Part shown: positions 1 through 64,000 of the stretch, in pieces
How the letters are laid out: each line of letters starts with the position of its first letter
Position numbering within the stretch: the first letter of the stretch is position 1
IMG/VR virus record: IMGVR_UViG_3300045988_101743
Span: 1-64,000 of that record
Direction: 5' to 3' (one strand)
DNA from: a virus
Length of the DNA stretch: 64,000 bases
Program-made: the position numbers and the translations under genes
Notes under the pieces: model-generated
Told to the model about the DNA's origin: nothing
The model's input: the letters and a program-made list of their open reading frames with translations, nothing else
The model's database searches: none

Positions 1-135
1 GGTGGCCGCTGAACAGTCGCCTGTGTTGGTGGCCGCTGATTGGTCGCCTGTGTTGGTGGCCGCTGAACAGTCGCCTGTGTTGGTGGCCGCTGAACGGTCG
101 CCTGTGTTGGTGGCCGCTGATTGGTAGCCTGTGTT
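1..135 (-). repeat. 27-bp tandem repeat x5 (ggtggccgctga[ac/tt][ag]gtcgcctgtgtt), in-frame coding for 9-aa units TNTGD[Q/R/C]SAA of the CDS below
   Basis: Five head-to-tail 27-nt units at 1-27, 28-54, 55-81, 82-108 and 109-135 with 1-3 substitutions each. The minus-strand frame through them has no stops. Confidence 0.9.
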
Positions 136-489
136 GGTTGATTTCGCGTCCTTAAAATTCACTTTATCCAATATGAATTTTACTCCAGCCTTAATCAATC
201 CATTAAGACCTATTTCTGCCGATATATGTATATGCGATGTGGCGACTTTACAGTCCTCATTCGCTTGATCGACAATCCCACCACCTTCAACCTCACAATA
301 TCTGGAATCGCTTGGCGAATAATATCTAAACACGTCAAAAGGGTCCTCGCAGAAATGGAAACCTCTCTTGCAACACTTAACTTCTCCTTCTTGTTCGTAA
401 TCCTTTCCAATCTCGTATTGGAATCCACGGCATTTAAGGTCTTTATCAAAACCTTTGAAACCGCGAATTATATTATCTTTCTTACTCAT
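1..489 (-). CDS. Hypothetical Cys-rich protein with C-terminal 9-aa tandem repeats; 3' end truncated by the window edge
   Basis: ATG at 489-487 (MSKKDNIIRGFKGFDKDLKCRGFQYEIGKDYEQEGEVKCCKRGFHFCEDPFDVF...). The frame stays open through the tandem repeat to position 1. It is absent from the ORF track because it runs off the edge. Confidence 0.5.
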   Translation of the reverse strand, partial: MSKKDNIIRGFKGFDKDLKCRGFQYEIGKDYEQEGEVKCCKRGFHFCEDPFDVFRYYSPSDSRYCEVEGGGIVDQANEDCKVATSHIHISAEIGLNGLIKAGVKFILDKVNFKDAKSTNTGYQSAATNTGDRSAATNTGDCSAATNTGDQSAATNTGDCSAAT

Positions 490-735
490 AGCTTTTTATA
501 TTAGTTATTTGAAAGTTAATAAATCCTTGCGGTGGGGTCGCACATATCATCCAGTGTGCGTACCTTGCGCCATCGCTTTGCTCTGTTTTTGTTAGCATAT
601 ACGGCCATTGTCGAAATGTAGCACTGGCAAGCAGGAGTGAATGGCGATATTCGCCCCCCCCAATTAGGTGACGCCTGTTCCTTGCACCCTCCTGCCACTT
701 GGTCGTACATAAGGCAGTGTTCGCAAGTGTGTGGT

Positions 736-927
736 TTATGACTCATGGCCTGAATTATTTTTTTTAGCAACAAGTTTGATGCAGGCTGGGTAGACGGTAT
801 CAAAACCATCAAACTGCTCCTCTACGTGCTCTACACTGAAATCATCAAGCAGTCGATCTTCTGCTTCGATGTAAACGTCCTCCTCATCGGATGAGGATAG
901 CAGATCTATCAGTTCGTATTTGTTCAT
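736..927 (-). CDS. Small acidic hypothetical protein; possibly continues past an A8 slippery tract into the 516..812 frame (C4-type zinc-ribbon-like tail HTCEHC...GGCKEQ)
   Basis: ORF MNKYELIDLLSSSDEEDVYIEAEDRLL... ends just after an AAAAAAAA run at about 756-763. The overlapping frame encodes ...KKIIQAMSHKPHTCEHCLMYDQVAGGCKEQ... Confidence 0.35.
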   Translation of the reverse strand: MNKYELIDLLSSSDEEDVYIEAEDRLLDDFSVEHVEEQFDGFDTVYPACIKLVAKKNNSGHES

Positions 928-1162
928 AAGATTGATGTTGAATGTCCTGTATGTACCCGACTGTCCCCTTTGGGTGCTGCATAAACAGCAGGAACATCGG
1001 GGTGTATTTTTGTTTGCCCTCTCTCCATTTGTAGACGAGGTAAACCTTTGCGGACGGCCCTACGCTTCCGATTGTTTCAACGAAACGCGGAAGCTCGTTG
1101 AAGCGCTTTTGGCAATAGGAGTTGAGGTTGTCTTCGCCCTCTATCCATTTATATATAAACAT
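884..1162 (-). CDS. Hypothetical protein (~92 aa, start at internal ATG 1162)
   Basis: The ORF 884..1312 has an N-terminal part that is Arg/Ser-rich low complexity. A plausible start is MFIYKWIEGEDNL at 1162. Confidence 0.35.
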   Translation of the reverse strand: MFIYKWIEGEDNLNSYCQKRFNELPRFVETIGSVGPSAKVYLVYKWREGKQKYTPMFLLFMQHPKGTVGYIQDIQHQSYEQIRTDRSAILIR

Positions 1163-1178
1163 AAGCCTTTCTTTCTGT

Positions 1179-1472
1179 TTAGTCGCGCTCTTCGACCGCA
1201 GCCTTGTACTTGCTGAGCTCCTGCGTGAGCTGATAGTTCTCCTTGTTGTAGTAATCACGTTCCGCTCTCGCCTGGCCGATACAAACATAACTTGTGATGA
1301 TACATACGACAAGCACGGCGCCTATGAGCGCCCAAGGCCATCGGTGCACAAATCCATTAACTGTTCTCCATAGGTTGCGAAAGAACACGCTTGCGTAAAG
1401 GATAGAGTACACAAGCGCCTCTTTGGTTGTTGCGTTAGTCACGAAGCTTATTCTGTCTTTGTTGTTTCCCAT
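1179..1472 (-). CDS. Small membrane protein (one TM helix followed by a coiled segment)
   Basis: The stretch WPWALIGAVLVVCIITSYVCIG is a hydrophobic helix. It is tightly packed with the flanking genes. Confidence 0.5.
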   Translation of the reverse strand: MGNNKDRISFVTNATTKEALVYSILYASVFFRNLWRTVNGFVHRWPWALIGAVLVVCIITSYVCIGQARAERDYYNKENYQLTQELSKYKAAVEERD

Positions 1473-1477
1473 AATGC

Positions 1478-2050
1478 TTATCCTAAGAATATTGGTAATC
1501 TTCTAAAAATCTCGTTATCGGGAGTATTAAACTCCTCCTGCCACATGCGGTAAATCACATTGAGGTTTAGCTTCTCTGCGATATGCGCATGACGCTCCCG
1601 GAACGCCTTTTCTTGCTCTTTGAAAACGTACAGGCGGTTGCTTTTCAAGCGAGCGATGTTAGCTGATGACGCATCGTTCGCAAAAGCCTCCAAAGCACCC
1701 CAGTCGTTGCTGTTCTTTGGTGCGAAGTTGATGCCGTCCACATAACCGAAATGTTGGTCCTGACTTGCTGTTCTTGCAGCGAAAGCAAACCCACTTGTGT
1801 AGATGTAGATATTTTCCACGTTAGGGTATTGCAGTCTGATGTCCGCCGTAAGGTTGTCGATGTTTACCCATGACAGAAATGGCTCACCGCCAGTGATGCA
1901 GACGGTATGGACCGTTTTCAGCTCCTCGACCGTGGCCACTGGTATCTTGTTGATGTCGTAATGTTTGTTGCAGCACAGCCTGCAATGATGGTCGCACCTT
2001 TCAAGTATCATAAGGTGCATGATTTCTGGTTTCATTTTTATATTTCCCAT
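1478..2050 (-). CDS. Small radical SAM protein (NrdG/QueE-like [4Fe-4S] activase fold)
   Basis: CDHHCRLCC gives a CX3CX2C cluster motif near the N-terminus, followed by the glycine-rich TGGEPFL SAM motif. Length is 190 aa. Confidence 0.7.
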   Translation of the reverse strand: MGNIKMKPEIMHLMILERCDHHCRLCCNKHYDINKIPVATVEELKTVHTVCITGGEPFLSWVNIDNLTADIRLQYPNVENIYIYTSGFAFAARTASQDQHFGYVDGINFAPKNSNDWGALEAFANDASSANIARLKSNRLYVFKEQEKAFRERHAHIAEKLNLNVIYRMWQEEFNTPDNEIFRRLPIFLG

Positions 2051-2177
2051 TTGTCGTTAATGATTACTTACTTGGTTCCGTTGCACCAATTTTCTGTTGA
2101 CTGCCAATAGCCGGCAAGCCAAATCTCCTTCTTTGACGCATAGGGGTGGGCTTCAATCCACTCTTCCGCCTTTTTGT

Positions 2178-2813
2178 TTATGTCAGCCATCTTTGTTCTT
2201 TTTTTTTTTTGTTCTTGTGGTATTTAAGGTAGTCTTGGTAGGAGACGCATTTCTCGTTACCAATATCGGCATTTGCCTTTTTTATCTCAAGCTCACTATA
2301 ATGCGCGTCTATCGTGTCGTTCCTCTCAACAAGAAACTTTCCAACGGAGTCCATGATGACGAGTGGATCGACGTTCCCATAGAAAGTGCCATACCGTCCA
2401 ATCTTGAAGCGCCTTATGAAAAGCATGACCTCGGTCATTTTGAGATACCCGAAGTCGGCCACCATTAGCTGCGCCATCTGTAGCAGTTGCTGCGAGTTGA
2501 TTTTCTTGCTCACGCCAGCGAACTCTGACAGGTCAGAGAATTGGTACACGAGCCACTCCTCGGCCGTTCCTTTGCCGTATATGTTGTTGGCTGCCCACAG
2601 TGTAGGAACATTACCGAAGATGCAATACGTCTGATCATTCGTTATCGTCACCGAATTGTTGACATGGTATTTCAAGAGGAGCTCCTTCTTCGTCTTCGGG
2701 AATCCCTCTCCTTCTCCTATCCTCTTTGGATTGCTCTGAGAAATACGCCGCAACCCCTGCGTAGGAGTCGAGTCTCTTTGCTCGTTCCTCCTCCTCTCTT
2801 TGCGATGTTCCAT
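2178..2813 (-). CDS. Hypothetical protein; start uncertain; may be the C-terminal domain of the upstream initiator gene joined by a frameshift
   Basis: The ORF overlaps 2635..3360 by 178 nt in another frame. Its N-terminal 60 aa are Arg-rich low complexity. The C-terminus runs into a T14 homopolymer at about 2195-2210. Confidence 0.35.
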   Translation of the reverse strand: MEHRKERRRNEQRDSTPTQGLRRISQSNPKRIGEGEGFPKTKKELLLKYHVNNSVTITNDQTYCIFGNVPTLWAANNIYGKGTAEEWLVYQFSDLSEFAGVSKKINSQQLLQMAQLMVADFGYLKMTEVMLFIRRFKIGRYGTFYGNVDPLVIMDSVGKFLVERNDTIDAHYSELEIKKANADIGNEKCVSYQDYLKYHKNKKKKEQRWLT

Positions 2814-3360
2814 TTGACTGTGCGTTATTATTGTTGTAATTGTTTAGTTTCCACCTCGCAAGCCGTTTTGGTATGTCAAACACATTTTCCATTTCAAAGC
2901 GCATCCTCGTGCCACTCTTGTTACTCTCGGTCCAATAGTCGAAGAACTCCCGTATCATCGACTTACCATAGGTTTCCATGTACGGAACGAGCTTCAGCCC
3001 GAAGTCGTGACTACGCTGTTTTAGCATGTCATCATCGTGCGCATTTCGTGCGCATTTCGTGCGAGAAGTGGTCGTAACCCTCTGACTATCAGAAGAAATG
3101 CCGTGCGGAAATCGTGCGCGAGTCGTGCGGATTAGCAGTTTCTCTCCATACAACTTATCCATTATATGACGCACCTTCCCTTTTGTCGTACAGAACTCAT
3201 CGGCAATGCGTTGAAGGCTTACGCCAACAACACCTTCCTTCGTGTTCCGCTTGACAAACATGTATATCGTTATCTCAAGCCATGAGTGGTCGGTGAACAA
3301 TTTGTCAGGTACATTCATGCGTCCGAACGTTTGTCGTGTTTTCCAATGAAGGCCCGGCAC
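2635..3360 (-). CDS. Putative replication initiator / DNA-binding protein (N-terminal winged-HTH) with ori-like iterons inside its linker-coding region
   Basis: N-terminal HTH-like segment EGVVGVSLQRIADEFCTTKGKVRHIMDKLYGEKLL. The low-complexity linker TTTSRTKCARNAHDDD is encoded by the 11-bp TCGTGCG iterons at 3040-3115, a lambda-O-like arrangement. Confidence 0.5.
   Translation of the reverse strand: MPGLHWKTRQTFGRMNVPDKLFTDHSWLEITIYMFVKRNTKEGVVGVSLQRIADEFCTTKGKVRHIMDKLYGEKLLIRTTRARFPHGISSDSQRVTTTSRTKCARNAHDDDMLKQRSHDFGLKLVPYMETYGKSMIREFFDYWTESNKSGTRMRFEMENVFDIPKRLARWKLNNYNNNNAQSNGTSQREEEERAKRLDSYAGVAAYFSEQSKEDRRRRGIPEDEEGAPLEIPCQQFGDDNE
3035..3120. repeat. Iteron cluster: about six copies of TCGTGCG at 11-bp (one helical turn) spacing
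   Basis: catcgtgcgcatttcgtgcgcatttcgtgcgag...gccgtgcggaaatcgtgcgcgagtcgtgcgg. The same motif recurs in reverse orientation at 20990-21110. Confidence 0.6.
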
Positions 3361-3461
3361 TCAGTATCTTGGAAGAAACATCGTGACGGGCCTCGGTCTA
3401 TTCATCTATTATTATGGCATTAAAGGATTTGACTATCATTTCTGCGCCCCTTCTTGCCTTA

Positions 3462-3863
3462 TCAGAAAGGGAGGTCATTGTTGTTGCCCTGTTGCTGCTG
3501 CACGGGCTGCGCGGGCTGCTGAAACCCGGCATTTCCTTGCGGCTGGCTATCCTTTGGAACGCCGGGGGCGACCTCGTTAGGCTTGAGCATACGGTCAATC
3601 TTCCAAACGTTAATGTCGGTGAACCATCGGCCATTGTAGTCGCGGCTCCTGATGTCGAAGAACACCTGAAGGCTCTCGCCTGCCTTAACGGCGCACTCTG
3701 TGATCTTGTCGTTTCCGAAGATGCGGAAGCAGATGTCGCATGGGTAATTGCTATCGTCTGTCGTGAGGATGAACTCCTGCGTCGCCCACTCCTTTCCTGA
3801 TGCGGACACGCCCTGCTTCGTTTGGAGCACCTCTTTCACTGTTCCTGTTACTGCAAATGACAT
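3462..3863 (-). CDS. DUF3127-family protein (putative OB-fold ssDNA-binding) with a Gln-rich tail
   Basis: MSFAVTGTVKEVLQTKQGVSASGKEWATQEFILTT...DICFRIFGND...FFDIRSRDYNGRWFTDINVWKI matches the DUF3127 pattern. Confidence 0.55.
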   Translation of the reverse strand: MSFAVTGTVKEVLQTKQGVSASGKEWATQEFILTTDDSNYPCDICFRIFGNDKITECAVKAGESLQVFFDIRSRDYNGRWFTDINVWKIDRMLKPNEVAPGVPKDSQPQGNAGFQQPAQPVQQQQGNNNDLPF

Positions 3864-3884
3864 TGTGTTTCTTGTTTTTGTTGT

Positions 3885-4571
3885 TTATTTGTTAATGATC
3901 TGTTCGATGAACTCGTTCGCGAGTATCACACGCTCCTCCATGAGCTTGATGTCGTCTTCCACACGTTCTATCTCTGCGTGGTGTATAGGTTTCGTCAGCC
4001 ATGGGGTATAGGTGATGAACGTTCCGCTTTTGGCGTCCGTGCAGCTCATTTCGGCCATCATCTGCCAATAGTACTTTGGTTCTGTCTCCTTGAGTGACGC
4101 AGCGTCATGTATGAGCAAGCGGTATTTCATGTAGGTGTTGATGTTCGGGCATTTCACCTCGATGATGCGTAGGCCGCCATTCTCATAGATGCCACCGTCG
4201 GGGCTTGCCGCAAAGTGTGGTATGCTCTTGTGGCGGCATGATGGCATGGGCACCACGTCATTGTCCTTAAGAAACATCTTTTGGTACAGCTCAATTGCCG
4301 ACGACTCCTGCTCTGTTCCCCACTCCATTGCTTTCGACGTGAACGATGTCTGGTCAAGGTAGTCTTGAAACACATCATCGTCCTCAAGGAACACCGGATT
4401 GAAAAGACGCTCGGCTGCCACTTGGTAGAGGTAGCTCTTTGCGGTTTCTGACCACATTTCGTCCTTCTTTCGGCCAGCCTTCATGATGTCGGCGATTTTA
4501 GAACCTGTCAAATTTCCGATCCGGCTGCGGAACCATGCGGTCGAACGCTGCCCTGTTCCATCTGTAATCAT
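3885..4571 (-). CDS. YqaJ-like viral recombinase exonuclease (PD-(D/E)xK, lambda-Exo-like)
   Basis: STAWFRSRIGNLTGSKIADIM...IIEVKCP are YqaJ-domain hallmarks. It overlaps the recT stop by 4 nt. Confidence 0.7.
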   Translation of the reverse strand: MITDGTGQRSTAWFRSRIGNLTGSKIADIMKAGRKKDEMWSETAKSYLYQVAAERLFNPVFLEDDDVFQDYLDQTSFTSKAMEWGTEQESSAIELYQKMFLKDNDVVPMPSCRHKSIPHFAASPDGGIYENGGLRIIEVKCPNINTYMKYRLLIHDAASLKETEPKYYWQMMAEMSCTDAKSGTFITYTPWLTKPIHHAEIERVEDDIKLMEERVILANEFIEQIINK

Positions 4572-5407
4572 TTCTTCTCCTTCTTCTTTGCGGTTTCTGC
4601 CTCGGCTGCCTCGGCTGCTTTGGCGGCAATAGTCTTTTTGTTCTCCTCGGCACGATAAGGTCTCATCACCTCCTCAACGGTTGTGTCACCATCTTTAAGA
4701 GACTGCGTTATACCGAGAAGGACAGCGATTTGGTCAGCCTTTATCTGGTTAACCGTCTGTTTACCACAGAGCATTACAACCTCCTGCTCAGTGATACCAT
4801 ACTCGTCCTTAAAGAAGTCGATGCACTTCTTGCGTCTTGCCACGAGCTTCTCCTCGTCAGACAAATCACCAGTGACAAAGTGTTGTGCTGCTTGATACAC
4901 CTTATCTGTAATCGCCTTTGGAATTACAGAGAACACTGCGTTGCGATAAGCGATTGAGTTTGCCGCGTTACCAGTAACGGTAATCATATCGTCAGAGAAC
5001 CGCTTTCCGTTTTTGCCTACGATAGAACGGCGAACCTCGAAGGCCGTGGCGACGTTATTCTCTAAATCCCAACAAGTTCCTCGGCTAATCACTTGCTTGT
5101 CAGTAATCTGCACAACCTTTGCTTCCGCTCTCACATTTCCCCAATTACTAACTATGAGCTTTGCAAGATGAACGCTTGGTCCTGTAATGAGCTTTCCGCC
5201 ACGTGGGAGCGCATATCCGCAGCTCTGTGCGGTAGCGTAGTCCATTGTTGCCATTGCGATTGAGTTATTTACACTTCTTGCGATGTCTCTTGGGTATTGC
5301 TTTGCGGTAGCAACCTGCGAGTCAACATTCGCACGTTCCACTGCGTCAATCTGAATGATGTTTTGGTCTTGCTGAACTTGCAAGACTTCGTAATTTTCGT
5401 TCTCCAT
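4568..5407 (-). CDS. recT: RecT-family single-strand annealing recombinase
   Basis: 279 aa with RecT-like core (GYALPRGGKLITGPSVHLAKLI...) and a Lys/Ala/Glu-rich C-terminal tail. Paired with the YqaJ exonuclease. Confidence 0.7.
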   Translation of the reverse strand: MENENYEVLQVQQDQNIIQIDAVERANVDSQVATAKQYPRDIARSVNNSIAMATMDYATAQSCGYALPRGGKLITGPSVHLAKLIVSNWGNVRAEAKVVQITDKQVISRGTCWDLENNVATAFEVRRSIVGKNGKRFSDDMITVTGNAANSIAYRNAVFSVIPKAITDKVYQAAQHFVTGDLSDEEKLVARRKKCIDFFKDEYGITEQEVVMLCGKQTVNQIKADQIAVLLGITQSLKDGDTTVEEVMRPYRAEENKKTIAAKAAEAAEAETAKKKEKK

Positions 5408-5430
5408 ATAATATTAACTTGTTAATGATG

Positions 5431-5616
5431 TTATTGGTTACTCGGTGAAAACTTACTATGGAACTCCAAGGTCTTTCTGTTGAGCATCCGCGCCTGACCA
5501 TCCTCGTAGTTGAGCCGAAGGGCGAGTCGCGCGACCTGCTTGGCAGTCCGTCGAGGAAGAAGCCAAAGGCACTCATGGAGTATCTCTAGCGACTCTAATT
5601 TCTCGTTTACAGCCAT
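5431..5616 (-). CDS. Small hypothetical protein (61 aa)
   Basis: ORF only; fills the gap between recT and the upstream gene. Confidence 0.25.
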   Translation of the reverse strand: MAVNEKLESLEILHECLWLLPRRTAKQVARLALRLNYEDGQARMLNRKTLEFHSKFSPSNQ

Positions 5617-6065
5617 ATAACTTCACCCTTTAGGAAAACAGCCTCCACACTCGTACCTGTGGCCGCTACCGACACATAGTCGATCATGGCCTCTTTCATA
5701 ACCTTGTCTATGTAAGCGAGCGCTCTGCTTAAAGAGCTTGCCTGAACGAGGTACACAACCTTCGTGCGTTGCTCCTTGCCTGTTTTCTCGTCGAGCGATA
5801 TGAACTCAACCTTCGCCTTGTAGAACTTGTCGTCGTTCCCATCCTTTGAAAAGAGCACCTCCTTGTATGGCGCTATGCTTACGCTGACAATGTCAACATC
5901 GTAGCCGTCATACTCGGTGAGCGCCTTCTCCTCTGCGTCGCCAAACGACTCGGCCTCTACGACGACGGTCTCCTTCACCCTCTTTTCCTCACCGTCCTCC
6001 TCTGTCTTCGTCACCTTTGCGGACACCTCGAAGTACTTTCCTGTACGCATTTTCAATCCATCCAT
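5607..6065 (-). CDS. Hypothetical protein (152 aa)
   Basis: Clean ORF with balanced composition in the operon context. Confidence 0.5.
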   Translation of the reverse strand: MDGLKMRTGKYFEVSAKVTKTEEDGEEKRVKETVVVEAESFGDAEEKALTEYDGYDVDIVSVSIAPYKEVLFSKDGNDDKFYKAKVEFISLDEKTGKEQRTKVVYLVQASSLSRALAYIDKVMKEAMIDYVSVAATGTSVEAVFLKGEVIWL

Positions 6066-6110
6066 ATTTGTTTGGTTTATTTGTTAAACACTGTTTGTTT
6101 CAAAACCCTG

Positions 6111-6314
6111 TCAGATTAGGCCGCACCCACACTCGTCAGCATGGTAGTAATCCGTAGCTATCAAGTGGAGTATCTCGTGCCCTCTTTCTGTCTCGGCCTC
6201 CTTCATTAGCTGATGCACGAAGCCGTAGTCCATCCGTGCGGCCTGTGCCTGTTGTATGAGTTTCCTGTCGTGTTCAGGAAGCCCTTTCGTGTTGTAGTGC
6301 ATCATGGGGCACAC
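6111..6314 (-). CDS. Small hypothetical protein (67 aa, GTG start)
   Basis: ORF track. A further 42-aa hydrophobic peptide ORF (MRIIALSCLLVAICALIGAWIG...) lies at 6300..6426. Confidence 0.35.
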   Translation of the reverse strand: MCPMMHYNTKGLPEHDRKLIQQAQAARMDYGFVHQLMKEAETERGHEILHLIATDYYHADECGCGLI

Positions 6315-6961
6315 TCCTCATCCTCGTCCTCGTTAACAAGCCCGATGGCCCGTGACACGATGTTGCCGATCCATGCGCCAATGAGCGCGCAGATGGCTAC
6401 CAGTAAGCAAGACAATGCGATTATTCTCATAGCTGAAAACGTTTGGTTAGCCGTCTGCCCACCGTGGCCCGCGAGATAGCGTTAGCGACCTCAACGAGAA
6501 CAACGATGAGCATCATGGCGAACAAATAACAAAAACATAAAAAATTTCTCATAAGAGCCGCATCCCTGAGTCGAACAGGGTAATGAATCACTATCGCGCC
6601 TATCCGTTTAACGCGCTATATGCGGCTGTTGAGCGCCCGCTGGCGCCCGTGTTAAAAACATATCTAAGTATCTAAGACAGACAACGCCGTCACGGCGTAA
6701 ACATACAAGTAAATCCATCACGGACAACATGTAAAAAAACAAATGTGTTACTGTTTAACCTATTATATATCATTTATATGAAACAATTCAGCGCAAACCT
6801 GTTATCTCAACACATTTGCGTTGCTTTTTATCTTAGTCGTCGTTGTCTGAATTTCGTTGTTAAAGCGGGGAGGCTTCCGAGGCTCTTTGTCCATAGCGCC
6901 GCTTGCGCATTGCGCCAGCCTCCCCAATCAATAACAACAAATCAAACTATGAAACTATAAG

Positions 6962-7843
6962 CTAATTCTTCCCTAATGACCGACTCTCCTCCTCGGCATG
7001 CTCACAAGCGTCCATCATGTCGAACAGGCCCTTTATGGCCTTCTTCTGCTCTCCCGGTGTGCGCCATACGTCGTCATACTCCTTGAAGATGTCAACGGCA
7101 GAGCCGTAAAGCGTCTGTGTGTTCATCCACTGCTCTTCAAGCTGCGTGATGCCAAGCTGGATATTCTTCAGCTCGACGCCATCAAGATCGTAGTCGGTCG
7201 ATGGCTCTATTGCGAGCTCGGCCTTCATCCACAGCTCGCATATCGCCCTCATGTTAAACGCCTTGTAGATCTTATTCAGCTCACTTGGGGCTATGCCAAC
7301 CGTGTTTCCGGCGTTGTCCAACGCCGAACCATACACACGTACAGCTATCTTCAGGCACGTCGTTGCCGTGATGACCCAAGCTATGATGTCGGCGTTCTTG
7401 ACGCCGTGGCTCTCAAGCGACAGCTTGAACTTGTTGACAAGGCAAGTGAGGAACGGCCTTGTGCGTGAGTACGCTTGCGCACCAATGGCGGTCCACATGT
7501 CGAAATACTCCGAGTCCGTAATGTCACCGAACGACTTGCGCCTGTCAGGAGGAAGGTCTTTTAGCCTGAAGAAGTAAGGTGGGCCGCCATACAACAGGTT
7601 TCTCTCGTACTTGTGGTATTCGTCCACTACGTCCTTGAACCGTTTCTTGATGGACATGCCGTCCGCAGCACGTTTGCGGTATCTCGGATGCTCTTTCACC
7701 TTTCCGAGAGCTTCCAAGCAAGCCATCCAAGCGGCGTTGTTGGCGACACCGCAAGTCGTCTTCACGAGCCCTGATATGATGCCAGCGATTTGAGCCAGCG
7801 TCTCCTGCCGCTCTGCCCGTATCGTATGTTTCACTTCTTTCAT
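6962..7843 (-). CDS. Hypothetical protein (293 aa)
   Basis: Long clean ORF in the operon; no recognised motif. Confidence 0.55.
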   Translation of the reverse strand: MKEVKHTIRAERQETLAQIAGIISGLVKTTCGVANNAAWMACLEALGKVKEHPRYRKRAADGMSIKKRFKDVVDEYHKYERNLLYGGPPYFFRLKDLPPDRRKSFGDITDSEYFDMWTAIGAQAYSRTRPFLTCLVNKFKLSLESHGVKNADIIAWVITATTCLKIAVRVYGSALDNAGNTVGIAPSELNKIYKAFNMRAICELWMKAELAIEPSTDYDLDGVELKNIQLGITQLEEQWMNTQTLYGSAVDIFKEYDDVWRTPGEQKKAIKGLFDMMDACEHAEEESRSLGKN

Positions 7844-7850
7844 GTTCTTT

Positions 7851-8303
7851 CTATTTGTTAGTGCGCCTGCAATACTCTGCGATGAGCAATGCGTCGCAAG
7901 TCTTAAGTGTCACTTTCTTTCCGAGCTGCGGGAACAGCGCCTGCGCCTTCGCTTTAAGCATCCTTTTCCATTCGGATTTCTCATGCTTCTTGCTTGTGCC
8001 GAGCGAATATGTCTTTTCCCACTTTTGCGGCCTCGCCTTGATTGTCCTAATGCCAAGCGCGAGGAGCGCCATTTCAAGATGCCCGTTATGCCTTGCGAAC
8101 CTTGCCGTCGATGATGAAGATTGACCGGGCATGCCCTGCCCAACATCCTCAAGCACGCAAACAGAACCATCCTTGTAGCCCATGAGAAACTGGAATATCT
8201 CCATGGGAGTATCGGGCATGTTCACGCACTCTATTACAGAGCCATCATCGTCGAGTATTGCTATCCCGCCGCTTACGCCCGGGTCTATACCTATGTAAAC
8301 CAT
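7851..8303 (-). CDS. RuvC-like Holliday-junction resolvase (start at MVYIGIDPG)
   Basis: The N-terminal MVYIGIDPGVSGGIAILDDDG is the RuvC/YqgF catalytic motif. Length is about 150 aa. Confidence 0.65.
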   Translation of the reverse strand: MVYIGIDPGVSGGIAILDDDGSVIECVNMPDTPMEIFQFLMGYKDGSVCVLEDVGQGMPGQSSSSTARFARHNGHLEMALLALGIRTIKARPQKWEKTYSLGTSKKHEKSEWKRMLKAKAQALFPQLGKKVTLKTCDALLIAEYCRRTNK

Positions 8304-8313
8304 TCTACCAAAG

Positions 8314-8589
8314 TTAAAAAATAAAGTTGGGCCGCTTTTGAACGGGGTTGAACGACAGACTCTGGTATACGTTGTTTCCAAACCGTTGCCATTTTCCCGT
8401 CTTGTACTGTACGAGCCAGTCGCCCGTGCGCGCTATTGGTGAACCGTCTGTCGCCTCGTCCTTGAATCGGACTGTTATGTCCATTCTCCTGTGCCTGTCT
8501 TGGCTCACGCTAACGAACTCAAGGCAGTCGAGAGACCTTAGCTCCTCGACGTTGTTGCGCCAAACCCTGATGCTTTTGATAATGTTCAT
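8314..8589 (-). CDS. Hypothetical protein (91 aa)
   Basis: ORF track. Confidence 0.35.
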   Translation of the reverse strand: MNIIKSIRVWRNNVEELRSLDCLEFVSVSQDRHRRMDITVRFKDEATDGSPIARTGDWLVQYKTGKWQRFGNNVYQSLSFNPVQKRPNFIF

Positions 8590-8610
8590 CTTCTTGTCGT
8601 CACAAAGTCG

Positions 8611-8856
8611 TTAAATGCCGAACTCATCGTAATGCTTGTCGTCCTCTGCGAACGAAACGGCATGTACCGTGAGTGTTCTCTCATCCTCGTCAACGGTTGC
8701 CTTGTATCTCTTAACGTCCTTGCGTGGATGCTTTTTAGGAGTAGTGTATGCAAGCACTCGTCCGTTATAGCAAGCCTTGACAGTGTCGAGATAGAACACC
8801 CTTGTCTCTCCGGGTTTCAGCCTCATGTAGTCCATGTATCCTACTTTTCTTTCCAT
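8611..8856 (-). CDS. Small hypothetical protein; paralog of 11562..11771 (shared LKPGExxVFxLDTxKA motif)
   Basis: MDYMRLKPGETRVFYLDTVKAC here against ILNIKPGEFEVFVLDTPKAV in 11562..11771. Confidence 0.4.
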   Translation of the reverse strand: MERKVGYMDYMRLKPGETRVFYLDTVKACYNGRVLAYTTPKKHPRKDVKRYKATVDEDERTLTVHAVSFAEDDKHYDEFGI

Positions 8857-8873
8857 ATCTTAGTGTTATGCGA

Positions 8874-9164
8874 TTAGAATCTTGTTCCTTCGATGCGCTT
8901 TATCTCATCGTTGATGTAGAAGATGGCCTTTCTCAGGTCCTCTATGCGCTTCTCCTCCTCGGTCTTGTCACCGTCAGCCTTGCCCTTTCTCATAAGGTAT
9001 TTCAGCGCGTTGCCGATGGAGAAGTCGAAGTGGCGGCAGATTTCTATTGGCTCTACGCCACATAAGTCCTTCAGCCACGCATAATGGGATGGATGGTTGA
9101 CCTGTTCGCTCTTTTCGGCGTATTTTGGATATAAGCCAAGACCAATATCTTCTTTCTTAATCAT
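8874..9164 (-). CDS. DUF3310-family phage protein
   Basis: HPSHYAW...GVEPIEICRHFDFSIGNALKYLMRKG matches the DUF3310 pattern. Confidence 0.5.
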   Translation of the reverse strand: MIKKEDIGLGLYPKYAEKSEQVNHPSHYAWLKDLCGVEPIEICRHFDFSIGNALKYLMRKGKADGDKTEEEKRIEDLRKAIFYINDEIKRIEGTRF

Positions 9165-9370
9165 AAGCTATTCTCCTTTTGTATGCACGTATCCACAGAT
9201 GCCGACGTACATGATGTATTTTGAGTATTTAACCATTTTTCCAAAAATCTACTATATGGAGGAAAATTCTCAGCAAACAACAAATCCAAACCAAGAATGT
9301 CCTTATGATTTTTCTTCACTTCTTCTTTGCTAATTAGTTTCATCATTCTCAATCTCAATAAAATCTCCAA
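9161..9370 (-). CDS. Small hypothetical protein (69 aa)
   Basis: ORF in an AT-rich segment; weak. Confidence 0.25.
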   Translation of the reverse strand: MEILLRLRMMKLISKEEVKKNHKDILGLDLLFAENFPPYSRFLEKWLNTQNTSCTSASVDTCIQKENSL

Positions 9371-9740
9371 TGCCTAAACGAGCATTGTTTATGCAAGACG
9401 CAATCCACTCTATCAGGTATGCGCTGGCCTCTCCGCCGTGTTCCATACCGAGGGCCTCTTCTATTGCGTCGCAAACATGGCTCGCCTCATGGCTCACAAC
9501 TCCGACAAGGCGCGCTGTGGCATGGTTGTCGAACACCACGAGCTCGCCAATCTTGTTGTCAGAGCACCTTCGCACCTCGAAGCATGTCACGGCCTCGGCC
9601 ACACAAAGGTCGAAGTCCACAGGCTTTCCTCTCTCGCTCTTAAAAACACCTTCGAGGTCTTCCGGTCCCAACCCTACGGCCACCCAAAGCCTTCGTGGGT
9701 ATAGGCCAGGATCATACTCGTAGTATCCGTATCTCTTCAT
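9330..9740 (-). CDS. Hypothetical protein with an HExxH motif (possible small zinc metallopeptidase, ImmA/SprT-like); start at ATG 9740
   Basis: MKRYGYYEYDPGLYPRRLWVAVG...VVSHEASHVCDAIEE carries HEASH. Confidence 0.4.
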   Translation of the reverse strand: MKRYGYYEYDPGLYPRRLWVAVGLGPEDLEGVFKSERGKPVDFDLCVAEAVTCFEVRRCSDNKIGELVVFDNHATARLVGVVSHEASHVCDAIEEALGMEHGGEASAYLIEWIASCINNARLGIGDFIEIENDETN

Positions 9741-10187
9741 GCACCGTTCTATCTTTTTGTTATTTCTATGTTGGCGAGGAGGTTTCGGAACCTCACCCTC
9801 ATGCGGCCTACTCTCATTCATCCGCATTGCCGTGCATCTGTTGACACCACTCGCCACTTGGTTTCCGCTAAGTATATGATTTATAGACGCCCTTTGCGTT
9901 ATCGTCTTTGTCGGTCGGTGAGAGCCGCCCGGCAGCCTTCTGTGGTTTCGGTTACGCTTCTCTTGCCATCATGTGATGGTAGTTAGTCGTTGCTTGTCCC
10001 TACTCGCACCTTAGGAAGGACTTTCGATGGTCATGCGTCCGTTCACGGGTCGTTCGCCAGCCACATATTATTATATGTTGTGGCTTTGCGAAACAAGGCA
10101 GCCTCATTCGCCGCTCGCCGCTACTGTTTTTTCCACGCCATCTGTTTTGTTCCAATAAGCAAAGAGCTACTCCTTTCATTTCATTGT

Positions 10188-10237
10188 GCCTTCATCGGGG
10201 ATCGAACCCGCCACTGGGCGCCAGCCGCCCTGAAGGC
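10188..10237 (-). other. 50-nt tRNA-like minihelix: 7-bp acceptor-like stem + 5-bp hairpin + T-arm (GGTTCGATCC) + discriminator A; no D-arm or standard anticodon loop
   Basis: Minus strand reads gccttca-gg-gcggc-tggc-gcccagtg-gcggg-ttcgatc-cccga-tgaaggc-a. It lies in the 520-bp ORF-free gap 9858..10379. Confidence 0.35.
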
Positions 10238-10379
10238 TTGATAGGAATCCTGATGTCTCATCTGTATTCCTCTCCCCACGCTTGGGTACCTGTAATAATA
10301 CTAACCTCAAACTTTAGATTTTGAAAAATCAAAAATCAATCAATAACCAAAAAATCTATCTACCAAATATATTAAAGAA

Positions 10380-10638
10380 TTACATAATCCTGTTGTTCTC
10401 GATGAGCCTCATTACATCCTTCACCTTGTAAAGGAATGTGTTCCTTAGCTTATAGGTCGGCAACTGCCCTGACTCCCGAAGGTCCTTGATGAAATCCTTG
10501 CTCACGCCACCGAGAAAGACGGCCAGCGACTTGCTTGTAAGGAACTCCTGTTCCTGTTCCTTCAACGACAGCACTTTCTCGACCACATTGATGTTTAGGC
10601 TTGCGCGGCATCTTGGCCGCTTCTGTTGGCTTGTCTGC
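10380..10638 (-). CDS. HTH_17 / excisionase-family DNA-binding protein (start ATG 10638)
   Basis: LTSKSLAVFLGGVSKDFIKDLRESGQLPTYKLRNTFLYKVKDV matches the Xis/MerR-type HTH_17 pattern. Confidence 0.5.
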
Positions 10639-10642
10639 ATGG

Positions 10643-11533
10643 CTATCCCTCCTCTTTCTTGTTTTGCTCTATGAGCGGCATTATGTTGTGCTTCTTCAGC
10701 TCTTCGTACAGGAAGAGCCTGCCCTTCTGCGTCCATTTTGTGTGCATCACTGTTCCGTTCGTACCGTTCTTGTGGACTATTGGGAATGTGTCGGACTGCA
10801 CGTATCCGAACGGGAGGTGTTTTGCGTAGAGCACCCACTGGCCGCCTACCTTGTGCTGCACCCCGAAATTTCTGAGAAGGACGTTGAACGCCTTGGCCGA
10901 CTGTCCGTAGTCTTGCGCTATCTGCGTTGTCGTGACGGTCTCCTTGCTTGCGAGGATCATGTCAACGTATGTCACCTTTGGCTCCATTTCAGCTATCGCG
11001 CCGTTCAGCTCTACAATCTCCTTGGAGGTTGCCTCAAGTTGCCTCTGCTGTTCCTCGATCTGCTCCTGCTGCTTTGCGGCGAGCATGAGGGCCTCTGCGA
11101 ACGACTGGGGCACTTGGTACTGGCTTCTCTCTTTTGTCTCAAGCTCTTCCCAGCGGTTGATAATCTTAGCTCTCAATATTACATCATATCCACTTGCTAA
11201 AAGGAGACACGCCTTTTTATTTAAGACATACATGTTTCTTTCTTCTCCCTTGGTGTCCTTGTAAGTAGAACTCTCAATAATATAGCTTGATGTATTTTGC
11301 TTACCAAAGCACCAGTTCAAAATCGCCACCTGGGTTTTATTCGACAAATACTTATACTGAGTTCTATCACCTCGATGGTAATCTTCTCTGCAATCAACCA
11401 ATCCCGATGTGGATTCGTTGATTTTGTCTATAAGAGCTCTGATGTCACGCATTACGTGAGCATGTTGCTTGCCTGTCACCTCAGCTATCTCAAGCGAGGT
11501 CATTGTTTCCTTCTTGATAATTAGGTCTGTCAT
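10643..11533 (-). CDS. Phage antirepressor: Rha N-terminal domain + ANT/KilAC C-terminal domain
   Basis: N-terminal SLEIAEVTGKQHAHVMRDIRALIDKI is Rha. C-terminal TTTQIAQDYGQSAKAFNVLLRNFGV...GGQWVLYAKH...WTQKGRLFLYEEL is KilAC. Confidence 0.75.
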   Translation of the reverse strand: MTDLIIKKETMTSLEIAEVTGKQHAHVMRDIRALIDKINESTSGLVDCREDYHRGDRTQYKYLSNKTQVAILNWCFGKQNTSSYIIESSTYKDTKGEERNMYVLNKKACLLLASGYDVILRAKIINRWEELETKERSQYQVPQSFAEALMLAAKQQEQIEEQQRQLEATSKEIVELNGAIAEMEPKVTYVDMILASKETVTTTQIAQDYGQSAKAFNVLLRNFGVQHKVGGQWVLYAKHLPFGYVQSDTFPIVHKNGTNGTVMHTKWTQKGRLFLYEELKKHNIMPLIEQNKKEEG

Positions 11534-11561
11534 TTTTACCTCCTATACACTATTATTATTG

Positions 11562-11771
11562 TTACTCACTGGGAACGGCCTCGATCACGATTGTGCGGTC
11601 CTTGTAGTTGCATTTTGTTCGGTATCTCTCAACACCAGCAGGAGGCTCTATGTGTCCTATCTGCAAAGCGTATGATTTTGCCGAAACGACAGCTTTTGGC
11701 GTATCCAGCACAAAAACCTCAAATTCGCCTGGTTTAATGTTTAGGATGTCAGCCTTTGTCACTTTTTTCAT
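11562..11771 (-). CDS. Small hypothetical protein (start MKKVTKADIL), first gene of the leftward early operon; paralog of 8611..8856
   Basis: The ORF upstream of M33 is low complexity. Shares the KPGE..VF.LDT motif. Confidence 0.4.
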   Translation of the reverse strand: MKKVTKADILNIKPGEFEVFVLDTPKAVVSAKSYALQIGHIEPPAGVERYRTKCNYKDRTIVIEAVPSE

Positions 11772-12037
11772 TCTACTTGCTTTATTACTTCTTATATAAT
11801 TTGGAAATGTGCGACAAAAGTAGTATATTTGCAGTGTGAAATATTGATACGCCACTTTCGGTCGCACAGTCTTCCGTTTGTGTCGGTCTTAATTCGTTGC
11901 TTGACCCGAAACACAAGTGCAAAGATAGTGCTTTTATAGTGTAATGCAAAAGAAAAGGTCATTTTTCTCACTATATTTAACACTTCTAAACATTTTGTGT
12001 TGTTTTAGTTGCATATATGACACTAACGCACACAACT
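11772..12037. promoter_or_regulatory. Divergent promoter/operator region between the leftward early operon and the rightward CI-like repressor
   Basis: 266-bp AT-rich ORF-free gap with divergent gene starts on each side. Confidence 0.4.
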
Positions 12038-12697
12038 ATGGATACAAACATTATCGAAAGGATGGAGATGGTATTAGCGAAGAGGCATGAAACCAAGAAC
12101 TCTTTTGCTCTATCTGTTGGGATCGCCACCTCTAACTTCACTCGCAAGATGAAAGGAACGCAAGCATTCACCAAGCGCGACTTCATGTTGATCTCAAAGG
12201 CGACTGGCATCAGCAGGGAATGGCTTGAGTTTGGCGAGGGCGAGATGGTTTCCGACAAGGGCGCAATCGTGACACAGGTGAAAGCAGAGAGGCCCACGGG
12301 CGACGGGAAGCCCTTCTACGACGTTGACTTTGCGCTCGGCTTCAACGGAATGTATAATGACGAGCCGAACGTGCCTTCAAAAATCATCAGCGTACCCGGC
12401 TACGAGAAGGCCGACTTCTGGTGCCGCACGTCAGGCGACAGCATGAAGCCGTTCATCAGCAACGGAGACATCATCGCCCTGAAGGAGATAGAGGACTGGC
12501 AGAGCTTTCTCCCCATGAACGAGGTGTACGCCATCATGACAACCAACGACCTGAGAACCGTGAAGGTCGTCCGCAAGGGCAGCGACGACGAGCACCTGAC
12601 CCTCCACGCCTACAACGAGGAATACGAGGATCAGGAGATAAGCAAGAGCGCAATAACGAAAGTTTTCAAGGTGATAGGAGCTTTGAAAACAATGTAG
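12038..12697 (+). CDS. CI/LexA-like repressor: N-terminal XRE HTH + C-terminal S24 peptidase
   Basis: HTH FALSVGIATSNFTRKMKG and the S24 motif GDSMKP...NGDIIALKE. It is divergent from the antirepressor operon. Confidence 0.75.
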   Translation: MDTNIIERMEMVLAKRHETKNSFALSVGIATSNFTRKMKGTQAFTKRDFMLISKATGISREWLEFGEGEMVSDKGAIVTQVKAERPTGDGKPFYDVDFALGFNGMYNDEPNVPSKIISVPGYEKADFWCRTSGDSMKPFISNGDIIALKEIEDWQSFLPMNEVYAIMTTNDLRTVKVVRKGSDDEHLTLHAYNEEYEDQEISKSAITKVFKVIGALKTM

Positions 12698-12729
12698 GTG
12701 TAAAAAGAGAGATTAAACCAACAATATTT

Positions 12730-13036
12730 ATCCGTACCCAAAACCGTACCCGATATTCCAAATGGACCATAAAGTGCTGATAGTCATAGGGTTACAAATC
12801 GTTGCAAACATCTTCATGACGCTTGTCAGGAATTAGAAGCAAAACATCATAACACGCTATGTTTCAGATAGTTGCAAAATTGCAAGGCGTAAGCACCCAT
12901 GTGAAAATCGGCGATTTTTCGCACAAAAACTATAGGTTTATCGGGGTTTGTTCGGGTACTTCCGTACCCAAAATCGTACCCAACGAAAACAGGGTACGAA
13001 CGGAAAGGGTCTAACATAAAAAAGGAAAGGGTCTAT
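12730..13036. promoter_or_regulatory. attP-like region: clustered GTACCC/GGGTAC arm-type repeats upstream of int, plus a GGAAAGGGTCTA direct repeat
   Basis: ccgtacccaaaaccgtaccc at 12732-12751, ccgtacccaaaatcgtaccc at 12962-12981, inverted gggtacga at 12993-13000, and GGAAAGGGTCTA twice at 13005-13035. Confidence 0.4.
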
Positions 13037-13037
13037 T

Positions 13038-14252
13038 ATGAAGTACCGCATTTACGTAGACACAACGAAAAAGAGGCAAGACGAGCAAAGCCCGGTCGTG
13101 CTAATATTCGAGGACAGTGGAATGAGGTTCAAGATTTCCACGGGCCTGTTCTCTTCCAGGAAGTTCACAGGAAAGGAGTTTCCAAAAGAAGAGCCCAACC
13201 ACAAGGCTAAGACTCTCAATCTTGCGAAAAAGCTGCTTGATATCGACGAATACCTACTGGTGAACAGCGGTGTTCCGTTCAACAAGGCGAAAGAGGATAT
13301 CAAGGCGATTTTGAACGGAGAGGGGAACGCCCTGAAGCCAATCACGTTCTACATGGAGGAGCTGGCCAAGACCAAGACGCCGAGCACCGCAAAGTTCTAT
13401 ATCAAGACAGCGAGGAAGATCAGGGAGTTCGACCCATCAGCCACCTTCGACACCATAGATGCTGAATGGCTGCAAAATTTCGACACGCACATGAAGGAGA
13501 ACGGGAACACGACCGTCAATGGCCGCGCCATCCATCTTCGCGACATAAAGGCCGTGTTCAACGCCGCCTTGGCCGATGAGATAACGACCAAGTACCCATT
13601 CAGGAAGTTCAAGATCAAGGCGGACAGCGTACCCATCAAGAACATAACGCTTGAGCAGCTTAGGGAGCTCAGGGATTGCAAGGTTGAGCCCAACAGCCGT
13701 ATTTACCGCGACCTGTTCCTCCTGTCGTTCTACCTTTGCGGCATCAACCCTGTCGATCTGCTGCACCTCACTAAGGCAAACATCAAGAATGGGCGCATCG
13801 TTTATACGAGGAGCAAGACGCACAAGCTGTACGACATACCTCTGCCACCGGAAGCGAAGGAGATTTTCAGGATGTATAAGGGGAAAGACTACCTGTTGGA
13901 GGTGCTTGACTATTACGGTGATGATTACCTGCATTTCCTGAGCAGATGGAATAAGATGCTGAAAAGAATAGGAAATATGAAGATATGCGAGCGTTCGGAC
14001 GGCAGGAAGGTGCTGAGGATGGGTGAGCCTATATTGCCGAATCTGACTGTTTATTCGGCCAGATACACCTTTGCGAGCATCGGTGCGGTGCTTGAGATAC
14101 CGAGAGAGACCATAGCGTTGTGCCTTGGTCACTCTTGGGCCGATGTCACCGCGCATTATATCAGCTATAGCATGAAGCGTATAGATGATGCGGTAAGGAA
14201 GATCATTGACTATGTGAACGCAGACATTTCCAATGAAAATGACGATATATGA
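13038..14252 (+). CDS. Tyrosine site-specific integrase
   Basis: 404 aa. C-terminal catalytic region ...RYTFASIGAVLEIPRETIALCLGHSWADVTAHYISY carries R, HxxR and Y. Confidence 0.85.
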   Translation: MKYRIYVDTTKKRQDEQSPVVLIFEDSGMRFKISTGLFSSRKFTGKEFPKEEPNHKAKTLNLAKKLLDIDEYLLVNSGVPFNKAKEDIKAILNGEGNALKPITFYMEELAKTKTPSTAKFYIKTARKIREFDPSATFDTIDAEWLQNFDTHMKENGNTTVNGRAIHLRDIKAVFNAALADEITTKYPFRKFKIKADSVPIKNITLEQLRELRDCKVEPNSRIYRDLFLLSFYLCGINPVDLLHLTKANIKNGRIVYTRSKTHKLYDIPLPPEAKEIFRMYKGKDYLLEVLDYYGDDYLHFLSRWNKMLKRIGNMKICERSDGRKVLRMGEPILPNLTVYSARYTFASIGAVLEIPRETIALCLGHSWADVTAHYISYSMKRIDDAVRKIIDYVNADISNENDDI

Positions 14253-14261
14253 GGCTTGAAA

Positions 14262-14296
14262 AACAAAAAGGGAGGCTGTCGCACCTCCCTTTTTAA
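14262..14296. terminator. Bidirectional rho-independent terminator
   Basis: aaaaa-gggaggctgtcgcacctccc-ttttt: a perfect 7-bp GC stem flanked by an A-run and a T-run. Confidence 0.6.
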
Positions 14297-14336
14297 TATG
14301 ATAAACGTTTTTTATTATGATAAGCGTCAAGTCTGC

Positions 14337-14756
14337 CTACATGTCGTAGTCGCACATTTGGTTGGCAGGGCACAACTCGTAGTCCTCCACGTTCTCAATC
14401 ACCATATCCTCGCCGTTGAACTGCTTGATAATGAGTTTGCGGTTCTCTGCGTCGGGGTGGATGCTGCGGATGTTGTTGTTAGAGATCCATATAGGGAGGT
14501 TGGTTTCCTTGGTGTAAACCACAAGATACCACGGGCCAACCTTATACTGATCCATCACCACGGCGATTTTGGAAGTAAGGAGCGAGGAAACCTTGTCGAT
14601 AGCTTTCTCAACAAACTCCTCCTTGCGCTTTAAGATGACCTTCTCAATGAACTGCTCCTTGCGATTGCCGTTGAACTTGCCAATCCATGATGCGAAGAGG
14701 GCAAAGAGGAGAAGAACGAGAATGAAGACGAGTGCTTCAACGAAAAATGTTGTCAT
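14337..14756 (-). CDS. Membrane-anchored hypothetical protein (N-terminal TM)
   Basis: MTTFFVEALVFILVLLLFALFASWIG. Confidence 0.5.
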   Translation of the reverse strand: MTTFFVEALVFILVLLLFALFASWIGKFNGNRKEQFIEKVILKRKEEFVEKAIDKVSSLLTSKIAVVMDQYKVGPWYLVVYTKETNLPIWISNNNIRSIHPDAENRKLIIKQFNGEDMVIENVEDYELCPANQMCDYDM

Positions 14757-14840
14757 AATGTTTTTTGTTTTAATTGTTTCTATGTTTTGTTTAATTTTCT
14801 TTTCAAATCTATATACTATATGGAGTGTTGTCTGTCATAC

Positions 14841-15308
14841 TCAATCATGCTTTCCTGCCGATACCACCTTCAACGCTTCGAGCAAGGTTTTCTCACTGAT
14901 GCCGTTGCCTGATGCCAGACCGTTCTCCTTGATTTCGCCGAGCACACGATGGATCACACCGCTCTCTCTGAGCATATCCTCGTGACAAGCGTTGACAGCA
15001 CGAATGACATCCGTGCGCAAAGCCTCGATAGCGTCCTTGAGTGTGGCTTCATGCTCATTCTTGATTCCTTCGGCAATGACCTGAGAAGGAACGGGTAAAA
15101 TATACAGAATTTTGGCTAAATGTCTACCGTCATCATTTTTTTTACCAGCAAACACACTTCGCAATTCTTGACTACCATCGTCGAATTTTACGAGATAAAT
15201 ACCTTCTCCATTCGGATAATGGACAAGATACTGCCGTTCGTTCGTAGGGTTCAGTCTCGATTCTTCAATCACACCGGCAATCGGTATTCTCACTTCTTGT
15301 TGCTCCAT
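14841..15308 (-). CDS. Hypothetical protein (155 aa)
   Basis: ORF. Confidence 0.45.
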   Translation of the reverse strand: MEQQEVRIPIAGVIEESRLNPTNERQYLVHYPNGEGIYLVKFDDGSQELRSVFAGKKNDDGRHLAKILYILPVPSQVIAEGIKNEHEATLKDAIEALRTDVIRAVNACHEDMLRESGVIHRVLGEIKENGLASGNGISEKTLLEALKVVSAGKHD

Positions 15309-15324
15309 AATAATTTATGTTAAG

Positions 15325-15807
15325 TTAATCTTCTTGAATATCCAGCTTCTCCTTCCATTCGGGGTCATGGATAGAACCTACGACCTCTGATTTTTTAGTA
15401 TCGGAACTGTTGAAAAAATCTTCTCTTCCACTCTCATCTTCTGCTGATATAGAATCAGGATTCTTGTGCAGAACAAATATAGGACATAAGAAGTTCTCGG
15501 AATAATCGATTGATAAGTAATAATTATAAACGACGTTTCCACATTCATCAAAATCCGAGTAATCACTCAGTTCAAACGGTTCAAACCTTAACAAATCTCC
15601 CTCGTAAATTTCCTTGCCATTCTTGTCGGTTAGTCCCGTGAACTGGCATACGGTATCAGGGGCAACCAATACCGCTTCATTACGATTAAGCATAGAATCT
15701 TTCTGCCTATCCTTAATGATGTAGGTATTATCACACTCCTTATACAAATAGCCTTCAATCCACTCACTACTATCAACACTCTTACCTTTGAATTTGATGG
15801 TTCTCAT
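15325..15807 (-). CDS. YopX-family phage protein
   Basis: MRTIKFKGKSVDSSEWIEGYL...VAPDTVCQFTGLTDKNGKEIYEGDLL is the YopX signature. Confidence 0.6.
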   Translation of the reverse strand: MRTIKFKGKSVDSSEWIEGYLYKECDNTYIIKDRQKDSMLNRNEAVLVAPDTVCQFTGLTDKNGKEIYEGDLLRFEPFELSDYSDFDECGNVVYNYYLSIDYSENFLCPIFVLHKNPDSISAEDESGREDFFNSSDTKKSEVVGSIHDPEWKEKLDIQED

Positions 15808-15812
15808 AATAT

Positions 15813-16001
15813 CTACTTTTTATGTTTCTTATGCACCCCTGCGAAAACGTAAAGAAATAATACAAGAATGTTTCCCACCACAATTAAGATCATTGGCTGC
15901 ATAACTAACCACCACGACCAACTGATTGCTCCGCAGAGTTTCATCACGATAAAGGCTACCTGAAGCGTTACAATCATAAAATCAATAATACCAAATTTCA
16001 T
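15813..16001 (-). CDS. Small two-TM membrane protein
   Basis: 62 aa, mostly hydrophobic (FMIVTLQVAFIVMKL...MILIVVGNILVLFLYVFAG). Confidence 0.4.
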   Translation of the reverse strand: MKFGIIDFMIVTLQVAFIVMKLCGAISWSWWLVMQPMILIVVGNILVLFLYVFAGVHKKHKK

Positions 16002-16042
16002 ATCTCGTTTATAGTTTTAGTTCTGACATTGATGTACATAAG

Positions 16043-16654
16043 TTAATCTATTAGTTCGAAATCGTAAACGAACACATAAGGGTTGCTCTCCCAAGTGCCT
16101 TTGCCGGAAATGAGGTCGATAAGGGAGGCGTAGGCTTCCTGCGGAGTTCGGAACGAGGGATTGGCAAGACCGTGATACCAATACGTCGTGCCTTCAAGCC
16201 CTACGTTGTCGTCACGCCAAATGCCTTCTTTCAGGCAGCCTCCATTGCTGATGTCTTGCAGACGTTCTACGCGGATGTTGTTGATGCGAATATGATGGGG
16301 CATAAGTTCTGCACGGACAAACATCTTGTTGTTGTACCCTTTCTCGAGTCCTATGCGATCCAGAGGCATTCTGTTTTTGCCACAAAAACGATAAAATTCA
16401 TCGTCATTTAACAGATCTTCGTATCTCTGGGCGATGGCTATGGTTTCACCGAGTTTATAGTGGGCGGTTTTAAGCCTATTGTTGCGAAGCATAAGCAAAG
16501 CTTGGCCGTTGTCGAGCTTTTTGAGTTGAAAATCTTCATCATCAAACACAACAAACCCGTTTTGCGTATAAGCTATTCTTCTTGTCTGGGTCTTTCTGCC
16601 TTCAAGTACGGCCTGTGTAAGACCGTACTTGTCGTTGAACATAATCTTCTTCAT
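16043..16654 (-). CDS. ASCH/PUA-like domain protein
   Basis: The N-terminus MKKIMFNDKYGLTQAVLEGRKTQTRR resembles the ASCH domain. Confidence 0.45.
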   Translation of the reverse strand: MKKIMFNDKYGLTQAVLEGRKTQTRRIAYTQNGFVVFDDEDFQLKKLDNGQALLMLRNNRLKTAHYKLGETIAIAQRYEDLLNDDEFYRFCGKNRMPLDRIGLEKGYNNKMFVRAELMPHHIRINNIRVERLQDISNGGCLKEGIWRDDNVGLEGTTYWYHGLANPSFRTPQEAYASLIDLISGKGTWESNPYVFVYDFELID

Positions 16655-16733
16655 ACTCTATATTTTCGTTTTAACGTATTAACCCTGTCTTAAATCCGTT
16701 TTCCTTCAATCTGACGATATGGGACAAAGTCTG

Positions 16734-17273
16734 TCAGGTTTTCAACTGCTCGTCCGACAATGACTCCGAGCTATACAGCGACAGGTCATTATACCAGTGG
16801 TCTTCGTCGCCTATGTCGATGAAAGGGTTCTCGGGTATCTCGCAAGTTTTCACACTTGTCACCCACTCGCTCGGTATGTACGAGGCGAAAAACGCCATCT
16901 TCTTTTGCAAGGGGAACGATTGGTACAAGGGGCAGTACTTTCCGGCGAACTTATAGCACAATACCCTATGCAGCTTTCCGTCCTGCGACTCAAACGAGAC
17001 CTTATGGCGGTTCCCGCGGTGCAAGGCGGCCATGACGCGAAGAAAATCCTCCCATCCCACATCCCTGTGCAGCTCGCCTATGATCTTGTTGAAATAGCAC
17101 TCCCAGAGGTTACGACGCATGAAATACCAAAGAAAGTCCATGTCCGTTTCGTTCATCTGCGGAATACTCTTCCACACAAACTCACGCCATACGTGCTGAC
17201 GGAGGTGCGACCCTCTTGCGAACCCCTCGATGGCGCAGAGGAAGTCGTGGTGGTCAAGACTGATGGTAATCAT
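16734..17273 (-). CDS. Hypothetical protein (179 aa)
   Basis: ORF. Confidence 0.45.
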   Translation of the reverse strand: MITISLDHHDFLCAIEGFARGSHLRQHVWREFVWKSIPQMNETDMDFLWYFMRRNLWECYFNKIIGELHRDVGWEDFLRVMAALHRGNRHKVSFESQDGKLHRVLCYKFAGKYCPLYQSFPLQKKMAFFASYIPSEWVTSVKTCEIPENPFIDIGDEDHWYNDLSLYSSESLSDEQLKT

Positions 17274-17299
17274 ATATTATATATATTGTGATGTTTTTT

Positions 17300-17530
17300 C
17301 TATTTATCATCAAGAGTTCGACCTATATGCCATTTTTGACAAGTCCTGCATTGATATGCTGTATATCCCTGCTCCAACAGATTAGGTCGTAATTGTAGAT
17401 ATTCCCAAGCATCATCCTCAGTCTCATAGGCGACCTTCGCTTTCCACGAGCGGTACTTTCGTGTGTAATGCTCAGGGTCAGGAGTGAATGGAGGAACCTT
17501 GTTAAAATACCTATGTCTGTTTTTGGCCAT
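17300..17530 (-). CDS. Small hypothetical protein with a zinc-ribbon-like CxxC
   Basis: YQCRTCQKWH. The ATG at 17530 sits 12 nt after the stop that would end a full-length methyltransferase. Confidence 0.45.
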   Translation of the reverse strand: MAKNRHRYFNKVPPFTPDPEHYTRKYRSWKAKVAYETEDDAWEYLQLRPNLLEQGYTAYQCRTCQKWHIGRTLDDK

Positions 17531-17542
17531 TTGTTGCTTTTG

Positions 17543-18138
17543 TCAGTTAAACCATTTCACGGCTGTATCTCCTTTGTACCCTTTCTCCCAAATGAACCAT
17601 GCGTATGCGGCGGCGCTGCTTCCGTACGCCTTGAAATCGCCATTCATGGCACATTTTAGCCGTGACGAGCTTACCCAAACGCGAATGGGGGGGGGGAAGA
17701 ACGGAATAGAGAACGGCGAGCCTTTCCTTCAAGGAATGTCAGCTTGAGGAACATCGCCACCTTTTTTCCATTCGGGATGATGCGTAGAGCTTTCTCTACG
17801 AACTCCTGGGCGTACTTGTATGGAGGGTTTGTTACGATATTTCCATCCCATGACAAGTTGTCTATTGCGAGGAAGTCGGCCACTTCGCCGTAACCTCTAT
17901 CCACAAGGTCGCGGCTCACCACATCATACCCTGCCTTTTTCAGCACATCGCTCATGTGTCCTTCGCCACATGATGGCTCCAAGATCTTGCCTTCAAAATG
18001 CTCCAGCCGGCAGAGCCATTCTGTGGCCTTGGGCTCTGTAGCATAATAGTCCTCACACTGGCGCTCTCCATCCGTATGGTTGCTTGCTCCCAATGTCTTG
18101 AATATGGCGGCTGCGCCACCTGTCCAGTCCTTAGCCAT
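17543..18138 (-). CDS. DNA methyltransferase (N6A/N4C type; motif I then NPPY) interrupted by a frameshift at a G10/C10 homopolymer; intact in-frame part is 17671..18138
   Basis: LEPSCGEGHMSDVL is motif I (SAM-binding) and IVTNPPYKYA is motif IV. Reading through the tract 17688-17697 with one extra C gives a protein-like C-terminus ...AYAWFIWEKGYKGDTAVKWFN. The as-is and -1 frames end in SSPPPFAFG* or an Arg-rich string. Confidence 0.55.
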
Positions 18139-18161
18139 TCCGTTCGTTTTTTTACAATCTA

Positions 18162-18374
18162 TTATTTTCCCCTGCCTTCGACGGGTTTCTTTGCTGACTT
18201 ACACCAACCGAACACATCGTCATCGCCTGAATGTTCTTCCAGAAATTCAACCGTGTTTTTTAGACCCTTGGAAGCGTCTTTGTCTGAAATCCCCAAGTTT
18301 CTTGTGGCAGTAAAGAACAGCTTGGCCATCAGTTCTATTCCACTCTCCTCTGAGTTCAACACTATTTTTCCCAT
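18162..18374 (-). CDS. Small hypothetical protein (70 aa)
   Basis: ORF. Confidence 0.35.
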   Translation of the reverse strand: MGKIVLNSEESGIELMAKLFFTATRNLGISDKDASKGLKNTVEFLEEHSGDDDVFGWCKSAKKPVEGRGK

Positions 18375-18668
18375 ATTATCATATCTCTATTTCAAGTTAA
18401 ACAATCAGTACTACAGAAAGCCCCACCCTTTGTCCGTGTTGCGATCCGAACTTAGAGTGGGGCAAGTGTATAGAAGTGAAACGTCCCTATGCTCATTCCG
18501 TGTGTCCGCTATCAGGTTCGCAACTACCAACAAGCGAGAGCAAAGATAGGCAATAGGCAACTATCTTCCAAATATTGCAAAAATGCGTTAATGCGCTGAA
18601 TGGTGCGTTTTGTTGAGGTTTGGTATGAAACCTATAAACGAGCGATTTTTCTATTTATTGTTTATTAA

Positions 18669-18709
18669 CAAAAAGCCCCACAAGGCTATTGGGATAAGCC
18701 GTGTGGGGC
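18669..18709 (-). terminator. Rho-independent terminator for the leftward gene 18736..19029
   Basis: gccccaca...tgtggggc is an 8-bp stem followed on the minus strand by a T-run. Confidence 0.4.
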
Positions 18710-18735
18710 AAAGGGTTCTTGCAGAAAGGAGGCCG

Positions 18736-19029
18736 TCAGATGTTCTGGCAGATAGCGTCGTTGACCTCGGATTCCATAATCTTTGCCATGGTGCGTGTCA
18801 TGATGCTCGTCATTGCGTTGTACTGGTTGGTGAAGCGGTCTTCATCCTGATCGCTGAGCACACCTCCGTACTCATTGTTGCCACGTGTGGCCTCTCGCAT
18901 GAAGTCGCAGTAGACCTTGCGAAACTGAATGAGAATAGATGCGATGCAAGGCTGCTGAACGTTCTCGTACTTGGGGCGGTCGATAGTGTACTCGCCTACT
19001 TTTGATGTATCTGTTTCCATTGTTGTCAT
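18736..19029 (-). CDS. Hypothetical protein (97 aa)
   Basis: ORF. Confidence 0.45.
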   Translation of the reverse strand: MTTMETDTSKVGEYTIDRPKYENVQQPCIASILIQFRKVYCDFMREATRGNNEYGGVLSDQDEDRFTNQYNAMTSIMTRTMAKIMESEVNDAICQNI

Positions 19030-19044
19030 AGTGTTAAAGGGTTA

Positions 19045-19890
19045 TTACTTGAGGTCGATGATGGCCTGCTTGCTGATTCCGACTATCCCAAGGAGTTCGT
19101 CGAAAAGGTTGTCATACCAACGGGCCTGTGTCTGCTGCTGATACTTGGGGTCCTGTTGGTTCTGTCCGAACCTGTCGTAGTCGGGGTTGATGACGAACCA
19201 CTTGTGCGTCTTGCCGAACCTACCCGGGCGTGTGGCCTTTCTCACCACACCCTTGAGCTCAAGCATGCGGTTGAATGCCTGTGCCGATATGCCCACGTTG
19301 CGTTCCTTGAGCAAGTCGGAGGCAGCGTGCAGCACTGGGTTCGTTGTCCCTGCGTTCACGACCGATGGCAGCTCTGCCGCCAATCCGAACTTGTCGCTAA
19401 TCTTCTTCGCCCATGCAATCTTCGATGCGTCGTTGAGGTTGAGGGTCTTGATGGTCCAGTCGGCAAAGGTGAGGTTGGCCTGAATCTGCTCGTTGAGGCT
19501 TGCGCTCTATTGCTGAATATTGTTGGCTACATGATGGAATACTCTGCGATAAACCTCGAATACTGGGCGAACCTTGCGAGCAACAAAATACTCCAAGCAA
19601 GCGGAAGTGATGTAGTAATCAACTTTGTTGTTACCACCCCAATCTTGCTCCGCATTTTGGGGGAGCGAGCTATTTTCGCTCTTTTGGATAGCAATGTAAT
19701 CAACGTTCTCCATAAAGTTAGCTTTTAATGCTCTAACCGCATTATCTTTACGAGAATAAGCTAACTGCCAAACATCATCAAGGTTTACGGAAAATACCTT
19801 GTCTTGTTGGTCTAATGCCAACACACCGCGGAAGTAGCGTTCAATATCCGATGGAACACTATCCTTCGTTAAAATTAAATTTTCGTTCAT
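19045..19890 (-). CDS. Antirepressor (Bro-N/KilA-N N-domain + KilAC C-domain) interrupted by a single in-frame TAG at 19507-19509 (nonsense pseudogene or suppressed/recoded)
   Basis: ORFs 19507..19890 (MNENLILTK...VFSVNLDDVWQLAYSRKDNAVRALKANFMENVDY) and 19045..19506 (...ISAQAFNRMLELKGVV...KWFVINPDYDRFGQN...) are in the same frame. The 41 codons between the TAG and the first TTG stay protein-like. Confidence 0.6.
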
Positions 19891-20282
19891 TTCGATATAT
19901 TTTTGAACGTTAAACAAATGTTGGGTTGATACACGAAAAGGGTGTACCGCTACCCTTTGTTCAATGCCTATATCGGAAAGCACGCACACACCATTACGAT
20001 ATGTGCAAGGGGCGATACACCTATATCTTTGATATGGATATATCAGTCTCGTAAGATTAAGAGCATAAAAAATGCTCCACCGAATTGACGGAAGAGCTTC
20101 CTATTTCTCTCCCGATATATTTATTGAACGCTGCAAAGATACGAAAAATATTCCAATCTTGCGTGTGCTAAGTAAACCTTTAACCAAACTTTAACATTTG
20201 GCTTATTGATTATTCTTTCTATTTGTTGAGAGGATATAATAAACCCACCTACCTTTGTGGGGTAGATGGGTAAAAAGTAATT

Positions 20283-20831
20283 TTAGTTGTCGCTTAAACT
20301 TCTACCGAATTTTTTAACTATACAATATGCTTGTACATATTCATCAGTCGCATCAAAAGTGTCTTTCTTGCAACATTTTTTCTTTACAAATGAATCCGTA
20401 TCAGCATACTCCAGCGGTAATGAAAATGCGAGCATACCAGTTGCCTCTCCTAACCAATCACTATCGATACAATGTGCATTCTCGGATTTGTCGCTCATGA
20501 ACGAAACGAACAGGTTATTTTCGTATCTTAATAGGATAAACTGGCCCTTTCCATTTACATGACCTCCATAGGCATTTTCGGCAACAAATCTAAAATTCAT
20601 TACACACAGTGAGTCGCTGGATGCTACAATACTAAAATCACTTAATTTTGTCGCATCTGGGTTTCTGAAATTATCTTTTATATATTCGTGTAATTGCCGA
20701 TTGCATTCTTCTTGAAATAAAACCTTTTTGGGTTTCTCTGTTGGCTTTGGAGCTTGCTTTGGCTTTTCTTTGCATGCTCCAAGCAACACTACCGCCAGCA
20801 TTACCGCCAGCACGGATAAAATCTTCTTCAT
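20283..20831 (-). CDS. Lipoprotein (signal peptide + lipobox LLGAC), moron-like
   Basis: MKKILSVLAVMLAVVLLGACKEKPK. It is flanked by ORF-free AT-rich DNA on both sides. Confidence 0.6.
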   Translation of the reverse strand: MKKILSVLAVMLAVVLLGACKEKPKQAPKPTEKPKKVLFQEECNRQLHEYIKDNFRNPDATKLSDFSIVASSDSLCVMNFRFVAENAYGGHVNGKGQFILLRYENNLFVSFMSDKSENAHCIDSDWLGEATGMLAFSLPLEYADTDSFVKKKCCKKDTFDATDEYVQAYCIVKKFGRSLSDN

Positions 20832-20939
20832 AAGCATGATCTTTTAGTTATTGTTATTAGCTCTGCGAAATTACAAAATTCAGTTAACGCACGCAAGCCT
20901 TTTGCCGGATTTAACACTTCCAAAACAGGCGCTTTCACG

Positions 20940-21300
20940 CACCCGAATTTATCGCGTTTCGCAAAATATTACACCGAAATTGCAGTTTCGCACGATTTCC
21001 GCACGAAATGCGCACGATTTCGCACACCTTTACTCCTATGTATCAGTGAGTTACAAAACACTTGCGCACGATTTCCGCACGATTTCCGCACGGCTCGCAC
21101 ACTCGTATTTCTTAACACGGAAAATCAAAACCGCTTATAGTCAGCGAGTTACGTTCGTCGTGGCCTCGGGGAAATTTACAAAATCGGCTAAAATCGGCAA
21201 AAATTCATCCTCGCGCGCGTATTAGTACTATACCAGTATAGTATATTAAATATATATTATATATATTATTTATATTAAATTATTATTATGTCCGAAATCG
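20940..21300. repeat. Second iteron cluster (CGCACGA at 11-bp spacing, at least 5 copies, reverse orientation of the 3040 set) followed by an AT-rich segment with a palindrome; candidate replication origin
   Basis: tcgcacgatttccgcacgaaatgcgcacgatttcgcacac...tgcgcacgatttccgcacgatttccgcacgg. Then tactataccagtatagta and about 80 nt that is over 90% A+T, inside a 630-bp ORF-free gap. Confidence 0.5.
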
Positions 21301-21468
21301 AAAATTTTCGTGCGTGTTCTATGAGAGAGTAATTTTTTTTGAGCTTTCCGAACACCCCCAAAGCCCCCTCTTTTTCCTATGACAAAAAACAATCCCCACC
21401 TACGCTTGGCAGGTGGGGAGAGAAATGAGAAAACTTTTTGGAGTGTTTGAGTTTTCTGTAACGCTCGC

Positions 21469-21936
21469 TTACGAGTTCCTGACGAGGAACTTCACTCTAT
21501 TGCTCTGAAGGAAATACTTGGCGGCGTTGACAACATTCTGATCATCATCAATCCACATAAGACAGTTGCCATCCTCGAACACACACTCCGCATCATTCAG
21601 TAGCATTGGTAGCTCCTTTTCTGCCTTCTGCCTGTTAAACTCTGACTGGAACTCGTCAAAGTCGATGATATCGCAAAGCACGATTCTACGCTTACCATCG
21701 CGAAAGTTGGGTAAATAATCGTAGTTCTCATTCAGGTAGGCCTTCAGCTCGTCAATCTGCTCCTGTGTCGGCTCACCTGTCTCGTCGAGCTCGTCGTCAT
21801 CGAAAAACTCCTCGTAGCCCGTTCCGTTTTCGGCCACGCTGATAATATAGTCAGCGATAGAGTCGTAGCCGTTGATGATGGAAGCCGCATTGTCGTGTGC
21901 AATACCCTGCACGTATGTGTCTATTGATTTTCTCAT
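21469..21936 (-). CDS. Hypothetical acidic protein (155 aa)
   Basis: ORF. Confidence 0.5.
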   Translation of the reverse strand: MRKSIDTYVQGIAHDNAASIINGYDSIADYIISVAENGTGYEEFFDDDELDETGEPTQEQIDELKAYLNENYDYLPNFRDGKRRIVLCDIIDFDEFQSEFNRQKAEKELPMLLNDAECVFEDGNCLMWIDDDQNVVNAAKYFLQSNRVKFLVRNS

Positions 21937-21999
21937 GTGTGTGACTTAACCGTGATGTCGAGGGCTGAATAGTTGTTGTTAAATCAGTTTGTTAGTTAG

Positions 22000-22275
22000 T
22001 TAGAACGTCTGCTCGGTCTCGAACTCCACTTTGTTTTCCCAATCGAAGGAGTCGGTATCACTCTCCTCTTCTGGCGAGAGATACCAGTATGCGGTCAACC
22101 TGCAACCGTCCATTGTGACGGGCGCACCTGCATACTCAGCCTTTCCGATATGTTCGGGGTTCTCGAATGATGGGTACATAACCCTGCTGGTTGGCTCTGC
22201 GTTTGAAGCCGTCGCCTTGCTGACGATATCCTCGCCAAACTTGCTAATCGCTTCCGCTTTGCTTAATTTCTTCAT
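22000..22275 (-). CDS. Hypothetical protein (start MKKLSKAEAI)
   Basis: ORF with an internal ATG after low-complexity leader residues. Confidence 0.4.
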   Translation of the reverse strand: MKKLSKAEAISKFGEDIVSKATASNAEPTSRVMYPSFENPEHIGKAEYAGAPVTMDGCRLTAYWYLSPEEESDTDSFDWENKVEFETEQTF

Positions 22276-22341
22276 AATTTTGTTGTTGTTAATGGTTCGT
22301 TGTGAAATGCCCGTCAAGCCGATAGCGCAGCTTTGGTCCAT

Positions 22342-22605
22342 TTAATCAACGCAGAACCATGGTGACACGTACACTGGGTCGTTGAAATCGACAAACTCCC
22401 CCTTGTCGTCGAGAGACAAGATGTCGTCCTCGTACACCTCGTAACGGGCCACGTGCGCATCCGCACCGCACTCGCGCTTGTCGTCAACAATCTTCTTGTT
22501 TCCAATCAGGAAACGGATGCGCGACTCCGCATACTCGAGGCTGCTTTGGCAGTCTACGCGAGACGCATGTTTGGCCTCGTCGATGAAATAAATCACATAC
22601 ATCAT
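22342..22605 (-). CDS. Hypothetical protein (87 aa)
   Basis: ORF. Confidence 0.4.
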   Translation of the reverse strand: MMYVIYFIDEAKHASRVDCQSSLEYAESRIRFLIGNKKIVDDKRECGADAHVARYEVYEDDILSLDDKGEFVDFNDPVYVSPWFCVD

Positions 22606-22635
22606 AAATGATAAAAATTAAAGGGTTATGTAATG

Positions 22636-23571
22636 TTAGCTAAACAACGCCAGTACCTGTTTGCTGATTTTCTTTCGAGCACAGATATAGTTTGACGTCA
22701 TTGTGATGTTCGGTACATTTCCGCTTATGTGGCCCATCATGATGGCAATCTGCTCCAATGGGCAACCCTTGAGCGACAGGAGCGTTGCGAAGGTCCTGCG
22801 CCCCGTGTGTGTCGCAATGAACTGGTACTTCTTCCCGACCTTTGTCTTGCCGTTCGAGAACACGGACACCTCGTCGGTTATGCCGCATTTCCTGCACATG
22901 TCCCTAATCGGTTCGTTTAGGTGGTCGTTACGAATGTTTCTCTCATTGTCGGCCCAATCGTCCACAAGGTATTGAAGAAGCCATCTGTGTACGGGCACAG
23001 ACACCTCTACGGGGTGTTTTTGTGGAACGTACGTAAGGTACTCTGTGCCGTCGATGGTGTGCAGGTTGGCGATCGTGAACCTTCGGCAGTCAACACACCT
23101 CGCGCCAGTAAGGCACTCGCGCATGAACATGAACTTGGCGTAACGCTCACGCTCGTTCATCGGCTGGTAGTTGTGCAGCCTCTTGAGCTCGGCGGACGTA
23201 AGGTACACGTTCTGCGACGGAACCTTCTTGGACTTGAGGATTGTTGAGAAAGTCTTTGACTTGATGGGTTTCGTGGCCGAGTTCCTGTTGAGGATGGCCT
23301 TTAGCTCCGCGCATATAGTACGAACGCTGTTTGGCGACATCTCGGACAGCATATCCTCCTTTAGGTCGGACAGGGTGTCGTCGGTCAGGTCCTCCCACTC
23401 GGGAGTCCTTCCTATGATGTCCCTAAGCCTTACAAGCGTAGTGATCCTGCCTGGATGCTTGCGACACCACGTTCCCGAGAACGAATGCCAACGAGGGTTC
23501 TCTACGGTCAGGAACCCATGCTTGATAGCGGAGGAGTATTTCTTCCTCTGCTCTTCAGTTAGTTGTTTCAT
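22636..23571 (-). CDS. Second tyrosine recombinase (phage-integrase/XerD-like), carrying the cassette-type upstream motif
   Basis: ATHTGRRTFATLL...EQIAIMMGHISGNVPNITMTSNYI carries HxxR and a Y nucleophile. The upstream element is catatattaaccaatatccattATG. Confidence 0.8.
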   Translation of the reverse strand: MKQLTEEQRKKYSSAIKHGFLTVENPRWHSFSGTWCRKHPGRITTLVRLRDIIGRTPEWEDLTDDTLSDLKEDMLSEMSPNSVRTICAELKAILNRNSATKPIKSKTFSTILKSKKVPSQNVYLTSAELKRLHNYQPMNERERYAKFMFMRECLTGARCVDCRRFTIANLHTIDGTEYLTYVPQKHPVEVSVPVHRWLLQYLVDDWADNERNIRNDHLNEPIRDMCRKCGITDEVSVFSNGKTKVGKKYQFIATHTGRRTFATLLSLKGCPLEQIAIMMGHISGNVPNITMTSNYICARKKISKQVLALFS

Positions 23572-23648
23572 GACTCATAATGGATATTGGTTAATATATG
23601 GCTCCGCACACCTGTTTCACAAAGCGTGCGGATGTTGGCCAAACGCCC

Positions 23649-24149
23649 TTAGATGAGAGATACGGCTGCCGTGCCGGACAGCTTTCCCCTCTTCTTCTCA
23701 ACAACATACCCTCCCATTATGCGCAACATAGAGAGACTGTTCTCATAGAAAGGGTTGTCAACGATGATATATGTTGACGAATACAGCGTACGTTTTTTAA
23801 TCTCTGACGCATAATCGCTGAACCCTTCCGCTCCATAGTTGCGAATGCTGTATTTAATCCACTCGTCGAGGTCTATGTTCATGGTCTTCCAACCGCGTTC
23901 CCTGTCTTCGTCTGACAAGTTCCAGTATTCGTGACGGTCCCATCCGTACTCTCCGTCCTTCTTCATTCTCTCAACCTCTTCGCCAGTCTTGATGTCGACA
24001 AAACGAGTACGTAGCACGACGAGCCTACTGTTGACGTCTCGCTCGGAGAAGTATCCGGCCACGGCGTTCATGAAGCCTGTTGTGTCAAACTTGTTCGGAA
24101 CGAAACCCTTCTCCTTCAGAAGGTCTTTCGCCGTGATGATTTTTCCCAT
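23649..24149 (-). CDS. Hypothetical protein (166 aa), cassette-type gene
   Basis: Preceded by cgtatattaaccattaaaacaactaagcatttATG. Confidence 0.5.
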   Translation of the reverse strand: MGKIITAKDLLKEKGFVPNKFDTTGFMNAVAGYFSERDVNSRLVVLRTRFVDIKTGEEVERMKKDGEYGWDRHEYWNLSDEDRERGWKTMNIDLDEWIKYSIRNYGAEGFSDYASEIKKRTLYSSTYIIVDNPFYENSLSMLRIMGGYVVEKKRGKLSGTAAVSLI

Positions 24150-25647
24150 AAATGCTTAGTTGTTTTAATGGTTAATATACGTTCGCAAAGGTAGGTAAAT
24201 TATCTTATAACAACCAACCTTTTTATCTCTTTAACATAATAAATTCCGTCTGGCTCACAGGTGTGCGCACACGGCGAAAATATAGGCGCACTCTGAGGGT
24301 AGTGTAGCGTTCCTGTACGTGTGTGGTGTGGAGTGTGAGACGGCACGGTTTAATGAAAGCGACAGCTTATTAAACGGTACCATAGCTCAGAGTCCACCGA
24401 ATTGAGCCCTCCTTGTGCGCCTTCGGCTGCTATGCCGAATCCATGTGTCAGACGGCGCGCCGCATGACTATACTTCAATGACTAATTATGCGTGAGTCAC
24501 GATGAAGGATCGACGTCTGAGGGATACGAAGACGTCGATCTTGATTCAAGAGACTCATGCTTAAGATAATGTCGTCCTTCACAATGGAAAACTGCGGTTT
24601 TTGAATTGGTGGGCACGCTCAGACGGCGTGTAGCCTATCTGTACGTCATTGATACGCACCCGTTGCGTAGTGAAATGGTCCGCGTTCGATTTGCACGCGG
24701 ACCATGATCCGTAACAAACGGGGGCATTGAATTGTCCGTCCTTGCGTGTCCGTAGGGCTATCTGCTTGCTCCCCTCATTGACCTTGGCGCAACGCTATAC
24801 TCAGTTGATGTAAGCTGAGGGATAGACCCGGGTGAAAGGATGTCCGTTGGCATCAAGGAACCCGGGTGATACCCAGCTTTCATAAATGTGGTCAAACTTG
24901 GGAAACTACCCATGCGTTTGGGTTTTCGCGATTGCAGGCGGCTTGGTACAGTCGTCTACTTGATTGTTTTGTGCAATACTCGCCAGAAGACCGACATAGA
25001 GGTCGTCTGGTTAGAGACTTGCTTGATAAATGATGTCGCTCGCCATCGCGCTTTGGCGGTGTACTCCGCCTATGGATTGCGAAACAGACTGGCGCATCGC
25101 TTTATTAGCTTGATATAACCCGCCTTCTGAAAGAGATGGTTCCTGAAATCGGACGTTCGGTAGAACATGCGTTTCAGTGCTCCATCTCTCTCCTTGAGAG
25201 GCGGCGTTATTGAATTTGCCCGTTCCTCATCCATCACCGTGCGCCCGGTGCTCATAAAGGATCCACTCATGGCACATCCCGCATCGCATTACGTGTGTGA
25301 TACGAATCCTGTGGGAATGACCGGATAATCCAACCTAAAGCCTCGCCGATAAGGCAGGCTTTGGCTCGGATGAGCCGGTTCACTCACCAGGACGCTAAAT
25401 GTTGTGCCCGTCGTGAAGCGACCCTGCGGTGGGTTTGTGTCTTCCGTCATGTCGCGTTCCACATTGCAATACTGCGTTGATGTTGTGCGGCGTTGACACT
25501 GGCATCGTTAAGCCCGGTGTGGGTTTCAAGGATGCCAGTGGGAGGCCGTCTTCTTCCAGCGCGTTAGAGCTGGACCGAAGACGGACGTACGCCGCATGCT
25601 GAATATGCGACCATTCGGAAGACGGGCCCTGCGGTGGGTCACAACCA
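24150..25647 (-). other. 1.5-kb ORF-free, hairpin-rich region immediately 3' of the reverse transcriptase: candidate retroelement RNA component (DGR template region, group II intron domains or novel RT-associated ncRNA)
   Basis: No ORF of 60 aa or more with protein-like composition, despite about 50% GC. It has many perfect 8-11-bp stems, for example gatcgacgtct...agacgtcgatc at 24511-24542 and ggtccgcg...cgcggacc at 24680-24706. A 13-nt direct repeat ccctgcggtgggt at 25422 and 25627 brackets a hairpin at 25546-25584. Confidence 0.35.
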
Positions 25648-26913
25648 TTAGAGGTTGGCGACAAGCGCGCCGTACGCGGCCTTGCTTGTGCGTAGGGCCT
25701 TCTGGGCGCATCCGATTGACAGGAAGCCGCAAAGCTCCTTGTCGACCTTCGCCCTGTTGGCCTTGACGTTTCGGCCACGGCCACGGTCTATGCAACCTAC
25801 GGCCTGTGTCTTGACGTACCCGAGGCCACCAACCTTCGTCTTGCCTGTGCCTACCGCACGTATGCAGTCCATGGCAAAGGCGTTGAGCTTGTCGATGTCC
25901 TCCTTGACATTGAGGACGGGAAGAACCTGTGTGGCCCACGAGAACTCACCGTAGCCCTTGTAGAGGTATCGGTTGACAGCGTTGATGGCTTTCGCCATCG
26001 TATTGCCGCGCTTCTTGATGGTCCTTCTCTCAATCTCCTTCTGGAAGGTCTTGATCCTCTTTGCGGAGAGTGAGATGCTCCTTCCCTTGATGGAATACCC
26101 GAGGAACTTGAACCAGTGGTCCGAGTCAAGGTATTCGACCTTCTTGGGATTGAGCGTCATGCCCATCTTGGCCAGCTCCTCCGTCATGATCACCATGGCC
26201 TCCTTGTAGTCCTTTCCGATGAACAGCGTGTCGTCAGAGTAGCGGACGTAGTATCCGCCGAGACGGGACAGCCTGTCATCGATATGGTACAGGACCACGT
26301 CGGCGAGCCATGAGGCAACGCTGCAACCCTGCTTTAACGACTGGTACTTCTCTTGTAGAACGCCTTCTGTGTCAAAATAGTAGTTGCAATGGTAGTAATC
26401 CCTGATGACATCAACGAGAGCCGACTTACCGAACTTGTCCTCGACCTTGTCAAAGGCCCAGTCAACGAACGCAAGCGGCACCGTGTCGAAATACTTCGAC
26501 AGGTCGGACTTGAAGCCTATGACCGTACCGTTGGCGGAGGCTATCCTTGTGGAAACCTCCTGTACGACACGGCCACAACCCAGGCCCTTTTGGTAGGACT
26601 TGCAATTGGGATGCACCATCTCGGGCATAATCTCAAACAACAGGTCGTTTGCGATGCTGAGAAGAATGCGGTCGGCAGGCTCATTGATATAGACGGTACG
26701 GAACTCTCCGTTGTCCTTTGGTATGAGCGCCGTGTGTGGCGGCATGATCTTGTACTTTCCGTCACGTATTCTCCTATACATCTCAGCGCGCGCCTGTGGC
26801 GTAGTGAGCCTGTACATCGTGGCCTTGTCCATGTCCTTGTCCATGCCCTTCGCTATGGCGTATTGCCAACGCTCGGGCTCAAAGAACATCTGTAAGATTT
26901 TGTCTTCTTTCAT
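25648..26913 (-). CDS. Reverse transcriptase (RT motifs 1-7, YSDD catalytic box); family unresolved
   Basis: IPKDNGEFRTVY (motif 1), FKSDLSKYFDTV (motif 3, DGR-like KYFD), KQGCSVASWLADVVL (motif 4, group-II-like QG), YVRYSDDTLFIG (motif 5) and WFKFLGYSI (motif 7). 421 aa, with the cassette motif aacattaaccaatagaattATG upstream. Confidence 0.85.
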   Translation of the reverse strand: MKEDKILQMFFEPERWQYAIAKGMDKDMDKATMYRLTTPQARAEMYRRIRDGKYKIMPPHTALIPKDNGEFRTVYINEPADRILLSIANDLLFEIMPEMVHPNCKSYQKGLGCGRVVQEVSTRIASANGTVIGFKSDLSKYFDTVPLAFVDWAFDKVEDKFGKSALVDVIRDYYHCNYYFDTEGVLQEKYQSLKQGCSVASWLADVVLYHIDDRLSRLGGYYVRYSDDTLFIGKDYKEAMVIMTEELAKMGMTLNPKKVEYLDSDHWFKFLGYSIKGRSISLSAKRIKTFQKEIERRTIKKRGNTMAKAINAVNRYLYKGYGEFSWATQVLPVLNVKEDIDKLNAFAMDCIRAVGTGKTKVGGLGYVKTQAVGCIDRGRGRNVKANRAKVDKELCGFLSIGCAQKALRTSKAAYGALVANL

Positions 26914-26986
26914 AATTCTATTGGTTAATGTTAAACATGTGCCCTACTCTTTATGTAGGGCTTAGGGCTACGACACATTCAAGCGC

Positions 26987-27478
26987 TTAGGCCTTTTGGG
27001 TTCTTGCCGCAAAAAGGAGTGATTTCCATTCGTCATAGGAAACATACAACTCGAATAAGTCGTACTTCTCCATACCGCACTCCTTTCTCTTTGCCACAGC
27101 GGTACGCCTGTTGTCGCAAAAAACATACACGTCGTTGTTGTCCCTGAAATACCAGTAGCACACGCCAGGGCCATTCGTGAGGAATATCTCCTTGTCGCGC
27201 TCCCACAACTGCTCTCTAAGGAGTAGTCTCTGATTCCGAATGCACGTTCTGTTGATGTCGTCGGCTTTAAGTGTAGTCACGAACTTGTGCTTACAACGCT
27301 TCTCAATCAGCTTGAGAAGGTTGGGGCGCCATGCCTCGTTGTCCACAAACGGGAAGTCTCTGTTCTGGAATGAATACTCCGTACCGCTGACGCTTACGTG
27401 TATCTCACTTTTGTTCTCAATGGGCGCGTTCTTGACAGCGTCAAGGAGGCTTGAAATCTCTGCTTTTGTCATATTCAT
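26987..27478 (-). CDS. Hypothetical protein (163 aa), cassette gene
   Basis: ttattaaccattaaaaatttATG upstream and a hairpin downstream. Confidence 0.5.
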   Translation of the reverse strand: MNMTKAEISSLLDAVKNAPIENKSEIHVSVSGTEYSFQNRDFPFVDNEAWRPNLLKLIEKRCKHKFVTTLKADDINRTCIRNQRLLLREQLWERDKEIFLTNGPGVCYWYFRDNNDVYVFCDNRRTAVAKRKECGMEKYDLFELYVSYDEWKSLLFAARTQKA

Positions 27479-27719
27479 AAATTTTTAATGGTTAATAAGA
27501 GAGCCGGCCATGAGCTAACATGACCGACTGTTTTGGCCCAATGTCGCAGGCATGGCGCCTGTCTTTAGTCTTTCGATCTAATAAGCTGCCTTCTGTGAAG
27601 GCTGCTGGATACTTCACACTAAAGGTGTTACCTTGTGTGAGTATCCACCGCCTTCGGTTTGAGAAGCTTATGTGAATTTTTGCCTGCCCACACTGGGGCG
27701 CTTGGCGTTTAGGTGAGCG

Positions 27720-28721
27720 TTACTTCTTTCTCCACTCGGCAATCTTCTTGTCCACGTCGATGCCAGAGTCCTCGATGAGTTTCTTCATGACGCCGATCAT
27801 GCGCCAGCCTTCAACGACATACTCGCTGGCCTTCAACTCAACAAAGTCGAGCGACTTCTTCTCGTTGAGGCCGGTGAAGCGAGCGCCATGGAACATGATG
27901 AGGTTTCGCATGGTGAAATAGGCGCCAGAACCCTTGTACGCGTTGATGAACGAACCACTGATATTCGTGCTTCTCGCAAGGCGCTTGCGGTGCTTGTTGA
28001 AATCGCACACCAGCTCGTACAGCTTGCGCGGAGACTGCTCGTAGTTGAACTTCACGGCGTAACGGCGAATGTCGTCATACAACTTCTTGTTGAGGTCGCT
28101 CACGAAGATGTTCCTGCCTCCAATGCGCACATAGGGAACACCCTTGCACGTGTGCTTGTAGACTTTCTTCCTCTCGGAGTTGAGGCGGTACATGAGTTTG
28201 CCCTCCACGTAATCCTTGAGAGTGTTGAGATAATCTGACGCCATGACGGATATCGTTGGCCCGTTGAACCACTGGTTGCGACGCATAAAGTTGGCCATGT
28301 CGCCATGCTTGTGCATCTTCATCTGAGCGCGAAGCTCATCCTCGACCATGCGCCACTGGTACTCATAGCCTCGCTCCTGAAGGAGCTGGTTGAAATTCTT
28401 ACCGGACTTCATGTTTCTGAGGATATGGAACATCTGTGCCATGACCCATCTGCGGAATAGCTTGTAGTGGTTGATGTAACCACCGCCAGCAATCTTCGTG
28501 TAGACAGGGTCGTCGTCGTCAACCATCACAGGAACTCCGTCGACGACCTTGACAACCATCTCCTCTCCCATTGGAAAGTAGTTTGATGTGTCAACGCCAG
28601 CCGCCTTGAGCGCCTCGATGCGAGCGGCTGCTCCCTTGGGCTTGTAAACCTTGGCGCTTGCGCCCTGACCGTTCATCTCTGACAATGTGAACTCACCTGA
28701 AATCATTACGTTTCTTTTCAT
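27720..28721 (-). CDS. Hypothetical protein (333 aa), cassette gene
   Basis: cattattaaccaactaaattttagcaattATG upstream. Confidence 0.55.
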   Translation of the reverse strand: MKRNVMISGEFTLSEMNGQGASAKVYKPKGAAARIEALKAAGVDTSNYFPMGEEMVVKVVDGVPVMVDDDDPVYTKIAGGGYINHYKLFRRWVMAQMFHILRNMKSGKNFNQLLQERGYEYQWRMVEDELRAQMKMHKHGDMANFMRRNQWFNGPTISVMASDYLNTLKDYVEGKLMYRLNSERKKVYKHTCKGVPYVRIGGRNIFVSDLNKKLYDDIRRYAVKFNYEQSPRKLYELVCDFNKHRKRLARSTNISGSFINAYKGSGAYFTMRNLIMFHGARFTGLNEKKSLDFVELKASEYVVEGWRMIGVMKKLIEDSGIDVDKKIAEWRKK

Positions 28722-28792
28722 AATTGCTAAAATTTAGTTGGTTAATAATGTTAAAAACATGAAGAGGAACGGGGTGTGAACCCCATGCCTCC

Positions 28793-29071
28793 TTAGGCTG
28801 TCCTGTAAACTGCATCACATTCTATAATGGCCTTGTATTTCTTAGGGAACTTGGACCATCCATTGTACGCCTTGATAACTTGCCTCGACGACCACCATGT
28901 GACTGCCTCCTCGTCAATGTGGAAGCATTTTAGCTTATCCGTATCGTCATACAGAACCCACTCGCCTGATGCAAGCACGCCTTCCCTTAGATGAATGGCA
29001 TGGCCGCCAGACTCCGAATACCGACGCACAAGGTCGTCAACATAGTGGTAGTCGCAATAAATCTTTCTCAT
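28793..29071 (-). CDS. Hypothetical protein (92 aa), cassette gene
   Basis: cattattaaccaaccaaagaacgtattATG upstream. Confidence 0.45.
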   Translation of the reverse strand: MRKIYCDYHYVDDLVRRYSESGGHAIHLREGVLASGEWVLYDDTDKLKCFHIDEEAVTWWSSRQVIKAYNGWSKFPKKYKAIIECDAVYRTA

Positions 29072-29140
29072 AATACGTTCTTTGGTTGGTTAATAATGCT
29101 GACAGGAACGGCCACGCTAATGGCCGCACCCGGAAAAGGC

Positions 29141-29614
29141 TCAATCGTTTGAATCCACCCATTTGCGAAGGATGACGAAATCCCTGTCGTTCTTGGACTG
29201 CCAGAACCACGTTCCGTACTCGTCCTTCCATTTCAGGGCACCGGTCATGACCGCTGCAAGCACCAATGATTCAAGCATGAACCTCGCAAACTCTCGCGGC
29301 TCGCCGTAAATCATGTCAGCGTCCGACAACTCCTTCTCGGGCAAAGCCTTGAAATAGGTCCTGCGGTGCGACTCCGAGCGCTCTGATGGCACGGACCGCT
29401 TGTACGCCTCGTAGCGAACCTCAAGGCACTTGATGATGTCGTGCCCCTCAAAATCCTCCTCGCTAACACCGAGGGGAAGGTCGTGCTTTCCATCCTTGAT
29501 GAGATACTTACCGTCAATGATGAGGGATCGCCTCTCAAGGTTGACATAGAACTTTGCGCCATTGCTGACGAGCTCCTCTGTCTCCTTTCCGAAAATCTTA
29601 TCCATAATAATCAC
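29141..29614 (-). CDS. Hypothetical protein (157 aa), cassette gene
   Basis: catattaaccaacaaacgtgattattATG upstream. Confidence 0.5.
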   Translation of the reverse strand: MIIMDKIFGKETEELVSNGAKFYVNLERRSLIIDGKYLIKDGKHDLPLGVSEEDFEGHDIIKCLEVRYEAYKRSVPSERSESHRRTYFKALPEKELSDADMIYGEPREFARFMLESLVLAAVMTGALKWKDEYGTWFWQSKNDRDFVILRKWVDSND

Positions 29615-29669
29615 GTTTGTTGGTTAATATGCGCCAGTCACGCCGTATTCCGGCATGGCTGGCTGTTGG

Positions 29670-29882
29670 CTAAATGTTGTCGGAGACAACACGCTTGTCT
29701 GTCGCCATCGCCACGCGCTTATGACGCATGGCGCCGGCCTCATAGACCGTAACATAACGGTACTCCTTGGCGAGTTCAATCATCCTCTTTCTCGCCTCCT
29801 GTCTTGTCAGCAAGGCTGAAGTTTGCTCTACGCCAAGACCAAGTCTGAAAACATACACCCTCATAGCGTTCATTACCACCAC
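29670..29882 (-). CDS. Small hypothetical protein (70 aa)
   Basis: ORF overlapping the previous stop by 10 nt. Confidence 0.35.
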   Translation of the reverse strand: MVVMNAMRVYVFRLGLGVEQTSALLTRQEARKRMIELAKEYRYVTVYEAGAMRHKRVAMATDKRVVSDNI

Positions 29883-30148
29883 GTTGGGATAAAATAGGAT
29901 AGATTCTTAGATTCTCTACGAGCTTTTCTTCGTTCGTTTTCATAAACACTTCCGTTAATACACTCGTCAAATGTTCTTGCAAGCATTGCGCCAACTACCC
30001 AATAGGCTGGTCTGTAGTCTTGTGGGACTTTGTCGAGGTCGATGCACCCAGACGCAAGAATCTCCTCTATGCACTTGTTGAACGTGACTGGGTCGCTGTA
30101 CTCTTGAACGACGTGGTTGCATTTTCTGATAAACTCTTCTTTTGTCAT
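29873..30148 (-). CDS. Hypothetical protein (91 aa, start MTKEEFIRKC), cassette gene
   Basis: ctatttaaccatagcattataattATG upstream. Confidence 0.45.
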   Translation of the reverse strand: MTKEEFIRKCNHVVQEYSDPVTFNKCIEEILASGCIDLDKVPQDYRPAYWVVGAMLARTFDECINGSVYENERRKARRESKNLSYFIPTWW

Positions 30149-30209
30149 AATTATAATGCTATGGTTAAATAGGAAAATCCCCACCCGCAAGAGTGAGGAT
30201 TTGTTTGGC

Positions 30210-30413
30210 TTAATAAAGAGTTGCTCTGTCACGAAGGTTGCCGCTTATATCGCCATCCTTCTGTAGTCCATCAATCCAGTCATTGAAATTCATGTTCAAG
30301 TCAAGATCGAACTTTGTCTTCTTCCCCGTGTAGTCTATGCCACACTCGTCACAAAGCTGCCAGAACGCCTTTCTTAGCTCCTTCTGGTTCGTGTAATAAT
30401 ACTTTTTTGCCAT
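30210..30413 (-). CDS. Hypothetical protein (67 aa), cassette gene
   Basis: ttattaaccaatcaaattttgaattATG upstream. Confidence 0.45.
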   Translation of the reverse strand: MAKKYYYTNQKELRKAFWQLCDECGIDYTGKKTKFDLDLNMNFNDWIDGLQKDGDISGNLRDRATLY

Positions 30414-30461
30414 AATTCAAAATTTGATTGGTTAATAACAAGATCCGCATTAAGCTACACA

Positions 30462-30619
30462 GGATCTGGAAAAAAACAGTAACTTTGAAGCCACTCGCAC
30501 GCCAAAGCATCATCGAGGGCTTTCGCTGCTTGCTCTCCCCAAACTCGCGGTTTGTACGCATCTTCCTTCAGATACTTCTCTACAAGATGCTGTAGTTGTT
30601 TTTTTTCTTCTGATGTCAT
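30462..30619 (-). CDS. Small hypothetical protein (52 aa, MTSEEKKQLQHLVEKYLKEDAYKPRVWGEQAAKALDDALACEWLQSYCFFPDPV), cassette gene below the ORF-track size cutoff
   Basis: atattaaccaaaactacaaattATG upstream; translated manually. Confidence 0.35.
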
Positions 30620-30701
30620 AATTTGTAGTTTTGGTTAATATTATGTGGGTGGAAGGCCATAGGCCAACCACCCGTAGGCTCAAAGTCGCGCAAATGCAGC
30701 C

Positions 30702-31238
30702 TTAGGCAGTGGCGCATTGGTGCTCAAGCTCGTAAGCAATCTCGGAGACAGTCTCCCCGAAATTGTACGTGATGCCAAACTTACCGAAGGTGTTGAAATA
30801 CCACTCTGCGAGATACGCCCTGTCCTCGTCGGCACGCTTACTGTCCTCAGCTGCGTCCAAGCGAGCGACCATTTGGGGAAACAGATCAAAGTAGTCGTCG
30901 CCATCGTACTCAAAGCTCCAACGGGTGCCGGTGATGTGCTCAGGATAGTCGTCCTTGATGTTGGCGAAATAGCCACACAAGCTATGGTCTTTCATGTGGA
31001 GGTACTCCTTCATCTCCCTGTTCACCTTGAAGGCGAAATCCATGGAGAGCCAGTGGATTGAACCGATGGAGTCAGATAGGCACTCCTCTATTTCCTCTGA
31101 GTTGTCGTAGCCTTCAAGGCACCAGCGATAGAGGTTCTCTACGGCTTTGGCAAAGTTTCTTACACCGATGTAATCGGCTACCATCTCAACGACATCACCT
31201 TTGCTGTCGGTTACTGTCTCAACAATGTTTTTTTCCAT
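30702..31238 (-). CDS. Acidic hypothetical protein (178 aa), cassette gene
   Basis: caaaccaaccaattatagattATG upstream. Confidence 0.5.
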   Translation of the reverse strand: MEKNIVETVTDSKGDVVEMVADYIGVRNFAKAVENLYRWCLEGYDNSEEIEECLSDSIGSIHWLSMDFAFKVNREMKEYLHMKDHSLCGYFANIKDDYPEHITGTRWSFEYDGDDYFDLFPQMVARLDAAEDSKRADEDRAYLAEWYFNTFGKFGITYNFGETVSEIAYELEHQCATA

Positions 31239-31301
31239 AATCTATAATTGGTTGGTTTGTATGGTGGGAAAGGGAGCTGCTACACTCCCCTCCCCGATGG
31301 C

Positions 31302-32129
31302 TTAGGAGGCCTTGTGACCGTCAAGATTGTGCTCGGAGATAACATCCTTGATCAACTCGTCGCTGTCACAGTAGAAACCCCAGCAGGAGTCCTCCTCCCA
31401 GTCGCAGCAATGCTCGCTGTCGCGCCCGTCGTCGTAGACCTTGGTGTACGGCACCTTGCTCTCAAGCGTGTAGCCGATAACGTCACCCCACATCCACTTG
31501 CCGATACATTCACTCTCGGACTCCATGTTGGAGATGGCGCGCTCCTTCCAACCCTTCGTCGGCGCACCGCACATCTTGGCGTAGCGCTCCTTGTCGCAGT
31601 AGGCAATGCCACAAACGTAGTCGCCCTGGCTGTAGCCTCGGGACGACCACTCGCATATCGCCACATCCTTCGCGCAGTCGCGCATGATGGTGACAAGGTC
31701 GTCGTAGTCGATGTATCCAGTGAGGTCACTTGCGCATCCTGAACGGAGCTCGTCCACAGTAAACGTTTCCTCGTAGCGCTTGTTGTAGCGATCGTCGTAA
31801 TACATGACGTGCCAACAGCGCAGCGACCTGTCATACTGGAGCTTCACGCTACTCAGACAACCACCCTTCAGGTATGACAATAGCTTGTCGTACGGGACGT
31901 AGTGGTCGATGAGGCATTCGAGCGCCTCTTCAAGCGTGTAGCTGTTGCCGTCGTACAGCACCTTGTTGTCAAACGACGAGTAGCTGGATAAGCGGCCACG
32001 GCTGTTTTCGCTAAACAGGAACACACCAGTCATGTCCCAGTCCAATGGACAGATGGGGGAATCGTCACGCCATACGCTGATCCTGTAGTTGCCAATCTCC
32101 TTTGTCTCAATTAAGTCTTCTTTGTTCAT
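31302..32129 (-). CDS. Cys/Trp/Tyr-rich hypothetical protein (275 aa), cassette gene
   Basis: ttatcaaccaacttaaattatacgattATG upstream. Confidence 0.5.
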   Translation of the reverse strand: MNKEDLIETKEIGNYRISVWRDDSPICPLDWDMTGVFLFSENSRGRLSSYSSFDNKVLYDGNSYTLEEALECLIDHYVPYDKLLSYLKGGCLSSVKLQYDRSLRCWHVMYYDDRYNKRYEETFTVDELRSGCASDLTGYIDYDDLVTIMRDCAKDVAICEWSSRGYSQGDYVCGIAYCDKERYAKMCGAPTKGWKERAISNMESESECIGKWMWGDVIGYTLESKVPYTKVYDDGRDSEHCCDWEEDSCWGFYCDSDELIKDVISEHNLDGHKAS

Positions 32130-32197
32130 AATCGTATAATTTAAGTTGGTTGATAATGGAGGCCCGTGGCGCGTCGAGGCGCCATAGGCCGAAAGGC

Positions 32198-32380
32198 TCA
32201 GTCGTGGTACGCTATTGACACAAGCTCAACGACGGCGCTGTCAAACAACGCCTCGGCCTTGTGGTCAACATAGTTCATCTTCCTGTTGTTGTGCATCTTC
32301 CTCGCGGCAATCTTGATCCTGTTGATCTCGGCGAGCAGGGAACGCTCAAAGTTCCTGTCGCAGTTCCTGTCCCTAAGCAT
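32198..32380 (-). CDS. Small hypothetical protein (60 aa)
   Basis: ORF. Confidence 0.3.
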   Translation of the reverse strand: MLRDRNCDRNFERSLLAEINRIKIAARKMHNNRKMNYVDHKAEALFDSAVVELVSIAYHD

Positions 32381-32398
32381 GGCGCAATCGTGTGTGTG

Positions 32399-32788
32399 TT
32401 AGACAAAAGCGCGAACGCTACGCTCCGTAGAGAACTCAAGGGCGAGCTCCCTCACACCGTTGGCGAGGATGTCCCACCACTTATCCACGAAATCATCTTT
32501 TGACATCTTCTCTGGGACATATCCCCACTTGACGCCAATCAGGCCGATCTCGTAGTCCCTGAACTCCAGGTTGAAGCACGATGGCAGCCCTCTGAAATAG
32601 TCAGCGAGCTGGCTCACCTTCGTGCCTCTGTACGGCCTATAGTACTCAGACAGGAATGTCACGGCGAGAAAGTGTATTCTCTCGCGTATGGCAGCGCGTT
32701 CGTTGATTCTCATGTCGTAGACAAAGCGAGTGCCGTATCCGTCTCCGTCGATGCAGTCGACGATGTACTCTTTCAAATACTTATTCAT
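32399..32788 (-). CDS. Hypothetical protein (129 aa), cassette gene
   Basis: ttattaacccataaagttttacgattATG upstream. Confidence 0.5.
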   Translation of the reverse strand: MNKYLKEYIVDCIDGDGYGTRFVYDMRINERAAIRERIHFLAVTFLSEYYRPYRGTKVSQLADYFRGLPSCFNLEFRDYEIGLIGVKWGYVPEKMSKDDFVDKWWDILANGVRELALEFSTERSVRAFV

Positions 32789-32866
32789 AATCGTAAAACT
32801 TTATGGGTTAATAACAAGAATGGCGCAGCGCACCTAAGCGCCACGCCACAGGACAGCTACTGCCGG

Positions 32867-33190
32867 TTAATCAAAGGAGTTGCTTGGGATGTCCCCAACA
32901 GAAAGGGGAGTCATGCGGATGAGATTCTTGAAGCATCTCACATCGTGCTCATGAAACCTTATCTCAGGATCCTCCACGTCTTCTATCGGAGAGATGAATT
33001 TTTTCAGGAACAGGGAAACCGTATCCTTGCTGATCCCTTGCGAGATGTTCACGTCAAAAGACATCTTGTCGTAGTCGGTGATTCTCGCAAATGCGGTGCA
33101 GTCGGCGACTGTATAAAACGCAACGCTGCTTCCGTCAAAAAAGGCCTCGTGTTCCCAGTCGCCGAAATTGTGACAGTCATAATAAACCAT
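32867..33190 (-). CDS. Hypothetical protein (107 aa), cassette gene
   Basis: attattaacccttaaattattgacgtATG upstream. Confidence 0.5.
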   Translation of the reverse strand: MVYYDCHNFGDWEHEAFFDGSSVAFYTVADCTAFARITDYDKMSFDVNISQGISKDTVSLFLKKFISPIEDVEDPEIRFHEHDVRCFKNLIRMTPLSVGDIPSNSFD

Positions 33191-33601
33191 ACGTCAATAA
33201 TTTAAGGGTTAATAATATGGAGGAAGCGCCCATCGCAATGAGGGCGCAACCATTATGCTAAAAAACAAATATAGCTGTAGTTCTTTGACAAATGGCAATC
33301 GGGTAGGAGGTAAATGCTAATCATAAAAGGCATTTACCTCCTATTTTCACATTTACCGACGTTTCTCTTGCGTCGTCAGGGCACTGTATCATAGTTTTTG
33401 CATCATAAACCTTGCCATTGTCTACGACAAACCATGCATTTAAGCGTTTGTTGTGTACTTGTAATTTCTTCATTTTTTACTTTGTTTTTGGTGAATAATT
33501 ATCGTACTACCCAAGTTGACTTGAGTAGTTTTTAGGCCGAATAATCCTAAGCACAATTATCGTACTGCTTGGCAATTATCGTACTGCCAGCCAGAGAAAA
33601 A

Positions 33602-33821
33602 TCACAGGCGTGGCATGAGCAGGTTTTCCAAGCGCAGAGTGGCGCGCCACCAGGCTCTCAGGAACGAACGCCCCAAGCGAGAGCCAAGCAGCACGCACGA
33701 CAAGGCGAACGTGTAGGCGACACCGCACAGCACGCACGCCACGCTCCCAGATAACAGAAGGGAGCAGGGAAGACACAACACCGTGGCAACAGCCACAGTG
33801 AACAGCGATCTAAAAGTATTC
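33602..33821 (-). CDS. Small two-TM membrane protein (73 aa), cassette gene
   Basis: MNTFRSLFTVAVATVLCLPCSLLLSGSVACVLCGVAYTFALSCVLLG, with caaaaccaattaaaccatacgattATG upstream. Confidence 0.4.
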
Positions 33822-33888
33822 ATAATCGTATGGTTTAATTGGTTTTGGTGGGCGAGAAGGATATGATAATCCTTGCGCCCTGTGGCAA

Positions 33889-34071
33889 TCAGTCTCTTAG
33901 GTGATGCTTCCACCGCAAAGCTTTGGCGTGCGAGTTCACAATCTTAAATGGAAGTGAATAAAACCACCTCCCCATTGCGTTGAGTTGGATGGCGTACAGC
34001 TTGTCAATACGCTGGAAACCACGCTCGCCATCATTGCTAATGGTGTAGCAAAAATACTTGTTGTCTTTCAT
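33889..34071 (-). CDS. Hypothetical protein (60 aa), cassette gene
   Basis: ttatcaatcaacacattggaattATG upstream. Confidence 0.4.
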   Translation of the reverse strand: MKDNKYFCYTISNDGERGFQRIDKLYAIQLNAMGRWFYSLPFKIVNSHAKALRWKHHLRD

Positions 34072-34884
34072 AATTCCAATGTGTTGATTGATAATGGAAG
34101 GCAGGCGCAGCGCTATATGTAAACGCCCGCCTGCCCATAAGTTTTAGCCCGCTGCCGTGATATGTGTGTATGTTATTTTCTTGTTCTCGGATACCACGTG
34201 GATAACCCGTGCGACGACCATTCGCGCACGCTATGCAGCTGCTGAGCTTTTTGGGTGCCCAGCTATTCGTCCCCTTTTCTTTACACGCCACGCACGACAC
34301 GTGGCAAGCTCTTCTTTCTCTACGCCAACGGCGTACACGCTACATGAAGTGAGTTAACAGCTCGCGTGTCCTTTTCCCGCTAACCACTGCGGGCGTACCC
34401 CAAGGAGATAGGGAATTATGATTTATGAATTACTCATTTCTCTCACGCTGCTCACCGCTCAACACGATAACCGCTACACGCCAAAGGTCAATGTGTACTG
34501 TGCCTTCGCCACGCCTGTCCTGAACGCCTACTCTCAACCACAGCTCTTTTGCTACGGGATTCTCAGCTTTCAGCGGTGTGCGGTTACTGCCGTTTCTGCA
34601 CATATCGCCGAACCCGCCCCTTCGCCACAACAGGACTAACGTTTCATGAGATCGACACCTACGCCTTGCTCGACGTCTACGGGGATCTCATTGCGTCCTA
34701 TCTGTGTGACCGTTGGCGGTCTGTGTGGTTCACAGCTCCACACCGCACACTCCGATTTATCTTCTCTTCGTGCGCTTTCGCTGTTTTCCTGTTTCGCTAT
34801 TGTTGTAGCTCATCAGTCACAAATAACCCATGGGTATTGTGAGACAGGTGTAAAATTGTACCTAAATTTAGACAATAAACAAGT

Positions 34885-34914
34885 TACCCCACCTTTTTAC
34901 GGGTGGGGTAACTG
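34885..34914 (-). terminator. Rho-independent terminator after the leftward gene 34937..35473
   Basis: gttaccccacc-tttttac-gggtggggtaac is an 11-bp stem. On the minus strand it is followed by ttgtttattg. Confidence 0.5.
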
Positions 34915-34936
34915 AATTACTGCTAAGGTTAAAGCC

Positions 34937-35473
34937 TTATTTGGTGGGCTGCTCAGTGGTGGGCTGCTCAACTTTCACACCTGAAGACTTAAGCGAATTA
35001 AACATTACCTCTACAGATACGCCGAAATATTCGGCCGTTTTTGAAAGCGAACCGCAAATTAAATATAGTTTCTTTGCGTCGCTTACCTTAAATGAGGATA
35101 CGGTTTTCACGGTCTCTTTCTCTATTGACCCGTTTACACTATCAATAAACAAACGTGCGAAACGATCAACGGTATCTACAACGGCGTTAATGCCATTTGA
35201 TGAAATGGCTGCGTTGTTTGCGTGTTCGGCGCAAAAACCTTTGTGCATCTTGCAATAAGTGTTTATTGCTTTGCGCATGCATTCAGCAGCAAACTTGCCG
35301 GTTGCGTTTGTTCGATAGTCTTCTAACAAAGAAACGTTTAATTCTTTGCGTAAACGGATAGTCTTTTCAGACTCCGAAAAATTAGAACCCTTTGTAAGAT
35401 TCTCCAAATCTGTAGCGGTTAACGTCTCAAACAGAAACGCAAACGCTTTGTCTCTTGTCAGTTTATAAGCCAT
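34937..35473 (-). CDS. Hypothetical protein (178 aa), first cassette gene
   Basis: Its upstream element ttattaaccaactaaattttagcaattATG is identical to that of 27720..28721. Confidence 0.5.
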   Translation of the reverse strand: MAYKLTRDKAFAFLFETLTATDLENLTKGSNFSESEKTIRLRKELNVSLLEDYRTNATGKFAAECMRKAINTYCKMHKGFCAEHANNAAISSNGINAVVDTVDRFARLFIDSVNGSIEKETVKTVSSFKVSDAKKLYLICGSLSKTAEYFGVSVEVMFNSLKSSGVKVEQPTTEQPTK

Positions 35474-35510
35474 AATTGCTAAAATTTAGTTGGTTAATAA
35501 TGTGCGATAC

Positions 35511-35616
35511 CCCATCGCTATGGGGGGCGCGCGCTATGGGGGGCGCGCGCGTGGGGGGCGCGCGCGTGGGGGGCGCGCGCGTGGGGGGGGCGGTTAACCG
35601 CCCCCCCACGTTGCAA
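35511..35616. repeat. GC-rich tandem repeat (about 15-16 bp x5: ctatggggggcgcgcg / cgtggggggcgcgcg) ending in a perfect palindrome gtgggggggg-cggttaaccg-cccccccac
   Basis: Five G6 runs plus a G8 run alternate with (CG)4. A 13-bp inverted repeat centres on TTAA. The block sits alone in a roughly 1-kb AT-rich ORF-free region. Confidence 0.85.
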
Positions 35617-36531
35617 AGATACAACTATTTATATATATATAGGGTAAACTATTGTTAAATGTTAGTGTATAATAACCGTGTAATATAGAATTGTGTTAAA
35701 TCCGCAAAGAAAATACCGTTTAATTGTTAATTGTGTTAACAAGTGTAAACAGTCAGGATTATGTTATAACTACTTGTTATGCAAATAGTTACACAATCCG
35801 CGTGTAATTATATTTGCCTTAATGGGTGTTAAATGTTAAATGTAGTATCTTTTTACTTCGATTAAACAGAATTTAACAATATATATGCACACAAAGTGGA
35901 TCTATATTCAGTGTATAAACACACGTTCCCCATGGGAGTTAACACGCTAAATATGTTTGTTTGCTTTGTCCGCTTTTTTCTTATGAATAAATCCTACGTT
36001 TTTTGTGCATTTGTGGTTATTACTCTATATAATAACCATACCCCCACCCCCCCGAGGCCAGCGGAAGCATGGGGTATAGTTACCTCATTCACAGGTTTTT
36101 ACGATTTTTTTTGGATTTTTTATTTTTTCTCGAGTCTGCACAATTATTGGATTTATTTTATAACTTATTTACCCATTTACGATTTTTAACATTTTGCGAA
36201 ATTATTGTTTTTTTGTGCTTTTTGAGCTTGTTTTAATCGATGGTGTAGATTATTCTACATCTTAGTGTAGGTTTAGTGCAGTATTATTTCTAATCTACAT
36301 TAGTATTCTGCTGTATTTTGTTTGAAAAGTATTATTACCACATAAAATGTGCGGGAAAACCGAGGGTAGAAATTTATATGCCCCCTCCAAAACGGGCATT
36401 TTGAGCATATTGCGTACATATCCGCTGCATTTAGTCAACATTTGCGAAAATTATTGTTGTTTGATATTTTTATTTTTGGATTGGTGTGATATATTTATTA
36501 TATTTGCACCGTTAATGTATATAAATACGTA
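35617..36531. promoter_or_regulatory. About 0.9-kb AT-rich ORF-free hub between the leftward cassette array and the rightward primase module: likely divergent promoters, regulator-binding repeats or an origin
   Basis: Repeated TGTTAAATGTTA / TTGTGTTAA motifs, a palindrome tgtagattattctaca, and a C-rich island accccccacccccccgagg. Confidence 0.35.
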
Positions 36532-36537
36532 TTGCTT

Positions 36538-36798
36538 ATGCCTACCAAGAAAGACCCTAATTTGTGCGAGACCATAGACTCAGAGGTTTACTCATTGTGC
36601 AAGGACATACTGGAGAGGGTGTCACGCTTCAAGGACGCCACCGGTGTTAGCCGTGTCAGCATAGAGACGGAGGACGGCGAGCCTACGATGGAGTTCAACC
36701 GCTCCACCGGAAAGGTTGTCGAGTCCGGCAACCGCCTTCGTGTTAATGTGTTTGTCGACGTCCATGGTGACGGAGACGTAAAGATGGTTACGCTATGA
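36538..36798 (+). CDS. Hypothetical protein (86 aa)
   Basis: ORF overlapping the primase start by 4 nt. Confidence 0.4.
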   Translation: MPTKKDPNLCETIDSEVYSLCKDILERVSRFKDATGVSRVSIETEDGEPTMEFNRSTGKVVESGNRLRVNVFVDVHGDGDVKMVTL

Positions 36799-38348
36799 GT
36801 GGGCAGGGTGCGGTTATCGACCGTCTTGTGGAGCGATTCTACAAGCTGGCCCTCGGCGACGGCTACGGCTTCGCCCAGTTCGCCGTCCCCTGGGGCAGGA
36901 AGGAGAGCGAGTCGTGGCGCAGGAAGAAAATACTGTTCGACGGTGTCATCCGCCAGTTCGCCAAGGACTGCGGCGTCATGGCCATGGACAACAGGCTCTA
37001 CACTTTCAACGGAAAGATATACGAGCCGACGAGCTCCTTCGCCGTGTGCCAGGCGTACGACATCCTCATGTCGAAGCTTGGCATCGCCGACGTCATGAGC
37101 AACAAGACGCTGCGCAAGGAGGCTTTCCTCGACACCATCGTGGCGTACAACCAGCTTGAGGTGCGTAACGACCTCGTGGCGTTCTCCAACAAGGTTGTGG
37201 ACTTTAGTGGGACAAAACCCGTTGAGATGGGCAAGGGCATGTCGTTCGACCCGAAATGGCACGTCCTCGACTACCGCCCATACCGGTACGACCCGTCTGC
37301 CAAGGCCCCCAAGTTCATGGACTATCTGAAATATGTCCTTCCCGACAAGATGGACAGGGACGTACTTCAGATGTTCATGGGCCTCGGCCTTGTCAGGAGC
37401 TCGTCTGCGTTCAAGAACAACAACGGACCGAGGAGCACCGTCGAGCTGTGCCTCGTCATGCTCGGTTCTGGAGCCAACGGAAAGAGCGTCCTGTTCAACA
37501 TCATGTGCGCCCTGTTTGGCCGCAACCACATCACGTCCATCGACTACGAGACCATCACGTCGGACGGCGACGAGGGGTTGAGGGGAAGGGCCGCCATCCG
37601 CAGCGCGGTGTTCAACTGGTCGTCGGACTCTGACCCCAAGAAGTTCGGCATGCGCAACACGGCGATGTTCAAGAGGATTGTAAGTGGTGAGCCGTACCCG
37701 TACAGGCTCCTTGGCGAGGACATCAGGGTGTCGAGCAACTGCCCGTACCTCATCTTCTCCCTCAACGAACTGCCGAACATCAACGAGGGCACGCACGGTT
37801 TCATAAGGCGGTTGCAGTTCGTCAATTTCCAAAAGACGGTGCCGAGGTGGAAGCAGAACCCGACGCTGGCCCAGGAGATCATCACGAGCGAGCTGCCCGG
37901 CGTGTTCAACTGGGTGCTACGCGGAGCGAAGGAGATAAGGCGCCGCAAGTTCCATTTTCCGGCCACGGACGCCAACGTCAAGACGAAGATGCGCTCCCTC
38001 CTTCCGACGAACCCCGTCTCGGCCTGGTCGCTCGCATACCATGTCAGGGGTACGGCACTCGCGCCCATGGAGCAGTATGTCGAGATGCGCGTCGAGGACC
38101 TGTACCAGAGCCTGGTGCGTTTCGTTGACGACAATGATGGTGGAACTGCCCCGTCCAAGATAGCGTTCAGCAAGTCGTTGCAGAGCCTTGGGTTCACGAA
38201 GAAGAGGAGCGCTGACGGGGTTAGGTACGTGTGCTACGGTGTCTCCGAGAAGGATTTCGGTCAATCGGTGCTGATAGACATGTTCCATGAGGACGACGCC
38301 ACGCACAACTACGCGGAGGACTATGACGCGTTCAACAAGGAGGACTGA
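36795..38348 (+). CDS. DNA primase/helicase (P4-type primase C-terminal + SF3/D5-like helicase NTPase)
   Basis: Walker A LGSGANGKSVLFNIMCALFG. The domain order matches phage/plasmid primase-P4 / D5-family proteins. GC is near 60%, against about 45% for the rest of the window. Confidence 0.7.
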   Translation: MSGQGAVIDRLVERFYKLALGDGYGFAQFAVPWGRKESESWRRKKILFDGVIRQFAKDCGVMAMDNRLYTFNGKIYEPTSSFAVCQAYDILMSKLGIADVMSNKTLRKEAFLDTIVAYNQLEVRNDLVAFSNKVVDFSGTKPVEMGKGMSFDPKWHVLDYRPYRYDPSAKAPKFMDYLKYVLPDKMDRDVLQMFMGLGLVRSSSAFKNNNGPRSTVELCLVMLGSGANGKSVLFNIMCALFGRNHITSIDYETITSDGDEGLRGRAAIRSAVFNWSSDSDPKKFGMRNTAMFKRIVSGEPYPYRLLGEDIRVSSNCPYLIFSLNELPNINEGTHGFIRRLQFVNFQKTVPRWKQNPTLAQEIITSELPGVFNWVLRGAKEIRRRKFHFPATDANVKTKMRSLLPTNPVSAWSLAYHVRGTALAPMEQYVEMRVEDLYQSLVRFVDDNDGGTAPSKIAFSKSLQSLGFTKKRSADGVRYVCYGVSEKDFGQSVLIDMFHEDDATHNYAEDYDAFNKED

Positions 38349-38378
38349 TATTATTTACCGTAATAAATTGATATTGTT

Positions 38379-38912
38379 ATGAAGTTACCGTTTGGAAAGA
38401 AAGTTATGCTTGGAAGCTTCTATGTCTTGAAGCATTCCAGGTCGTTGTCTGCCAAGGAGGCCAAGGCGCTTAGGAAGGCAGAGGGCCTGCCGTCCGAAAT
38501 CATCAAGGCCCTCGACAGGCGCTCCCTTCCGTACATAAAGGTTTCCTCTGTGTCGGAGTCTTGGAGCGTTGAGTTTGTCGCCGGCATGTGCATGTACGAT
38601 GCCATTGACGAGATTGATGTCGCTATCGACGGCGAAGGCATCTACACGTACTATGGCGAGGCTTACAAGACCATGGGCAGCATCATCAATGGATGGATGG
38701 CCTACACGTCGACTGTTGGCGATGTCGAGTACCAGGCCGATGTGGTGAAGGCCATGCAGGCGTACCTGAAGCGCGCCGCAGAAAAGGGCAAGGAGCCTTT
38801 GCCAAGAGAGGAGAGCGAGAAGGCCGTCGAGGAGACCGCTTCCGTTGAGGAGCGTATCCGTACCCTCGGCGAGATGGGAAAATGTGCCGCCGCAAAAATC
38901 AACATACCATGA
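38379..38912 (+). CDS. Hypothetical protein (177 aa)
   Basis: ORF. Confidence 0.5.
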   Translation: MKLPFGKKVMLGSFYVLKHSRSLSAKEAKALRKAEGLPSEIIKALDRRSLPYIKVSSVSESWSVEFVAGMCMYDAIDEIDVAIDGEGIYTYYGEAYKTMGSIINGWMAYTSTVGDVEYQADVVKAMQAYLKRAAEKGKEPLPREESEKAVEETASVEERIRTLGEMGKCAAAKINIP

Positions 38913-39208
38913 TTAGTGCGGACAGGATACTCGATATGGCCGAGGACAAGGCGGCTGTCGAGACGTGGATGATGACCATCGCCCACGGGATAGAGACAGG
39001 TGTGATGCCGCGCCATTTCATCACATTTCATGATGATTGGTTGACGGACTTGGCGCAACAGGTTGAGGACGGCTTGAAAAGCTTGGTGTCAAGATGCCGA
39101 AAGACGATTAGTTGTCATATATACAACAAGACGCCACGAGCATCACTGCCCACGGCGCCCATGAATATTAACCAATTAAATTTATACGTTTTATGGATAC
39201 GTATGTGA
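38909..39208 (+). CDS. Hypothetical protein (start MISADRILDM; ATGA overlap with the previous stop)
   Basis: ORF. Confidence 0.4.
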   Translation: MISADRILDMAEDKAAVETWMMTIAHGIETGVMPRHFITFHDDWLTDLAQQVEDGLKSLVSRCRKTISCHIYNKTPRASLPTAPMNINQLNLYVLWIRM

Positions 39209-39255
39209 TTATGTATTTGCAAAGGTATCGCTTTTTTGCCTTTGAAGCAAGCGTT

Positions 39256-39756
39256 TCACCGTTTTTTCTCCTTCTTGTTTTGGTAAATTAAGCATTCTTC
39301 ACATCTTGTCGGGTAGTGGACTGGTACGAAGTACTGTATAGGCTTCTCGTCCACCTTGATGTCGTCCTGCTTGATTTTGGCGTATTCGGCGATGGCCTTT
39401 GTCATGTCCGTCCACTCCTTCGATCCGCTCTTGTACCTCTTTCGAGCCTTCACGAGGTCGCTGAGTATCTTTTCCTTGGACGTCTCCTTGTTGAGCTCTG
39501 CGAGGTCTATCTCCTCGTCTTTCGAGCCTGTTATGCGAGCGACGATGGCCTCGCTGTTCTCGTAGCTTGTCATCAGCTTCTGTTGCTGCGGCCTTGAGTA
39601 TGTGCTATACAGGCGCCCGAAAGACACATAGAACGCGTCCGACTTGTTCCAGCCAGCCCTTCTTAGGTCCGCATACATCAGCTCCTCTACGCTGTATATT
39701 CCAGTCTTATCGAGCTCCTTTTGCAATGTCACAGAAATTTGGAATCGCTCTTCCAT
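39256..39756 (-). CDS. Hypothetical protein (166 aa) downstream of the head-morphogenesis gene
   Basis: ORF. Confidence 0.5.
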   Translation of the reverse strand: MEERFQISVTLQKELDKTGIYSVEELMYADLRRAGWNKSDAFYVSFGRLYSTYSRPQQQKLMTSYENSEAIVARITGSKDEEIDLAELNKETSKEKILSDLVKARKRYKSGSKEWTDMTKAIAEYAKIKQDDIKVDEKPIQYFVPVHYPTRCEECLIYQNKKEKKR

Positions 39757-39771
39757 AATGTATCCTTTCTT

Positions 39772-40560
39772 TTATTCCTTGTTTTTCAAAATATCTTTCT
39801 CATCGAAAACGTACGTTACCCAGCAACAGCATCTTGAGTGGTACAATGGTGGCGGGTCGTTCTTGTCGTTCATCTTGTGGAAGCGCTCGGCGTGGCTGTC
39901 GCACAGCTCGCATGGGTAGGTGGAGCCCCTGTGCGGTATGAACCCAATGGCACCGTTTCGCCTTGCATAGTTGTACTCCTCCTTGCTCCACGCTATCGCC
40001 ACTGTCCCTTGTGCGTTCCTTACGATATTCTGGTATGCAGAACGATATACGCCTCGTCCGTACGACGGGGTGTCAATGCGCTCTCCGGCTGCGGACGCTT
40101 TGGATATCACGCCTCCGACATACGGGTCCTTGTACTCTGAAATGGCTGTTGATTTCGCGTCATCGTCTGACATCTTCATCCTCTTTGCCGCGAACAGTAT
40201 CTTGACAACATCGTTAAAGAAATACTCCATATAGCTCTCGCTTCTATCCCTGAACGTCCGACCGAAGATGTTTGAACGCAACAATCTACCAACAGCGCCA
40301 GTGTTCTTGTCTCCAACTATGGATATGCTGGCCTTTGAATACTCTACGATATACGCGTCAATATCCTCCTTCGCCTTGCTTATCGACGAGTTCGCCTTTG
40401 TCCTCACGGTTCGCGAGAAGACGGTCAGCGACGACGACACCCTGACACCATTTGCAGCGTCAGCGATGTCCTCCGCCAATGAAGAGAGAATTTCGTCTAT
40501 ATGGGCTTGGACGTTCCTTTCCGCCTGCTTCCTCTTTGAAGCTATAACCTTTCCGTCCAT
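39772..40560 (-). CDS. Head morphogenesis / minor capsid protein (Mu F / SPP1 gp7 family)
   Basis: C-terminal PCELCDSHAERFHKMNDKNDPPPLYHSRCCCWV resembles the conserved F-like motif (P..C..HPNCRC). Confidence 0.6.
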   Translation of the reverse strand: MDGKVIASKRKQAERNVQAHIDEILSSLAEDIADAANGVRVSSSLTVFSRTVRTKANSSISKAKEDIDAYIVEYSKASISIVGDKNTGAVGRLLRSNIFGRTFRDRSESYMEYFFNDVVKILFAAKRMKMSDDDAKSTAISEYKDPYVGGVISKASAAGERIDTPSYGRGVYRSAYQNIVRNAQGTVAIAWSKEEYNYARRNGAIGFIPHRGSTYPCELCDSHAERFHKMNDKNDPPPLYHSRCCCWVTYVFDEKDILKNKE

Positions 40561-42272
40561 TACTTATGCTTGTCGTTCCAGTCTTTCCAGTTGTTTTTGT
40601 CGTCAACAGGATTATTGCCGTTCTCATCCCACTTCTTCCCCGACTTGTTTGGGCGGCCAGGCTTTCTTCCGCTTCCTGTATTGATGTCGTTTCCTGACTG
40701 TCCGCGGTTGAGCCTTGCCTGCGCTTCCTGCTCCTCGATAGCGTTCTCCGTCTCTGCGTCTCCGCGCTGGATGTCGAGAAGAAGGTCTTGCTCCTGCTCT
40801 TCTTTCTTTTCCTTGACTATGCGTCCGTACTCGTCGTTCTTCGGGTATTGCGGGCAACGCTCTGACGCTGTCTGGTGCGACAGGAAGCCGTTCTGAACAG
40901 CGGTGGCGATGTTCGTAATCTCCTCCGTGTAGTTCTCGTGTACGTAAGCCTGTATGTACGCATAGATAGGGAGAGCCATCATTGTAGCGATGTTGTTGTT
41001 CTTGTATCCAGTCTGATACTTGGCCACGCGAACAAGCGACACGAGGAACGGTTGGAGATGCTGGGCGTCATTCATGGCGCACTCGATGGCCGGCGAGTAC
41101 AGTAGCTTTAGGGCCACACCGGGAAGGTCTCCAGATTTCAGCTCGGGAGGCTTTACGGTAAACGAAAGCTCGTATATGAGGTTGTAAGCCTTGTCGAGCT
41201 GTGTCGCGAACGCCTGCGACGCGTCCGTTCCGTTCAGGAAGCCCGCCTTTGCGTCAGGGTCGGTTATCGCGAGTGCCTTGACGGCCCCGTTCATATTCCC
41301 CTCGACCTGCAAGTCCTCTCCTTCTCCTTGGTAGTAGAAGATTGGGAACGCGTACGCCTCGTTGTTCTCGCAAAGATGCGAGAAAGCCTCCTCGTAGTCC
41401 TCAATAAGCTTCTGAACCGGCGACCAGCATGGCCCGTCGTCCCTTCTTGCGTACGCAACGGGAATAAACGGGAATCCGTGTTCCTTCTTTGACACGAAAT
41501 GAAATCCGCTTACAACATAGTCGTCTCCGATTTCGTAAATAAGATTGTCATCACTCTTCCCGTCAATCTTCTTGTTGAACCGGTATAGGTACTTGTCATC
41601 CCACACCTCCAACCATTCAGTCTTGCTCCTTCCGTCGATTTCGTAGTCGCGGTACGAGCGCCCAAAGACCATCAGGTCTCCCGTGACAGAATCAAACTGC
41701 GGATAAAGAGTGTCTCCGTTGAGGAACGACAGTGTTTTCACTCCAGGCCGTTTGTCCTTTGTTATAAAACCGACGATAGCGCAGTCAGCGGTGACGTTCC
41801 AGGAGTGTATGGCCTCGAAGAAACGTGTTTCCACGTCCATGTCGGACCACATCCGTTTGAATGACGACAGATGCTCCTGGTTCATCTCCTCTTGCGAATC
41901 ACCGTCTCGTCCTTGAGAAATCTCAAACTGCACATCGTTTCCTGTCAGATGCACGTCATGCTTTCCAGATATTAGCTTTTGGAAAGCGAACGCGGAGCGC
42001 TTGATCGGCTGCCTGTACACTTTCCCAGACACTGGGTCTTTCTTCCATATATCTGGATATTCCATAGGGTCGTTAATCCTATGGCCGCTTGGGAAAAACT
42101 CCCTAAGGAAATCCTGTTGCGTCTTGATGCACACCCTTAGGCTGTCTTCCGGCATAGCGACATCTGAATTTACTATCTCTATCTCTTCCCTGCCCTTTGC
42201 GAGATAACCCGTGGGCGTGACGATGTACCATGGTTTTTTGGTACACACTTCCCTTCTCATTGAAACATCCAT
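40560..42272 (-). CDS. Portal protein (start MDVSMRREV)
   Basis: About 570 aa, immediately downstream of terL, with an acidic/Gly-rich C-terminal tail typical of portals. Confidence 0.65.
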   Translation of the reverse strand: MDVSMRREVCTKKPWYIVTPTGYLAKGREEIEIVNSDVAMPEDSLRVCIKTQQDFLREFFPSGHRINDPMEYPDIWKKDPVSGKVYRQPIKRSAFAFQKLISGKHDVHLTGNDVQFEISQGRDGDSQEEMNQEHLSSFKRMWSDMDVETRFFEAIHSWNVTADCAIVGFITKDKRPGVKTLSFLNGDTLYPQFDSVTGDLMVFGRSYRDYEIDGRSKTEWLEVWDDKYLYRFNKKIDGKSDDNLIYEIGDDYVVSGFHFVSKKEHGFPFIPVAYARRDDGPCWSPVQKLIEDYEEAFSHLCENNEAYAFPIFYYQGEGEDLQVEGNMNGAVKALAITDPDAKAGFLNGTDASQAFATQLDKAYNLIYELSFTVKPPELKSGDLPGVALKLLYSPAIECAMNDAQHLQPFLVSLVRVAKYQTGYKNNNIATMMALPIYAYIQAYVHENYTEEITNIATAVQNGFLSHQTASERCPQYPKNDEYGRIVKEKKEEQEQDLLLDIQRGDAETENAIEEQEAQARLNRGQSGNDINTGSGRKPGRPNKSGKKWDENGNNPVDDKNNWKDWNDKHK

Positions 42273-43924
42273 AGATTCTTTACTTTTTTGTGTTTTTTTC
42301 TTGATAGCTTCGCTGGGTATTCCCAATAGTAGCAAGACTCGATGAAGTCCGGGGACCATCCGACATACCTCTTGGCGATTTTCTTCTGCAACACCCTGAA
42401 ACCACGGTCGTCTCCTCCCTCGTCGCGCCTGATGGCCTTTCTCTCCTTTTGCAGTATCCTCTCAAGAGTCCAGTTCTTGAATCCGTTTCCGGAGAATTTT
42501 CGTTCGAGGATTGAGCGTTCGATAGATATTCTGCCGTTCTTTATGTCCTCATAGAACATGAAGGCGCATTGGCTCTTTAGGTCCTTGTATAGGAATTTAA
42601 TTCCATCACGCTCCTCGCGTGTCAGCGCGATTGGCGCGAGCTGGTTGTTGAACGGCATCGCGTCTGGGAAAAATCCCTTGAAATACTGTCCGATACCCTG
42701 CATATCGTATGTAAAATTCTTTTCCTCAACCCCCCATTCTCTCAACTTGGCTTGCACAACGGACACGACGGTCTTTGAGTCAAGGCGCATTACGACGATG
42801 TCCTGGATATGATTTCCGACCCACAGCCACATCACGAAATTATCACCTCCTGTGAAAGCAATGTCAGCAGAAGCCCTTCGTATGCCATCTCCTGTCTGCA
42901 CGGAGTTACGGAAGAACGCCTCCATGTCCTCGTACTTAATCATGTCGTCTCCTGCCGCCTTCCAGTTCCAGTTGGCCTGCAAGTCGCGCATTCTCTGCTC
43001 CTCATCCTGCTGTGCGAGGTTTCCAAGATAAGATGGGTCAGACGACAATAGCTTGATGTTTTCTGAAAGGTCTGCGCGTATGAACGTGACCGACTTGATT
43101 GTAACGTCAAGCTTCGTCATCCCAAGCCTTGAGTACACCTCATCGTATTGCTCGTTCCAAATCGAGTCGATGATCGGCGCACATTGGTCGTACACCTCCT
43201 CGCGTGTGCTTCCCCAGTATATTGAGTCTGGAGAATCGCCATCCATGTAGCAGTATCGGATCACGCCGCATCGCTCTGGAATGGCGTAACCGTCATCGTC
43301 AATCCACCAGTCGATGAATTTTCTAACCCAAGAGTCCGGATCAGGGTTGCATGTTCCCCAAAATCGAGACCGAAGACCAGATGCGTTACGGTTAACCGTT
43401 GTCAGGTATTTGAACTTCTTGTATTCGCACTGCGTTATCTCGTCTATGCCGACATAGGAGTACTGGCGCCCTTGAAACCTGTCCTTGAACGATTGGTAGT
43501 TTCCTCCGTAGTATGAGAATTTCAGCCACCCTCCATTGTTGAAGTTCCAGGTCATGTCGTTGATGGACTTGTTGTATATGCCAAAGTCCGAGTATAGCTT
43601 GTATGAGTCGTTGATGAGAGAGTCGAGGTCTTTCGTTTCCTTACGGAGCAACAAGGCTGTAAATCCAGACGCGGTTATGTCGTATAGCGACTGCATAAGC
43701 ATAGAGAAAGATTTTGAGCCTCCACGAGAGCCTCCGCCAATCAATATGTCAACATTTGTGGCAAGCATTTTCTCTTGCGCTCCCTTCTGGGCAATGAACA
43801 CCCTGAGCGTCCCAGGATGCTTCATATCCTCATCCCTGAGCGCCTGTATATATTCCTGCGTAAATACCGGAGAACCGTCCGGCATGAAATATCCTGAGTA
43901 TTTGTTATCCTCAAATATCTGCAT
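42257..43924 (-). CDS. terL: Terminase large subunit
   Basis: Walker A GGGSRGGSKSFS and Walker B VGIDEITQ. A C-terminal nuclease region follows. Confidence 0.8.
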   Translation of the reverse strand: MQIFEDNKYSGYFMPDGSPVFTQEYIQALRDEDMKHPGTLRVFIAQKGAQEKMLATNVDILIGGGSRGGSKSFSMLMQSLYDITASGFTALLLRKETKDLDSLINDSYKLYSDFGIYNKSINDMTWNFNNGGWLKFSYYGGNYQSFKDRFQGRQYSYVGIDEITQCEYKKFKYLTTVNRNASGLRSRFWGTCNPDPDSWVRKFIDWWIDDDGYAIPERCGVIRYCYMDGDSPDSIYWGSTREEVYDQCAPIIDSIWNEQYDEVYSRLGMTKLDVTIKSVTFIRADLSENIKLLSSDPSYLGNLAQQDEEQRMRDLQANWNWKAAGDDMIKYEDMEAFFRNSVQTGDGIRRASADIAFTGGDNFVMWLWVGNHIQDIVVMRLDSKTVVSVVQAKLREWGVEEKNFTYDMQGIGQYFKGFFPDAMPFNNQLAPIALTREERDGIKFLYKDLKSQCAFMFYEDIKNGRISIERSILERKFSGNGFKNWTLERILQKERKAIRRDEGGDDRGFRVLQKKIAKRYVGWSPDFIESCYYWEYPAKLSRKKHKKVKNLWMFQ

Positions 43925-44051
43925 ATTTGTACTATAATGTTGCAAATATATTAAAAATAATTTGGATATTGTGTTTTTATGCACTATATTTGCAGATGTA
44001 ATATATTTTTACGTCCATATATAGCAATCGCGCAATCAGAGGATTGAGCAT

Positions 44052-44124
44052 AGCGGAGTGGCAGCAGTGGTAGCTCGCTTGCCTCATGAGCAAGAGGTCG
44101 TTGGTTCGATTCCATCCTCCGCAA
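44052..44124 (+). tRNA. tRNA-Met(CAT)-like gene (imperfect acceptor and D-stem pairing; no encoded CCA)
   Basis: Anticodon stem cttgc/gcaag with loop ctCATga. T-loop ggTTCGATTcc. D-loop AGTGGTA. 3' strand ctccgc pairs with 5' gcggag. Confidence 0.45.
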
Positions 44125-44184
44125 CAAGAGTAAAAAGATAAAACCTGGAAACACCAGGTTCAGGATAACAAACTTTTTAACACA

Positions 44185-44871
44185 ATGGAATTTGAAAAAA
44201 TCGTTTCCACAATTTTAGAGAAGTCTGGAAAAACCGACGTATCGAAAGCAACCGTGACCATGTTGGCAAAGCTTCTCCCCGTCGCAGACGGCGCTGAGCC
44301 TGACGAGGAGTATTTCGACAAGATGGTCAACGCTGTCAAGAGTGTGCAGGGTAACGTAAACAACGTTATGAGCGCAAAAGTCACCGAGCAGGTCAACGCC
44401 AAGGTGTCCGAGGAGCTGTCCAAGCGACGCAAGAAACCTAAGGACGACGAGAGCGAGAAGCTTGAAAGCGATGACGATATGCCAAAGTGGGCCAAGGAGA
44501 TGCGTGAGACACTCCGGAGCTTCACCGAGGAGAGGCAGCGTGAGAAGGCCGAAAGAAGCAAGAAAGAGTTGCTTGAATCGGTCAAAAAGCGCTTGGAGGA
44601 GAAGTTCGACGAGGGTGGCCTCAAGCTGAACGGATTCTTTGCGAAATCAGCGCTCTCTAAACTTGATATTCCTGAAAAGGATGCAGATGTAAAGGCTCTC
44701 GCCGATGAGGCGGAGAGAATCTACAACAGGGACCTCAAGGAAGCCGGTATTTCCATCGACTCGCCTCATGCTGGCGGGAATAGTGGAGGAAGTGGTGGTA
44801 AAGGAGACGATGAGCACGCATTCGACGACGTGGCCAAGGTTGTCAGTCGCTTCAGGCCCAAGCAAGATTGA
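44185..44871 (+). CDS. Putative head scaffolding protein
   Basis: Charged coiled-coil-like 228 aa directly upstream of the capsid genes. Confidence 0.45.
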   Translation: MEFEKIVSTILEKSGKTDVSKATVTMLAKLLPVADGAEPDEEYFDKMVNAVKSVQGNVNNVMSAKVTEQVNAKVSEELSKRRKKPKDDESEKLESDDDMPKWAKEMRETLRSFTEERQREKAERSKKELLESVKKRLEEKFDEGGLKLNGFFAKSALSKLDIPEKDADVKALADEAERIYNRDLKEAGISIDSPHAGGNSGGSGGKGDDEHAFDDVAKVVSRFRPKQD

Positions 44872-44898
44872 TTATTTACAATTTAACAAAATTTTGCT

Positions 44899-45651
44899 AT
44901 GACAGAACTTGACTTTTATCAGCAGAGGATTTTGAACAGTGGCGTTTTTCACGGCACGGTTCTCGTCCAGGCTCATGGCGAGATTGGCGGAACACGCAAC
45001 GTATTCGTGAAGTTGCAGTCAAGCGCCAAGAACGGCCTTGTGTATCCCACCATCGGCGGCGTGCTCAAGAATTCGTTCAAGGGCAACGCCAAGATCTTCG
45101 CAGGAGACCTTATCGAGTATGACCCTGGCATTGAGACTGACTCGGGTGCCACAGTAAAGGTTATGAAGACGTACCAGGTGGCCGCAGCCGTGACATCTGC
45201 GCAGACTGTGCAGATCGTACGCGACGGCTTCAAGCACATTCCGTTTGTAGGCGATTTCCTTATGGTGGCGCCCACAAAGATTGACGGGACAGGGACCGCA
45301 GTGACAGTCACTGGCGTGGAGGCAAAGACCGACAGTGCAAACGGCGACGTATGGGAGCTGTCGTTATCAGCCGCAATCACCGCAAAAAAGGGTGATGTCC
45401 TTGTGGAAGCATCCGCTGGCACAGGTACTGTAAAGGCCGTCGTGACCAATCCCAACGCATACGCCCCGAGTGACGCAGATTTCGTTTACAACCCAGCAGC
45501 GTCAAATGACGACTTCGAGGGCGCCCGCTATCTCTTCACACCTTGCTTGGCAGACCCTGGCACCATCCTCTACAAGTGCAAGATGTCTCCCACCCCAGCA
45601 AGCGTATTGGCAATGAACAAGAGCAACGTGCCTGGCTGGTTCGCTATTTAA
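44899..45651 (+). CDS. Hypothetical head protein (Gly/Thr/Val-rich; possible decoration protein)
   Basis: 250 aa, between the scaffold and the major capsid gene. Confidence 0.45.
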   Translation: MTELDFYQQRILNSGVFHGTVLVQAHGEIGGTRNVFVKLQSSAKNGLVYPTIGGVLKNSFKGNAKIFAGDLIEYDPGIETDSGATVKVMKTYQVAAAVTSAQTVQIVRDGFKHIPFVGDFLMVAPTKIDGTGTAVTVTGVEAKTDSANGDVWELSLSAAITAKKGDVLVEASAGTGTVKAVVTNPNAYAPSDADFVYNPAASNDDFEGARYLFTPCLADPGTILYKCKMSPTPASVLAMNKSNVPGWFAI

Positions 45652-45674
45652 CCACAACCTAAAAAGTAAGCACT

Positions 45675-46847
45675 ATGGCAAAGTATAATTTCAACTACTC
45701 AAGATACGCCAAGTTCTTCTCTTCACCAGAGAACTCAAGGTTCTTGCAGTCATACCTTGACAACAAGGATTTGTTCTGCACCAACTACGGTTGGTATAAG
45801 ACACAGGGCCGACTTGCTCCAGCAGAGACACCCGTCAGTCATGACGGAACCGCAGTGTTCATGTGCAAGTCGCGCAAGTTGAAGGCCGCTCATCTTATGG
45901 ACCTCCGCGCTCCTCTTGGAGACAGCAATCTCGGTGACACTTCAAACATGAAGTTTTATACGGCTTCCATCCCAGACTTCATCGCTGACGGAATGAAGGA
46001 GACCGCTACAGAGAGAGACTACAAGGTTCAGCTCTACGAGACCTTCGGAAACGACGCAGACATCGTTGCCGCCTATACCGAGAACCTTCAGGAGCGTTTC
46101 AACCAGGTTGACGCGACTATGTCTTGGATGACGGCCAAGCTCATGACTACCGCCAAGTTGGATTACACCAACATTGGCCGTGGCATCCAGCTTCCCTTGC
46201 ATAAGGCTGAGGTTCCTCCTGAGAACTTCCTGAAGGCTGGCGCAAAGGCGTGGGCAGACGAGAGCTGCCAGCTTCTGACACAGCTTCGCAAGATGGAACA
46301 GGATATCCGTCACAGAATGGGCGACTATGGAGGCCCCATGGTTATCCAGATGACACAAAACGACTTCCTTAACGTGTTCTTGAAGAACAAAGAGGTTCGC
46401 GCGTTCGTTTCCGACTATCGCAAGCTCAACTACCTCGCAAGCACACAGAACATACCTGTTCTCAGCTCAGAGTGGAACAAGGCTCGTGTAGACCTTGAGG
46501 GCGTGTCTCCCATCGAGCTTGTTGTCGAGAAGGAAGTCAACAAGACGCACACTAAGGAAGAGTCTGTAAACGGCTGGGCAGACGGCACAGTGGTGTTCCG
46601 TCCGGCAGGAGACGCCGTTGAGTTCGAGCGCAAGCAAATTCTCGACGAGCGTATGATACGCATGTATGGAGCCAAGGGTATCACTGCCGTCATCGGTCAT
46701 GCGAACGATGGGTTGTCTACCGTCATAAACACGACCATGGACAACGGTCGCTTTAGAGAGTGGCAGACGGATGTCATGATGTCGGCTTGCCCGGCATTGG
46801 TGAACTTCCCCAACCACTACATCATCGACATTACAAAGGCTGGTTAA
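45675..46847 (+). CDS. Major capsid protein (HK97-fold candidate)
   Basis: 390 aa, in the position and size class of major capsid proteins of Bacteroidales siphophages. Confidence 0.6.
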   Translation: MAKYNFNYSRYAKFFSSPENSRFLQSYLDNKDLFCTNYGWYKTQGRLAPAETPVSHDGTAVFMCKSRKLKAAHLMDLRAPLGDSNLGDTSNMKFYTASIPDFIADGMKETATERDYKVQLYETFGNDADIVAAYTENLQERFNQVDATMSWMTAKLMTTAKLDYTNIGRGIQLPLHKAEVPPENFLKAGAKAWADESCQLLTQLRKMEQDIRHRMGDYGGPMVIQMTQNDFLNVFLKNKEVRAFVSDYRKLNYLASTQNIPVLSSEWNKARVDLEGVSPIELVVEKEVNKTHTKEESVNGWADGTVVFRPAGDAVEFERKQILDERMIRMYGAKGITAVIGHANDGLSTVINTTMDNGRFREWQTDVMMSACPALVNFPNHYIIDITKAG

Positions 46848-46866
46848 CTAATAAGAATCGCTACGT

Positions 46867-47301
46867 ATGGGAACAGAGGTGAATGGAAACTTTTACAGCA
46901 TCATCGACTACCTTCTTGACAAGGTGCGTTTCGATGTTCCGGAGTCCGCAATCAAGCCGATACTCATTGAGAGAGGTTTGGATGGAGGCATGCTTGCCAC
47001 AGATTGCGACAGGGACTCGCTGCGCCTGTGCTATGCAGACTTGTTGAAGTGGTATGTCATTGGTGCGAGCAAGGTGAACAGCACCTCTGACTCAGACAAC
47101 GGATGGTCACATTCTGGAGGAGGCTTCTCGCTTGATGCTGACGACAGGAAGCTTATCATCAAGGAGGCGAACGCCATCTACGGTGAGCTCGAGCCATCGT
47201 CGTCGATCAAGACGAAAGGTTCCTTCAGAATGATGTCCTTCGGTGTCAGGCACGCAGACTATGATATTTCCGGCAATCCGTTACCGCATGTTATAAAGTA
47301 G
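46867..47301 (+). CDS. Head-tail connector/adaptor candidate
   Basis: 144 aa in the post-capsid position. Confidence 0.45.
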   Translation: MGTEVNGNFYSIIDYLLDKVRFDVPESAIKPILIERGLDGGMLATDCDRDSLRLCYADLLKWYVIGASKVNSTSDSDNGWSHSGGGFSLDADDRKLIIKEANAIYGELEPSSSIKTKGSFRMMSFGVRHADYDISGNPLPHVIK

Positions 47302-47304
47302 TAT

Positions 47305-47688
47305 ATGAGAAAGGATAGGATTGACAACCCACGATACCCGCATCACATAAGGATTGTGCGCGTAAATCCGTCGGCTGGCCAAGGCGCTGACCCTAACGAC
47401 CCGTTTGCGGAGCCTGTCAAACCAGGCGAAGATGCTGATGTGGTTGTGTATGACGGTGTTGGACGTTCGTTCACTGATACTACTACGACAGGAAATGACG
47501 ACGTTGACACAAACAAGAGAAAGGCGTCAATACCTGTCAGGTTTGACATGTGGAAAGTTGGCGTAAGGCCGCTTGATGGAGACACAATCTATGCGACAGT
47601 AGGTAATTACACCGAAATAGGCCAGGTGAGGGACTTTGAGCCTGACAACAACAGGTCTTTGGTGTACTGGGATTTTGTAAGAGTTTAG
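47305..47688 (+). CDS. Head closure / head-tail joining candidate
   Basis: 127 aa. Confidence 0.45.
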   Translation: MRKDRIDNPRYPHHIRIVRVNPSAGQGADPNDPFAEPVKPGEDADVVVYDGVGRSFTDTTTTGNDDVDTNKRKASIPVRFDMWKVGVRPLDGDTIYATVGNYTEIGQVRDFEPDNNRSLVYWDFVRV

Positions 47689-47692
47689 GAGT

Positions 47693-48232
47693 ATGGCGGG
47701 AGGATTGGTAGGGCTAAACCGCATCATGAAGGCTGTTCAGCAAAGGTCTGTTGCAGCGACAACAATGACCATGAACGCTGCGGCGGACAGGGCTATTGAG
47801 GAGATTCTCAACGATGTTGATTTCTTTTCGGTAACAGGTAACGCATATACATCAATATCCGCAGGTGTGTACTACAAGGGTGCTCTCATACATATTGCAA
47901 CTATAGCGAGACACGCCAAGGAGCCATTGAGACCGAGTATCCGGGCCGGCGAGACATGGATAACGAAGGAGTTCTACGACAAGTCACCGACGCCTTTGAA
48001 AAAATACCGATACAAGGGTAAATATGGACGCGGAGGGCAGTGGGGTCCGACGCTTGGAACATGGTGGCTGAAGAGATTGCATCCTGCGAAGAGAAAAACG
48101 TGGGAAATCGTCATAGTCATCCCAGTGTCATACGCCAAGTACAACCCAAGGATTGTCGGAACTCTGCAAAAGATGATGGACGCCCTTCCTGCGCAGCTTG
48201 ACTCTTCTCTTGTCCGTGTTGAAACCGTTTAA
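47693..48232 (+). CDS. Tail completion candidate
   Basis: 179 aa. Confidence 0.45.
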   Translation: MAGGLVGLNRIMKAVQQRSVAATTMTMNAAADRAIEEILNDVDFFSVTGNAYTSISAGVYYKGALIHIATIARHAKEPLRPSIRAGETWITKEFYDKSPTPLKKYRYKGKYGRGGQWGPTLGTWWLKRLHPAKRKTWEIVIVIPVSYAKYNPRIVGTLQKMMDALPAQLDSSLVRVETV

Positions 48233-48243
48233 CACAAACCGCA

Positions 48244-48651
48244 ATGATTAGTCTAAGGAGCTTATATAACAACGTTGGAGAACGGATGAAAGGTATTGGC
48301 GACAGGTTGTACTGTCAGGATCGCCCTACGGCTGTCGATACCAGGATCAACAGTTATGTTGTCATATCTTTTCCGTCCGTAATCGCAAACAACGAAATGG
48401 ATCCGTCTGGAGCGTACAACGACTACTCGACCACTGTGCTCATTGAGGTGTATGTGCGCGACAAGATGTCTGCAAAAAACCCTGTTGGTATTGATCTGAA
48501 CGCTATGGACGAAAAGGTGTCGATGGTAATGGAGCTCCTTCCATACGAAAGCAAAGGCGTTCAGGTGACAAGGCCAGAGGTGATTATGCAGTCAAACGAC
48601 GGTAGTGGATTTCATGTCACACTCATACGAGCGATGTTGAGAACAAAATAA
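48244..48651 (+). CDS. Tail component candidate
   Basis: 135 aa. Confidence 0.45.
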   Translation: MISLRSLYNNVGERMKGIGDRLYCQDRPTAVDTRINSYVVISFPSVIANNEMDPSGAYNDYSTTVLIEVYVRDKMSAKNPVGIDLNAMDEKVSMVMELLPYESKGVQVTRPEVIMQSNDGSGFHVTLIRAMLRTK

Positions 48652-48682
48652 GAAACTTTTTAACAATTAAAACTTTTACGAT

Positions 48683-49261
48683 ATGGCAATTTCAGCAACA
48701 AAAGACCTCGTTGGCGCATTGAAGAAGATCTTCAACGACCCCGCCACCATCCTGTATTCAACGACGGCCTATGACCTTACAAAGGACAAGACCCTGACGT
48801 TCGACTACAAGTTGCCCGTCACCGTCGACACCCTTCAGGTCACTCAGGACGACCCGACCATCAACCACTACAAGATCATTGGTCTTAGTGGTGACTGGGC
48901 AAGTTCCGCCACACTCGGCGATGTGTCAATCCAGATGACCATCCCCAACGTTTCTGACGACGCGTTGAAGATGTGCTTCGGCGAGGAGAACGTCAAGACC
49001 CTATCCGCTATCAAGATTGGCTCAGGCACATACGCCGGCAGTGGCGTAATCGCCAAGAAGCACAAGCTTGAGGGCACTGTGGCCGTTGTCGCGTCCAACG
49101 AGAACGATCTTATGCTCATCAGCGGAACTGCGCTCTTCGCCAAGTTCCTCTACGAGAACCCTGGTACTGACCCGTTCGCCATTCAGTTGAACGGCGGCAT
49201 CGAGGTAGACGAGGCACGTCCTTCTATCTCATGGCTCACAAAGACAACTGAGAGCGTATAA
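48683..49261 (+). CDS. Major tail (tube) protein candidate
   Basis: 192 aa, directly upstream of the chaperone pair and the tape measure. Confidence 0.5.
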   Translation: MAISATKDLVGALKKIFNDPATILYSTTAYDLTKDKTLTFDYKLPVTVDTLQVTQDDPTINHYKIIGLSGDWASSATLGDVSIQMTIPNVSDDALKMCFGEENVKTLSAIKIGSGTYAGSGVIAKKHKLEGTVAVVASNENDLMLISGTALFAKFLYENPGTDPFAIQLNGGIEVDEARPSISWLTKTTESV

Positions 49262-49354
49262 TTCGTCACAAGCAGGATTACAATCATTGACTTTCATTGG
49301 GCGGCAGGCTATTGTTAAGAAGCCGCCGCCCTTAATTTTTTCTAAAAGCCCAAT

Positions 49355-49816
49355 ATGGATAACAAAGAGATAATGCCGCCTGAGAGGAAATTCGAGAAGC
49401 TTCTCGACGAGCTCATGGAAGCTACACCTGAGGAGTACACCTTTCGCGGAAAGACGCACAAGATGGGATGGCTTCGCAACAAGACAGTCCGCATGATGAC
49501 ACACGCCATGCTTCACGAGGAAAACGACCACAAGCGCAACATGAAACTGTGCGCAATCCTTCGTGTGAACAATGTTTTTGCATGGTTCAGGCACCTTGTG
49601 TACGCTGTGAAGTGGAGGTGGTACATGTACGTACTGGACCTTAGTGACATTGAAGCCCTTAGGGTAATCAACGCAGCTAAAAAAAAAGTTCCGTCGGAAG
49701 CATCCTTAGTCATTACCATATTAGCGACCGCGATGATGGACACGTCGATGGCGACGACGAGGAAAGAAGCATCAGCTATCCAAGCCGCACAAGGTGGGGG
49801 GCAGCCTTCTCGTTAA
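49355..49816 (+). CDS. Tail assembly chaperone (G-like)
   Basis: Sits immediately upstream of the tape measure. Contains the slippery tract gct-aaa-aaa-aaa-g at 49676-49688. Confidence 0.55.
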   Translation: MDNKEIMPPERKFEKLLDELMEATPEEYTFRGKTHKMGWLRNKTVRMMTHAMLHEENDHKRNMKLCAILRVNNVFAWFRHLVYAVKWRWYMYVLDLSDIEALRVINAAKKKVPSEASLVITILATAMMDTSMATTRKEASAIQAAQGGGQPSR

Positions 49817-50082
49817 GCGACAAATTTCCATGGTTGTTTGAGCGTAAGTTCTTCATCAAGGCTTACGACTACTGGTATGGGTATTCCAAGGCACAGATTG
49901 AGCTCATGATGATCGACCAGCCAATTACCGTATATCCGAAAGACGAGAAGAACTCCGTAAACGGAGGCCACACAAGGGAGGAGATGCGAAAGATTGCCGA
50001 GGAATGGGAGAAAAAGCACGGAAAGGCTGGCAAGGTTTCCGGCAAGGTGAACCTGTCTGAGTTTCTCGCAGGAGGTAAGTAA
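49681..50082 (+). CDS. Tail assembly chaperone -1 frame extension (T-like; predicted G-T fusion by -1 programmed frameshift)
   Basis: The -1 frame opens exactly at the A-run (the previous stop is TAA at 49678-49680). It stays open to 50082, ending 38 nt before the tape-measure start. Confidence 0.5.
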   Translation, partial: KKSSVGSILSHYHISDRDDGHVDGDDEERSISYPSRTRWGAAFSLSDKFPWLFERKFFIKAYDYWYGYSKAQIELMMIDQPITVYPKDEKNSVNGGHTREEMRKIAEEWEKKHGKAGKVSGKVNLSEFLAGGK

Positions 50083-50119
50083 GGATAACTTTTACAATCT
50101 ATTAAACCAGCGAATATAG

Positions 50120-53100
50120 ATGGCATCAGGAAACATGGGTGACTTGAGTATGACACTCACTCTCAAGTCAAGGATGGAGGACGAGGTAAAGAAGATTGTT
50201 GACCAGCTCAACAAACTCGACGAGTCAGGCAAGAAAGCGCAAGGGGCCCTTGAAAAAATACGAGACTCTGTAAGTGGTGTCAAGGGAGCTGACGGTCTGA
50301 AACAGATTGAAAAGGATTTGAATAGTATCCAACGAAAAATAGATAGTATTCAAAAAGACGATTCAAAGAAAAAAGCTGCCAAAGACCTTGAAACTCTCAG
50401 AGTCGCTTATGAAAGAGTTTTGGGCATCATGAAAGAGATGCGCAGCCAGGGAATAGAAGGCTTGAACATCTTTCCCAACAGCGTATCCAAGTCCGCAAAC
50501 GAAGCAGAGATAGCTTACCGAAAACTTTACAACACCATACAGGATATATCAAAGCTGCATGGTGAGGGATTGTCTATGCTTGGTGTTGGCGCGACAAACA
50601 ATATTAGGCAAGTGTTGTCTGACCTTGAAAAATACAAGACAACGCTCGACCAGATACGTTCCAACGGAGGGTTTCATCCCGTCGCTGGATATACAGCATC
50701 CGACATAACGAAATCCTCTGGATACGTCCAGGCTCTCGACGATGCAAAGCGCTATTACAAGGAGCTAAAGGAGGCTATGCGCTTGGCAGAGGAGGAGGAG
50801 AAGCGCAATGTCGGCATTGTCGAGAGCCTTATCCAGCAGAGGGTAAAGGCAAGGGAACTTGCTGCCCAAAAGGAAGCGGAGGCCGAGAAGCAAAGACAAG
50901 AGCAGGCCAAGGTTTCTGCACAGATTGCACAGGAGAATGCAATGAGCGAAATCAAGTGGAACGAGCAGAAATCGAAGGCTTTCTCTGAAGCACTACGTAG
51001 GCAGATGCAGGCCTCCGTTGAGGCCGAGAAGAAAGGGCAAGTATCTCTGTTTGCCAATGGGTTTGATACGAGCGTGCTCGAAAAACGCCTTGCGATATTG
51101 AACCGAATGAAGGAAATACAGGAGAAGCTTGAGTTCTATCGCCCAAAGCTACAATACTCTTGGCTTGACTATCAGACGAGCGCAAAGTTCGGAAACGCCA
51201 ACGATCCTTCTATAAGGCACAAGGAAGACGATCTTCAGCGTTTGAGGAATATTGTTGCTGACTTGGAGTCGGAGTTCAATAAGATCGGCGGAAACGACGT
51301 ATTTAGGAACATCGACAATCAAATCAAAAGCATTGAACAAACGATAGCTCGTTTGAAGGATTCTACCGGTTCTGTGAATCTTGGAAAACTACTTGGCTTG
51401 GAAAACAAGTCAACAGACGAATTTAGGGTTGCCAAAGAAGCAGCCATGGCTACAGAGGCACATGTAAAGAGGCAGAATGAGCTAACTGCCGCTTTTGAGA
51501 AATATTTCCGTGTCCAAGAGCAGGTTGAGGCAGCGGAGAAAAGGCTTGCAGAAGCTACCGCAAGAACAAATCAGGCTCGGCGAGAGGCCATAGCCGCATC
51601 AAGGCAACAGGCGGAATCTCTTGTTCGTAACAGAGTTAAGGAACTTGAAGCTCAAAGGAAGCAACTACAGGAATTGTTCGGTAGTGGAAAGAGTGTGCTT
51701 AACACGCAAGAACTATCACAGGTACAACGAGCCTTCTCTCAAATTACGCAAGAAATAAACACACTGCGTAGTGCGATGAATAACCTTGGTGGCTATTCCA
51801 TAAAGGACTTATTCTCCATTGGAAGGGGAACGAGTGACTATACACCGATGATAGGAAACATGAGAACTGTCATCGACCAGAAGCAAAAGGCTATTGAACT
51901 TGAAAGGCAGCATCGCAATGAACTCGCAGCAACCATAGCAAGCGCAAACAAGGAGGCCGAGCGCATGAGAGGAATTATTGGTGACATCAAGTCGTTGTTT
52001 TTACAAGGAGGGCTTGTCTTTGGCGCGCAGCAATTCTTCAATTCCATCGTACAGACTGGCGGCGAGATTGTACAACAGCACATCGCATTGCGTTCTATCA
52101 TTGGCGACGTACAGAAAGCTGACGAATTATTTGCACAAACCCAGCAGCTCGCCTTGCAGTCACCTTTTAAGTTTGGTGAATTGAACAGAGATGTCAAGCA
52201 ACTTGCTGCGTTTGGAGTGGAGGCGAGCGAGTTGTACGACACCACAAAACGTCTCGCTGACATTTCCTCTGGACTTGGCGTTTCGTTCGAGCGACTTGGT
52301 CTTGCGTATGGTCAGGTAAAGGCTCGTTCATGGCTCGACGGAAAGGAACTTAGGCAGTTCGCTTACGCCGGTCTTCCTCTGTTGCAGAAAATTACAGACC
52401 TCTACAACGCAGAGGGCAAGAATGGGCGGAGGAACTATACAAACTCTGATGTCAAGAAGATGATCACCAACAGACAGGTCAGCTTTGAGGACGTCCAGAA
52501 GGTTCTTTGGCAAATGACGGACAAAGGCGGACAATTCTACAACATGCAGTTCGTCTTGTCTGAGACACTCCTTGGAAAATGGAACAAGCTCATCGACGCA
52601 TGGGACATCATGCTTGGCAAGTTCGCAGAAGGCAGGAGCGTTATTGGGGGAACATTCAAATACGCCATTGACGGAACGACGGCATTGGTGCAGACTCTCG
52701 ATAAGATTTCCCCAGCATTGCTGTCTCTTGGAGCCGTATCTGTCTCGCGTATGATTGGACGAGCAGCGATGTCTGGAATAGGAGTCAACTCTTTGCAGAG
52801 GAGATTTATGTCTGGCGTCAACGAGCAGTTGAAGATATATGCCGTCAAGCAACAGGAGGCTGTTGTAGAGGGCAAGATAACACAGCAGCTTGCCCAGCAG
52901 AATGTCTTCAAGCGTGCGTCGCTTCTTTCAGACCGACAGAGTCAACAGGCAGCTTACAACAGGATGGCAATTGAAGGAAAGTTGTCGGTCCTCCAGATGC
53001 AGACTCTTGTCGGGAAGAAACAACTTTCTGCGGAAATCATTAAGCAACTCACCTTGATGGGGCAGATAACCGCAAGGCAGGAACAAATAATCCTTGGAGG

Positions 53101-56100
53101 AAGCCGAATGGCCGCAGTGTGGAACGGAGCTACGACGAAGCTCGGGGGAATGATGAGCTTCTTCGGCGGATGGTGGGGACTTGCGATTACTGGTATAACG
53201 TCATTGTTCCTTGGTTATTCTCAATGGTCAGACAAGGTAAAGGAGGACGAGAAGAGCCTTATGGATGGAGCAAGGCAACGCTCAAAGAACTATGGAGAGT
53301 TTTTGAATGGGCTTGGAAACAAGGGTGATGTCGACTTGTCTACACAGGTGGAGTCCATGAAGGATATTCTTCAGAACTCAAACGACTATACAGATTCCAT
53401 CAAGGAGCAAGTCGAGAACGCCTACGACCTATCAGAGCAATACGACATCCTTAAAGAGAAGATTAAGGAATCCAAGGATGTTAACGACGCACTTGTTAAC
53501 AAATACGGTCCGTCGGTAAGCAATGCCACCGCCTCTACCGGTCTTGAGAACGACTCGCTGTTCGATTTGTTTGGCCTCGATACTCCAGGATGGCTCAAGT
53601 GGCTTAATGGTCTTGGCAACGACTCCATTGAGAAGAATGCCGAGGACGCGCAAACGTCATTGCAGAAGTACCAGGTGATGTTTGACGAGCTTGACACGAA
53701 TACGAAGTCTAAGATGCAGGACTTTATCAATACGCTCATCAGTGGCAATGCGGAGCTGTCAAGACAGATAAAGGGTCTTCCTATCGCTGAACAAGTGAGG
53801 ATGCTCGCGGCTATTGGAGGCGATGATTGGGAAAGGTTTGTTGATCGTTTCGTTTCCGGCAGCGAGATGACGCAGGAGCAGTTCAAGGAACTGTCCAACA
53901 GGGCCAAGGAGTCAAGCGGAGACATCTCCGAAATAATGTATGACGACATTCCAAAGGCGCTTGATTCATTGAGGAAAGACCTTGGAATGTCACAGGAGCA
54001 GTTCAAGGAATGGGCCAAGAAGAATCCCGTCATCTTTGCTTCGATGATGGATAAGATTGCGCAGAAGGCGAACATAACGAGCAAGACAATCCTTTTCTAC
54101 TTCCACTCTGCGATAAGCGAGTTGATGAACATGGATTTCTGGCCTGGCAGCAAGAGCGGAGGAGGAAGAAAGAAATACAGAACGGGCCTTGAGGGGTTCT
54201 CGAAGATGATATTCGAGAACGCTATACTTGACGGCACTCTTACAGGAAAGAAGAAAAAGGGTGAGTTCTGGGTCTCGGAATACGTAAATGCCCTGAAGAA
54301 GGTTCAGGCAGGAACGTATGAGGAGACAGGAAAGAACATACAGAGCAAGCTCAAGGATGCGAGAAACGAGCTTGATATGCAGGATACTGCCGCCAAGAAG
54401 CTAAACTCCAAGAGAAGGGAGGCTTTTTACAAGAGTAGCGATTATTTGAAGGCCAAGAGGGAATACGAGCTATGGAGCGACATAGCCAAGCATGGGGGTG
54501 TATCGGACGATCTTGGCAAGAATAAGGTTACTGGTAACTATGCCAAAGAAAAGGGAAAGAACTTGGATGCGGAGGCCAGTAAGGCTGACAGGGAGCATCT
54601 TAGAGCCTTGCAGGCACGTCTGAAGCTCATCAAGGACGCTTATAGTATGTATAAGCAATACTACGAGATGCTACATGACGAGAAGGAGGCGAGCCGCATT
54701 GTCGCCGACAGGTTTAAGGACCAAGGCTTGTCGAATGATGACGTAGCGAAGATACGTTCAGAGAAGGACTTGCTGTCTCTTGTGCAGAACTATATCAGTA
54801 GAGTGCGCGCATGGACGCCGAAGCGGCCACTGGAGATGAAGGATAGCAAAGATGCCGCCATATCAGAAGGCGTGAAGGAGACTGACGACATCAGGTATCG
54901 TGCGGCCAAAGAGGCTCTTGACGACTATACGAACGCCACAGCGCTCGACCTTGACATGATGACAAAGCAGTGGGATGCCTTCCAAAAGGTTCTCGCTTCA
55001 ACTGGAAGCTACGACCTTGCTGCGGAGATTTCCGGAATATCCAAAGACAAGAATGCAATAGACAGGAATATTTATCCTACTGGAACAATGAGTAGCGAGT
55101 ACGTGTCTCGGTTCTCAGACTTCCTCAGGAATTATCTTGATTCCGTATTGTCATCATCCGGGAAAATTGGTGGGGAAACCATTCTTGGTGACAATTACGA
55201 CAAGGTCGCAGGAATGACAGATCAGCAAATAGAAAAGTATGCTGGGTCTTTGTTAAGCAAGAACGCTCCACAGAAAATCGGAGGATTCATCAGCGCTCTG
55301 AAGAAGCTCCGTGATTTAATGACAAACACCGAGTATAAGGATGGCATCGAGGCTTACACAAACCTTATCGAAAAGGTTATTACACAGACGGCTAAGATTG
55401 CGAGAAACAAGGCGGATTTTGAGAATGCGAAGAGCAAGATTATGGCCGCATACTCAAATGGAACTATCGACAAAGGCCAGAAGGACGATGCGCTGTCAAT
55501 CGCCAGAGCCGTCATGAACGACAAGGATTTGAAGGCTTCTGACTCGTACAGCCAATTCATGGACCAGATAACATCCATGACCGAGAAGGCTGCCAACGGT
55601 ATGCGAGACAAGATTTTGGCCAACCTTGACGAACAATACTCAAAGGGGCTTATCTCCGCGAGTGATTACGCTAACGGCATCCAAAAGGTAAACGACCAAA
55701 TGGAGGCGTTCATAAGTAGTAAGAGCCCTGCGCAGGCTTTGCTGACAGGAGGGCTTGAGGGCTTTTTGAATGACCGAAAGCAGAAGGTGAAAGACAAGAT
55801 TCGCGCTGATATGGAGAATGGAGGCGGTGAATATTGGGGTCTTGATCCCGAAACGGGGAAGCTCGGTCTCACAAAGAAGGGAAAGAAAGCCTCTGAAGGA
55901 ACCGCAAAGATTGCGTCCAAGCTCAACTTTGTCGGTTCGATCATTGGAAGCGTAAACGAGAACATTCAGTCATACAAGAAACTTGAGGAAACCTGGACGA
56001 ACGCCTTTGGAGAAGGTTTGAAGAACAGCGGATTCTCTCGGTTCATGGATGGACTCATGGATGTTTCTGGAGGTGTTCAGGAGGCGTGGTCCTCTCTATT

Positions 56101-57334
56101 GAAGGGAGATTTCGTTGGAACTCTCGATGGAGTTCTAAACACCTTCACAGGATGGTTTTCGTGGGGAAACGCAGCAAAGAACCGCAGCTACGAGAAGCAG
56201 GCTGAGTATCTAAAGAACATCCAAGCGACCGTTTCCGACATCAACAACAATGTCAAGAAAAGGATGTCGTCAGAGGGCGGAAGCAAGATACAGTCTCTTG
56301 GAGAGGCATACAAGGGGAACTTGCGAAACGAAGCAGCCGAGGTTCGTGAGACTTACTATCGTTGGTCACAGGCACATACGCTCCACAAGAACCACAGGAA
56401 TCGTATGTACACGAACCTTGACTACAATCAGATAAATGATTATCTGAGAAGTATCGGTTACGACGGAGAGGACGTGCGAAGCGACACCATACAGAATCTG
56501 TCTGGAGAATGGCTTAGCAAGATACGTGAGCGGTTTGCTGGAATGTGGGCAAAGATACCACAGGAGGCGAAGGATTACCTCAATAGGCTCATCGAGATTG
56601 AGGGTAAGACTGGAGAGATAACCGATATGACGAGCGAGATCATCCAGGCGCTGACAGGCTTGAATAAGGACGAGCTTCGCACAGAGTACAAAGACTTGCT
56701 CAATGACCTTAATTCCGACAATGAGGATTTTGCTGATTCGTTCGAGAAACATCTTCGCGACGCTATTCTTGGCGGTATGATTTCCAACTTATACAAATCA
56801 GCGATCGACGACCTCGTGAAGAAAGCAGCCGAGAGCGCAAGCACTACATCAGGATATTATGTTGACAAGAATGGAAACGTAAAGAAGCATACGGGCGGAG
56901 ATGACTCCGCAGACACGGCGTCCGAGTACACGCAGGACGAGTACGAGGCGTTGAACAAGCAAAACACCGAGCTTTCCGAGAAGATGCGGGATACGCGTGA
57001 TATGCTCAAGGAGCTGTATGGTTGGTCGGATTCGGGAAGCTCGTCCATGAGAAGCTCCGCTGTGGGCATAACTGAGCAGGCTGCTGACTATCTCGCAAGC
57101 TACATCAATGCAACACGTGCCGATGTAAGTGTGATAAGGCAGCTTGAAGGTGTTTATTTCGCAAAGTTTGACGTGACGGCACTTGCCCAACTTGAGCAGT
57201 TGACGATGATCTCCGAGAATACGCTAAGAAACGCAGATGCCGCGGTTGCCATACAGACAGCTGTGTACGAGATTAAGGACATGATAAACAAGTCGCAGAG
57301 CGGAATTAAGCCAATCTATGTGAATGTCAAGTAA
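50120..57334 (+). CDS. Tape measure protein (2404 aa)
   Basis: Giant alpha-helical/coiled-coil ORF after the chaperones, with internal hydrophobic segments, for example WGLAITGITSLFLGY. Confidence 0.85.
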   Translation: MASGNMGDLSMTLTLKSRMEDEVKKIVDQLNKLDESGKKAQGALEKIRDSVSGVKGADGLKQIEKDLNSIQRKIDSIQKDDSKKKAAKDLETLRVAYERVLGIMKEMRSQGIEGLNIFPNSVSKSANEAEIAYRKLYNTIQDISKLHGEGLSMLGVGATNNIRQVLSDLEKYKTTLDQIRSNGGFHPVAGYTASDITKSSGYVQALDDAKRYYKELKEAMRLAEEEEKRNVGIVESLIQQRVKARELAAQKEAEAEKQRQEQAKVSAQIAQENAMSEIKWNEQKSKAFSEALRRQMQASVEAEKKGQVSLFANGFDTSVLEKRLAILNRMKEIQEKLEFYRPKLQYSWLDYQTSAKFGNANDPSIRHKEDDLQRLRNIVADLESEFNKIGGNDVFRNIDNQIKSIEQTIARLKDSTGSVNLGKLLGLENKSTDEFRVAKEAAMATEAHVKRQNELTAAFEKYFRVQEQVEAAEKRLAEATARTNQARREAIAASRQQAESLVRNRVKELEAQRKQLQELFGSGKSVLNTQELSQVQRAFSQITQEINTLRSAMNNLGGYSIKDLFSIGRGTSDYTPMIGNMRTVIDQKQKAIELERQHRNELAATIASANKEAERMRGIIGDIKSLFLQGGLVFGAQQFFNSIVQTGGEIVQQHIALRSIIGDVQKADELFAQTQQLALQSPFKFGELNRDVKQLAAFGVEASELYDTTKRLADISSGLGVSFERLGLAYGQVKARSWLDGKELRQFAYAGLPLLQKITDLYNAEGKNGRRNYTNSDVKKMITNRQVSFEDVQKVLWQMTDKGGQFYNMQFVLSETLLGKWNKLIDAWDIMLGKFAEGRSVIGGTFKYAIDGTTALVQTLDKISPALLSLGAVSVSRMIGRAAMSGIGVNSLQRRFMSGVNEQLKIYAVKQQEAVVEGKITQQLAQQNVFKRASLLSDRQSQQAAYNRMAIEGKLSVLQMQTLVGKKQLSAEIIKQLTLMGQITARQEQIILGGSRMAAVWNGATTKLGGMMSFFGGWWGLAITGITSLFLGYSQWSDKVKEDEKSLMDGARQRSKNYGEFLNGLGNKGDVDLSTQVESMKDILQNSNDYTDSIKEQVENAYDLSEQYDILKEKIKESKDVNDALVNKYGPSVSNATASTGLENDSLFDLFGLDTPGWLKWLNGLGNDSIEKNAEDAQTSLQKYQVMFDELDTNTKSKMQDFINTLISGNAELSRQIKGLPIAEQVRMLAAIGGDDWERFVDRFVSGSEMTQEQFKELSNRAKESSGDISEIMYDDIPKALDSLRKDLGMSQEQFKEWAKKNPVIFASMMDKIAQKANITSKTILFYFHSAISELMNMDFWPGSKSGGGRKKYRTGLEGFSKMIFENAILDGTLTGKKKKGEFWVSEYVNALKKVQAGTYEETGKNIQSKLKDARNELDMQDTAAKKLNSKRREAFYKSSDYLKAKREYELWSDIAKHGGVSDDLGKNKVTGNYAKEKGKNLDAEASKADREHLRALQARLKLIKDAYSMYKQYYEMLHDEKEASRIVADRFKDQGLSNDDVAKIRSEKDLLSLVQNYISRVRAWTPKRPLEMKDSKDAAISEGVKETDDIRYRAAKEALDDYTNATALDLDMMTKQWDAFQKVLASTGSYDLAAEISGISKDKNAIDRNIYPTGTMSSEYVSRFSDFLRNYLDSVLSSSGKIGGETILGDNYDKVAGMTDQQIEKYAGSLLSKNAPQKIGGFISALKKLRDLMTNTEYKDGIEAYTNLIEKVITQTAKIARNKADFENAKSKIMAAYSNGTIDKGQKDDALSIARAVMNDKDLKASDSYSQFMDQITSMTEKAANGMRDKILANLDEQYSKGLISASDYANGIQKVNDQMEAFISSKSPAQALLTGGLEGFLNDRKQKVKDKIRADMENGGGEYWGLDPETGKLGLTKKGKKASEGTAKIASKLNFVGSIIGSVNENIQSYKKLEETWTNAFGEGLKNSGFSRFMDGLMDVSGGVQEAWSSLLKGDFVGTLDGVLNTFTGWFSWGNAAKNRSYEKQAEYLKNIQATVSDINNNVKKRMSSEGGSKIQSLGEAYKGNLRNEAAEVRETYYRWSQAHTLHKNHRNRMYTNLDYNQINDYLRSIGYDGEDVRSDTIQNLSGEWLSKIRERFAGMWAKIPQEAKDYLNRLIEIEGKTGEITDMTSEIIQALTGLNKDELRTEYKDLLNDLNSDNEDFADSFEKHLRDAILGGMISNLYKSAIDDLVKKAAESASTTSGYYVDKNGNVKKHTGGDDSADTASEYTQDEYEALNKQNTELSEKMRDTRDMLKELYGWSDSGSSSMRSSAVGITEQAADYLASYINATRADVSVIRQLEGVYFAKFDVTALAQLEQLTMISENTLRNADAAVAIQTAVYEIKDMINKSQSGIKPIYVNVK

Positions 57335-57453
57335 AGACAGGGACACTGTAAGCCAATCTTTATAAAAAATATGAAGATTTGTTTACAGTGCTTCTTGCAA
57401 GTTTATACATTTATTCGTATATTTGTGAAACATTTATACAATCTCCATACATC

Positions 57454-57909
57454 ATGAAGTATTATAGGTATTTTATACAAAAAGAGTCGAATGGTTCGCC
57501 TGTCAAGGAGACTGGTGAGGATTTTGATATTTTTGAAATGGAGAGCAGTTTTTACGGAGGTAATGAGGCTAAGGATGTCCCTAAGCGCACATGGTATGAC
57601 GAGCATGGAGATGATGAGTTTGTACCAGACACGCTCATGATGCAAGCCAAGGAACACTCCGTGAAGTTTGGCTACAAGGGAGACAAGTTCTCTGCAAACG
57701 CAGCCATCAAGTCATTCATCAACTATCTGTCAACTGGCGGAAAGATGAAAATATATGACGAGTACAACCAAATCGGACGTCAACACGTAAGGTTCAAGTC
57801 GCTCAATGACAGCGCAGAGCTGTTCCGTGACGACGATGGAGATATTCTCGTATTTACTGTCAACTTTAAGGTGAACGACCCAGTCACCGACATAACGCTA
57901 AAGAAATGA
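57454..57909 (+). CDS. Distal tail protein (Dit)-like candidate
   Basis: 152 aa directly after the tape measure; ATGA overlap with the next gene. Confidence 0.45.
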   Translation: MKYYRYFIQKESNGSPVKETGEDFDIFEMESSFYGGNEAKDVPKRTWYDEHGDDEFVPDTLMMQAKEHSVKFGYKGDKFSANAAIKSFINYLSTGGKMKIYDEYNQIGRQHVRFKSLNDSAELFRDDDGDILVFTVNFKVNDPVTDITLKK

Positions 57910-60900
57910 CAAAGTGGTCCATATATAACAGAAAAGGAGATGTTCTGCATGAGAGCGTAACCGAGTTCGACGGAAACGGAGAGGTTGTCCGCCAGGATAC
58001 GCTTGAATATAGCGGGAAATGGATGGGAGAGTGCTTTGTCACCGTCTCTTTCAAATCCGCATATCCCATCGACTTTCAGATTGGCGACTACATAGAGTAC
58101 AGAGGAGAGCGGTTCTGCCTCAATTATGACCCATCGGTTGTCAAGAAAGCGCGCCGCGGCTCTTATGGAGAGGGGTTTGTTTACGACAGTGTGAAGTTCA
58201 ACTCCTTGTCGAATGAGCTTACCGAGATGCGGTTCCGTGACTGGGTTCTGTCCGACAACCAAGTTCATTACACGTCGCTTCCTTCGTTCTCGTTCTACTG
58301 CAAGGATGTTGACGATCTTGTTGACAGGTTGCAGGCGAACAGCAACAGATGGTGCAAGTCAAATGGGTACGCCAATGAAGACTATTGGATGTTCTACACT
58401 CTTAGGAATAAGACTGTAGGAGGAACCGACGACAAGGAGCAAACGCAGACTACAAGCGAACGCACATTGGAACGTGCAAGAAGCGTGTATGACAATGATG
58501 ACTTTGTTTCCTCTGTGAAGGAAAAGTGGATTAAGGCTTACGGTCTTGGAAGCGACTATAAGGACAGTCGTGACGACGAGCGCTATGACAGGAATGTGTC
58601 TGTAAGCGGCCAGACTGTATGGGACGCCCTGTCGCTGATCAAGAAGGAATTTGGCCTGAACTTTATCATCCGTGGAAGAAATGTGTTTGTTGGAACAGTA
58701 GGAATACCAACAAGCCATGTGTTTAGATATGGAAAGGGGAATGGGCTGTACGAGGTTGACAAGACAGCGGACCAAGACCAGGCGGTTGTAACAAAATTGC
58801 ACGCATACGGAAGCAACGAAAATCTTCCTACAAGATACTATGCTGAAGTTGGCACAACACCTTATGGAAGAGTCTCTTATATAAATCACAAGGACGATGT
58901 TACGTCAACAAGCACTCCGCTCGTGAATGTCACGCTTGACCTCGCATGGTCGTCGTCGTATTTCAGCACAAAGCTCGAAAACTCGCAGTCAGATTCCGAC
59001 ATCAGGATTGTTGGCGTCAAGGTTAGCGACATGACTGCAAAGGGAAGGGTGTATGAGCTGAACGGAAAGGTATGCCTTGTTGTTGGCTACAATGAGAAAA
59101 GCAGCGACCCTGACAGCAACATCGGAAACAAGGACAATGTTTTCAATATTATAAGGTCAATTGCTATAAATGAGGTGTTTGAGTTTGTTGAGGGCGTAAA
59201 CAAGGATTCATTCCCATCAGACCACAAGAACTACGCTTATGTTAACGGGATGCCGAACAATATGGCCGTCAATAGCTTGATGCTGCCAGGCTTTCCCGTA
59301 TTTGCACTTTCCGAACTTTGCAAGTGTGAATACGATTCGCAAAAAGGTGAAACACGATACTATATAAGAAAGGACAAAAGTGGTTCTGGTTGGATATTGT
59401 TCCATACGGAAATCGGCGAGCACATCGTTACTTTCTCAAACGACTGCCATGACCCGTTTATCGTGTCGCAAAATGCGGATATTCTCGGAATAAGAGAGGG
59501 CGACATATCTTGCACAGAGGAGAATGATGACAACGGACTTGAGAAGGTCTATCCAACCATAGAAGACATGGTTGGGTCTGACGCAGGGTTGGCTAACGAT
59601 AAGAGACTGGATGAGGTTCTTTCTGCCGACACCATTGATGACAACGGAGTTTATCCAAAGACGCAAGAAGAAGATAAGATACAAGGTTTCAATATCTATC
59701 TCCCAGAACTTGGTTTCGACCTAAAAAAGGCCGCAGAGGATGCTGGTGGTACAAACATGAAGATTAGCATGAAGGACGGCTTTTGCGGAGGTCGCACCTT
59801 CGATGTAACTAACGCCGTATTCAAAAATGACCGCTGGGAGCTTAGGTGTAAGCGTTCGCATGATGCCGACCTTGACCTTTGGTTCCCGTACTCATACGCT
59901 AAATCGGTTAGCTCGCCGGAGGCTTCCATGAGCGGCGCTTATCAGGTTCAGAAAGGAGACCGGTATATCCTGACAGGTATATATGTCGACGATGTGAATT
60001 ACGTATGGGCGGCGAGCGTAAGGCTTCTTAGAAAGGCTATTCATTGGCTATGCAAGAACGACTATACTACATACGTGTATTCTCCAAAGATTGACGAGAT
60101 TTACATGGCCGAGGAGGCTCTTGCCGCAGACGCTATGGGCTTGACAAGCATACATGACAGCATCAAAGAAGGCGATGTTCTCATTTTTGGCGACAATGAT
60201 CTAAAAATTGACGGAAGCGTCTATATCGACCAACTTAATATAAAGGAGAACGGCAACAACGGAATTGCGACATACGATGTCACTTTGCGAAACGAGGTTA
60301 ATGTTGGCACAATCCAACGAATACAGAACAAAGTTGACTCACTTGTTACAGATGTCAAGTCAGGAAAGTATTCAAGTGGGTTTACGAGCGTTTCACAGAT
60401 AGAGGCGATTATTAGGGCGTATGGACCAGAACTATTCTTGTCGCGCATTGCGTCGGACGTTGCGAAAGGATACATAACGTTTGAAAGAGGACTAAAGAGC
60501 AATGGCGACGTTTCTATTGAACAGGACGCCACCATCGGCGGCGACCTCGACGTGACCGGAAACACCACGCTGACCGACGTGGTGGTTGACCGTGTGCATG
60601 ACGCGAAGTCAACGCCTGCCGAGCGTGTCATCATGGGGGCGCAGGGCTTCGACCTCTATATGGGCGAGGATGGCAAGAGCCATCTTTACATCGACTACCT
60701 CACGGCCCGCACCAAGTTCTTTGCGGCCTCTGCCGAGGTGCGCAAGGTGAGCTATTCGGGCGGCACAACGCTCTTCTCCAACGCGGGCAGCACCATCATG
60801 AAGGTGGTGGATGTGCTCAACGAGAGCAAGGCTGTGATAGCCTACAAGTGTTACGCCTTGGCAGACGACGGCACGACCAAGACGATGAATTGGTGGCATC

Positions 60901-63900
60901 CTGGCATGATGGCCTTGTGCCAGACTTTCAACGTCAAGGCTGGCGACACGGCCAACCTTGCCAACCGCTATTACTGGCGTTTGGTTGTTGGAGTAGGCCA
61001 AGAAACGCTCAACGATGGCAAGCTATACGATTACGTCATTCTCTCGAACAAAAAGACCTTCGTCGGCAACGAGGCCGTGGTGCCCGTGGGCTCTACGCAG
61101 GTCATAGGATGGAACGGCCACCCCTTGGTGTTCGGCAATGTGGCCATCGAGGTTGGCTCTAAAGGCGGCATGGAGAGCTTCGCTACCGTGGTGGCCGACT
61201 ATGAGGGTCTGACCAACGACGAGTCGGGAACGGCCATCGTCTCCCGCGTGTTCTACGGCTATGAGCCTGCCGCCGATGGTGGAGAGCCCGACGCTCCCCA
61301 GCCCTACGATGTCATTGTGCAGGCTGGCGATCAGGTGCAATGGGGCAAGTATGGCAACCTCATTAAGCTCACAACCTCTGTGGAGGATGGTGTTGATGCT
61401 GCCAACGCGTCCTCCATAGCCATGTTCCACAACATGGGAGCGCCCTACAAGGTGGGCGGTGGGGTCAATCCATATCAGTGGAAGACGCTAACGTCGCTCG
61501 ACTCGCCTGAGCTTGTCTTAAAGAACGCCAATAACTTCAAGTTCTTCACCGACGATGATCCCAACAACATCATCGACCCCATCACGGTTTCGTATGAGAT
61601 AAATGCGAGCGCCGATTTCATCATTCGCAAGCCTACCACGCAAACGGCCACGCCCACCGACATGACCTTTACCGTCACAAAACGGATGGGCAACAAGACG
61701 GAGGATGTCACGGCCACCGTCAATCTCTTTGCCGACTACACTACAACCGACGGAGCAACTAAGGCTGATGTGCCCATCAAGCGCCTGTCCGACATTGGCG
61801 TGAGTTTTTATGCGCTCGCCTCTGTTTCCGTCAAGGCAAAGGATAAGAGCGGTGGCGATACGCTTGCCACTCTCAGCATCCCTGTCTTGTCGGATGGCGC
61901 ACAGGGTAGCGCAGGAGCGCAAGGAAAGCCCGGTCAGGATGGCAAGAACGGTGTTGACGGAAAGCCGGGGGTTGACGGTAAGGATGGCAAGACCCCATCG
62001 GTTATGTCAACCACCTACAAGTATGCGGTTACGGCTACTGCCGTAAAGCCTGCCGATAACGCTTGGCAAACCACCATGCCCGACCCTTCTAAGAACGAGG
62101 GCAAGTTTATGTGGACCAAGACCACAACTACTTGGAGCACAGGCGATGCGACCGACACCTTCACTTGCACCTATGTCGGCAAGGATGGCGAGAATGGAAC
62201 GAGCGTCACCATTAAGGGTACGTTTGATAGCGTTGACCAACTGCCCACCACGGGAAAGGAGAATGAGAGCTACATCATCGCTGGCGACCTGTGGGCTTAT
62301 ACAGGCACGGATAAAGAGGATGCCGAGAACCATAACGGATTTACCAACATGGGCCGCATCAAGGGTGAGGATGGCAAATCAGCTACCCAATACTATATTC
62401 ATACAGCATGGATGAAAGATGCGGATGGCACAGGATTTACCATCGCTAATCCGCAGGGCACGGCCTATCCCTATATCGGCACACTCATCGACACCAACGA
62501 CAAGGACTCGTCTAATTGGCGTGACTATAAGTGGACCTACGTCAAGGGTGACACAGGTTCAAAAGGCGACAAGGGCGACCAAGGTGAGAAAGGTGAGAAA
62601 GGTGAGAAAGGTGAGCAGGGTGAAAAAGGCGAGCAGGGCTTGCAAGGAGTGAAAGGTGATAAGGGTGAGAAAGGCGACAAGGGTGACCAAGGCTTGAAAG
62701 GAGACAAAGGAGAGCCGGGCGAGCAGGGTATCAAGGGTGACCCAGGTAACGATGGCCAGCCCGGCAAGGACGGCACCAATGGCACCGACGGCAAGGATGC
62801 CGTGGAGTTTGTCATTAAGGATGCGCCCATGGTGTTCGACACGGCAACCGATGGCGTTGTGCCCACCGGCACGAGCAAGACCGCAAAGATTTACGTCTAC
62901 CGTGGTGGCGCGAACGTCAGCACCCAGCCTATCGCAGGCATCGTTGACCAACAGGGATGCTCTGACGCAAGGGTGACGAAGTTTTCCGACCATTTCGAGG
63001 TGACACTTGAAGGCCGCCACATCAAGAAGGATGGCGGTGTGAGCGTGACGAGCGGATATGTCGCCGTGCAACTCACCTATGATGGCAAGGCTTATGTGCA
63101 GCAGGTGCCGTTTCTCGTTAATGTGGCCAAGTTTACAGGCATGGTCAGCTCCAACAACGCGGAGCTGAGCAGCAAGTACACCGAGCTCACGAATAAGCAG
63201 GCGCAAACCGCCAAGGATGTGACGAACTTGCAGACTACGCTTAATGGCGTGCCTATCAAGAGCAACGACGACCTCACCAAGTACACCTCGGAGATTAAGC
63301 AGACCGCACGTGAGATTTCTGTCGAGGTAAGCTCGGAGGCCGTGCGCACAGGCCGTAACATGCTATTGGGTTCCGATTTCCACCGTCAGGGCTACGGCTA
63401 TGCGCCCAACGGCACGGCCTTCACGGAGAGCAACCTAAAGATACGCACCTACGATGGCTTTGCCGGTTGCAACTCCCTGTTCATCGAGCAAACGGCCATC
63501 GGCAACAGCTACGCAGGCGTAAGGTGGTCCGATGTGCCCGTTACGGGAGGCAAGACCTATGTGATAAGCGCTTGGCTCAAACGCATGAGCGACACCTTCG
63601 GCGAACGATGCTCCATCATCGTGCATGAGTATGCTGGCAACGGCACGACAATAGCGAAGAACAACTCCTTCACGGCGCTTGATGCCGATGCCGACCCGAA
63701 GGGCACGTGGCGCAAGAAGGCGGTTACTGTCACCTTGCAGGCCACCACAACAAGGGTGAACGTCATTTTCTGCCTTGGCTCAACAGGCGCTTTCTCGCTC
63801 TGTCAGCCTATGATGGAGGAGGGCACGGAGAGCAACGGGTGGACGCTCGCTCCTGCCGACTACGGTTACATCATGGGCAACCGTATCGTGGGCAGCTTGG

Positions 63901-64000
63901 CGCTCACGAAGAACGCCACCTCACTTGCGCAGGATGGCTCTACGGCAAGCATCGCTGGCCTTTATGGTTCTGTGGTCACGGGAACGGATGGAGTGGCTAT
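57906..64000 (+). CDS. Tail tip/fibre protein (Tal-like N-terminus + collagen-like Gly-X-Y repeats + C-terminal beta-rich carbohydrate-binding-like region); 3' end beyond the window
   Basis: ATG at 57906. Frame 0 is open to 62585. Collagen-like runs sit at about 61890-61990 and 62540-62810. It is absent from the ORF track, consistent with running off the edge. A 1-nt shift pair at 62581 and 62700 in the printed sequence contradicts the track (see rejected). Confidence 0.65.
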   Translation, partial: MTKWSIYNRKGDVLHESVTEFDGNGEVVRQDTLEYSGKWMGECFVTVSFKSAYPIDFQIGDYIEYRGERFCLNYDPSVVKKARRGSYGEGFVYDSVKFNSLSNELTEMRFRDWVLSDNQVHYTSLPSFSFYCKDVDDLVDRLQANSNRWCKSNGYANEDYWMFYTLRNKTVGGTDDKEQTQTTSERTLERARSVYDNDDFVSSVKEKWIKAYGLGSDYKDSRDDERYDRNVSVSGQTVWDALSLIKKEFGLNFIIRGRNVFVGTVGIPTSHVFRYGKGNGLYEVDKTADQDQAVVTKLHAYGSNENLPTRYYAEVGTTPYGRVSYINHKDDVTSTSTPLVNVTLDLAWSSSYFSTKLENSQSDSDIRIVGVKVSDMTAKGRVYELNGKVCLVVGYNEKSSDPDSNIGNKDNVFNIIRSIAINEVFEFVEGVNKDSFPSDHKNYAYVNGMPNNMAVNSLMLPGFPVFALSELCKCEYDSQKGETRYYIRKDKSGSGWILFHTEIGEHIVTFSNDCHDPFIVSQNADILGIREGDISCTEENDDNGLEKVYPTIEDMVGSDAGLANDKRLDEVLSADTIDDNGVYPKTQEEDKIQGFNIYLPELGFDLKKAAEDAGGTNMKISMKDGFCGGRTFDVTNAVFKNDRWELRCKRSHDADLDLWFPYSYAKSVSSPEASMSGAYQVQKGDRYILTGIYVDDVNYVWAASVRLLRKAIHWLCKNDYTTYVYSPKIDEIYMAEEALAADAMGLTSIHDSIKEGDVLIFGDNDLKIDGSVYIDQLNIKENGNNGIATYDVTLRNEVNVGTIQRIQNKVDSLVTDVKSGKYSSGFTSVSQIEAIIRAYGPELFLSRIASDVAKGYITFERGLKSNGDVSIEQDATIGGDLDVTGNTTLTDVVVDRVHDAKSTPAERVIMGAQGFDLYMGEDGKSHLYIDYLTARTKFFAASAEVRKVSYSGGTTLFSNAGSTIMKVVDVLNESKAVIAYKCYALADDGTTKTMNWWHPGMMALCQTFNVKAGDTANLANRYYWRLVVGVGQETLNDGKLYDYVILSNKKTFVGNEAVVPVGSTQVIGWNGHPLVFGNVAIEVGSKGGMESFATVVADYEGLTNDESGTAIVSRVFYGYEPAADGGEPDAPQPYDVIVQAGDQVQWGKYGNLIKLTTSVEDGVDAANASSIAMFHNMGAPYKVGGGVNPYQWKTLTSLDSPELVLKNANNFKFFTDDDPNNIIDPITVSYEINASADFIIRKPTTQTATPTDMTFTVTKRMGNKTEDVTATVNLFADYTTTDGATKADVPIKRLSDIGVSFYALASVSVKAKDKSGGDTLATLSIPVLSDGAQGSAGAQGKPGQDGKNGVDGKPGVDGKDGKTPSVMSTTYKYAVTATAVKPADNAWQTTMPDPSKNEGKFMWTKTTTTWSTGDATDTFTCTYVGKDGENGTSVTIKGTFDSVDQLPTTGKENESYIIAGDLWAYTGTDKEDAENHNGFTNMGRIKGEDGKSATQYYIHTAWMKDADGTGFTIANPQGTAYPYIGTLIDTNDKDSSNWRDYKWTYVKGDTGSKGDKGDQGEKGEKGEKGEQGEKGEQGLQGVKGDKGEKGDKGDQGLKGDKGEPGEQGIKGDPGNDGQPGKDGTNGTDGKDAVEFVIKDAPMVFDTATDGVVPTGTSKTAKIYVYRGGANVSTQPIAGIVDQQGCSDARVTKFSDHFEVTLEGRHIKKDGGVSVTSGYVAVQLTYDGKAYVQQVPFLVNVAKFTGMVSSNNAELSSKYTELTNKQAQTAKDVTNLQTTLNGVPIKSNDDLTKYTSEIKQTAREISVEVSSEAVRTGRNMLLGSDFHRQGYGYAPNGTAFTESNLKIRTYDGFAGCNSLFIEQTAIGNSYAGVRWSDVPVTGGKTYVISAWLKRMSDTFGERCSIIVHEYAGNGTTIAKNNSFTALDADADPKGTWRKKAVTVTLQATTTRVNVIFCLGSTGAFSLCQPMMEEGTESNGWTLAPADYGYIMGNRIVGSLALTKNATSLAQDGSTASIAGLYGSVVTGTDGVA

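Follow-up and report, generated by a model that had tools for sequence, protein, structure and literature searches.

Results

The window, by which we mean the whole 64-kb stretch of DNA analysed here, encodes a portal, TerL, a major head protein, a primase, an integrase and an anti-repressor, and carries a 2,404-aa ORF that could be a fibre. Read along the minus strand, the locus consists of sORF, a 92-aa ORF, bORF, a solitary ncRNA unit (unit x), a 163-aa ORF, a reverse transcriptase (RT) and eight tandem ncRNA units (u1 to u8). A first-pass annotation of this DNA had bounded the element at 24150-26913, an interval that does contain the RT and the array; the two partner genes and the further RNA unit lie beyond it, at 27528-29614.

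The RT gene (25648-26913, minus strand) encodes 421 aa with a YSDD active site and is assigned by the PADLOC RT_UG27 profile, which it matches with E 3.4e-217 and 719 bits, residues 3-421 aligning to positions 2-420 of 420. The runner-up RT profile is UG26 at 118 bits, and all other RT families lie at least 600 bits below UG27, including the defence RTs (Drt9 91 bits, Drt3a 48, Drt2 42) and the RT_Ec107-like retron profile (38 bits). The best NCBIfam match was TIGR04416 (group_II_RT_mat; E 4e-32, 111.7 bits against a cut-off of 300), while the retron RT model NF038233 scored 34.9 against a cut-off of 235 and the Drt2, Drt3a and Drt4 models all stayed far under theirs. Pfam returned RVT_1 only, with no GIIM/maturase domain. 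The motifs read VRYSDDTLF, SKYFDTV and LKQGCSVAS, and the YSDD, KYFD and QG-type motif 4 are found in the 421-aa ORF as the first-pass annotation had described them. It had taken them as mixed family signatures hinting at a hybrid, a reading that we do not retain, these being ordinary features of class 2 UG/Abi RTs. The length falls within the canonical UG27 range, given as 380-450 aa in a preprint by Li et al. (September 2026, unreviewed; 10.64898/2026.09.22.753630).

The two partner genes, both identified by orthology and synteny, are sORF, a small accessory protein of 157 aa with a GTG start (29141-29614, minus strand), and bORF, a large accessory protein of 333 aa (27720-28721, minus strand). 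On near-identical contigs sORF is called as 154 aa. Of the 80 IMG/VR loci with related RTs, 76 carry both genes, as do nearly all genome loci; the two are adjacent throughout and sit upstream of the RT or else beyond the array. Identity to the orthologues of Alistipes putredinis DSM 17216 is 66% for the RT, 49% for sORF and 40% for bORF, and the RNA models described below also match the A. putredinis array; that system is among those found experimentally in the preprint to make short cDNA hairpins (10.64898/2026.09.22.753630). Pfam searches of the nine neighbouring proteins, bORF included, gave no match except for the integrase, and the partner proteins of UG27 are likewise reported in the preprint to be without known domains (10.64898/2026.09.22.753630).

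Neither ORF lying between these core genes has a family match. The 92-aa ORF between sORF and bORF (28793-29071, minus strand) has a homologue in just 5 of the 80 related loci, there not between sORF and bORF, and is probably not a core part of the system; the 163-aa ORF between unit x and the RT (26987-27478, minus strand), for which no homologue was found among the 80 IMG/VR loci, is lineage-specific and probably not core either. The two break the usual gene order.

The promoter-like upstream element that the first-pass annotation had seen as common to the neighbouring genes was recovered by motif count. Its copy at the RT, ATTAACCAAT (26920-26929, minus strand), belongs to the motif ATTAACCAWY, present in 10 copies in the window against 0.45 expected; nine of the ten are on the minus strand just 5' of ORF starts, that of the RT included, and the copies sit a few to ~25 nt 5' of the start codon. 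A scan of 23500-29800 for sigma-70 promoters and intrinsic terminators gave nothing above chance.

Downstream of the RT and on its strand, the 1,498 nt from 25647 to 24150 hold only short or overlapping ORFs, none of them credible, and dense hairpins that fold beyond chance, in agreement with the ORF-free structured region of about 1.5 kb proposed at first pass; gene callers placed no gene in this region on two near-identical public contigs. The region resolves into eight tandem ncRNA units of ~145-205 nt each, with a ninth just 3' of the 333-aa gene. In the window and every related locus alike, copies of ATC-N7-TA-N-AG follow one another at intervals of 155-187 nt downstream of the RT and are confined to its strand. 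A unit is built from a two-part outer stem, UUYA, a central hairpin of 62-118 nt, AUCN7UANAG and a pseudoknot. The scaffold comprises a 5' mini-hairpin, the outer stem P1, an AAG/UGA internal loop and the inner stem P2, and the pseudoknot is formed by the loop of the mini-hairpin pairing with the loop after UANAG; UUYA borders the central hairpin at the 5' end, AUCN7UANAG (AUCNNNNNNNUANAG) at the 3' end. A basal hairpin and a pseudoknot are also reported for UG27 units in the preprint (10.64898/2026.09.22.753630). We consider it very probable that each unit is a scaffold presenting a long, unit-specific central hairpin.

All nine units are on the minus strand. Unit x, the solitary unit 3' of bORF (27528-27734), has UUCA at 27676-27673, a hairpin of 95 nt at 27672-27578 (z = -7.5) and AUCGAAAGACUAAAG at 27577-27563, and is matched over the whole window by model R3 (33.8 bits, E 1.8e-6) and by R2 (E 2.4e-6). 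The array opens with u1 (25439-25642), a hand parse, whose pseudoknot hairpin ACCCACCGCAGGG (25639-25627) is followed by UUCA (25603-25600), a Y-shaped hairpin of 118 nt (25599-25482; z = -7.6) and AUCAACGCAGUAUUG (25481-25467); its R3 match is marginal, with 12.2 bits and E 0.039 in 12 kb. In u2 (25257-25436), also parsed by hand, the pseudoknot hairpin (25434-25422) precedes UUUA (25399-25396), a 94-nt hairpin (25395-25302; z = -5.7) and AUCACACACGUAAUG (25301-25287). Here R3 gives the correct alignment but only 7.9 bits (E 0.39), and R1 gives 17.2 bits, yet u2 belonged to the R1 seed. The 13-nt direct repeat reported at first pass, ACCCACCGCAGGG (25639-25627 and 25434-25422, minus strand), corresponds to the pseudoknot hairpins of u1 and u2, and the strong hairpin noted there at 25546-25584 falls within the central hairpin of u1.

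The third unit, u3 (25065-25259), has UUCA at 25214-25211, a 96-nt hairpin at 25210-25115 (z = -7.9), AUCAAGCUAAUAAAG at 25114-25100 and a 6-bp pseudoknot GGCGCA/UGCGCC, and is matched over the whole window by R3 with 55.7 bits and E 1.2e-11 (R2 E 2.8e-10). The divergent u4 (24927-25070) was parsed by hand only, with no model match; it has UUUA (25030-25027), a 62-nt hairpin (25026-24965; z = -4.9), the variant AUCAAGUAGAC (24964-24954) and the pseudoknot GUACA/UGUAC, and its position fits the period of the array. For u5 (24768-24924), with UUUA at 24886-24883, a 73-nt hairpin at 24882-24810 (z = -3.95) and AUCAACUGAGUAUAG at 24809-24795, R2 gives 20.2 bits and E 6.4e-4 over the whole window, and R3 22.8 bits and E 1.3e-4 in 12 kb, although it misaligns the 5' half. 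Then follows u6 (24604-24770), which has UUCA (24731-24728), a 74-nt hairpin (24727-24654; z = -4.4), AUCAAUGACGUACAG (24653-24639) and an R3 match of 51.1 bits and E 1.6e-10 over the whole window. The second divergent unit, u7 (24440-24601), again a hand parse only and without a model match, carries UUAU (24569-24566), an 83-nt hairpin (24565-24483; z = -5.7), GUCAUUGAAGUAUAG (24482-24468) and the pseudoknot CCGCA/UGCGG. Last, u8 (24277-24455) has UUCG at 24401-24398, a 70-nt hairpin at 24397-24328 (z = -5.7) and ACCACACACGUACAG at 24327-24313; it was in no seed and is matched over the whole window by R3 (31.0 bits, E 7.8e-6) and R2 (E 2.1e-4). The 3' motif is exact in four units and one position off in another four, with u4 deviating more, and motifs are imperfect in three units (UUAU, UUCG, GUC, ACC). 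UG27 ncRNAs are, according to the preprint, too diverse for a single model (10.64898/2026.09.22.753630).

Plain MAFFT alignment of whole units gave an unusable alignment of 395 columns. The first covariance model was seeded with apex-trimmed units (A2 to R1) and rebuilt twice from the real units of other loci (R2, R3), these two containing no window sequence. Searched against both strands of the 64-kb window, R2 gave five matches and R3 four, all on the minus strand inside predicted units; with E values of 1e-11 to 6e-4 they cover five units and nothing else in the 64 kb, and R3, the last rebuilt model, missed u4 and u7. In the related loci the model matches numbered 83, 67 and 64, every one on the RT strand.

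All nine UUYA-to-AUC segments fold at z = -3.95 to -7.9, with none of 200 shuffles as stable, and the predicted cDNAs fold as hairpins too (z = -3.9 to -8.1). Across the related loci, 74% of cells are paired, compared with 51% when shuffled and 33-43% when slid, and double changes occur at 23 of 24 pairs; for the pseudoknot helix, which lies outside the model used for the alignment, 82% are paired and double changes occur at four of five pairs. Within the window, matched 5' and 3' flanks pair at -22.7 kcal/mol and mismatched flanks at -13.2 (permutation p = 5e-5), and the corresponding values for the pseudoknot are -9.8 and -7.8 (permutation p = 0.0016). The mini-hairpin loop and the loop after UANAG change together from unit to unit, as in ACCGCA/UGCGG, GGCGCA/UGCGCC and GUACA/UGUAC. 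A rule by which the hairpin closes right beside UUYA and AUC was rejected: it fails in most units, offsets of 0-3 nt or more being common.

Discussion

Taken together, the locus is in all likelihood a phage-borne UG27 RT system in which the RT is accompanied by two helper proteins and by structured RNA units arrayed in tandem. UG27 is a class 2 UG/Abi reverse transcriptase, and we are equally confident that the carrier is a tailed phage or prophage of gut Bacteroidota. The nearest RTs are in Segatella copri, Prevotella, Leyella and Alistipes genomes and in IMG/VR contigs, and the host of the carrier probably belongs to the Segatella/Prevotella group; in the GenBank phage collection, a blastn search gave a single weak match, to the RT only, and 36000-58000 had no match. 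The UG27 family was described by Mestre et al. in 2022 (PMC9226505) as class 2, phage-borne and accompanied by two partner clusters of unknown kind, with an ncRNA placed between RT and partner gene; the preprint deals with the ncRNA array of the family and the cDNAs made from it, and gives the context as phages and prophages of gut Bacteroidota and Bacillota (10.64898/2026.09.22.753630). The locus is a new example of this already described kind (2022, 2026) and not a new type.

The present locus shares with UG27 systems a full-length RT_UG27 match, a 421-aa YSDD RT and domain-less sORF and bORF partners, ncRNA units of roughly 150 nt (here ~145-205) on the RT strand with UUYA and AUCN7UANAG, a basal hairpin, a pseudoknot and an extra unit in a neighbouring intergenic region, as well as the Bacteroidota phage or prophage context and a high diversity of unit sequences. 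No difference is family-defining: locally, the ORFs of 92 and 163 aa stand between core genes, and several payload hairpins are long (94-118 nt), so that the cDNAs predicted from them are a little longer than the reported 50-100 nt. Of the options left by the first-pass annotation, an RT-plus-ncRNA system is borne out by the UG27 RT, both partners and the ncRNA array. Something new was another, which that annotation had itself proposed to give up for an RT lying firmly in a known family with its partners; because the RT is firmly UG27 and the expected partner genes and array are present, novelty is refuted. The striking combination of an RT with 1.5 kb of structured RNA is thus explained by a family named in 2022, the array and cDNA output of which were reported in 2026.

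By analogy with homologous systems in E. coli, the RT, sORF and bORF would bind each unit, reverse transcription would start at AUC and stop just past UUYA, and one short single-stranded DNA hairpin would be released per unit. Nine products of ~69-125 nt are predicted for the locus in this way, the RT of its nearest experimentally tested relative being only 66% identical. The preprint reports that UG27 arrays of ~150-nt units template ssDNA of 50-100 nt from AUC to UUYA, and that this production is abolished by a YSAA mutation or by loss of either accessory ORF (10.64898/2026.09.22.753630).

DGR RTs have the signature [ILV]GxxxSQ in motif 4. The RT here, UG27 by profile and in another clade, has QGCSVAS, which tells against the idea that the downstream region is a template repeat copied with adenine errors into the variable repeat of a tail fibre. 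Common to both are a phage-borne RT and a non-coding template nearby, and motif A (SKYFD) resembles that of DGR RTs, the 2,404-aa ORF is a possible fibre, and some UG27 phages are said in the preprint to carry separate DGRs (10.64898/2026.09.22.753630). Against this, a search for a TR/VR pair within the 64-kb window found none: a blastn comparison of array and window at word size 7 returned only the palindromes of the hairpins themselves and weak unit-to-unit matches, with no copy of 24150-25647 elsewhere (best non-self match 28 nt, E 0.09). No Avd-like protein occurs among the nine neighbours, and the RNA region is fully accounted for by the nine repeated structured units, so a DGR with a downstream template repeat is, as far as the window shows, practically out of the question. 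We give equally little credence to a group II intron, perhaps degenerate, in which an RT/maturase ORF has had its ribozyme domains lost or rearranged. The QG-type motif 4 and TIGR04416 as best NCBIfam match attest a distant similarity of the RT domain, but that score is far below its cut-off, the locus is without ribozyme domains, maturase X domain and intron boundaries, there is no RNA 5' of the ORF, and the flanking RNA is one motif in tandem, not domains I-VI. The Rfam scan for group II and retron RNA, as proposed at first pass, detected only a tRNA over the whole window at the gathering threshold and nothing at E<=1 in 23900-27800, hence no intron, retron or other such family. A retron, with branched msDNA made from an msr-msd RNA and accessory genes acting as abortive-infection effectors, is very improbable. 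The predicted output, short ssDNA hairpins copied from a hairpin in an adjacent ncRNA, is retron-like, retrons also yielding short abundant ssDNA hairpins, and a cd01646 'retron-type RT' match is reported for UG27 RTs in the preprint (10.64898/2026.09.22.753630). Retrons, however, have a single ncRNA upstream of the RT, branching-G priming and toxin-type effectors, whereas here one RT has many templates, all downstream and with other conserved motifs; the retron RT models score far below cut-off, and in homologous systems the accessory proteins are required for the synthesis itself, hence not effectors, according to the preprint (10.64898/2026.09.22.753630). The first-pass view that neither a canonical group II intron nor a canonical retron fits therefore stands, on the failed RT cut-offs and the lack of Rfam intron or retron RNA.

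Two further readings keep the UG27 machine. DRT2 (UG2), DRT9 (UG28) and DRT3 (UG3+UG8) are RTs of the same superfamily and class, lack fused domains and need a structured ncRNA beside them as template. Each of these systems has a single ncRNA, in most cases 5' of the RT, and they are chromosomal defence-island genes; their products are long, a concatemeric cDNA for DRT2 and a homopolymer for DRT9, a contrast to UG27 that the preprint also draws (10.64898/2026.09.22.753630). UG27 differs from them in its many templates, short discrete hairpin products, need for two accessory proteins and phage-borne setting. That the prophage nevertheless shields its lysogen as DRT2, DRT3 or DRT9 would, the system being then no phage tool of offence or anti-defence, is rather unlikely. 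Favouring it are the closest relatives of UG27, class 2 UG/Abi RTs that are proven antiphage and ncRNA-dependent (PMC9226505), the profile similarity of the RT to UG26, UG17 and Drt9, and the temperate phage with integrases, a setting where superinfection-exclusion genes are common; yet UG27 is not enriched in defence islands and a non-defence role was proposed (Mestre et al. 2022, PMC9226505), the preprint reports no phenotype and no cDNA complementarity to phage or host genomes (10.64898/2026.09.22.753630), and the array has no match to the rest of the phage sequence in the window. It is unlikely, too, that the array is only partly functional, with u1, u2, u4 and u7 decaying or of another subtype that the RT does not copy. 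R2 and R3 are not significant on these four, and their motifs and hairpin lengths deviate (118-nt Y-shape, UAUUG, UAAUG, AUCAAGUAGAC, UUAU/GUC), but P1/P2 pairing specific to the unit is retained in all four (-18.6 to -26.8 kcal/mol), as are the pseudoknot complement and hairpins at z = -4.9 to -7.6, these hairpins change between near-identical phages but remain hairpins, and the diversity of the family exceeds the reach of one model as the preprint has it (10.64898/2026.09.22.753630).

For the UG27 system as we read it, a speculative suggestion, possible rather than probable, is that the hairpins serve in conflicts of the phage with its host or with other phages, e.g. as decoys or ligands for DNA-binding proteins; the grounds for it are that UG27 is carried by phages and shows no enrichment in defence islands. 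The locus is useful as an independent, well-resolved example in which nine units are mapped and cDNA boundaries predicted, and the role of the cDNA hairpins is testable in such loci, in phages related to prophages of cultivable Segatella/Prevotella.

Searched by blastn, the array had no match in any of 80 loci in which the RT is 76-80% identical. Between phages 98-99% identical, change in the RNA regions outpaces that in the RT 5- to 30-fold, yet the hairpins are kept; the differences include inversion of a payload apex, deletion or insertion at the apex, and substitutions that are compensated, and the apex of u4 is inverted exactly between near-identical phages. Two near-identical natural variants thereby show payload hairpins changing while the RT stays constant. 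Payload swapping as cassettes was tested and rejected, only 56 of 1,810 unit pairs with scaffolds at least 85% identical having payloads below 60% identity, and swapping within conserved scaffolds is at most occasional. We regard as quite improbable the reading in which the array is a rapidly evolving library whose payload hairpins, set in a conserved scaffold, diversify in place, a phage-encoded reprogrammable repertoire of DNA ligands or decoys; if true, the shape or sequence of each cDNA hairpin would be the specificity determinant against host or rival-phage proteins. On this reading the solitary unit that always follows bORF could have a distinct, constitutive role; among the related loci to which the models were applied, 15 had a match to a unit in the same place.

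Identification of the reverse transcriptase

The 421-aa ORF at 25648-26913 on the minus strand contains a complete reverse transcriptase (RT) domain (Pfam RVT_1, E 3.5e-19), and the SKYFDTV, LKQGCSVAS and YSDD motifs that the first-pass annotation had read in it are all present. Comparison with the PADLOC profiles matched the protein to RT_UG27 over its full length (E 3.4e-217, 719 bits), with residues 3-421 aligned on profile positions 2-420 of 420; the runners-up were UG26 (118 bits), UG17 (96 bits) and Drt9 (91 bits), and the retron and CRISPR-associated RT profiles scored below 90 bits. The NCBIfam group II maturase model gave 111.7 bits against a cut-off of 300, and the NCBIfam retron, Drt2, Drt3a and Drt4 models all scored far under their own cut-offs. 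Two other contigs, one an ENA metagenome contig and the other from GCA_021636105.1, encode an RT of identical protein sequence.

The UG27 group, of UG/Abi class 2, was reported chiefly from predicted Bacteroidetes and Firmicutes gut phages (Mestre et al. 2022, PMC9226505). It is accompanied by two partner gene clusters of unknown function, and a putative ncRNA is located between the RT and a partner gene (PMC9226505). A DGR, a group II intron and a retron were each considered and rejected, as the defining features tested for did not hold at this locus. The earlier reading, a structured ORF-free region behind an RT as a candidate DGR, group II intron or novel retroelement, was accurate as description and right only in part as interpretation: the locus is a member of the known UG27 family, for which the RNA array and its products have just been described.

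An array of ncRNA units 3' of the RT

Between the RT stop codon and the next gene (23649-24149) lie 1,498 nt in which ORFs are only short or overlapping, as first noted, and in which gene callers annotated no gene on two near-identical public contigs. The 13-nt direct repeat (25639-25627 and 25434-25422) and the strong hairpin (about 25546-25584) reported for this region are also there, and the repeat proves to be the 5' hairpin of units 1 and 2 of an array. Arrays of ~150-nt ncRNA units in UG27 loci were described in a September 2026 preprint; each unit there combines a basal hairpin and a pseudoknot with a main hairpin, which is broken by an asymmetric loop that carries UUYA and AUCNNNNNNNUANAG (10.64898/2026.09.22.753630). 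In the window the 3' motif occurs, exact or one position off, at 25481, 25301, 25114, 24809, 24653, 24482 and 24327 on the minus strand, with a more divergent copy at 24964, also minus; the copies downstream of the RT are spaced by 155-187 nt. A further exact copy lies at 27577, inside the 241-nt gap that follows a 333-aa gene.

Reading unit by unit (u1-u8 in the array and the solitary unit x), we found that every copy has a small 5' hairpin and then an outer stem (P1), separated by an AAG/UGA-type internal loop from an inner stem (P2). A few nucleotides further on come UUYA, a central hairpin of 62-118 nt, an AUC motif and ~11 nt complementary to the loop of the 5' hairpin. These loop pairings co-vary between units (ACCGCA/UGCGG, GGCGCA/UGCGCC, GUACA/UGUAC), and such joint change matches the prediction for a real pseudoknot.

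Folding statistics and independent models

Each of the nine central segments folds far better than its dinucleotide-shuffled versions, with z from -3.95 to -7.9 and an equally good fold in 0 of 200 shuffles. Pairing between 5' and 3' flanks averages -22.7 kcal/mol within the same unit and -13.2 between different units (permutation p = 5e-5), and the pseudoknot partners give -9.8 when matched and -7.8 when mismatched (p = 0.0016). From 353 IMG/VR relatives of the RT we kept 80, of 76-80% identity. Their arrays share no blastn-detectable sequence with that of the window, and they carry the same motif on the RT strand with the same periodicity, and one further copy behind the homologue of the 333-aa gene.

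A covariance model seeded with apex-trimmed units (R1) served only to align real units of eight other loci (alignment A4), from which model R2 was built; R3 drew on 64 units from 20 loci, among them Segatella, Leyella, Alistipes, Bacteroides and Faecalimonas genomes. The window sequence was excluded from both R2 and R3. Over both strands of the whole 64-kb window R2 gave five matches and R3 four, all on the minus strand and all within predicted units: u3 (E 1.2e-11), u6 (E 1.6e-10), x (E 1.8e-6), u8 (E 7.8e-6) and, with R2, u5 (E 6.4e-4). With filters off over 12 kb, u1 was marginal (E 0.039) and u2 was aligned correctly but weakly (E 0.39); u4 and u7 were not found by the model even under these settings. 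A single model has been reported as insufficient for the diversity of UG27 ncRNAs (10.64898/2026.09.22.753630). An Rfam scan, which the first-pass annotation had suggested, found nothing in the region, even with the threshold relaxed to E<=1. Across the aligned related units, 74% of cells were paired, compared with 51% after shuffling and 33-43% with partners slid, and 23 of the 24 pairs showed compensatory changes; the pseudoknot helix was 82% paired in related units, though it was not in the model that produced the alignment.

Partner genes

A tblastn search with the neighbours of the RT against the 80 loci identified two conserved companions, the 157-aa sORF (29141-29614) and the 333-aa bORF (27720-28721), each present in 76 loci; the four loci without the pair are among those with contig ends close to the RT. 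sORF and bORF are neighbours in every case, and the pair is placed either upstream of the RT or beyond the array. The 163-aa and 166-aa ORFs immediately next to the RT and array in the window are not conserved among the 80 loci. The UG27 system consequently spans 24277-29614, well past the extent first assigned (24150-26913), which left both partner genes outside.

The pair also lies beside RT relatives in bacterial genomes. In Alistipes putredinis DSM 17216 the identities are 66% (RT), 49% (sORF) and 40% (bORF), and its array is matched by R2; this strain carries one of five systems with RT-dependent cDNAs mapping to the central hairpins (10.64898/2026.09.22.753630). No relative of either partner was found in Pfam, PHROGs or PDB, and confident AF2 models (pLDDT 91.5 and 80) gave generic helical matches only, in agreement with the lack of known relatives in both earlier studies (PMC9226505; 10.64898/2026.09.22.753630). 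Some bORF homologues (P0012, P0017, P0018 and others) carry a precomputed Pfam tag, PF19263. For the 333-aa protein of the window, Pfam gave nothing at E<=0.01, and the structural model is similar to generic helical bundles only; the tag may be spurious.

A single ncRNA unit stands right after the bORF stop codon both where the pair precedes the RT and where it follows the array (27528-27734 in the window; 10188-10354 in L014, 9896-10065 in L002, 10429-10596 in L084 and 5166-5337 in L083). As the unit follows bORF wherever the pair lies, this suggests that it is tied to bORF and is not a stray member of the array.

Two small minus-strand ORFs of the window lineage, of 92 aa (28793-29071) and 163 aa (26987-27478), sit among the core UG27 genes. 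The former is present in only 5 of the 80 loci. The latter has no homologue in these IMG/VR loci and a weak 33% match in one genome locus, L083; in the near-identical phage L082 it is called as two shorter genes of 37 and 119 aa.

Predicted products and possible function

The RNA anatomy, the three-gene set and the orthology to a tested system are established in this analysis. By extension from the preprint, RT, sORF and bORF would jointly copy each central hairpin, beginning at AUC and stopping just past UUYA, and would yield one short single-stranded DNA hairpin per unit; for the window this predicts nine products of 69-125 nt. All nine predicted cDNAs fold as DNA hairpins (z = -3.9 to -8.1). 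For the cDNAs, the preprint found no complementary sequence in phage or host genomes (10.64898/2026.09.22.753630), and we found none for the array in the rest of the phage within the window. As to function, defence of the lysogen is a live alternative; UG27 as a family shows no enrichment in defence islands (PMC9226505).

Variation between near-identical phages

Relative to two contigs of 98-99% identity, differing sites per 100 nt number 0.08-0.32 in the RT, 1.4-2.5 in the array and 4.6-5.8 in the intergenic region with unit x; per nucleotide, the ncRNA regions change ~5-30 times as fast as the RT gene. The changes are concentrated in the central hairpins, and the hairpins are preserved. In L081, otherwise 99% identical, the apex of u4 (24988-25005) is an exact inversion, GACGACCTCTATGTCGGTCTTC to GAAGACCGACATAGAGGTCGTC, which retains the hairpin and swaps the loop and mismatches for their complement; such inversion may be one route by which these payload hairpins diversify. 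Comparison with L081 and L082 also revealed a 16-nt apex deletion in u8 (24355-24370), a 3-nt insertion in u5 (24872), a clustered replacement in u3 (25190-25200) and stem-restoring substitutions in x (27602-27649). This variation fits the modular, changeable array of the preprint and adds a concrete route of change, leaving the classification unaltered.

In related loci a few orthologous units have near-identical scaffolds (pseudoknot hairpin, P1 and P2) around unrelated central hairpins, for example L019 7942-8114, L008 7938-8116 and L025 7939-8108. Of 1,810 unit pairs whose scaffolds are at least 85% identical, 56 had unrelated payloads; payload replacement occurs and is uncommon.

Phage context and neighbouring elements

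The window is a tailed phage or prophage, encoding a portal, large terminase, major head protein, primase, integrase and anti-repressor. There are two tyrosine recombinase genes. The one at 13038-14252 (plus) is a typical phage integrase; the recombinase-like gene at 22636-23571 (minus) sits two genes past the array, and a homologue recurs close to the UG27 module in 21 of the 80 related loci as well as in several genome loci. A tRNA gene (44052-44124, plus; Rfam 47 bits; anticodon CAU as read from the alignment) adjoins the terminase gene and is the sole Rfam match within the whole window.

Most small genes in the block have a 10-nt element, ATTAACCAWY, a few to ~25 nt upstream of their start codons, often with a short GC hairpin just before it. 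It occurs on the minus strand at 23586-23595, 24167-24176, 26920-26929, 27487-27496, 28737-28746, 29085-29094, 29619-29628, 30427-30436 and 35489-35498, and on the plus strand at 39167-39176 (10 copies, where chance would give 0.45); across the 80 related phage loci the counts are 356 on the gene strand and 0 on the opposite strand. The element could be a phage-specific promoter, processing site or translation signal. A -7 promoter box of Bacteroidota type, TAnnTTTG (TACCTTTG), is present at 24186-24193 (minus), ~40 nt upstream of the 166-aa gene after the array. With no such box before the RT or before the array, and the two within 10 nt of each other, the array is probably co-transcribed with the RT.
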